In this document: piece after piece, positions 1 through 32,000 of the stretch | Layout of the letters: each line of letters begins with the position of its first letter | Numbering within the stretch: the stretch's first letter is position 1 | Assembly (NCBI RefSeq): GCF_003324675.1 | Contig: NZ_CP030918.1 | Coordinates: forward strand, 210,001-242,000 | Length of the DNA: 32,000 nt | Origin: Paracoccus suum | Lineage (GTDB): Bacteria > Pseudomonadota > Alphaproteobacteria > Rhodobacterales > Rhodobacteraceae | Direction: 5' to 3' | Position numbers and translations under genes: made by a program | The notes under the pieces: model-generated | What the model saw: the letters and a program-made list of their open reading frames with translations, nothing else | Database searches by the model: none | What the model was told of the DNA's origin: nothing

Positions 1-336
1 CAGAACGCGGCCGATGCGGGTGATGCGCCAGTTCTTGTGCGCACCCGATGCGCCGCTGTCCGCAGAATCACACGCCATTGTGCGGAACTTCCACTGCGTG
101 AATTCCTCGGTCGGGCTTTTCATGCGCGGCGCGGCATAAAGGATCGGGCGCCCTTGCCGGATGGCGAGCAAAACCGCTACCGCAAGCATAAGCACCGAAA
201 GCGGGATCAGGAGCAGCAGGGCAAAAACGATGTCAAACAAGCGCTTGGCCCAGTCCACGCGCGAGGCGATGGCATGGGGCCGAAGGGCGAGGCTGTCGGC
301 TGCACGCGGCGCGGCGCCGGGCCATGACCAGTCCAC
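1..336 (-). CDS. Bacterial sugar transferase (polyprenyl-phosphate hexose-1-phosphate transferase family), N-terminal part; continues off the left edge
   Basis: Edge ORF, absent from the track. My minus-strand translation gives ...VDWAKRLFDIVFALLLLIPLSVLMLAVAVLLAIRQGRPILYAAPRMKSPTEEFTQWKFRTMACDSADSGASGAHKNWRITRIGRVL. This is one TM helix followed by KFRTM and RITRIGR motifs, typical of the PF02397 family. The frame is open up to the stop at 421-423. There is no in-frame ATG; candidate starts are GTG at 336, GTG at 258 or TTG at 396. Confidence 0.6.
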   Translation of the reverse strand, partial: MDWSWPGAAPRAADSLALRPHAIASRVDWAKRLFDIVFALLLLIPLSVLMLAVAVLLAIRQGRPILYAAPRMKSPTEEFTQWKFRTMACDSADSGASGAHKNWRITRIGRVL

Positions 337-606
337 GGCCTTGACGGTCGCAGCCTTGCCCCGATCGGAACCGTGCCAATCATGCTGGATGGTCAACCGG
401 TCCCCCGACGCTGCGCGATTTCAGCTATTTGAATACCACTTTGGCGGAACAAAGAAAACCAGCGCTCGCGCAGCTGTGTCCGCGGGTGGGCCCATTCGGT
501 CACATCGGCTTGGCCATCGGCACGCCCTTTACACCGATGCAGGGAATGACGTCAGGCGCGGTATCGCAGGCGAATGCTCCAAAACCTCGCCCGCCCCGCC
601 CTCGCC

Positions 607-637
607 TTGACCTGCAGCGCCGGTGGACACATATCAT
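607..637 (+). promoter_or_regulatory. Possible sigma70-type promoter for the Nfu gene
   Basis: TTGACC at 607-612 is followed 17-19 nt later by an A/T-rich CATATCAT stretch (630-637). A purine run GAAAGG lies about 8 nt before the ATG at 662. Pattern match only. Confidence 0.3.
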
Positions 638-661
638 CGTCAACATGAAAGGCGGCCCGCG

Positions 662-1222
662 ATGTTCATTCAAACCGAAACCACCCCCAACCCGGCGACG
701 TTGAAGTTTCTGCCCGGTCAGCCGGTGCTGGTCGATGGCACGGCGGATTACCCCACGCCCCAGGTGGCGGAAAACTCGCCCCTCGCGATGCGCATCTACC
801 GGGTCCCCGGGGTTAGCGGCGTGTTCCTCGGCTCGGACTTCGTCACCGTGACCAAGGAAGATGCGGCCCCTTGGGACCACATCAAGCCGGGCGTTCTGGG
901 CGCCATCATGGAGCATTACCAGTCCGGCGAGCCCGCGGTCGTCACCCTGGGCGACGAGGCGGTCGCCAATGTCTCGCATGATCCGGAGGACGACCAGATC
1001 GTCGTCCAGATCAAGGAACTGCTCGATACCCGCGTCCGCCCCGCCGTGGCGCAGGATGGCGGTGACATCACCTTTCACGGGTTTGACCGCGGCATCGTCT
1101 ACCTGCACATGAAGGGCGCCTGCTCGGGCTGCCCGTCCTCGACGCTGACGTTGAAAATGGGGATCGAGAACCTGCTGCGGCACTACATCCCCGAGGTGCT
1201 CGAGGTGCGGCCGGTTGCCTGA
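662..1222 (+). CDS. NifU/Nfu-type Fe-S cluster scaffold/carrier protein (Nfu_N plus NifU C-terminal domain)
   Basis: MFIQTETTPNPATLKFLPG is the typical Nfu N-terminal domain start. The C-terminal part has GGDITFHGFD...MKGACSGCPSSTLTLK (CxxC motif). Track ORF 623..1222 was trimmed to the internal ATG at 662. Confidence 0.9.
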   Translation: MFIQTETTPNPATLKFLPGQPVLVDGTADYPTPQVAENSPLAMRIYRVPGVSGVFLGSDFVTVTKEDAAPWDHIKPGVLGAIMEHYQSGEPAVVTLGDEAVANVSHDPEDDQIVVQIKELLDTRVRPAVAQDGGDITFHGFDRGIVYLHMKGACSGCPSSTLTLKMGIENLLRHYIPEVLEVRPVA

Positions 1223-1907
1223 CCCGATCTGCCTTGGCTTTGATACATCGGCCGCGCATTGCGCGGCCGCTTTGCTGTCCGGCGAGCGTGTGCTGTCAGT
1301 CCGGGCAGAGCCCATGGCCAAGGGTCAGGCCGAGGCGCTGATGCCGCTGCTCGAGGCGCTGCTGGCCGAAGCCCAGCTTGGCTGGGCGCAGCTTGACGTG
1401 ATCGGGGTCGGCATTGGCCCGGGCAGTTTTACCGGCACGCGCATTGCTGTGTCGGCGGCGCGCGGGCTGGCCCTGGGGCTGGGAATCCCGGCGATCGGGG
1501 TGAGCGGTCTCGAAGCACTGGCGGCGGGAGGCAACGTGAAGGACGACCCCGGGCCCGCAAACGGGCCGTCTGCCGGTGCCGACCTGTCCACGCCGGTTTC
1601 CCTCGATACAAATGGCCTTGTCCGAGTTATGCTGCCCCTGAGGACGGGCGAACGTGCCGTGCAGGACTTCCCCGCCAGCGGCGCCCCGGAACCGATGCGG
1701 ATCGAGCCGGGCAGTTGCACCCCGCCCAACCCCGAAACGCTGGCCGTAGGCATCGCCCGCGAGGCCCTTGCGCGACGGGTTGAGCCGGGACCCCGCCCAG
1801 CGCCGATCTACGTGCGCCCGGCCGATGCCGCGCCGTCGCGGGACCCTGGTCCGGTGATCCTGCCGGGTTTGGCCGCGCCTTCTCAGCCCACAGATGCCGC
1901 GCGCTGA
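1215..1907 (+). CDS. tsaB: tRNA threonylcarbamoyladenosine (t6A) biosynthesis protein TsaB
   Basis: ICLGFDTSAAHCAAALL...GVGIGPGSFTGTRIAVSAARGLALGLGIPAIGVSGLEALA matches the YeaZ/TsaB N-terminal ASKHA fold. TTG start at 1215 overlaps the upstream stop by 8 nt. rimI follows, the usual partner. A Gly/Pro-rich stretch (about 1527-1592) looks like a lineage-specific insertion. Confidence 0.85.
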   Translation: MPDPICLGFDTSAAHCAAALLSGERVLSVRAEPMAKGQAEALMPLLEALLAEAQLGWAQLDVIGVGIGPGSFTGTRIAVSAARGLALGLGIPAIGVSGLEALAAGGNVKDDPGPANGPSAGADLSTPVSLDTNGLVRVMLPLRTGERAVQDFPASGAPEPMRIEPGSCTPPNPETLAVGIAREALARRVEPGPRPAPIYVRPADAAPSRDPGPVILPGLAAPSQPTDAAR

Positions 1908-1925
1908 TGTGAGCGGCAGGGGCCG

Positions 1926-2396
1926 ATGACGGAGGACCGCAGCCTTTCCCAAATGGTGCTCACCGGGGATGACCTTGATCCCCAGCAACTCGCGCTGCTG
2001 CACGCGCGCTGCTTTACCGGTGCCCCGGCGCCATGGAGCGCGGCCTCCATCGCCTCTGCCCTCGCAGGTCCCGGTGCCATCGCGCTGGGAGGGAGCGACG
2101 GCTTCTTGCTCGGCCGGGTGATTGCCGGTGAGGCGGAATTGCTGACCCTCGCCGTCGCGCCGGGGGCCCGGCGCAACGGCCTTGGTGCTCGGCTCGTGCG
2201 CGGATTTGCCGACGCGGCGAAGGGGCAAGGGGCGCTCAGCGCCTTTCTCGAGGTGGCCGAGGATAATGCCGCGGCGCGGGCGCTTTATGCGGCCGCGGGC
2301 TGGACTCAGGCTGGCCGCCGTCCTGGCTATTACGGCAAGGGATTGGACGCGCTGATCCTGCGTCTGGCGCTCGGTGCCGGCCAAGATTCCGATTGA
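1926..2396 (+). CDS. rimI: Ribosomal-protein-alanine N-acetyltransferase (GNAT family)
   Basis: GNAT motif region AELLTLAVAPGARRNGLGARLV...FLEVAEDNAAARALYAAAGW. Located directly downstream of tsaB. The start could instead be the internal M at 1953. Confidence 0.8.
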   Translation: MTEDRSLSQMVLTGDDLDPQQLALLHARCFTGAPAPWSAASIASALAGPGAIALGGSDGFLLGRVIAGEAELLTLAVAPGARRNGLGARLVRGFADAAKGQGALSAFLEVAEDNAAARALYAAAGWTQAGRRPGYYGKGLDALILRLALGAGQDSD

Positions 2397-2475
2397 CCGC
2401 CTGCGATCGCTTCGACCAAATCCCTCTATTCAGGCGGGCCTCAGACCCGCGGTCACCTCGGGAAGGGTTTGGCCC

Positions 2476-3465
2476 ATGACGATCACGAAAACCTTGCTGG
2501 CGGGCGTCGCCGGCCTCGCGCTGAGTGCCGTCGCCGCAGCTGCCGATCCGGCGCTGATCTATGATCTTGGCGGCAAGTTCGACAAATCCTTCAACGAGGC
2601 CGCCTTCCACGGCGCCGAGAAATGGAAGGCCGAAACCGGCGGCACCTACAAGGAACTGGAGATGCAGTCCGAGGCGCAGCGCGAGCAGGCCCTGCGCCGC
2701 CTTGCCGAGACCGGCGCCAACCCCATCGTCATGACCGGCTTTGCCTTTGGCGACGTGCTGAACAAGGTCGCGCCCGACTACAAGGACACCAAGTTCGTCA
2801 TCGTCGATACCGTGGTCGACCAGCCGAACGTCCAGTCCGTCGTCTTCACCGAAGAGCAAGGCAGCTACCTGGCCGGCGTTCTGGCCGCGATGGCCTCCAA
2901 GACCGGCACCGTCGGCTTTGTCGGCGGGATGGACATCCCCCTGATCCACAAGTTCGAATGCGGTTATGCCGAAGGCTTCAAGTCGGTCAAGCCGGACGGC
3001 AAGGTCCTGGTCAACTACACCGGCACGACGCCCGCCGCCTGGAACGATCCGGTCAAGGGCGGCGAGCTGGCCAAAGCGCAGAAATCGCAAGGGGCCGACG
3101 TGATCTATGCCGCCGCCGGTGGCACCGGGATCGGCGTGCTGCAGGCCGCTGCGGACGAGGGCATCCTGTCGGTCGGCGTCGACAGCAACCAGAACCACCT
3201 GCACCCGGGCAAGGTGCTGACCTCGATGATCAAGCGCGTCGACAACTCCGTCTACGAGGCGTTCAAGGCGGGTGCCGACGTCAAGCCGGGCACGCGGGTC
3301 ATGGACCTCGCCTCCGACGGGGTCGGCGTTGCCATCGACGACAACAACAAGGCCCTGATCACACCCGAGATGACCAAGGCCGTCGAGGAAGCCACCGCCA
3401 AGATCAAGTCCGGCGAGGTCAAGGTCCACGATTACATGAGCGACAACACCTGCCCGGCCAGCTGA
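2476..3465 (+). CDS. BMP-family (PnrA/Med-like) ABC transporter substrate-binding protein, probably for nucleosides
   Basis: Signal peptide MTITKTLLAGVAGLALSAVAAAA. Family-typical segments include DLGGKFDKSFNEAA, FVGGMDIPLI..F..GY..G and AAGGTGIGV. GGAAGGG lies 9 nt before the ATG at 2476. Track ORF trimmed from 2374. Confidence 0.9.
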   Translation: MTITKTLLAGVAGLALSAVAAAADPALIYDLGGKFDKSFNEAAFHGAEKWKAETGGTYKELEMQSEAQREQALRRLAETGANPIVMTGFAFGDVLNKVAPDYKDTKFVIVDTVVDQPNVQSVVFTEEQGSYLAGVLAAMASKTGTVGFVGGMDIPLIHKFECGYAEGFKSVKPDGKVLVNYTGTTPAAWNDPVKGGELAKAQKSQGADVIYAAAGGTGIGVLQAAADEGILSVGVDSNQNHLHPGKVLTSMIKRVDNSVYEAFKAGADVKPGTRVMDLASDGVGVAIDDNNKALITPEMTKAVEEATAKIKSGEVKVHDYMSDNTCPAS

Positions 3466-5072
3466 TGGCCCCGCAGGACCTGCCCGGCAATGCGGGGGCG
3501 GCGGCAACGTCCGCCCCCGACCTCGTTCGCGTGGACGTGCCGCCAGCGATCGAGCTGATAGGCATTTCCAAGGCCTTTGGCCCCGTGCAGGCCAACCGCG
3601 ACATCAACCTGACCGTCCAGCGTGGCACGATCCACGGCATTGTCGGCGAGAACGGCGCCGGCAAATCCACCCTGATGTCGATCCTCTACGGCTTTTACCG
3701 TCCCGACGCCGGCGAGATCCGGGTCGGCGGCCAGCCCCTGACCATCGCCGACAGCCAGACCGCGATCCGGGCGGGCATCGGCATGGTGTTCCAGCATTTC
3801 AAACTGGTGCGCAATTTCACCGTCCTCGAAAACGTCATCCTCGGGGCTGAGGACGGCCCTTGGCTCGCCCGCTCGCTGGCCCGGGCGCGGGGCGAATTGA
3901 CGCGTCTGGCGCGCGATTACGAGTTGAACGTCGATCCCGGCGAGGTCGTGGACGAGTTGTCCGTCGGCCACCAGCAACGGGTCGAGATCCTCAAGGCGCT
4001 GTACCGCCAGGCCGACATCCTGATCCTTGACGAGCCGACCGGCGTTCTGACCCCGCCCGAGGCCGACCACCTGTTCCGCATCCTGCGCGGCCTCAGGGAC
4101 GAGGGCAAAACGATCATCCTGATCACCCACAAGCTGCGCGAGATCATGGAGATCACAGACAACGTCTCCGTCATGCGCCGAGGCGAGATGGTGGCGACGC
4201 TGGAGACCGCCCGAACCTCTCCGGCCGAGCTGGCCGAGCTGATGGTGGGCCGCAAGGTGCTGCTGCGCGTCGACAAGGCCCCCGCCCAGCCGGGCCCGCC
4301 GGTTCTGGAGGTGCGGGACCTGCGCCTGATCGACCCCGACGGCGTCGAACGGCTGCGCGGGATCGACCTGACAGTGCGCGCCGGCGAGATCGTCGGCATC
4401 GCCGGCGTCAGCGGCAACGGCCAGACCGAACTACTTGAATTGCTGGGCGGCTTCCCCGAGGTCGCCAGCAAGGCCAGCGGCCAGATCCATGTGGGTGGCC
4501 GGCCCCTGCCGCTGATCGGCCGCGGCGCCGATGCCGCCGCTCGGCGCGCCGCCGGCATCGGCCATGTCCCCGAGGACCGCCAGGCCGAGGGCCTGATCAT
4601 GGATTTCGCCGCCTGGGAGAACGCCATCTTCGGCGAGCATCGCGACGCCCGCTGGGGCGGCCTGCTGATGGACAACGATACCATCCGCCGCGACACCGCG
4701 GGCAAGATGGAGCGCTTTGACGTCCGCCCCCGCGACTGCAACCTGCCCGCCAAGAATTTCTCCGGCGGCAACCAGCAAAAGTTGATCTGCGCCCGCGAGA
4801 TCGAGCGCGGACCGCGCCTGCTGCTGGTCGGCCAGCCAACACGCGGCGTGGATATCGGCGCCATCGAGTTCATCCACCGCCAGATCGTCGCTCTGCGCGA
4901 CACCGGCGCCGCCATCCTGCTGGTCAGCGTCGAACTGGACGAGATCATGTCCCTGTCCGACCGCATCGTGGTGATGTTCGACGGCCGCATCATGGGCGAG
5001 CGCGATGCCGGCACCACCGATGCCACGGAGCTGGGCCTGATGATGGCGGGCGCCGAGCGGGGCGCGGCATGA
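3465..5072 (+). CDS. ABC transporter ATP-binding protein with two fused ATPase domains (sugar/nucleoside importer type)
   Basis: Walker A GENGAGKST, signature LSVGHQQR and Walker B ILILDEPT in the first half. NFSGGNQQK and LLLVGQPTRGVDIG in the second half. ATG at 3465 shares one base with the upstream TGA. The 816 aa track ORF (2622..) is an out-of-gene 5' extension. Confidence 0.92.
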   Translation: MAPQDLPGNAGAAATSAPDLVRVDVPPAIELIGISKAFGPVQANRDINLTVQRGTIHGIVGENGAGKSTLMSILYGFYRPDAGEIRVGGQPLTIADSQTAIRAGIGMVFQHFKLVRNFTVLENVILGAEDGPWLARSLARARGELTRLARDYELNVDPGEVVDELSVGHQQRVEILKALYRQADILILDEPTGVLTPPEADHLFRILRGLRDEGKTIILITHKLREIMEITDNVSVMRRGEMVATLETARTSPAELAELMVGRKVLLRVDKAPAQPGPPVLEVRDLRLIDPDGVERLRGIDLTVRAGEIVGIAGVSGNGQTELLELLGGFPEVASKASGQIHVGGRPLPLIGRGADAAARRAAGIGHVPEDRQAEGLIMDFAAWENAIFGEHRDARWGGLLMDNDTIRRDTAGKMERFDVRPRDCNLPAKNFSGGNQQKLICAREIERGPRLLLVGQPTRGVDIGAIEFIHRQIVALRDTGAAILLVSVELDEIMSLSDRIVVMFDGRIMGERDAGTTDATELGLMMAGAERGAA

Positions 5073-5139
5073 CCCTTCCCGCCCCTGCCCCAGGCAACCC
5101 CGCAAGACAGATGATCCAGATGCCGGAGCGGCCCGTCAC

Positions 5140-6300
5140 ATGACCGACAGCGTTCAACGCGCCGCCTCGCCGCAACTCGATCCTGCGCCACCTGCGCCGC
5201 CGCGCGCAGTGCGGCAGGGCCTGCCGCCATGGGCCGACGCCGTCCTGGTGCCGGTCATCTCGCTGCTGCTCGCCTTTGCCATCAGCGCCGTGGTGATCCT
5301 CCTGATCGGCGAATCCCCCTGGGCGGCATTGAAGGTGATGGTGACCGGCGCCCTTGGGTCCAGCTACGGCTGGGGCTTCACCCTCTATTACGCCACCAAC
5401 TTCATCTTCACCGGGCTCGCGGTCTCCGTGGCCTATCACGCAGGCCTCTTCAACATCGGCGGCGAGGGGCAAGCCGCGATGGGCGGCCTCGGGGTCGCGC
5501 TGGTTCTGCTGGCGGTGCCATGGCCGCATTGGGCGCTGGCACTTCCCGCAGCGATGGTCGGCGCTTCCGCGTTCGGCGCCTTGTGGGCGCTGATCCCGGC
5601 ATGGCTGCAGGCGCGGCGCGGCAGCCATATCGTAATCACGACGATCATGTTCAACTTCATCGCCGCGGCGCTGCTGAACTATGTGCTGGTCAACATCCTG
5701 CGCCCCGTGGGCAGCATGGACCCGGCCTCGGCCCGCTTTCCGCAAGCGGCGCATCTGCCTAAGCTGGGCGAGATCGCGGCCAGCCTCGGGTTCGCATGGG
5801 GCAAGAATACCCCAGCCAACGTCACCCTGTTCATCGCGCTCGGGGCCTGCGTTCTCGTCTGGCTGCTCATCTGGCGCACCCGGCTGGGATACGAGATCCG
5901 CGCCTTTGGCCGGTCGGAAAAGGCGGCGCTCTATGCCGGCATTTCGCCGACGCGGATCACGGTTGTCGCCATGCTGATCTCGGGCGGGCTGGCCGGGCTG
6001 ATGGCGATCAACAACGTCATGGGCGAGAGCGAGCGGCTGGTGCTGAACGCGGTCGAGGGCGCTGGCTTCATCGGCATCGCTGTCGCGCTGATGGGCCGCA
6101 ACCATCCCTTCGGCATCCTGCTGGCGGCGCTGCTGTTCGGCTTCCTCTACCAGGGCGGGGGCGAGTTGGCCCTATGGACCACTATCCCGCGCGAACTGAT
6201 CACCGTCATCCAGGCGCTGGTGATCCTTTTCACCGGCGCGCTCGACAATCTGGTGCGCATGCCGTTGGAGCGGCTGTGGCTGAACCGGGGGCGCGGTTGA
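5140..6300 (+). CDS. ABC transporter permease (BMP-type, YufP-like)
   Basis: Multi-pass hydrophobic protein with LFNIGGEGQ near the N-terminal part. Position follows the ATPase. Confidence 0.88.
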   Translation: MTDSVQRAASPQLDPAPPAPPRAVRQGLPPWADAVLVPVISLLLAFAISAVVILLIGESPWAALKVMVTGALGSSYGWGFTLYYATNFIFTGLAVSVAYHAGLFNIGGEGQAAMGGLGVALVLLAVPWPHWALALPAAMVGASAFGALWALIPAWLQARRGSHIVITTIMFNFIAAALLNYVLVNILRPVGSMDPASARFPQAAHLPKLGEIAASLGFAWGKNTPANVTLFIALGACVLVWLLIWRTRLGYEIRAFGRSEKAALYAGISPTRITVVAMLISGGLAGLMAINNVMGESERLVLNAVEGAGFIGIAVALMGRNHPFGILLAALLFGFLYQGGGELALWTTIPRELITVIQALVILFTGALDNLVRMPLERLWLNRGRG

Positions 6301-7265
6301 TGAACTACTCCATCGCACTCGAGGTTCTCGACAGCGCAGTGCGGTTGATGACGCCGTTGCTGCTGGCTTGCCTTGCCGGTCTTTATTCCGAACGTTCGGG
6401 CGTGTTCGACATCGGCCTCGAAGGCAAGATGCTGATGGCCGCCTTTACCTCGGCTTCGGTCGCCTATGTCACCGGCAATGTGTGGCTGGGATTGGCCGCG
6501 GGCATTGGCGGGGCGATGGCGATGGCGCTGGTTCACGGCCTCGCCTCGATCACCTTTCGCGGCAATCAGCTGATTTCGGGCGTTGCGATCAACTTTCTGG
6601 CCAGCGGGCTGACGGTGCTGCTCGGACAGAAATGGTTCGGCCTCGGGGGACGCAGCCCGGCGCTGGAAGGGGGGGCCCGGTTCTCGCCGGTGACGCTGCC
6701 GGGCGCGGATGCGCTGGCGGGGGTCCCGATCTTCGGGCCGCTCTACCGCGAGGTCATCTCGGGGCACACGCCGCTGGTCTATGTCGCCTTCCTGGCTGTG
6801 CCGCTGACATGGTGGCTGCTTTATCGCACGCGCTTTGGCCTGCGGCTGCGGGCGGTCGGTGAAAACCCGGCCTCGGTCGATACCGCGGGTGTGTCGGTTG
6901 TGCGGTTGCGCTACGGCGCGGTCGCCATCGCCGGGCTGCTGTGCGGCCTTGCCGGGGCCTATCTTGCGACCGGACTGTCGGCAGGTTTCGTCAAGGAGAT
7001 GACTGCCGGGCGAGGCTTCATCGCGCTCGCGGCGCTGATCTTTGCCAAGTGGCGCCCTTGGCCCGCCCTGGGCGCGACCTTCCTCTTCGCCCTGCTCGAG
7101 GCACTGGCCAACCGCTACCCGGAGATCAGCCTTGGCCCGCTGACGATCCCCTCGATGTTCATGAACACCCTGCCCTACATCCTGACTGTGATCATCCTCG
7201 CCGGCTTTGTCGGTCGTGCCATTCCACCGCGCGCGGGCGGCCAGCCATACGTGAAGGAACGCTGA
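6300..7265 (+). CDS. ABC transporter permease (BMP-type, YufQ-like)
   Basis: MNYSIALEVLDSAVRLMTPLLLACLAGLYSERSGVFDIGLEGKM. ATG at 6300 shares one base with the upstream TGA. Multi-pass hydrophobic protein. Confidence 0.88.
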   Translation: MNYSIALEVLDSAVRLMTPLLLACLAGLYSERSGVFDIGLEGKMLMAAFTSASVAYVTGNVWLGLAAGIGGAMAMALVHGLASITFRGNQLISGVAINFLASGLTVLLGQKWFGLGGRSPALEGGARFSPVTLPGADALAGVPIFGPLYREVISGHTPLVYVAFLAVPLTWWLLYRTRFGLRLRAVGENPASVDTAGVSVVRLRYGAVAIAGLLCGLAGAYLATGLSAGFVKEMTAGRGFIALAALIFAKWRPWPALGATFLFALLEALANRYPEISLGPLTIPSMFMNTLPYILTVIILAGFVGRAIPPRAGGQPYVKER

Positions 7266-8071
7266 TGCGCGCCGATGATACCGCGGCCCTGATCCGGGCG
7301 CGCTGCGGCGACGCGCCGCCAGAGCTGGCCCTGATCCTCGGCTCCGGCCTCGGCCATCTGGCGGCCGCGGTCGAGGGCGAGGCGATCCCCTACAGCGACC
7401 TGCCGGGGTTTCCCCATGCCGGGGTCAGCGGCCACAACCCGGTGCTGGCGGTCGGCCAGCTGGAGGGGCGGCGGGTCGCGATTCTCGGCGGGCGCGCGCA
7501 TTATTATGAAGGGGGCGGGCCGGCGGTCATGCGCCCTGCACTGGAGGTCATCCGGGCACTGGGCTGCACGCGCCTGCTGCTGACCAATGCGGCGGGCAGC
7601 CTGCGGCCTGACATCCCGCCGGGCGGGTTGATGCTGATCGACGACCACATTGCCTTTGCCGGCACCAACCCGCTGATCGGCGAGCCGTCGGACGCGCGGT
7701 TCGTTCCCATGACCGAGGCCTATGACCGGGGCATGCGCGCCGGCTTGCGGGCGGCAGCAGAGGCGGCGGGCGTTCCGCTGCCCGGCGGGACCTATTGCTG
7801 GTTCAGCGGCCCCAGCTTCGAGACCCCGGCAGAGATCCGAGCCGCCCGAGTGCTGGGCGCGGACGCGGTCGGCATGTCGACCGTGCCCGAGGTCATCCTC
7901 GGGCGGTTCCTGGGCCTGCGTTGCGCCGGCGTGTCGGTCATCACCAACATGGGCGCGGGCCTTTCGGACGAATCCATCAGCCATGATCACACCAAGGCCA
8001 TGGCCCCGGTCGGTGCGGCCAAGCTGGAGCAGGTGCTGCGGCAGCTTCTGCGGGATGGACTGCCCGGTTAG
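7265..8071 (+). CDS. Purine nucleoside phosphorylase (trimeric PNP/PunA-XapA type)
   Basis: LILGSGLG...GHNPVLAVG...RAHYYEG...LLTNAAGSL...GPSFETPAEIR...GADAVGMSTVPEVI are conserved PNP family blocks. ATG at 7265 overlaps the permease stop. Confidence 0.92.
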   Translation: MRADDTAALIRARCGDAPPELALILGSGLGHLAAAVEGEAIPYSDLPGFPHAGVSGHNPVLAVGQLEGRRVAILGGRAHYYEGGGPAVMRPALEVIRALGCTRLLLTNAAGSLRPDIPPGGLMLIDDHIAFAGTNPLIGEPSDARFVPMTEAYDRGMRAGLRAAAEAAGVPLPGGTYCWFSGPSFETPAEIRAARVLGADAVGMSTVPEVILGRFLGLRCAGVSVITNMGAGLSDESISHDHTKAMAPVGAAKLEQVLRQLLRDGLPG

Positions 8072-9135
8072 GCCCTCTCGGTTGCCTGGGCGATCGCCGC
8101 GCAAACGGCATCGGCCGCGGCCTCGATCCCGAGGGGATCCAACGCATCAACCGCGATCACTCCGGTTTCCCGATCAGCATATCGCTCGCGATGCTTGCGG
8201 TAGCGCGGGTCATAGTGATCGGCCATCAGCCCCTCGGCCAGCGGGGCCCAGTCGCGTGCGGCGGCCAATGTCCGCCATTCGGCGATCCGCTCGCGCGGGT
8301 GGGAAGGCGCGAGGCGGTCAAGGATGGCGCTGATTCCCTCGAGATCGCAGCCGGTCTCGGCGTAGGTGGCGGCGGTAAAGGCCGCGCGGGCCGGGCGCGG
8401 CACCTGCAGGCGCAGGCGCGGGGCGGCGGCGATTGCGGCCCAGACGGCCTTCGGCAGATGGCGCTCGCCGATGCGCGACGATTCCGCCTCGAACACAAGC
8501 GGCCGGGTCGGGTCCACCGCCTCGAGCGCGGCAGCAAGGCGGCTCTCGAACAGCGTTTGTGACGGCTGGCCGCCGGGCATTGCGCCGAACAGACTGCCGC
8601 GATGGTTGGCGAGCGCCTCCAGATCGATGACCTGCACGCCGCGGCGCGCCATGGCCGTCAGCACCGCGGTCTTGCCGCTGCCGGTATCGCCATCCAGCAC
8701 CCAGACTGGCGCAGTGATCGGTGTATCGGCGACGCGCGCCACGACCAATCTTCGCCAGGCCTTGTAGCCGCCATCGAGGACCGTGACGCGCCAGCCGATC
8801 TGATCCAGGATCGTCGCGAATGCGCCCGAGCGCATGCCGCCGCGCCAGCAATAGACCAGCGGCTGCCAGCCCCCGCCGAGACCGGCCATAACCGGCCCGG
8901 CGATATGACGCGCGGCATTGGCTGCGACCATCGCCGCGCCCACCTTGCGCGCCTCGAACGGCGAGGCGCGGTAAAGTGTCCCGACATCGGCATGTTCAGA
9001 GTTGCTGAGCACCGGCAGGTTGATCGCGCCGGGCAGGTGGTCCTGCGCGAACTCGGCCGGGGTGCGGACGTCGATGATGGTGTCGAAACCCGCGCCCGTA
9101 TCGACCGAGGCCGGCGGGCGGCGGGTCAGCGTCAC
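8068..9135 (-). CDS. selU: tRNA 2-selenouridine synthase
   Basis: N-terminal rhodanese domain with active-site YCWRGGMRS. P-loop LDGDTGSGKT. C-terminal DHYDPRY region. GTG start at 9135, one base after the upstream stop. Confidence 0.88.
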   Translation of the reverse strand: MTLTRRPPASVDTGAGFDTIIDVRTPAEFAQDHLPGAINLPVLSNSEHADVGTLYRASPFEARKVGAAMVAANAARHIAGPVMAGLGGGWQPLVYCWRGGMRSGAFATILDQIGWRVTVLDGGYKAWRRLVVARVADTPITAPVWVLDGDTGSGKTAVLTAMARRGVQVIDLEALANHRGSLFGAMPGGQPSQTLFESRLAAALEAVDPTRPLVFEAESSRIGERHLPKAVWAAIAAAPRLRLQVPRPARAAFTAATYAETGCDLEGISAILDRLAPSHPRERIAEWRTLAAARDWAPLAEGLMADHYDPRYRKHRERYADRETGVIAVDALDPLGIEAAADAVCAAIAQATERA

Positions 9136-9136
9136 C

Positions 9137-9706
9137 TCAGTAGACGTAGACGGGGGTGCCGATCGGAACCTGGTCGAACAGCGCGATCACCGCCGGGTTG
9201 CGCATGCGGATGCAACCGTTCGAGACGGCATGGCCGATGCTGTTCGGCTCGGTTGTGCCGTGGATGCGGATCGAGGTGTCGTTGCCATTGGCATCGAACA
9301 GATACAGCGCCCGCGCGCCGAGGGGGTTGGTCGGACCGCCCGGCATCCCGTTCTCGGCGTATTTCGCGTAATGGTCGGGGCTGCGCTTGACCATGGCCGG
9401 GGTGGGCTTCCAGCTGGGCCATTCGGTCTTGCGGCCAACCGTGGCGCGGCCTTTCCAGACCAGCTCCGCCTTTCCGACCGCGACGCCATAGCGAACCGCG
9501 ACGCCGGGGGCGATAACGTGATAGAGGAAGAAATCCTTGGACACGACGACGATCGAGCCGACCTCGAAATCAGGACGGATCGCGACCTCGGTCGGGGCAT
9601 AGGGATCGGCGGCGGCCTTGGCGGCAGGCGCCTTGGTCTTGGCCAGCAGCGCCGATGGAGCGAGCAGCGCGGGCACAGTCATCATCAGCAGGTGGCGGCG
9701 ATCCAT
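9137..9706 (-). CDS. L,D-transpeptidase (YkuD domain), exported
   Basis: The C-terminal 189 aa of track ORF 9137..11026 are the real gene. N-terminus MDRRHLLMMTVPALLAPSALLA is a twin-arginine-like signal. Catalytic motif IRIHGT...SNGCIRM is present. The rest of the 629 aa ORF is Arg/Gly-rich noise overlapping three plus-strand genes. Confidence 0.88.
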   Translation of the reverse strand: MDRRHLLMMTVPALLAPSALLAKTKAPAAKAAADPYAPTEVAIRPDFEVGSIVVVSKDFFLYHVIAPGVAVRYGVAVGKAELVWKGRATVGRKTEWPSWKPTPAMVKRSPDHYAKYAENGMPGGPTNPLGARALYLFDANGNDTSIRIHGTTEPNSIGHAVSNGCIRMRNPAVIALFDQVPIGTPVYVY

Positions 9707-9844
9707 GTCACGTGTCCCTTCAGATCGTTTTGTAGCAGCGGCTAGCCGGTTTGGCCCTGCCCCGCAAGACAAAGCCGCGTGAGTCGCGCCATCTCGCGAC
9801 CGCGTGGCATTGCTGATTCGTTCGCTGCCGGTCATCGTGCGGCC

Positions 9845-10504
9845 ATGGATCGACGCAGTTTCACATTTGGCCTCGGCGCGGCGGTGGCCGCGCCTGGCTT
9901 TGCATATGCCGTGGCGCCGGCGCCGGTGCGCCTGCTTGCCTTTGGCGACAGCCTGACCGCCGGCTTTGGGTTGGCGCCCGATCAAGGTTTTGTGCCACGG
10001 CTCGGCGCGTGGTTGGCCGACCATGGAGGCCCGCCCGTGCAGATGATCAACGGCGGGCTGTCGGGGGACACGACCTATGGCGGCCGGGTGCGCATCGGTT
10101 GGGCGTTGCGGACTCAGCCCGACGCCGTGTTGGTCGAGCTGGGCGCCAACGACATGCTGATGGGCCTCGGGCCAGAGCGGGCGGCACGCAACCTCGACAG
10201 CATCATCGACTCGGCGGCGGAGGGTGGCCGTCCCGTGGCGCTGCTCGGCATCCACGCGACCGGCGATCGGGCGTTTCGGGCCCGCTGGGACGCAATGTGG
10301 GCCGAGGTTGCCGCGCGCCACGGTGTGCCGCTGGTGCCCGACCTTTACGCAACGATCCGGGCCGCCCCCGTCGCAAAACGGCCCGCCTATCTGCAGGCCG
10401 ACCGGCTGCACGCTTCGCCCAAGGGCGTTGCCACGATGGTCGAGCTGGCCGGCCCGGTGGTGCTGGCGCTGGTGCAAAAGGCCGCGGCGCGGCGCCGCAG
10501 TTGA
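9845..10504 (+). CDS. SGNH/GDSL hydrolase (arylesterase/TesA-like), exported
   Basis: Four SGNH blocks are present: block I FGDSLTAG, block II GLSGDTT, block III ELGANDM and block V DRLHASPKG. Signal MDRRSFTFGLGAAVAAPGFAYA. Trimmed from 9779 to the ATG at 9845. Confidence 0.85.
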   Translation: MDRRSFTFGLGAAVAAPGFAYAVAPAPVRLLAFGDSLTAGFGLAPDQGFVPRLGAWLADHGGPPVQMINGGLSGDTTYGGRVRIGWALRTQPDAVLVELGANDMLMGLGPERAARNLDSIIDSAAEGGRPVALLGIHATGDRAFRARWDAMWAEVAARHGVPLVPDLYATIRAAPVAKRPAYLQADRLHASPKGVATMVELAGPVVLALVQKAAARRRS

Positions 10505-10555
10505 TCCGGGCCGCGCGCGCTTGCACCGCTGCGGCGGGACCCCCATCATCATGGC

Positions 10556-10960
10556 ATGGCCAACCTGTCGCGCTTTGACGTCACCCCGGAACAGATCGAC
10601 CGCGTGGTCGCGACCTTTTACGCGGCCATCCGCCGGCACGAAATCCTGGGCCCGGTGTTCGCCGGGCACGTCGCCGACTGGCCCGCGCACGAGGCGAAGA
10701 TCGCGCGGTTCTGGCGCAATGCGATCCTGGCGGAGGGCGGCTATGACGGCAATCCGATGCAGGTCCACCGCACCGCCGGAGACGTCGCGCCTGCGCATTT
10801 CCCGCATTGGCTGATGCTGTTCGACGAGACTCTGCGTCGCACCCTGCCCCAGGAGCCGGCGCAGGCCTGGTCGCGCCTGGCCCACCGTATCGGCGCGGGC
10901 CTGCGCATGGGGGTCGAGGACAGCCGCCCGCGACCGCCGGGCCCGCCGATCCTGCGCTGA
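10556..10960 (+). CDS. Group III truncated haemoglobin (Ctb-like globin)
   Basis: LGPVF...W.AHEAKIARFW....L.EGGYDGNPM..H......P.HF..WL.LFDETL follows the pattern I recall from Campylobacter Ctb-type trHbs. Confidence 0.8.
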   Translation: MANLSRFDVTPEQIDRVVATFYAAIRRHEILGPVFAGHVADWPAHEAKIARFWRNAILAEGGYDGNPMQVHRTAGDVAPAHFPHWLMLFDETLRRTLPQEPAQAWSRLAHRIGAGLRMGVEDSRPRPPGPPILR

Positions 10961-11009
10961 CGGCGACACACAGCCCTGCCCGCTTGCCTCGCGACCCTCT
11001 GAGGGTCTA

Positions 11010-11024
11010 GAACAAGACGTGAAC
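11010..11024 (+). promoter_or_regulatory. GAAC-N7-GAAC direct repeat, candidate alphaproteobacterial LexA (SOS) box
   Basis: Read directly: GAACAAGACGTGAAC, which extends to a GAACAAG-ACGT-GAACAAG 7-mer direct repeat. It ends 17 nt before the VOC gene ATG (11041) and 6 nt before the GGAGGA RBS. Confidence 0.35.
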
Positions 11025-11040
11025 AAGTGCGGAGGATGAC

Positions 11041-11373
11041 ATGACGCCGTTGAAAATCGACTATGTCGAGTTCACCACGCCCGACATGCCCAGGACAAAG
11101 GACTTTCTCGCCCGCGCCTTCGGCTGGGACTTCAACGACTACGGGCCCGAATATCAGGAACTGCGGGACGCCGGGATCGATGGCGGCATTGCCGCTGGGC
11201 CGACAACCGCGCCCCTGGTGATCTTGAAGGCCCATGACCTGGAGGCGGCCGAGGCCGATGTCACCGCCGCGGGCGGCGTCATTACCCGGCCGATCTACGC
11301 CTTTCCCGGCGGCCGCCGGTTCCACTTTCGCGAGCCGGGTGGCAGCGAGATGGCGGTCTGGGCCGGGGACTGA
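11041..11373 (+). CDS. VOC-family protein (glyoxalase/bleomycin-resistance/dioxygenase fold), single domain
   Basis: 110 aa. IDYVEFTTPDM...FGW.F........E........GGI......H......V....GG.I..P...FPGGRRFHF.EP.G.E.AVW is typical of small VOC proteins. Strong GGAGGA RBS. Confidence 0.75.
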   Translation: MTPLKIDYVEFTTPDMPRTKDFLARAFGWDFNDYGPEYQELRDAGIDGGIAAGPTTAPLVILKAHDLEAAEADVTAAGGVITRPIYAFPGGRRFHFREPGGSEMAVWAGD

Positions 11374-11376
11374 CCC

Positions 11377-12219
11377 CTAAGCCGCCATCCCGTGTCGGCC
11401 GGCGAGGTCGGTAAAGAACTGCCAGGCGACGCGGCCGGAACGGGCACCGCGCGTCGCCTGCCATTCGATCGCCTCGGCGCGGATAACCTCGTCGGGCAAG
11501 TCCAGACCGACGGCATCGCAATAGCCGCGGATCATCGCCAGGTACTCGTCCTGGCTGCAAGGGTGAAAGCCCAGCCACAGGCCGAAGCGGTCTGACAGCG
11601 AGACTTTCTCCTCGACCGCCTCGCCGGGATGGATCGCGGTCGCACGCTCGTTGTCGATCATGTCACGCGGCATCAGGTGCCGCCGGTTCGAGGTCGCGTA
11701 GAGGATGACATTGGCCGGGCGGCCGGCAATACCGCCATCCAGCAGCGCCTTGAGAGATTTGTACTGCGCATCCTCGGCCGCGAAGGACAGATCGTCCGAG
11801 AACAGCAGGAATCGGCGATCCCGCGCCCGGCCAAGCAGCGCCAGCAGCCGCCCGACGGATCCGAGATCATCGCGCGCAATCTCGACCAGAACCAGCGGCA
11901 GGCCCTCGGCCAGTGCCGCGGCGTGGACCGCTTTCACCAACGAGGATTTTCCCATGCCCCGCGCGCCCCAGAGCAGGGCGTTGTTGGCGGCATAGCCGCG
12001 CGCGAACTGCATGGTGTTGGCCAGCAGCGTGTCGCGCGCGCGGTCGATGCCGACCAAGCGCTCGATGGCGACGCCCGCGACAGCCTCGACCGGCTCCAGC
12101 CGGTCGGGGTCCGGATGCCAGATGAAGGCGGGCGCGGCGTCGAAATCCGGCGCCGGGGCCGGCACGGGCGCCAATCGCTCAAGCGCGTCGGCGATGCGGT
12201 CCAGCGCGACTTCGGTCAT
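11377..12219 (-). CDS. DUF815-family AAA+ ATPase (COG2607-like), function unknown
   Basis: Walker [15 protein letters not shown], Walker [11 protein letters not shown], then [12 protein letters not shown] at 12219 forms an ATGA overlap with the tatC stop (12216-12218), so I prefer it to the track start at 12246. Confidence 0.8.
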
Positions 12220-13109
12220 GCGTTCGGCTCGTCGTCCTCGACCCACAGGCCCTGGGCGCGCAAGTCAGCCTCGCGCCGCCGCTCGATGCGCCGGATCAGG
12301 ATGATCGAGATCTCGTAGAGGGGATAAACCGCAGCAAACATGATCAGCTGGCTGGTCATGTCGGGACCGGGCGTCACCACTGCCGCGACGATCAGCATGA
12401 GCACCAGAGCGTATTTCCGGGCGCTGGACAGGCCGTCGGCGCTGACGATGCCGGCCTTGCCGAGCAGGGTCAGCAGCACCGGCAACTGGAAGCAGATGCC
12501 AAAGGCCATGATAAAGCGCATGGTCAGCGAGAGGTATTCCCCGACCGAGCCCTGAAAGACGATCCCGGCAACGGGCGATCGCGCTGTCCCTGCGGCCACC
12601 GCAGTCGCCGCGTCCTGCGCGCCCTCAACCGCCGGCGTGACCAATGGGCCCTGCTGGAAGGTCAGGAAGAAATCGAACACCGCCGGCAGCACGGCGAAAT
12701 AGGCGAAGGCCGCCCCCAGAAAGAACATGATCGGCGAGGCCAGAAGGAACGGCAGGAACGCGTTCTTTTCCGAGCGGTAGAGGCCCGGCGCGACAAATCG
12801 CCACAGCTGGTAGCCGATCACCGGGAACGACAGGGCGAAGCCGCCGACAAAGCTGATCTGCAGGGCGACGAAAAACCCTTCCTGCAGCTTCAGCAGGATC
12901 AGGCCGCAATCCTGTCCGCGCCGCCCAAGGGCCTCGCAGATAGGATGCGTCATGTAATTGAAAATCGGATTCCAGATGGAAAAGCACAGCACCATCGCCA
13001 CGACAAAGGCGAGGATCGACCACAGCAGGCGGGTGCGCAGTTCCTTGAGATGCTCGATTAGCGGGGCGGAGCTGTCGGAAATGTCGTCGGGCTTGGGCGT
13101 GCGCGCCAT
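12216..13109 (-). CDS. tatC: Twin-arginine translocase subunit TatC
   Basis: [17 protein letters not shown] at the N-terminus, six hydrophobic segments and ...[11 protein letters not shown]... motif. GAGGA RBS. Follows tatB. Confidence 0.95.
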
Positions 13110-13115
13110 GATTCC

Positions 13116-13631
13116 TCAGCCGTTCAGGTCGCTGCGGCGCACAGCCTTGAGGCTGCGTCGGCCCGGTGCCTCGGCGCCGTGTTCGGGCGCGGGCATGTCA
13201 TTCGCGACCGGCGCGTCGGGCATCGCGCTCGCAGGCGAGGCGACGGCTGGGGCGGCGATCGAGGGGGTAGATGTAGAGGCAGCCGATTCTGCTACGGCGG
13301 CAGCTGCCGGGTCAGGCCGGATCGAGCCTCGGGTGCTGGGCAACTTCGGGTCCCACTTCTCGAACCGGTCCGCGGCGCGATCCAGTGCATCGAGGCCGAG
13401 CGCCCGCTTGCTGGTCAGCGACTTCACCTCGCCGAGCGAATCCGCGGCCTCCTTGATGCCACTTTCCCGGGCAGCGTCTTCCATCGCGCTGGAGAATTCG
13501 CGCGCCATGCTGCGCGCCTTGGCCGTCATCCGTCCCAGCGTATGGAACATGCGCGGCAAATCCTCGGGGCCAACGACGATCAGCGCGACAACGCCGATCA
13601 GCAACAGCTCGCCCCAGCCGACATCGAACAT
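13116..13631 (-). CDS. tatB: Twin-arginine translocase subunit TatB
   Basis: MFDVGWGELLLIGVVALIVVGPEDLP, then an amphipathic helix and a long Ala/Pro-rich tail. Confidence 0.9.
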   Translation of the reverse strand: MFDVGWGELLLIGVVALIVVGPEDLPRMFHTLGRMTAKARSMAREFSSAMEDAARESGIKEAADSLGEVKSLTSKRALGLDALDRAADRFEKWDPKLPSTRGSIRPDPAAAAVAESAASTSTPSIAAPAVASPASAMPDAPVANDMPAPEHGAEAPGRRSLKAVRRSDLNG

Positions 13632-13646
13632 CGCCCGACCCGGTCG

Positions 13647-13946
13647 TCAGACGCGGTCGCTGCCGGGCGTGATGTCGCGCGGCTCGGCCCGGTTGACCCG
13701 GTCGGCGGCACGCTCGGCCGCGCGGGCTTCGGCATCGGCGGGGGTGATGACGCGAGTCTCGGTGGTCGTCGTGGTGGTGGTCGCGGCATCGTCAAATTCT
13801 TTTGCGCCGTCGTTGACGCCGCGTTTGAAGGCGGTGATGCCCTTGCCGACCTCGCCCATCAGCGAGCTGACCTTGCCACGCCCGAACATGACCAGGATGA
13901 CCACGGCGATCAGCAGAAGGCCCGGAAGGCCGATATTGTTGAGCAT
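13647..13946 (-). CDS. tatA: Twin-arginine translocase subunit TatA
   Basis: MLNNIGLPGLLLIAVVILVMFGRGKVSSLMGEVGKGITAFKRG. AGGAG RBS upstream of the ATG at 13946. The tail contains a run of seven Thr. Track ORF trimmed from 14087. Confidence 0.9.
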   Translation of the reverse strand: MLNNIGLPGLLLIAVVILVMFGRGKVSSLMGEVGKGITAFKRGVNDGAKEFDDAATTTTTTTETRVITPADAEARAAERAADRVNRAEPRDITPGSDRV

Positions 13947-14134
13947 GACTGAACTCCTGTCGGGGGCCGAGGCGGGCGGGGCGGCCCGAGGCCCCCTGAT
14001 TACGCGTCCACTATTTAGGGCTATTGGCGCGCCGATGCAAAGGCCAACCGCGCGTCGCAGCTTGGCGTCGCGGCCCGATCTGCCCATATGGCAGGGGGCG
14101 GGCGATCACATCACGGCGAGCGGCAGAGGATGGC

Positions 14135-14716
14135 ATGACGGCAAACGACATCGGACGGCTGGCCTATCTGCTGGTGTTGCTGATCGCCGTTGGCGGCTTT
14201 CTCGTCATCGAATTTCGCGCCCGCGCCGGCAGCACCCTGCGTCAGTTGGCCGCCTGGGGCCTGATCTTCGTCGGCGCCATCGCTGCTGCCGCGCTGTGGC
14301 AGGACATGCAGGAGCGCAGCGCCCCGCTGATGGAGGTGACCGACAGCGGACGCCGGCTGGAGGTGCCCCTGGACCCGGCCGGCCACGCGCGCGTCACGGC
14401 AGAGGTGAACGGCACAAAGGTCGATTTCGTGATCGACACCGGCGCATCGATGCTGGCGCTGGGGGCACGGGATGCGCGCCGCATCGGCATCGACCCGGCC
14501 CTGCTGGTCTATACGGGGCAGGCGCGCACGGCGAACGGGTTGACCGGAATCGCGCCGGTCACGCTGAAGACGCTGACGCTGGGCGGCATCACCGACGAGA
14601 ACGTGCCAGCCATGGTAATCGAGGGTCAGACCGACCAGTCGCTGATGGGCATGACCTATCTGCGCCGCTTTGCCCGCGTCAGCATCGAGGGAAACCACCT
14701 GATTCTGGAACGCTAG
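14135..14716 (+). CDS. Membrane-anchored retropepsin-like aspartic protease (clan AA, TIGR02281-type)
   Basis: Two N-terminal hydrophobic helices, then a single retropepsin lobe with catalytic FVIDTGAS and C-terminal LMGMTYL. AGAGGA RBS before the ATG at 14135. Confidence 0.8.
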   Translation: MTANDIGRLAYLLVLLIAVGGFLVIEFRARAGSTLRQLAAWGLIFVGAIAAAALWQDMQERSAPLMEVTDSGRRLEVPLDPAGHARVTAEVNGTKVDFVIDTGASMLALGARDARRIGIDPALLVYTGQARTANGLTGIAPVTLKTLTLGGITDENVPAMVIEGQTDQSLMGMTYLRRFARVSIEGNHLILER

Positions 14717-14717
14717 C

Positions 14718-15209
14718 TCAGCGCTCGCCCGACCGGGCCTGCCGGCGCCAGCCGCCGGATTCGTCAGACCAGTATTCGGCAGTGACTCCCGCAGCAGTCA
14801 GGCCTCGCCACTGACTTCGCGCCCGTCCAAGGGCGGCGCTGTCGCTGCCGTCGAACAGGATGCACACCCGGGCCAGCCGGCCGCATTCGTCGGCGCTGAC
14901 CTCGGCCCCGTCGAGGGTGACGATGCAATCGGGCGCATTCGCGGCAGGTCCGGGGCTGGTAGCCATTTCCGATGCGCCCGACGCCAGCGTCAGCAGCACG
15001 GGCTGGCGGGCGTCATGCGGCCCGCCCGCGCGGGCATGCGGCACGAAGCCGTCGCCTGCCCATAGCAGATCGTCAAAACGGGCGAGGCGCGCCTCCGCGG
15101 TGCCCCGCAGCTCGACCCGCCAGCCCTGGGCCAGGGCCTTGTCGATCAGGATCGGGACAAGGTCCTCGGCCGGCTGCCGGGTCAGCTGGTAGAACAGCGC
15201 GGCGCCCAT
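14718..15209 (-). CDS. holC: DNA polymerase III subunit chi
   Basis: ALFYQLTRQPAEDLVPILIDKALAQGWRV.......A....FDDLLW.....FVPH matches the chi family N-terminus. ATG at 15209 shares one base with the pepA TGA. This is the classic pepA-holC pairing. Confidence 0.85.
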   Translation of the reverse strand: MGAALFYQLTRQPAEDLVPILIDKALAQGWRVELRGTAEARLARFDDLLWAGDGFVPHARAGGPHDARQPVLLTLASGASEMATSPGPAANAPDCIVTLDGAEVSADECGRLARVCILFDGSDSAALGRARSQWRGLTAAGVTAEYWSDESGGWRRQARSGER

Positions 15210-16873
15210 CAGCCCTTGGCGGATTTCGCGGGCTTGCTGCCCGCGCCGGGCTTGCCGGATTCCCAGCGATCGCGGATCAGCCGGTCGAGGGTCATGACAC
15301 CCCATCCGGTCGCACCCTTGGGCGCCAACGCGGTCTCGCCCGGCGGCAGTGCGACACCGGCGATGTCGATATGCGCCCAAGGCGTGCCCTTGCGGATAAA
15401 GCGTTGCAGGAACTGGGCCGCGGTCACGCTGCCGGCCGGACGGCCGCCCGTGTTCTTGATGTCCGCGAGGCGGGACTTGATCAGCTCGTCATAGGACGGG
15501 GCCAGCGGCATGCGCCAAGCGCCCTCGCCCTCGGCCTCGGCGGCGCGCAGGATGCCGTTCGCCAGCGCGTCGTCATTGGCAAAGACGCCCGCGCGGTCAT
15601 GGCCCAGCGCAATGATGATAGCCCCGGTCAGCGTCGCGAGGTCGATCACCGCCGAGGGGGCAAAGCGGTCCTGCGCGTACCAGAGCACGTCGGCCAGAAC
15701 GAGGCGTCCCTCGGCGTCAGTGTTGATCACCTCGATGGTGTCGCCCTTCATGCTGCGCACGATGTCGCCCGGTCGCTGGGCGCGGCCGTCGGGCATGTTC
15801 TCGACGAGACCGACGAGGCCAACGACGTTGGCGCGTGCCTTGCGCAGCGCAAGGGTCCGCATGACCCCGGCGACGACGCCAGCGCCGCCCATGTCCATCG
15901 TCATTTCCTCCATCCCGGCGGCCGGCTTGATCGAGATGCCGCCGGTGTCGAACACCACGCCCTTGCCGACCAGCGCCAGCGGCGCGCTGTCATCGCCTGC
16001 GCCGTTCCAGCGCATCACCACGACCTTCGAGGGCGCCTCGCTGCCCTGCCCCACGGCCAGCAGCGCCCGCATCCCGAGGGCCGCCAGCGCCTCCTCCTCC
16101 AGCACCTCGACCTCGAGGCCCAGCGCCTCCATCGCCGCCAGACGGTCGGCGAAATCGCTGGTCGTCAGCACGTTGGCAGGCTCGTTCACCAGATCGCGGG
16201 TAAAGAACACGCCCTCGGCCACGGCGGCGGCGTCGGTCGCGGTGCGGGCCAGCGCCTCGGGGTCGGGCGCGACAAAGGTGACGCTGGCGCGGTTCGGGGC
16301 CGGCGGCTCGGCGGGGGCGTCCTTGGCAGCATCCGCGGGCCGGTCAGCCGATTGCGCGTCGTCGAGGGCCGCATCCTGCGGCTGTCCCGTGGGCGAGACT
16401 GCCTGCGGGGTCATCTCGCGCGCGGGACCGGCATCGGCGGCTTCGTCTCCGGCCTCGATCGCCCCGGCGGTCTTGTAGGCATTGAAGTCATAGCCGCGCA
16501 GCGCGATGCCGAGCGCGATCTCGGCGGCGCGCGGGTGCCCCAACGACAGCACAGTCACCTGCGCCTTACCCATCCGTGCGCCTATTTGCGCGCCAGCCTT
16601 GCGGGCCGTCGGCACATCCGCCTTGCGCGGCAGATAGACCAGTTGCAGGGCCTCAGCCGCCATGCCCGCGGGAAAGGCCATCTCCATCGCCGCGCCGGGC
16701 TTCAGCTTGGCGAAGGCCGGCGATTCGAGCGCGCGCTGCACCGCCGCGCGGGTCACGCCCGGCAGGCCCGGAAGTCGGCGACGCTCGTCCACGATCAGCG
16801 CGATGCGGCCGGCACGCTCGCGCAGGGCGTCGGGAGTGGCATCGGTGAAGGTGATCTCGACGGGATGGGACAT
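15209..16873 (-). CDS. pepA: Leucyl aminopeptidase (M17)
   Basis: VGKGVVFDTGGISIKP, MDMGGAG and NTDAEGRLVLAD are M17 metal/active-site blocks. Carries an acidic/Pro-rich insertion of about 58 aa between the N- and C-domains. Confidence 0.95.
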   Translation of the reverse strand: MSHPVEITFTDATPDALRERAGRIALIVDERRRLPGLPGVTRAAVQRALESPAFAKLKPGAAMEMAFPAGMAAEALQLVYLPRKADVPTARKAGAQIGARMGKAQVTVLSLGHPRAAEIALGIALRGYDFNAYKTAGAIEAGDEAADAGPAREMTPQAVSPTGQPQDAALDDAQSADRPADAAKDAPAEPPAPNRASVTFVAPDPEALARTATDAAAVAEGVFFTRDLVNEPANVLTTSDFADRLAAMEALGLEVEVLEEEALAALGMRALLAVGQGSEAPSKVVVMRWNGAGDDSAPLALVGKGVVFDTGGISIKPAAGMEEMTMDMGGAGVVAGVMRTLALRKARANVVGLVGLVENMPDGRAQRPGDIVRSMKGDTIEVINTDAEGRLVLADVLWYAQDRFAPSAVIDLATLTGAIIIALGHDRAGVFANDDALANGILRAAEAEGEGAWRMPLAPSYDELIKSRLADIKNTGGRPAGSVTAAQFLQRFIRKGTPWAHIDIAGVALPPGETALAPKGATGWGVMTLDRLIRDRWESGKPGAGSKPAKSAKG

Positions 16874-17064
16874 CTGGGCCTCGCTTGCGGTCGGAATGTT
16901 CGCGTGTCAGCGGCAACCTAATCGCGTGATCCGGCCAAGGCCAGCGGTCCCAAGGCTCGCGCGATCTGGCCCGCAGGCGTCCCGCCGCCGACCCGGCCAC
17001 GGGCCTTTCCCTTGCGCACCCCCCGCGGCTATGAGGCACCAAGGGCCATTCGCAAGGAAACCCG

Positions 17065-18213
17065 GTGCCGCGCATCGACCGCTACATCCTGTCGCAATTC
17101 ACGGCACTGTTCGGGTTCTTTGCGCTCGTTCTGATCGCCGTCTACTGGCTGAATCGGTCCGTGGTCCTGTTCGAGCAGCTGATCGCTGACGGCCAGACCG
17201 CGCTTGTGGTGCTTGAGTTCACTGCCCTGACGCTGCCGCTGGTGATCTCGCTAGTGCTGCCGGTCGCGGGCTTTGCCGCCAGCGCCTACGGCACCAACCG
17301 CCTCGCCGGCGAGAGCGAGCTTGTCGTCATGCAGGCCGCCGGCATGTCGCCCTGGCGCATGGCCCGACCGGTGCTGGTGTTCGGCGTGATGGTTGGGATC
17401 ATGGTGGGCGTGCTTGTCCACGGGCTGGTGCCGATGGCGCGCGCGCGGCTGGCCGACCGGCAGGCCGAGGTCGCCCAGAATGTCGTCTCGCGCTTCCTGC
17501 GCTCGGGCAGCTTCCAGTTCCCGACCAAGGGGTTGACGCTGTTCATTGGCGACGTCGCCGCCGACGGCACCCTGCACGACGTACTGATCGAGGATGGCCG
17601 TGATCCGGCCCGCACGACGCTTTATACGGCCGAGGAGGCGCTGATCGCCAAGTCCGACACCGGGCCCAAGCTGGTGATGGTCAAGGGGCTGACCCAGCAG
17701 GCCCAAAAGGGCGCGGACGGCAACACGCGCCTTGCTATCACGCGATTTGCCGACCTGACCTATGACATCGGCGGCCTGATCGGCAGCGGCCGGCGCGCCG
17801 CCGGCGGCGATTTGCGCGATTACTCCACGCCGCGACTGCTGAACCCGGACGACGCTCTGCTGGCCTCCGCGCGCGCAACCCCTGCCGAGGCGCGGCTGCA
17901 GGCGCATGTGCGCCTGGCCCAGCCGTTGTTGGCTCCGGTGGCAGCGCTGTTGGGCTTTGCGGTGCTGCTGATCGGGGGTTACAGCCGTTTTGGCGTCGGC
18001 CCGCAGATGCTGCTGGCTGTTGGTGCACTGGTCGGCCTTCAGTTCCTCGCCACCAGTGGCGAGGCGATGGCCGCGCGCGATCCTGCGATGGCATGGCCTG
18101 CGGTCTATCTGGCGCCGTTGCTGGGCGGCGCGGTGGTGGCAGCCGCGCTGTGGCTGGCCGGCCGGCCGCGCGGCCCGCGTCGCGGTGCACCGGCACAGGG
18201 GGCCCCCGCATGA
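17065..18213 (+). CDS. lptF: LPS export ABC transporter permease LptF
   Basis: PRIDRYILSQFTALFGFFALVLIAVYWLN is a YjgP/YjgQ family N-terminus. GTG start with AAGGAAA RBS. Divergent from pepA as in E. coli. Confidence 0.9.
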   Translation: MPRIDRYILSQFTALFGFFALVLIAVYWLNRSVVLFEQLIADGQTALVVLEFTALTLPLVISLVLPVAGFAASAYGTNRLAGESELVVMQAAGMSPWRMARPVLVFGVMVGIMVGVLVHGLVPMARARLADRQAEVAQNVVSRFLRSGSFQFPTKGLTLFIGDVAADGTLHDVLIEDGRDPARTTLYTAEEALIAKSDTGPKLVMVKGLTQQAQKGADGNTRLAITRFADLTYDIGGLIGSGRRAAGGDLRDYSTPRLLNPDDALLASARATPAEARLQAHVRLAQPLLAPVAALLGFAVLLIGGYSRFGVGPQMLLAVGALVGLQFLATSGEAMAARDPAMAWPAVYLAPLLGGAVVAAALWLAGRPRGPRRGAPAQGAPA

Positions 18214-19307
18214 TCCTGTCGCGCTATATCGCCATGCGGTTTCTGCGGATGTTCCTGACCGTCCTCGCAGGCTTCACGGCGATCCTGTTCTTTGTCGAGA
18301 TGATCGAGCAGATGCGGCGCTTTTCCGGAAGCGGCGTCAGCCTGCGCCACGCGGCCGTGCTGTCGGCGCTGATGCTGCCGTCGCGCCTTTACGCTATTCT
18401 GGCACTGATCGTGCTGCTGGCGGCCATCGGCATGTGCCTGACTCTCTCGCGCAATTCCGAACTGGTGGCGATCCGCGCATCGGGGCGCTCCGCCGTGCGT
18501 TTCGTTGCCGCGCCCGTGTTCATGGCAATTGCGGTCGGCATCGTCTCGGTCGCGCTCCTCAACCCGATCGTCGCAGCCACCACCAAGCGTTATGATACCG
18601 AGGTCAACCGGCTGGACCGCGGCCGGGGGCAGACACTTAGTCTGGGCGAAGGTTCGGTCTGGCTGCGCCAGTCGTTGCCCAGCGGGGGGCAGGTCGTGAT
18701 CCGTGCCGCCCGCACCAGCACCGACGCGACGACGCTGCATGACGCGGATTTCCTGATCTTTGACAGCGCCGCCGGCCCGACACGCCGTCTGCAGGCGGCC
18801 GAGGCGACCCTCGGCGACGGGGCGTGGACGCTGACAGACGTCAAGGACTGGCCCCTGCTCGAGCCCAACCCAGAGGCCGCAGCAAAGCTGATCCCCAGCC
18901 TTCAATTGCCTTCTGACCTGACCGCGGCACGCATCCGCGAGAGCGTTGGTGACCCCGAGGTGGTGCCGATCTGGCAACTGCCGGCCTTTATCGACGGGCT
19001 CGAGCGTGCCGGCTTTACGGCGCGGCGCCACCGCGTCTGGTTGCAAACCGAGATTGCGCGCCCGGCCCTGCTGGCCGCGATGGTAGTGATCGCGGCCTCC
19101 TTCAGCCTGCGCCACCTGCGTGGCCGAAAAACCGGGGCCATTGTGCTGTCTGCCTTTGGCGCGGGCCTGGGGCTGTTTTTTCTGCGTCACCTGGCGCAGG
19201 TTCTGGGGGATAATGGGGAAATTCCTGCGGCACTGGCCGCCTGGGCACCCCCCGCGGCCGGGCTGTTGATGGCATTTGGCCGGCTGTTACGACTGGAGGA
19301 CGGATGA
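18210..19307 (+). CDS. lptG: LPS export ABC transporter permease LptG
   Basis: MILSRYIAMRFLRMFLTVLAGFTAILFFVEMIEQ. ATGA overlap with the lptF stop. Track ORF trimmed from 18093. Confidence 0.9.
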   Translation: MILSRYIAMRFLRMFLTVLAGFTAILFFVEMIEQMRRFSGSGVSLRHAAVLSALMLPSRLYAILALIVLLAAIGMCLTLSRNSELVAIRASGRSAVRFVAAPVFMAIAVGIVSVALLNPIVAATTKRYDTEVNRLDRGRGQTLSLGEGSVWLRQSLPSGGQVVIRAARTSTDATTLHDADFLIFDSAAGPTRRLQAAEATLGDGAWTLTDVKDWPLLEPNPEAAAKLIPSLQLPSDLTAARIRESVGDPEVVPIWQLPAFIDGLERAGFTARRHRVWLQTEIARPALLAAMVVIAASFSLRHLRGRKTGAIVLSAFGAGLGLFFLRHLAQVLGDNGEIPAALAAWAPPAAGLLMAFGRLLRLEDG

Positions 19308-21691
19308 GCACGCCCCGGATGCCCGTCGCCCCCACCCCGCACGCCTGCGGGCGGCCGAGTCGTTTTCCTCAACACATCACCGGACCGCTGGCCCTGTGCC
19401 TCTTGGCCACCCTCGCCCTGACACCTCCGGTCGCGGCGCAGCAGGCGGTGCGAGGCCCGGCGCTGGCGCCGCTGACCGCGCCGCTGGGACCGTCGGCCCG
19501 GCCCGACGGCAGCGAGGCGACCATTCAGCCGCAGTTCGTCCCGGCCTCGCGGCTGGGCGATGCGACGCCCGAACGCCCCGTTGGCCCAGGCGCCGAGGCA
19601 ACGCTGCTGGCCGACCAGGTCACGCTCAGCGGCGATCGCCAGCTTGAGGCCTCGGGCGGGGTGGTGGTGTGGTATCAGGGGACCCGGCTGGTCGCGCCGC
19701 GGGTGCTGTATGACGGCGCCGCCGACCGGCTGCGGATCGAGGGGCCGATCCACCTCAGCCGCCCCGGCGATCGCGGCACCGACCGCGAAGCCGCGCTGAT
19801 CGCCGATGCCGCCACGCTGGATGCCACGCTACGCGAGGGCATCCTGCGCGGCGCACGGCTGGTGCTGGCGCGCGAATTGCAACTGGCGGCGACCGAGGTC
19901 CGCGTGCGCGACAGCGGCCCGAATGGCGAAGGTGGGCGCGTCACGGTGCTTGACCGGGTCGCCGCCTCGTCCTGCCGGGTGTGCGCCTCGAACCCGACGC
20001 CGCTGTGGGAAATCAGGGCCCGGCGCATTACCCATGATACCGCCACCCACCGCCTGACCTTCGAGCGTCCGCAATTCCGCGCATTCGGCCTGCCGGTGGC
20101 GGCGGTGCCCTTCGCCATCAGCGCGCCCGATCCGACCGTCGACCGGATGACCGGCTTTCTGCCGCCAATCCTGCGTACGACCTCGCACCTCGGGTTTGGG
20201 GTGCAGGTTCCGTGGTTCCGCACCCTTGGTGATAGCGCCGACCTGACGCTGGCACCCTACCTTGCCGCAAGCCGCACCGCGACGCTGAATACCCGCTATC
20301 GCCAGGCCTTTGCCAATGGCGCGCTGGAATGGCGCGGCGCCCTCAGCCGTGATGACCTCAAGGATGGCACCCGCGGCTACAGCTTTGCTGCCGCCGAGTT
20401 CGCGCTGCCCCAGGATTTCCAGTTGGGCGCGCAACTGCAATGGACATCCGACCGCGATTATCTGGACGATTACGGCATCACCGACGCGGACACGCTGTGG
20501 AGCGGCGTGACCTTGCAGCGGGTGCGCCGCGAGCAGTTGATCGCGCTGTCGGGCGGCGCTTACCGCACCCTGCGCGAGGGTGAGGACCAGGACCTGCTGC
20601 CCACACAGGTGCTGGACGCCCAGTGGCAACAGGTGCTGCCCCTGCCATCGGCGATCGGCGGCCGGGCCACCCTCGGCTGGATGCTGCACGGCCACCGCCG
20701 GCCGTCAGGCCTCGACGATCTCGGCCGCGACGTGGCCCGCGCCTCGATGCGGTTCGATTGGCAGCGCAGCGAGGTGCTCGCGGGCGGGGTTCTTGCCGAG
20801 GCCGCCCTGCGGCTGGACGCCGATGCCTGGCAGATCAGCGACGATCGCGATTCCCAAGGGCTGACAGCACGGGCCAAGCCGACCGTCGGGCTGACCTTTC
20901 GCTGGCCGCTGGTGCGCGGCGCGGGCGCGGGCGCTGATGTTATCGAGCCGGTGCTCGCCCTCGCCTGGTCGCCCCGTCGCAGCGCGCAGGACGAGCTGCG
21001 GGTCCCGAACGAGGACAGCGTCTTCCCCGAGTTGGACGAGGGCAATATCTATGCGCTGAACCGCCTGCCTGGACGCGACCGGACCGAGACCGGGTTGCGC
21101 GCCGCCGCCGGTGTCGGCTGGACGCGCCTGCTGTCGGGCGGCGGCAGCGTCGGGGTGACGCTGGTGCATTTGTGGCGCGACGACCAGGACGGCATGCCGG
21201 CGTCAGCCGCGCCGTTGCAGGACCCGCAGAACTGGATGCTGGGGGCCAACGTGCAGCGCGGCGGCCTGGCCGCCGCCGGCCGGGCGGTGCTGGACGAGGA
21301 CGGCGACCTGGCCTCGGGCGATCTGCGCCTCGGCTGGGTGCGGCCGGACCTGCAACTGACCGCCGGCTTTGCCCATGTTGCCGCGACCGACACCACCGAC
21401 CGCAACTCGCAGATCGGTTTCGACGCCGGCTGGCAGGTCCGCGAGGGGCTGTGGGCGCGGGCGAGCGGGCGCTATGACCTGTCGCTCGATCAGGCGCAAA
21501 AACTCGCATTGGGGGTAAGCTGGCGCAACGAATGCCTCAGCCTCGAGGCCGAGGTCGACCGCGACTGGGACCTGCCGGCCGGCAGCCGGCCCGACACCGG
21601 GTTCAACCTGTCCGTGCGCCTCGGCGGCTTTGGCCGCAGCGATGCGGACCGGGCTGCGGGCACGGTGGCGCGGCGTTCGTGCATGCGCTAA
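19304..21691 (+). CDS. lptD: LPS-assembly outer-membrane protein LptD
   Basis: 795 aa. Has a signal-like N-terminus, an OstA-like N-domain (LLADQVTLSGDRQLEASGGVVVWYQGTRL) and a long beta-barrel-like C-terminal region. Position lies between lptG and surA. ATGA overlap with lptG. Exact start uncertain. Confidence 0.88.
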   Translation: MSTPRMPVAPTPHACGRPSRFPQHITGPLALCLLATLALTPPVAAQQAVRGPALAPLTAPLGPSARPDGSEATIQPQFVPASRLGDATPERPVGPGAEATLLADQVTLSGDRQLEASGGVVVWYQGTRLVAPRVLYDGAADRLRIEGPIHLSRPGDRGTDREAALIADAATLDATLREGILRGARLVLARELQLAATEVRVRDSGPNGEGGRVTVLDRVAASSCRVCASNPTPLWEIRARRITHDTATHRLTFERPQFRAFGLPVAAVPFAISAPDPTVDRMTGFLPPILRTTSHLGFGVQVPWFRTLGDSADLTLAPYLAASRTATLNTRYRQAFANGALEWRGALSRDDLKDGTRGYSFAAAEFALPQDFQLGAQLQWTSDRDYLDDYGITDADTLWSGVTLQRVRREQLIALSGGAYRTLREGEDQDLLPTQVLDAQWQQVLPLPSAIGGRATLGWMLHGHRRPSGLDDLGRDVARASMRFDWQRSEVLAGGVLAEAALRLDADAWQISDDRDSQGLTARAKPTVGLTFRWPLVRGAGAGADVIEPVLALAWSPRRSAQDELRVPNEDSVFPELDEGNIYALNRLPGRDRTETGLRAAAGVGWTRLLSGGGSVGVTLVHLWRDDQDGMPASAAPLQDPQNWMLGANVQRGGLAAAGRAVLDEDGDLASGDLRLGWVRPDLQLTAGFAHVAATDTTDRNSQIGFDAGWQVREGLWARASGRYDLSLDQAQKLALGVSWRNECLSLEAEVDRDWDLPAGSRPDTGFNLSVRLGGFGRSDADRAAGTVARRSCMR

Positions 21692-21726
21692 TCTGGCGTC
21701 CGAACGACGAAAGGACGCCACCGCCG

Positions 21727-23079
21727 ATGCGCCATCTTCTTCTCGCCGGGCTTGCCGCCCTTGCGCTGGCGGCCCCCGCTGGCCCGTTGTCCAGCGTGGC
21801 CTTGGCCCAGGACCTGCGCCCGGTGGTGATCGTCAACGACCGCGCCGTAACCCGCTACGAGTTGGACCAGCGACTGCGATTCATGCAGGCACTGCGCGCC
21901 CCCGGCGCGGACGCCGCATCCGCCGAGAAATCGCTGATCGACGAGCGGTTGGAGGTCGAGGAGGCCCGGCGCATGGGCATCGCCGTGACCGAGCAGCAGA
22001 TCCAGGCCGCGATGACCGAATTCGCCGGCCGGGCCAACATGGACGCGGGGACTTTCACTGCCGAGTTGGCGCGGGCCGGCATTGACGCCCAGACCTTCCG
22101 GGACTTCGTCACTGCCGGCGCCTTGTGGCGCGAGGTCCTGCGGGCCCGCATCGCGCCCTCGGTCAGCGTCAGCGACCGCGAAGTCGCCCAGGCCCGCAAA
22201 CGCGCCATCGAAGAGCCGCGCGTCTCCGAGGTCCTGATTTCCGAGCTGATCATGCCCGCGCCGCAAGGCAGCGAGGCGCGGGTGCTGGCCCGCGCGGACG
22301 AGTTGGCGCGCACCATCGGCAGCGAGGCTGCCTTTGCCGCCGCTGCGCGGCGCTATTCGGCGACTGCCTCGGCCCCCAATGGCGGGCGGCTGAACTGGAC
22401 CCCCATCTCGCGCCTGCCGCAGGGTTTGGCGCCGATCCTGCTGGCGCTGAAGCCGGGGCAGGTCACGCAGCCGCTGACCATCCCGGGCGCCGTGGTGCTG
22501 TTCTATCTGCGCGACACGCGCGGCGTGCAGCGTCCGGGCGCGAAGGCCGAGACCGTCGAGTACCAGCGCGTGACCCTGCCCAGCGCGGCCGATGCCGCCG
22601 CCATTCAGGCGCGGTCCGACACCTGCGACATGATGATGGCAGCGGCGCGCGGGCGGCCGGTGCGGCGCCAGACGGTCGCCTCGGGCGCGGTGCCCGGGGA
22701 TATCGCGCAGGTCCTCTCGCGCCTCGATCCGAACGAGACGGCGATCATCAACCGCGGCGGCGCGGTCGATCTGGTGATGCTCTGCCAGCGCGCCCCGACC
22801 CTGCTGGCCGAGGCCGATGGCGGTTTTGACAACCCGCCGATCCCCGGCCTGCCCACGTCACTGACGCCCCGCGCAACCGCGCCCGAGGCGGCGGCCCCGG
22901 CCGGCACCCCCGTCGCGGGCGGTGCGGCCGAGGTCGGCATCCCCGGCGAGGCCGATGGCTTTGGCCCGGTGCCCTCCGCCGGCGAGGCGCGAGATGCGCT
23001 CTTCAACCGCAAGGTCGAGGCCTCGGCCGCGGCGCTGCTGGCCGAGCTGCGGGCCAATGCCATCATCCGCCGGCCCTGA
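21727..23079 (+). CDS. surA: SurA-like periplasmic chaperone / parvulin-type peptidyl-prolyl isomerase
   Basis: Signal MRHLLLAGLAALALAAPAG. SurA N-domain (IVNDRAVTRYELDQRL). One parvulin-like domain. A Pro/Ala/Gly-rich insertion lies before the C-terminal helix. Position lptD-surA-pdxA. Track ORF trimmed from 21532. Confidence 0.8.
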   Translation: MRHLLLAGLAALALAAPAGPLSSVALAQDLRPVVIVNDRAVTRYELDQRLRFMQALRAPGADAASAEKSLIDERLEVEEARRMGIAVTEQQIQAAMTEFAGRANMDAGTFTAELARAGIDAQTFRDFVTAGALWREVLRARIAPSVSVSDREVAQARKRAIEEPRVSEVLISELIMPAPQGSEARVLARADELARTIGSEAAFAAAARRYSATASAPNGGRLNWTPISRLPQGLAPILLALKPGQVTQPLTIPGAVVLFYLRDTRGVQRPGAKAETVEYQRVTLPSAADAAAIQARSDTCDMMMAAARGRPVRRQTVASGAVPGDIAQVLSRLDPNETAIINRGGAVDLVMLCQRAPTLLAEADGGFDNPPIPGLPTSLTPRATAPEAAAPAGTPVAGGAAEVGIPGEADGFGPVPSAGEARDALFNRKVEASAAALLAELRANAIIRRP

Positions 23080-23083
23080 CCCG

Positions 23084-24115
23084 GTGCCGGCCGCAAATCT
23101 GGTCCCGCCCCGCCCGCCTGACCGAACGCCGCCGCGTCTGATCATGACTTGCGGCGAGCCGGCGGGCATCGGTCCAGAACTCGCGCCCCTCGCCCGAGCC
23201 GCGGGCGAGGATTTCACTTGGCTCGGCGATCCGGCGCATCTGCCGTCCGGTACCAACTGGGCAGAGGTCGCGGCACCCGGCGATCGGGTCCCGCCCGGAA
23301 CGCTGGCAGTGCTGCGCCATGATTTTCCGGGACCGGCGCTGCCCGGCCGCCCTGATCCGGCCAACGCGGCTGCCGTGATCGACGTGATCGCCCGCGCTGT
23401 TGCGCTGGCCCAGTCCGGCGCTGCCGACGGCATCGTCACTGCGCCGATCAACAAGCTGGCACTGAAGCAGGGCGCCGGTTTCGCCTTTCCCGGCCATACG
23501 GAATACCTCGCCGAACTGGCGGGCGGGGTGCCGGTGGCGATGATGCTCGCCTCGACCAGCGTCGAGCCGCCGCTGCGCGTGGTGCCCGCGACAATCCATA
23601 TCGCCCTGTCCGAGGTTCCCGCCGCGCTGACTCCCGACGCGCTGGAGGCCGCCATTCGCCTGACCGACGCGGGTCTGCGCCGCGATTTCGCCCTGCCCCG
23701 CCCGCGCATCGCGGTTGCCGGGCTGAACCCCCATGCCGGCGAGGGCGGCGCGATGGGCCGGGCCGAGGTCGACTGGATGGCGCCGCTGCTGGACCGGCTG
23801 CGGGCCGAGGGGTTCGACCTCACCGGCCCTCTGCCCGCCGACACGATGTTCCACGCTCCGGCCCGCGCACGCTATGATGCGGCGGTCTGCGCCTATCACG
23901 ACCAAGCCCTGATCCCGATCAAGACGCTGGATTTCGCAGGCGGCGTGAACGTCACCTTGGGCCTACCCTTCGTGCGCACCTCGCCGGATCATGGCACCGC
24001 CTTCGACATCGCCGGCCAGGGGTGCGCCGATGCCGCCAGCATCATCGCCGCGCTGCGAATGGCGCGGGCCATGGTCGGGGCCCGGGCGAGCGCCCGCGAG
24101 TCGGCCACGACATGA
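23084..24115 (+). CDS. pdxA: 4-hydroxythreonine-4-phosphate dehydrogenase
   Basis: [37 protein letters not shown] and [12 protein letters not shown] are PdxA blocks. The start is ambiguous: an in-frame GTG at 23084 just after the surA stop, or the ATG at 23144, which would truncate the first strand. Confidence 0.88.
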
Positions 24116-24975
24116 GCGCAATCGACGGGCTGCCGCCCCTTCGCGAGGTTATCGCGGCGCACGGCCTGCAGGCGAAAAAGCAACTCGGCCAGAACTTCCT
24201 GCTGGACCTGAACCTGACAGCGCGCATCGCGCGAGCCGCGGGCGATCTGAGCCATTGCGACGTGCTGGAGGTCGGGCCCGGTCCCGGCGGCCTGACCCGC
24301 GGGCTGCTGGCCGAGGGTGCGCGCCGGGTGCTGGCCATCGAAAAGGACGCGCGCTGCCTGCCGGCGCTTGCCGAGATCGCGGAGGCTTATCCCGGCCGGC
24401 TGGAGGTGATCCAGGGGGATGCGCTGCAGATCGACCCGCTGGCATATCTGAACCCGCCCATCCGCATTGCGGCCAACCTGCCTTACAACGTCGGGACCGA
24501 GTTGCTGGTGCGCTGGCTCACACCGCCGAGTTGGCCGCCCTTTTGGCAATCGCTGACGCTGATGTTCCAGCGTGAGGTCGCCGATCGGATCGTGGCGAAG
24601 CCCGGGGGCAAAGCCTATGGCCGGTTGGCGGTGCTGTCGCAGTGGCGGACTGACGCGCGGATCGTGCTGACCCTGCCGCCGCAGGCATTTGTCCCGGCGC
24701 CCAAGATCGATTCCGCGGTCGTGCACCTGAGCGCCCTGCCCGAGCCGCGCTTTCCGGCCGACCCGCGCATCCTGTCCGAGATCGTCGCCGCAGGGTTCAA
24801 CCAGCGACGCAAGATGCTGCGCGCCAGCCTGCGCGGCATCGCGCCCGGGATCGAAGATCTGCTGCTGGGTGCCGGAATCCCCCCCACCGCCCGCGCCGAG
24901 GAAATCGGTATCGAGGCGTGGTGCGCCCTGGCCCGCACAGTCGCGCGCGCACGCCAAAACGCCGCCGCGACCTGA
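24112..24975 (+). CDS. rsmA: 16S rRNA (adenine1518/1519-N6)-dimethyltransferase
   Basis: [20 protein letters not shown] and ANLPYNV motifs. ATGA overlap with pdxA. Confidence 0.95.
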
Positions 24976-24987
24976 GGGCCGCGGCGG
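24962..24987 (+). terminator. GC hairpin spanning the rsmA stop codon (possible terminator)
   Basis: CCGCCGCG (24962-24969) pairs perfectly with CGCGGCGG (24980-24987) around a 10 nt loop. It is followed by a weakly U-containing tail. It lies in the 34 nt convergent gap before the DUF4167 gene. Confidence 0.3.
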
Positions 24988-25009
24988 GGTTCCTGTAGTT
25001 TCGGACGGC

Positions 25010-25939
25010 TTATTCCGACGCGGCCTGACCTGCCGGCGGCGCGTCGTTCGCAGGCGCAGGCTTGCGCGTCCGGCGCGGCGCAGCGGCGGCACGCGGGGCC
25101 CGACGGGGCGCCGGCGCGGGGGTATCCTCGGCAGCGGGAGTTTCGCTGGCCGCGGCCTCGGCGGGCGCCTGCTCGACCCGGTTCTCGGGCAACTCTACCG
25201 GACCGCTATCCTCGTCGCGCTCGCGCGCAGCGGGCAGGGCGGCCTCGGCGACATCAGCGGGCGCGGCACTGCGCGCGGCCCAGCCCTGCCAAGGCAGTTC
25301 GCCCTCGGCAGTATCGGCCGGGTGATTGCTGGTCTGACGCGACTCCTCGCGGGTGTCGTTCGGGCGCGCCACGTCCTCGCGACGGTCGTCCTGGCGCAGA
25401 TCGTCCTGGCGGGATTCGCTCGCGCGGTAGTCGTCCCGGCGCGGCTGCTCATCGCGGCGCTGATCGTCGCGGCGTGGCTGGCGGTTGCGGTCCTGCCGAT
25501 CGTTACGGTCCTGACGGTCGCTGCGGTCTTGGCGGTCGTTGCGATCCCGGTCCTGCCGCTCGCCGCGGTCATCGTCACGGCGTTGGGAATTTTGTTGCTG
25601 ATGGTTCTGTTGGGGCTGCGGGGCGTCGCTATCGTCGTCGCGCTGCGGGCCGCCGTTGCCGGCGTAAGGCTGCTGCTGTTGACGTTCGGCCTGCTCGCGC
25701 ATCGCCTCGCCCAGCATCCGCGTGTAGTGCTCGGCATGCTGGAAAAAACTCTGCTCCGCTACGCGGTCGTTGCTCAGTTGGGCATCACGCGCCAGCGCGA
25801 GATATTTCTCGATGATCTGCTGGGGGGTGCCACGTACCTTGCCTTCGGGACCGGAACTGTCGAAGACACGGTTGACGACATTGCCCAGCGTACGCTGGCG
25901 GTTCGACTTGTTGCGCGAACGGGACTTGGATGATCTCAT
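25010..25939 (-). CDS. DUF4167 domain protein with a long Arg/Asp/Gln-rich repetitive tail
   Basis: The N-terminus NRQRTLGNVVNRVFDSSGPEGKVRGTPQQIIEKYLALARDAQLSNDRVAEQSFFQHAEHYTRM matches the conserved alphaproteobacterial DUF4167 domain. The remainder is low-complexity. Confidence 0.8.
   Translation of the reverse strand: MRSSKSRSRNKSNRQRTLGNVVNRVFDSSGPEGKVRGTPQQIIEKYLALARDAQLSNDRVAEQSFFQHAEHYTRMLGEAMREQAERQQQQPYAGNGGPQRDDDSDAPQPQQNHQQQNSQRRDDDRGERQDRDRNDRQDRSDRQDRNDRQDRNRQPRRDDQRRDEQPRRDDYRASESRQDDLRQDDRREDVARPNDTREESRQTSNHPADTAEGELPWQGWAARSAAPADVAEAALPAARERDEDSGPVELPENRVEQAPAEAAASETPAAEDTPAPAPRRAPRAAAAPRRTRKPAPANDAPPAGQAASE
25484..25555 (-). repeat. Four imperfect tandem 18-nt units encoding DRQDR(N/S)-type hexapeptides inside the DUF4167 gene
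   Basis: Read directly on the plus strand: GTTGCGGTCCTGCCGATC / GTTACGGTCCTGACGGTC / GCTGCGGTCTTGGCGGTC / GTTGCGATCCCGGTCCTG. On the minus strand these encode QDRDRN, DRQDRS, DRQDRN and DRQDRN. Confidence 0.8.
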
Positions 25940-26160
25940 ATGCTCGTCAATTCAGGTCAGGTCCAGCCGGGAATGGTCTGGAGGTTCGGGTCCGCGCGGA
26001 TGATGCAAGGCGATCCGGGTTCAACCCCCCGGCCATCCTGGGCACACGTTTCGGCAGACCCGTGCGGCGGGCGAATACGCCCCCGTCACGTGACCGAGTA
26101 AACACGCCGGCGGCGCGCTGGCAAGCGGGAATCTTGCCGCAGAGGCGGAAAAACGCCCGC

Positions 26161-27009
26161 CTAGGCTGGCAAAACGGCGCTTATCACCCGGTCCCGACCG
26201 TCCAGATCCTTGAGCGTGGCGATCTGAACCAGACCCGCTTCCGCGAACAGCTTTCCGACCGCATTTGTCTGCGTTGGGCCAATCTCGACCAGCAAGCGGC
26301 CACCTCCGGTCAGATGCGCCGCCGCCCCCCCGGCAATCGCGCGGTAGGCGCCGAGGCCGTCGCCTCCATCGGTCAGGGCCATCGCCGGCTCCCATAGGCG
26401 AACCTCGGGCGAGAGCCCGGGCATTTCATCGGCGGCGATGTAAGGCGGGTTCGAGATGATCAGATCGAAGTGACCGTTTATTGCGTCGAACCAATCCGCC
26501 TCGATCAGTCGAGCGCGGTCGGTCAGTCCCAGCGCCTGCGCATTGCTGCGCGCCACCGCCAGCGCGGCAGCCGAGCGGTCGGTGCCAAGCCCTGTTGCGT
26601 CGGTTTGTTCGGCCAGCAGCGTCAGCAGGATCACCCCGGTCCCGGTGCCGAGGTCCAGAAGGCGCGAAAACGGCGCCTCCAGCGCGGCGGCGATCAGGGT
26701 TTCCGTCTCCGGACGGGGGTCGAGTGTGTCTTGCGTCACGCGAAACGACCGGCCCCAGAACAGCCGCTGGCCGATGATCTGGGCCACCGGGCGACGCGCC
26801 AGCCGCGCGCTGAGCGCGGCATCGAGGCGGGCCGCCGCCTCCAGCGGCAAAGGGTCGCGCGCCAGCAGCGTCAGCCGCCCGGAATCGCAGCCTAGCGCGT
26901 GGGCCATCAGCCGCCGGGCATCGCCGGGCGCGTCCGGGATCGCAGCCTCGGTCAGGTCTGCGGTAATACGCCGCAGGGCATCGGCGACGGTGTAGGGCGG
27001 CAGGGTCAT
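26161..27009 (-). CDS. prmC: Peptide chain release factor N5-glutamine methyltransferase
   Basis: LDLGTGTGVI SAM motif, catalytic NPPY (IISNPPYI), and F.V....L.PRPETE. ATG at 27009 is preferred over the TTG at 27117. Confidence 0.9.
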   Translation of the reverse strand: MTLPPYTVADALRRITADLTEAAIPDAPGDARRLMAHALGCDSGRLTLLARDPLPLEAAARLDAALSARLARRPVAQIIGQRLFWGRSFRVTQDTLDPRPETETLIAAALEAPFSRLLDLGTGTGVILLTLLAEQTDATGLGTDRSAAALAVARSNAQALGLTDRARLIEADWFDAINGHFDLIISNPPYIAADEMPGLSPEVRLWEPAMALTDGGDGLGAYRAIAGGAAAHLTGGGRLLVEIGPTQTNAVGKLFAEAGLVQIATLKDLDGRDRVISAVLPA

Positions 27010-27120
27010 GGTGCGAGAGACATCCCCAGGAGCGGGCCAGGGCCGTTGCGGATTAAGAGGAAGCGCGAGCAGAACAGCGTGAGGATAGGCCAGGCGAACG
27101 TGCCCCGCCGCATGCAAGGC

Positions 27121-27642
27121 TTAGCCGCGCGCCATTTCGCGCTTCAGCTTTTCCATCTTGCGGGTAATCATCTGCCGCTTCATCGGGCCGATGTGGTCGA
27201 TGAACAACTTGCCGTTCAGGTGGTCGATCTCGTGCTGCACGCAGGTCGCCCACAGCCCGTCGAACTCGCGCTCATGCGTGGCACCATCGAGGCCGGTCCA
27301 GCGCACGCGGACCTCCGCCGGGCGGGTCACCTCGGCGTAGTGGTCCGGGATCGACAGGCAGCCCTCCTCATAGACGTTCTGGGCCTCGGACGACCATTCG
27401 ACCTGCGGATCGATCAGGACCATGGGCTGGCGCTCGGCCGTGGGGTCCTTGGTGCAGTCCATGACCAGCAGGCGCGACAGCACGCCGACCTGCGGCGCTG
27501 CAAGACCAATGCCGGGGGCGTCATACATGGTGGCCAGCATGTCGGCGGCCAGCGCATCGATATCGGGGGTCACGCGGCCGACCTCGGCGCAGGTCTTGCG
27601 CAGGCGCAGGTCGGGATGCAGCAGGATAGAGCGCAGATTCAT
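27121..27642 (-). CDS. def: Peptide deformylase (canonical)
   Basis: All three motifs are intact: GIGLAAPQ, EGCLS and QHEIDH. It also has a basic C-terminal helix, PMKRQMITRKMEKLKREMARG. Confidence 0.95.
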   Translation of the reverse strand: MNLRSILLHPDLRLRKTCAEVGRVTPDIDALAADMLATMYDAPGIGLAAPQVGVLSRLLVMDCTKDPTAERQPMVLIDPQVEWSSEAQNVYEEGCLSIPDHYAEVTRPAEVRVRWTGLDGATHEREFDGLWATCVQHEIDHLNGKLFIDHIGPMKRQMITRKMEKLKREMARG

Positions 27643-27747
27643 GGCGGTGATCTAGGCCAGCCATTTCCCTTCTGCAACGACCCCGCTAACCTCCGGCCCT
27701 GTCGGCCCTGCGCGTTGGGCCGGACAGATGCGTGCTGGGAGGACAGG

Positions 27748-28932
27748 ATGGCGCAACCGGATTTCGACGAGATCATCGAGCGGCGTGGCTCGCTCTGCTC
27801 CAAATGGGACGACATGAAGTCCTATTATCCGGTCCCCGACCAGAACGCGCTGGCGATGTGGGTCGCCGACATGGACTTTCGCCCGCCGGCCGCCGTGACG
27901 GCGGCGCTTCGGGACACCATCGACCACGGCATCTTTGGCTATCCGGGCGCGAATACGCCCTATCTCGACTCGATCCGCTGGTGGATGGCCAACCGCCACG
28001 GCTGGGACATCCCGCGCGAGGCGATTCTGTCGGCGCACGGGCTGGTGAACGGTACCGCCCTTGCCGTCCAAGCCTTTACCGAGCCGGATGACGCGGTGAT
28101 CCTGACCACCCCGGTCTATCACGCCTTCGCCCGCATCATCAAAGCCTCGGGCCGCACGGTCACCGAACTGCCGCTGGCCAACGACGATGGCCGCTACAAT
28201 TTCGACTGGCCGGCGTGGGAGAGCGTGCTAACGGGACGCGAGCGCATGTTCATCCTGTGCTCACCGCACAACCCGGGCGGTCGGGTCTGGTCCAAGGCCG
28301 AACTGCGCGAGGTCGCCGATTTCTGCCGCGCCCATGACCTGATCCTTGTCAGCGACGAAATTCACCATGACCTGGTGCTGCCCGGCAGCCCGGCGCATCA
28401 CGTCACCGCGACGGTCGCGCCGGACATCGCCGACCGGCTGGTCACGCTGACCGCGGCGACCAAGACGTTTAACATCGCCGGCGCGCACATCGGCAACGCG
28501 ATCATCACCGATCCCGACCTGCGGGCCCGCTATGCGGCACAGATGATGGCACTGGGCATCTCGCCGGGCCTGTTCGGCCTGCCGATGGTGACCGCCGCCT
28601 ACTCGCCCGAAGGCGCGGCATGGGTCGATGCCCTCAACGCCTATCTCGACGGTAACCGACAGCTGTTCGACGCCGGGGTCGATGCGATCCCCGGCGTTTC
28701 CTCGATGCCGCTGCAGGCGACCTACCTCGCCTGGGTCGACCTGTCGGGCACCGGCATGTCGCCCGAGGAATTCAACGCCCGGATCGAGCGTCAGGCCGGC
28801 ATCGCCGCCAACCACGGCAGCAGCTTCGGCGCGGGCGGCGAGAGCTTCGTGCGCTTCAACCTCGCGACGCCCCGCGCCCGCGTGGCCGAGGCGGTCGAGC
28901 GGCTGCAGGCAGCCTTTGCCGATCTGCAGTGA
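27748..28932 (+). CDS. PLP-dependent C-S lyase / aminotransferase of the MalY/PatB family (cystathionine beta-lyase-like)
   Basis: FDEIIERRGS.CSKWD, VADMDF..P, LCSPHNPGGRVW and SDEIH.DL; the likely PLP lysine lies in ATKTFNIAG. GGAGGACAGG precedes the ATG at 27748. The 677 aa track ORF is 5'-extended. Confidence 0.88.
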   Translation: MAQPDFDEIIERRGSLCSKWDDMKSYYPVPDQNALAMWVADMDFRPPAAVTAALRDTIDHGIFGYPGANTPYLDSIRWWMANRHGWDIPREAILSAHGLVNGTALAVQAFTEPDDAVILTTPVYHAFARIIKASGRTVTELPLANDDGRYNFDWPAWESVLTGRERMFILCSPHNPGGRVWSKAELREVADFCRAHDLILVSDEIHHDLVLPGSPAHHVTATVAPDIADRLVTLTAATKTFNIAGAHIGNAIITDPDLRARYAAQMMALGISPGLFGLPMVTAAYSPEGAAWVDALNAYLDGNRQLFDAGVDAIPGVSSMPLQATYLAWVDLSGTGMSPEEFNARIERQAGIAANHGSSFGAGGESFVRFNLATPRARVAEAVERLQAAFADLQ

Positions 28933-29489
28933 TCGTCCTGGCGGTCATCGCCATGTGGCTGCTGCTGGCGTTCTGGCAGGGCCTTGTCGATCTGCCCGGC
29001 GATCTCAAGGACTGGTTGCCGGATCTGCGTCCGCCGGAAATCAGCGTGCCCTCGGGCCCGCTGAAGGGCACGGTCGACCGAATCGTGATCGACAAGTCCG
29101 ACCGGATGCTGATCGCGGTACAGGACGGCAAGCCGGCCCGCGTCTATACCGTGGCGCTGGGCAAGTCGCCTGAGGGCGACAAGCAGCGCCAGGGCGATGG
29201 CCGCACGCCCGAAGGCATCTACCACGTCGATCGCCGCAACGACCGCAGCCAGTTCCACCTGTCCCTTGGCATCGACTATCCCAAGCCCGACGAGCGGGCG
29301 CGCGCCAAGGCCGCGGGCATCGATCCGGGCGGCGATATCTTCATCCACGGCCAGCCCAATGGCCGCGTCGCCCCGGGGTATCGAATCACGACCGACTGGA
29401 CCGACGGCTGCGTGGCCCTGTCCGACGGCGAGATCGAAGAGCTGTTCGCCGCCACCCCTGTCGGCACGGAAGTCGAGATCCGGCCATGA
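28929..29489 (+). CDS. L,D-transpeptidase-fold protein (YafK-like), membrane-anchored
   Basis: N-terminal TM helix. DKSDRMLIAV..G....Y.VALG..P.G.K...GDGRTPEGIY and IFIHG...TDGCVAL (His/Cys catalytic pair). GTGA overlap with the upstream stop. Confidence 0.8.
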   Translation: MIVLAVIAMWLLLAFWQGLVDLPGDLKDWLPDLRPPEISVPSGPLKGTVDRIVIDKSDRMLIAVQDGKPARVYTVALGKSPEGDKQRQGDGRTPEGIYHVDRRNDRSQFHLSLGIDYPKPDERARAKAAGIDPGGDIFIHGQPNGRVAPGYRITTDWTDGCVALSDGEIEELFAATPVGTEVEIRP

Positions 29490-30235
29490 CCACGCCCTCA
29501 GACGCCGCACGCCAGCATTTCAGCACCGGGGGCGCCGATTACGCCACCTTTCGCCCGCGCTGGCCGCGCGCCATGGCCGAAGCTTTGGCGGCGGCGGCGC
29601 CCAAACGCAGCCTTGCCGTCGATGTCGGCTGCGGCAGCGGCCAGTTGACGACGCAACTCGGGCCGCTGTTCGATTGCGTCCTCGGCTTTGATGTCTCACC
29701 CGACCAGCTGGCGGCAGCCGAACCAGCGGCCGGCGTAATCTACGCGGCAGCGGCGGCCGAGGCGCTGCCGGTGTGCGACGGCACGGCGGCGCTGATCACC
29801 GTCGCGCAGGCGGCCCACTGGCTCGACCTGCCGCGCTTTTACGCCGAGGCCGTGCGCATCGCCCGCCCCGGCGCGCTGCTGGCCCTGGCAAGCTATGGCC
29901 CGGCCGAGGTGGATGGCCCCCTCGCCCCGGCCTTTGCCCGCCTGCGCGACGTCGTCGCCGGCCATTGGCCGGCTGAGCGTATCCATGTCGAGACAGGCTA
30001 TCGCGACCTGCCCTTCCCCTTCCCGCCCGTCGATCTGCCACGGCTGGCGATCGAGGTCTGCTGGCCCGCCGAGCAGTTGTCCGGCTATGTCGAGACCTGG
30101 TCCGGCACTCGCCGGGCCCGCGCCGCCGGTGACGGCGCCGGCATCGACGCCTTTGCCGCCGCAGTCCGCGCGGCCGCGGGCAGCGAGGTGCACCTGCGAT
30201 TTCCGATTGCGGTCAGGGCCGGCCGGATCGGCTGA
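29486..30235 (+). CDS. Class I SAM-dependent methyltransferase, substrate unknown
   Basis: VDVGCGSGQLT (motif I), then ...GFDVS..Q and ...D....ALITVAQAAHW. ATGA overlap with the upstream stop. Confidence 0.8.
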   Translation: MTTPSDAARQHFSTGGADYATFRPRWPRAMAEALAAAAPKRSLAVDVGCGSGQLTTQLGPLFDCVLGFDVSPDQLAAAEPAAGVIYAAAAAEALPVCDGTAALITVAQAAHWLDLPRFYAEAVRIARPGALLALASYGPAEVDGPLAPAFARLRDVVAGHWPAERIHVETGYRDLPFPFPPVDLPRLAIEVCWPAEQLSGYVETWSGTRRARAAGDGAGIDAFAAAVRAAAGSEVHLRFPIAVRAGRIG

Positions 30236-30315
30236 GGCCTCGGTCCCCCATTTTAATCCCGGTTGCGACAGCGGCGGTCATTCCCTCAACGCGGCTTCCA
30301 TGGCAAAACCGCGTC

Positions 30316-30822
30316 ATGAGCGACGCGCTGCCAGACTGCCCCCCGCCCCCGACATCCGGCGCCGTTCGGCCCGTCGTGCAATATCCCGACCCCGCGTTGC
30401 GCCAAGTCTGTGTCGGCCTGCCGGATGATCCGGAAGCGCTCGCGCTGGACATGCTCGCCACCATGTATGCTGCGCCGGGCCGTGGCCTCGCCGCGCCGCA
30501 ACTCGGTTTGCCGTGGCGGATGTTCGTCATGGATGTCGACTGGAAGTCCGGTAGCCCGGCACCGTTGATCGCCCTCGACCCCGCGCTCAGCGATCCCTCG
30601 GCCGAGACCGTGACCCGGTCCGAGGGCTGCCTGTCAATCGCCGACCACCCGGTCCTCGTGACCCGCCCGGCCGAGGTGACGCTGCACTGGACCGACCTCG
30701 CCGGCAACCGCCGCAGTCAGCGCCTCACCGGCGTTGCCGCCACCTGCGCTCAGCACGAATACGACCATCTGGACGGAATCCTGATCCTCGATCACGAGCG
30801 CCCCGAGGATGCCGAAGCATGA
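30316..30822 (+). CDS. Peptide deformylase paralog 2: catalytic motifs present, C-terminal helix absent
   Basis: GRGLAAPQ (Arg at the usually hydrophobic motif-1 position), EGCLS and QHEYDH are present. The protein ends about 17 aa after the HExxH with the acidic tail ERPEDAEA. A 16 aa Pro-rich N-terminal extension is present. No obvious SD. Confidence 0.85.
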   Translation: MSDALPDCPPPPTSGAVRPVVQYPDPALRQVCVGLPDDPEALALDMLATMYAAPGRGLAAPQLGLPWRMFVMDVDWKSGSPAPLIALDPALSDPSAETVTRSEGCLSIADHPVLVTRPAEVTLHWTDLAGNRRSQRLTGVAATCAQHEYDHLDGILILDHERPEDAEA

Positions 30823-31316
30823 TCCGCCCCGTGCTGCCCTATGACGATCCGCGCCTGCGCCGCCCGGCCGAGCCGGTGGCCGAGGTCACCGAAACCGTGC
30901 GCATGATCTGGGATGACATGATCGACACGATGGAGGCGATGCCCGGAGTGGGCCTCGCCGCGCCGCAGATCGGGATCATGCTGCGCCTTGCGGTGGTAGA
31001 TGCCAGCGAAAAGCGCGGGCAAGCGGTACGCATGGCCAACCCCGAGGTGCTGCACGCCAGCATCCACAGCCGCGCTCATGACGAGGCGAGCCCGCATTTG
31101 CCCGGCGTCTCGGCCCGGATCGAGCGGCCGCGCGCAGTCACCGTGCGGTTCCTCAACGATCAGGGCGAGGTCGAGGAGCGCGATTTCGTCAGTCTCTGGG
31201 CGACCAGCGTCCAGCACCAGATCGACCATCTGAATGGCAAGTTGTATGTCGATCACCTGTCCCCCCTGCGGCGCAAGATGCTGGTGGCCCGCTCGGCCAA
31301 ACTGGGCCGCAAGTGA
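30819..31316 (+). CDS. Peptide deformylase-like paralog 3, predicted catalytically inactive
   Basis: Motif 1 GVGLAAPQ is intact. Motif 2 EGCLS is replaced by EASPH (Ser codon AGC at 31089-31091 where the Cys ligand should be). Motif 3 reads QHQIDH (CAG at 31218-31220 replaces the catalytic Glu). The basic C-terminal helix [19 protein letters not shown] is retained. ATGA overlap with paralog 2. Confidence 0.85.
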
Positions 31317-31353
31317 AGGGGCGCCGCCGCGAGGATCGCTTGGGGGACACCGT

Positions 31354-32000
31354 ATGCGAGTGATCGTCATGGGAACGCCCGATTTCACCGTCCCTGCCCT
31401 GCGCGCCCTCGCCGCCCGGCATGACGTCGTCTGCGTCTATTCCCAGCCGGCGCGCCCGGCGGGCCGAGGACAGGTGCCACGACCCTCGCCCGTCGCACGC
31501 GCGGCGGAGGCGCTTGGGATCGAGGTGCGCACCCCGGCCAAGCTGCGCGACGCCCCGGCGCAGGCTGAATTCGCCGCACTGGGCGCAGATGTCGCGGTGG
31601 TCGCGGCCTATGGCCTGATCCTGCCGCAAGCGATCCTCGACGCCCCGCGTCTCGGGTGCCTGAACATCCACGCCTCGCTGCTGCCGCGTTGGCGCGGCGC
31701 CGCACCGATCCACCGCGCGATCCTTGCCGGCGATGCCGAGACCGGGGTCGCCATCATGCAGATGGAGGCCGGCCTCGATACCGGCCCGGTGCTGGCCGAG
31801 GCGCGCACCACAATCTGTCCGCAGGACACCACCGCCGATCTGCATGATCGGCTTTCGGCCATGGGGGCGGAATTGATCGTCGATGTACTGGATCGCCTGC
31901 CCCTGCCGGCAGTGCCGCAACCTGCCGAGGGCGTCACCTATGCAGCCAAGATCGACAAGGCCGAGGCGCGGATCGACTGGTCCCGTCCGGCGGCCGAGGT
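31354..32000 (+). CDS. fmt: Methionyl-tRNA formyltransferase, N-terminal about 215 aa; continues off the right edge
   Basis: Edge ORF, absent from the track. My translation from the ATG at 31354 gives [19 protein letters not shown]...[12 protein letters not shown]...[30 protein letters not shown]...LDTGP, the canonical Fmt motifs. Confidence 0.93.

Follow-up and report, generated by a model that had tools for sequence, protein, structure and literature searches.

The stretch of DNA analysed here, which we refer to as the window, comprises 32,000 nucleotides of Paracoccus suum contig NZ_CP030918.1 (positions 210,001 to 242,000). By profile search and open reading frame (ORF) calls, we found three genes in the window that match the peptide deformylase (PDF) profile PF01327, each over nearly the full length of the profile, and we refer to their products as Def1, Def2 and Def3. 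The gene def1 (27121-27642, reverse strand; E = 5.8e-49) encodes a canonical type-1B peptide deformylase of 173 amino acids, which scores above the cut-offs of both NF001159 and TIGR00079, carries the motifs GIGLAAPQ, EGCLS and HEIDH and has a basic C-terminal helix. On the forward strand lie def2 (30316-30822; 168 amino acids; E = 9.1e-42), which encodes an accessory deformylase with intact catalytic residues, and def3 (30819-31316; 165 amino acids, no cysteine; E = 1.4e-39), which encodes a predicted pseudo-deformylase. From the ORF coordinates, the stop codon of def2 is overlapped by the start codon of def3 in an ATGA (30819-30822, forward strand), and the methionyl-tRNA formyltransferase gene fmt (PF00551, E = 4e-46) starts 37 nt past the def3 stop and occupies 31354-32000 of the same strand, continuing beyond the window end. 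This confirms the two overlapping def-family ORFs upstream of fmt that the initial annotation had reported. In P. suum, def1 is inverted and lies 2.7 kb from def2; in most relatives it stands directly 5′ of def2 or def3. A promoter and terminator scan of 29400-32000 found neither, a scan of this kind being uninformative for a high-GC alphaproteobacterium.

The clustering of such genes has already been published. The survey of Lamberioux et al. (2025, Mol Biol Evol, PMC12690207) finds PDF genes clustered on the same strand in 98.1% of Rhodobacterales reference species, with three of them grouped in 62.5%, and says of the rationale that it ‘remains elusive’. The P. suum locus is of the type counted there. 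The survey's Rhodobacterales passage gives gene counts and maps; it does not discuss the dead state of one copy, does not mention the non-basic tail of another and does not describe a def1-def3-fmt core with an optional def2.

Residue equivalences were taken from a MAFFT alignment with Escherichia coli PDF and from phmmer alignments to PDB chains, in which Def2 and Def3 align without gaps across motifs II and III. Motif I of Def3 (GVGLAAPQ) is intact, including Gln50, and the two other motifs are degenerate. Motif II reads EASPH (residues 89-93; 31083-31097, forward strand) where E. coli has E88-G89-C90-L91-S92, and motif III reads HQIDH (residues 133-137; 31215-31229, forward strand), with both histidines kept and the catalytic Glu replaced by Gln. 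Relative to the E. coli enzyme, Def3 proteins thus differ by Cys90Ser, Leu91Pro, Ser92Asn or Ser92His, Cys129Ser and Glu133Gln. Of the three motifs that mark a competent PDF, Def3 has only the first, while motifs II and III are both present in Def1 (EGCLS, HEIDH) and Def2 (EGCLS, HEYDH). In established PDF enzymology, the backbone NH of Leu91 holds the formyl oxygen, and a proline at this position removes that NH. As judged from the alignments, three parts of the metal-dependent mechanism of canonical PDFs are gone from Def3, namely the Cys90 thiolate ligand, the Leu91 backbone NH and the Glu133 general acid/base.

These substitutions extend to the whole family. We scanned genomes of GTDB species, including MAGs, for the pattern QHQIDHL[ND]G (at least 120 matches listed), a selection that forces the conservation of positions 131-139. 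Among the matches listed, all 112 full-length genomic orthologs have Ser90 and Pro91; Ser stands at position 129 in 100% and Asn at position 92 in 93%, the latter position being variable, with Cys in some members and His in P. suum. In metagenomic Def3 genes sampled independently of Def3 motifs, through the motif of Def2, E[AG]SP[NC] is found in 96 of 96. The family consensus for motif II is E-[AG]-S-P-[NCH], in which Ser and Pro are invariant across the 112 + 96 orthologs. The same route, which is unselected on motif III, yields HQ[IV]DH in 89 of 89 Def3 copies; representatives of Def3 clusters at 50% read H[QR]xDH, and motif III is never HE in samples unselected on it. Retained at or near 100% are G43, G45, Q50, E88, R102, D135, H132 and H136 (positions 131-139 being partly forced by the search pattern), and further columns are near-invariant specifically in Def3: W31 (99%), M41 (98%), A73 (99%), G95 (99%) and a His in the column before E87 (89%). 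The sole acidic column specific to Def3 is position 39 (E or D in 85%). We also considered a cysteine from elsewhere in the chain as a metal ligand and ruled it out: the P. suum protein is cysteine-free, so no such residue can fill its metal site, and the family has no conserved Cys column.

Given that three independent catalytic elements are missing together in every ortholog, that Pro91 abolishes the NH that binds the formyl oxygen and that the P. suum protein has no cysteine at all, we regard it as extremely improbable that Def3 is still a true deformylase built on an atypical metal site, even though it scores 126 bits against an equivalog cut-off of 104 for TIGR00079 and keeps both His ligands and Gln50. 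Activity in some motif-variant PDFs, the type 3 PDFs of Trypanosoma brucei, as related in PMC12690207, speaks for such a site, whereas the automatic rule of UniProt demotes Def3 to ‘Peptide deformylase-like’, the name it bears in UniRef.

Loss of the catalytic site has left the fold in place. The AF2 model of Def3, predicted from a mixed alignment, has a pLDDT of 96.1 and superposes on full-length E. coli PDF with a TM-score of 0.94-0.95 and an rmsd of 1.1-1.3 Å over 164 columns. Among solved structures, those closest to Def3 are type 1 PDFs from proteobacteria, and its identity to proteobacterial type-1B enzymes is 37-40%. DSSP assigns a C-terminal helix to residues 149-164 of the model (31263-31310, forward strand), which is basic and roughly 5 residues shorter than that of Def1. 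At the family level, the C-terminal net charge is +7 in Def3, +7 in Def1 and −2 in Def2. Def3 has Lys or Arg in roughly 99% of sequences at E. coli positions 150, 151, 157 and 160 (among the matches listed), and position 153 is Met in Def3 and likewise in Def1. The contacts of E. coli PDF with the ribosome are given in PMC12690207 as L149, K150, R153, K157, K160 and R163, and where the E. coli enzyme touches uL22 and 23S rRNA, the residues of Def3 are those of Def1. At the level of sequence and model only, both Def3 and Def1 have the putative ribosome-docking helix of type-1B enzymes; Def2 does not, as its contact positions are all non-basic and its model contains no long helix. Def3 resembles E. 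coli PDF in its fold, motif I, basic helix (Lys or Arg at 150, 157 and 160) and genomic partner fmt. The features that the initial annotation had read from the P. suum protein (EASPH, HQIDH, intact motif I, both histidines and a basic C-terminal helix) hold in the alignments and in the structure comparison.

Among the closest known cases are the accessory type 3 PDFs that Staphylococcus aureus and Streptococcus pneumoniae carry, reported as inactive and coexisting with an active PDF (Margolis 2000, 2001, cited via PMC12690207). Like these, Def3 is an extra PDF homologue with substituted catalytic motifs. As described there, however, the Gram-positive type 3 proteins are changed in motifs I and II, whereas Def3 has motif I intact and motifs II and III altered; it is moreover type-1B-like, keeps the type-1B ribosome helix and lies between def and fmt. 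Our literature searches returned nothing relevant on the function of dead PDFs in Rhodobacterales or on ‘deformylase-like’ proteins, and no published assay of any Rhodobacterales Def paralog.

The initial annotation had proposed that this protein is a maintained pseudo-enzyme, and the conservation data bear this out. Mean pairwise identity is 0.68 for Def1, 0.65 for Def3 and 0.50 for Def2, and median dN/dS (NG86) is 0.23, 0.26 and 0.46, respectively, values that are trustworthy only relative to each other since dS is near saturation in these GC-rich genes. Among the 117 Def3 copies listed, 112 are full-length, 4 of the remaining 5 are cut by the end of the locus and one (L114) is frameshifted. 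A decaying pseudogene is thus ruled out, with most copies full-length, a single frameshift and a dN/dS similar to that of Def1. By these measures, Def3 is under purifying selection about as strong as that acting on canonical Def1.

The other non-canonical copy, Def2, has the opposite profile. It keeps motif I as GRGLAAPQ (residues 55-62; 30478-30501, read directly from the sequence), with Arg where the consensus G-phi-G-phi-A-A-x-Q calls for a hydrophobic residue, motif II as EGCLS with the Cys metal ligand (residues 103-107; 30622-30636) and motif III as HEYDH with both histidines and the catalytic Glu (residues 147-151; 30754-30768), all on the forward strand and the last two supported by alignment. 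The P. suum protein ends at about E. coli residue 153 with a short, acidic tail, and its AF2 model (pLDDT 90.7) has a complete core, no long C-terminal helix and roughly 15 disordered residues at the N-terminus. We classified 34 Def2 orthologs without using the Arg of motif I; all 34 have Arg44, Phe58 and Trp64, and in all 34 the catalytic residues are intact. In P. suum, therefore, the catalytic motifs, the motif I Arg and the acidic, helix-less tail are as first described, but the absence of a helix does not generalize: tails of the orthologs are 13-31 residues long and some include a helix, the conserved trait being the loss of positive charge. The Def2 of P. zeaxanthinifaciens is degenerate (HLADH). 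From these features we infer a separate accessory enzyme, often lost and probably active off the ribosome, to which it would not be tethered; it is predicted to be competent in catalysis, and Arg44 would alter its S1′ region.

The core Rhodobacterales operon is def1-def3-fmt, with def2 as an optional insert. Among the matches listed, 61 loci have the arrangement def1-def3(-fmt) and about 32 have def1-def2-def3(-fmt); by operon, def2 is present in about one third of the 96 informative genomes listed and absent in 60 of these 96 Def3-bearing genomes. This proportion of three-gene loci, obtained from GTDB species including MAGs among the matches listed, differs from the 62.5% of PMC12690207, as given in its Rhodobacterales passage. 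In at least 108 loci fmt lies 3′ of def3, in 50 of them with an overlap of 1 to 10 nt (among the matches listed), and two divergent Def3-like proteins (59% and 49% identity) are likewise encoded within def1-def3-fmt. Def3 is near-universal in Rhodobacterales, the share of the order without it not being measurable from a sample selected on QHQIDHL[ND]G, and def3 is the fixed middle gene of an order-wide operon, def1-(def2)-def3-fmt.

This architecture bears on the proposal that active, helix-less Def2 and dead, helix-bearing Def3 form an obligate split or heteromeric deformylase, in which Def3 would tether Def2 to the ribosome. The complementary traits behind it are conserved, with a tail charge of −2 and intact catalytic residues (34 of 34) in Def2 against +7 and lost catalytic residues in Def3. 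An ATGA overlap of 4 nt at 31 of 37 def2/def3 junctions (among the matches listed) also counts in its favour, as does the presence of def3 after def2 in 96 of 98 loci chosen by the Def2 motif with at least 600 nt past the Def2 domain. The latter association is nevertheless hardly informative, given that almost the whole order has Def3. Nor do we accept translational coupling as evidence for a specific pair: each of the four kinds of junction in the operon (def1/def2, def1/def3, def2/def3 and def3/fmt) shows stop and start codons that overlap, by −4 or −1 nt.

Co-conservation, moreover, holds in one direction only. Def2 is nearly always followed by Def3, but Def3 mostly occurs in operons without def2, as the 60 of 96 genomes illustrate, and the strict co-occurrence expected of a prozyme-type heteromer is not seen within operons. 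Mapped on the Def3 tree, the presence of def2 requires at least 19 gain or loss events. Comparing Def3 proteins from operons with and without def2, no alignment column shifts in frequency by more than 0.37 and identity is 0.65 both within and between groups; Def3 thus bears no Def2-linked signature, and its conservation is independent of def2. In addition, Def2 has about double the evolutionary rate of Def3, its P. zeaxanthinifaciens copy is degenerate, and two contigs (L121 and L150) carry def2 with def1 but have neither def3 nor fmt nearby. The split module favoured by the initial annotation is therefore not supported, as co-conservation fails in one direction, and we consider an obligate pairing of Def2 and Def3 very unlikely.

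A pseudo-dimer of Def3 with canonical Def1, in which Def3 would activate, stabilize or position its partner in a prozyme-like manner, has the architecture in its favour: the adjacency of def1 and def3 is the ancestral core of the operon, and 38 of 71 def1/def3 junctions have a 4-nt or 1-nt overlap (among the matches listed). In trypanosomatids, the prozymes of AdoMetDC (PMC6221367) and deoxyhypusine synthase (PMC3663545) provide precedents for a dead paralog that selection keeps next to its active counterpart. The trypanosomatid pairs have been proven to be obligate heteromers, whereas a heteromer with Def3 is hypothetical, and Def2, the partner that the initial annotation suggested, can be spared by most genomes. 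Dead and active PDF domains are also joined in single polypeptides of unrelated lineages, including P0150 (a Rickettsiales MAG), P0236 (a Thermoleophilaceae MAG) and others, a hint of the Rosetta-stone type. In these tandem fusions, however, the domains are covalently linked and the dead one carries substitutions other than those of Def3 (Q50M, EGNLC, and HEIEI or HExxY), so they are of independent origin and not Def3 orthologs; in the Rickettsiales type, the basic helix is on the active domain, the reverse of the pattern in Def2 and Def3. Two further points weigh against a partnership confined to Def1. In P. suum, def1 is on the other strand and 2.7 kb away, yet def3 is unchanged, and if Def3 bound Def1 and nothing else, its helix would not need conservation as strict as is seen in the Def1 helix. 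Overall, we find such a pseudo-dimer quite unlikely.

What the invariance of the remodelled site means is a separate matter. Simple loss of function would be expected to permit Ala, Gly or Thr at position 90, but Ser90, Pro91 and Ser129 are at 100% and Asn92 at 93% in sequences that average 65% identity, a strictness that exceeds what simple loss requires and that could reflect a new catalytic or ligand site. In this case, Def3 would be neofunctionalized: Ser90-Pro91-Asn92, Ser129, His132, Gln133 and His136 would support a metal-independent reaction, for example by a Ser-His dyad, or bind a different ligand, such as another N-terminal group or a small molecule, and the near-invariant residues specific to Def3 (W31, M41, A73, G95 and the His before E87) would be in keeping with it. 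Against this, the invariance may be structural only, keeping the loop in place after the loss of the metal; position 92 varies, with Cys in some members and His in P. suum; and searches of Pfam, NCBIfam and the PDB with Def3 return only canonical PDFs and no family with another chemistry. We consider neofunctionalization unlikely on balance.

The reading we prefer, and to which we give about an even chance, is that def3 encodes a maintained pseudo-deformylase, derived from a type-1B PDF, that probably works side by side with Def1 and binds nascent N-termini or the exit site of the ribosome. It builds on sequence conservation and structural models, and on what Def3 has retained for binding: the peptide-binding strand of motif I, Gln50, Glu88 and both histidines. 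The fallback of the initial annotation, a non-catalytic factor that binds the ribosome or the nascent chain, is likewise compatible with Def3 having kept its basic helix and motif I. Def3 would dock through its own helix at the exit site and bind the N-termini of nascent chains while leaving the formyl group on, so that it would work next to Def1 or in opposition to it, tuning deformylation during translation as a competitor, a placeholder or a reader. Translational coupling may supply Def3, Def1 and Fmt in fixed proportion. A pure competitor is harder to reconcile, as there is no obvious selective benefit in competing with an essential enzyme. Among the entries listed for Rhodobacter sphaeroides Tn-seq essential genes with DEG homologs, fmt (RSP_0875) is present and no ‘deformylase’ is, a weak hint that def3 is non-essential in rich medium and that none of the def paralogs is essential by itself.

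Peptide deformylase is essential, has long been studied and serves as a target for antibiotics, and how it contends with other factors for the exit site of the ribosome is under active study. The residue-level picture obtained here is one of a canonical copy, an optional, untethered copy that is predicted to be active, and a universal dead copy that bears the helix. Because all three genes go by ‘peptide deformylase’ in the NCBI annotation, tallies of ‘active accessory PDFs’ for the order are inflated. The unexplained PDF clustering of the 2025 survey is thereby turned into specific experiments, in organisms with good genetics. That a dead PDF with its docking helix is kept across the order, from the abundant marine roseobacters to Rhodobacter and Paracoccus, points to an unrecognized non-catalytic role in N-terminal processing. 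More tentatively, Def3 may be an order-wide ribosome-associated pseudo-enzyme that sits on the docking site of PDF or holds fMet N-termini and thereby controls which nascent chains are deformylated and when, for example by delaying or blocking the deformylation of a subset of proteins, possibly in partnership with Def1 as the tandem fusions of dead and active PDFs elsewhere suggest. If true, control of deformylation by Def3 would constitute a regulatory layer on co-translational N-terminal processing that was previously undescribed in bacteria.

Three genes in the window encode PF01327 proteins, all of them named 'peptide deformylase' by NCBI (AXC48482.1 for Def1 and AXC48485.1 for Def2); Def3, 100% identical to a P. 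suum protein at NCBI, already has the automatic UniRef name 'Peptide deformylase-like'. Alignment with E. coli peptide deformylase (PDF), whose numbering we follow in family comparisons, gives Def1 (27121–27642, minus strand, 173 aa) the motifs GIGLAAPQ (I), EGCLS (II) and HEIDH (III) and a basic C-terminal helix. Def2 (30316–30822, plus strand, 168 aa) has GRGLAAPQ, EGCLS and HEYDH and ends at about residue 153; in its AlphaFold2 model (pLDDT 90.7) the core is complete, the N-terminus is disordered and a long C-terminal helix is absent. Def3 (30819–31316, plus strand, 165 aa) has GVGLAAPQ, EASPH and HQIDH and ends in [19 protein letters not shown]; its gene overlaps def2 in an ATGA read at 30819–30822, and fmt (PF00551) follows from 31354. 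Motifs II and III align without gaps both to E. coli PDF and, by phmmer, to PDB chains, and the AlphaFold2 model of Def3 (pLDDT 96.1), with a helix at 149–164, matches full-length E. coli PDF with a TM score of 0.94–0.95 and an r.m.s.d. of 1.1–1.3 Å over 164 columns. Sequence and alignments thus agree with the initial annotation in every detail of what it described, that is, the stop/start overlap, a Def2 with intact catalytic motifs and Arg in motif I that lacks the basic helix, and a Def3 with EASPH for EGCLS and HQIDH for HEIDH that keeps motif I, both histidines and the helix.

Across its orthologues, Def3 retains G43, G45, Q50, D61, P75, E88, R102, H132, D135 and H136, each at or near 100%, and has altered and then fixed others (A89 92%, S90 100%, P91 100%, N92 93%, G95 99%, S129 100% and Q133), with position 92 being His in P. 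suum and Cys in some orthologues. Further near-invariant residues are peculiar to it: W31, M41, A58, A73 and a His immediately preceding E87. In the PDF mechanism, the Cys90 thiolate is a metal ligand, the backbone NH of Leu91, which proline lacks, holds the formyl oxygen, and Glu133 is the acid/base, so that the substitutions at 90, 91 and 133 remove three separate parts of it. A cysteine supplied from elsewhere in the chain is ruled out in P. suum, where Def3 contains none, and residual deformylase activity in a protein altered in this way is unlikely. Alternatively, the site could have been neofunctionalised, as the strict invariance of Ser90, Pro91, Asn92 and Ser129 suggests. Def3 is, in any case, a conserved, structurally intact PDF-fold protein without the canonical catalytic apparatus, which retains the peptide-binding strand and the predicted ribosome-docking helix. 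The E. coli counterpart of this helix contacts uL22 through L149, K150, R153 and K157 and 23S rRNA through K160 and R163 (PMC12690207). The Def3 tail carries a net charge of +7, equal to that of Def1, with Lys or Arg in about 99% of sequences at 150, 151, 157 and 160 and, as in Def1, Met at 153.

Compared across one set of genomes, Def1 has a mean pairwise amino-acid identity of 0.68, Def3 of 0.65 and Def2 of 0.50. Median Nei–Gojobori dN/dS, from pairs with 0.1 < dS < 1.5, is 0.23, 0.26 and 0.46 for Def1, Def3 and Def2, respectively. Near-saturated dS in these GC-rich genes inflates the absolute values, but their order (Def1 < Def3 < Def2) is robust. Among 117 Def3 copies, 112 are full-length, four are cut by the end of the locus and one is frameshifted (L114:7132–7675, a single frameshift at motif I, possibly a sequencing error). 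Together, these measures indicate that Def3 is preserved to much the same degree as the canonical enzyme, in line with the earlier proposal of a maintained rather than decaying gene, and is not evolving neutrally; constraint on Def2 is much weaker than on either. Sequencing error may also lie behind a degenerate Def2 in P. zeaxanthinifaciens (L012:1422–1836; ETCLSRP, HLADH, nine-residue tail) and a canonical def1 split into two ORFs in Pseudophaeobacter leonis (L080:3851–4360), whose genome also has def2.

We scanned one genome per GTDB species for DNA encoding QHQIDHL[N/D]G, which yielded at least 120 loci in a sample conditioned on Def3 through its motif III; after ORF calling and searches with a Def HMM and the Fmt of the window, Defs were classed by motifs and tail. 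Of 80 titled matches listed, 79 are Rhodobacterales or unclassified alphaproteobacterial MAGs. The other (L073, JAHVJD010000009.1), titled as the actinobacterium Nocardioides marinus DP1N28-1, has a roseobacter-like def1–def3–fmt operon whose Def3 shares 69% identity with the P. suum protein; mislabelling or contamination of the assembly is the probable cause. Where listed loci extend at least 1.3 kb upstream of def3, the gene order is def1–def3(–fmt) in 61 and def1–def2–def3(–fmt) in about 32, always on a single strand. More divergent Def3-like proteins, at 59% (HRIDH) and 49% identity, likewise sit within def1–def3–fmt, so the core operon is def1–def3–fmt and def2 an optional insert. Junctions throughout the operon commonly overlap by −4 (ATGA) or −1, among listed loci in 38/71 for def1/def3, 21/32 for def1/def2 and 48/108 for def3/fmt, with 31/37 def2/def3 junctions overlapping by −4; def3 is putatively transcribed together with def1 and fmt and coupled to them in translation. 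Only P. suum has an inverted def1 among listed loci, the gene sharing a strand with def3 in the other def1-bearing ones. In P. suum, def1 is followed after 3 nt by a prmC-like gene for a release-factor methyltransferase (PF17827 and PF05175) within a minus-strand stretch at 26161–27642 that includes both, and between def1 and def2 (27748–30235, plus strand) lie genes for an aminotransferase, a YkuD L,D-transpeptidase and a SAM methyltransferase.

The initial annotation had proposed, as a hypothesis, that active, helix-less Def2 and dead Def3 act as one split or heteromeric module. A metagenome scan for the Def2-specific GRGLAAPQxGxxxRxFVxD, not selected on any Def3 motif, gave 120 loci, and def3 lies directly 3′ of def2 in 96 of the 98 with at least 600 nt past the Def2 domain, with motif II E[AG]SP[NC][LI] in 96/96 and motif III HQ[IV]DH in all 89 genes covering it. 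The two exceptions (contigs L121 and L150) have def1–def2 and neither def3 nor fmt within 7–10 kb; in a further contig with just 586 nt downstream (L232), the def2 frame lacks a stop and runs into unrelated molybdopterin oxidoreductase-like sequence. Co-conservation fails in the other direction, as the many def3 loci without def2 in the operon show. Def3 identity is 0.651 and 0.652 within, and 0.647 between, 36 genomes with def2 and 60 without; the largest per-column difference in residue frequency is at most 0.37, and the distribution of def2 implies at least 19 changes on the Def3 neighbour-joining tree. Def3 therefore shows no trace of having adapted to Def2, and serving Def2 cannot account for its maintenance. 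The module is unlikely as the main role of Def3; Def2 might make use of Def3 where both occur. Def2 tails form two length classes (about 13–18 and 23–31 residues; range 13–31), both acidic or neutral, with a net charge of −2 and no basic contact position, and 34 orthologues share an invariant signature of Arg44 (motif I), Phe58 and Trp64–Lys65. Position 44 lines the S1′ pocket of the E. coli enzyme, and an Arg there suggests that substrate preference is altered; Def2 is best read as an often-lost accessory deformylase, untethered to the ribosome and with an altered S1′ region.

Lamberioux et al. (2025), whose PDF survey covered 5,042 reference genomes, report that 98.1% of Rhodobacterales reference species have clustered same-strand PDF genes and 62.5% have three grouped, with a rationale that, in their words, 'remains elusive' (PMC12690207); the Rhodobacterales passage (section 7) makes no mention of a dead copy. 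Inactive accessory type 3 PDFs are on record for S. aureus and S. pneumoniae (PMC12690207), and Def3 is likewise a PDF paralogue without canonical catalytic residues. The conserved pseudo-deformylase is real and, as far as we found, lacks a residue-level description in the literature. The readable part of the R. sphaeroides essentiality data gives fmt as essential and lists no deformylase among the essential genes. Where E. coli PDF has Arg97, Rhodobacterales Def1 has Tyr (73%, including ...IPDHYAEV... in the window) or Phe (26%); as R97Y reduces the actinonin susceptibility of V. cholerae (Lamberioux et al., PMC12690207), the order's housekeeping enzyme may be naturally less sensitive to actinonin.

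Fusions of one dead and one canonical PDF domain occur among 50%-identity cluster representatives related to Def3, at about 330 aa (P0143, P0146, P0150, P0175 and P0183) or 370–704 aa (P0172, P0176, P0187, P0231, P0236, P0244 and P0265). In low-GC fusions, such as P0150 from a Rickettsiales MAG, a dead N-domain (Q50M, Cys-to-Ser, or HExxH changed to HExxY or HGVDL) precedes a canonical C-domain with a basic helix; the order is reversed in P0183, whose dead domain has HQMEH. High-GC fusions, such as P0236 from a Thermoleophilaceae MAG, join a GxGLAAPM/EGNLC/HEIEI N-domain to a canonical C-domain. Their dead domains carry substitutions unlike those of Def3 and so arose independently: retention of a dead PDF module alongside an active one has occurred repeatedly. 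We know of no description of such fusions. They lend some weight to physical cooperation between Def3 and an active Def, for which Def1 is the most plausible candidate; Def3 would then be its prozyme-like partner. In the reading of Def3 as a non-catalytic PDF-fold protein, it would bind at the exit site of the ribosome or to the N-termini of nascent chains, leaving the formyl group in place, and may act alongside, or in opposition to, Def1.
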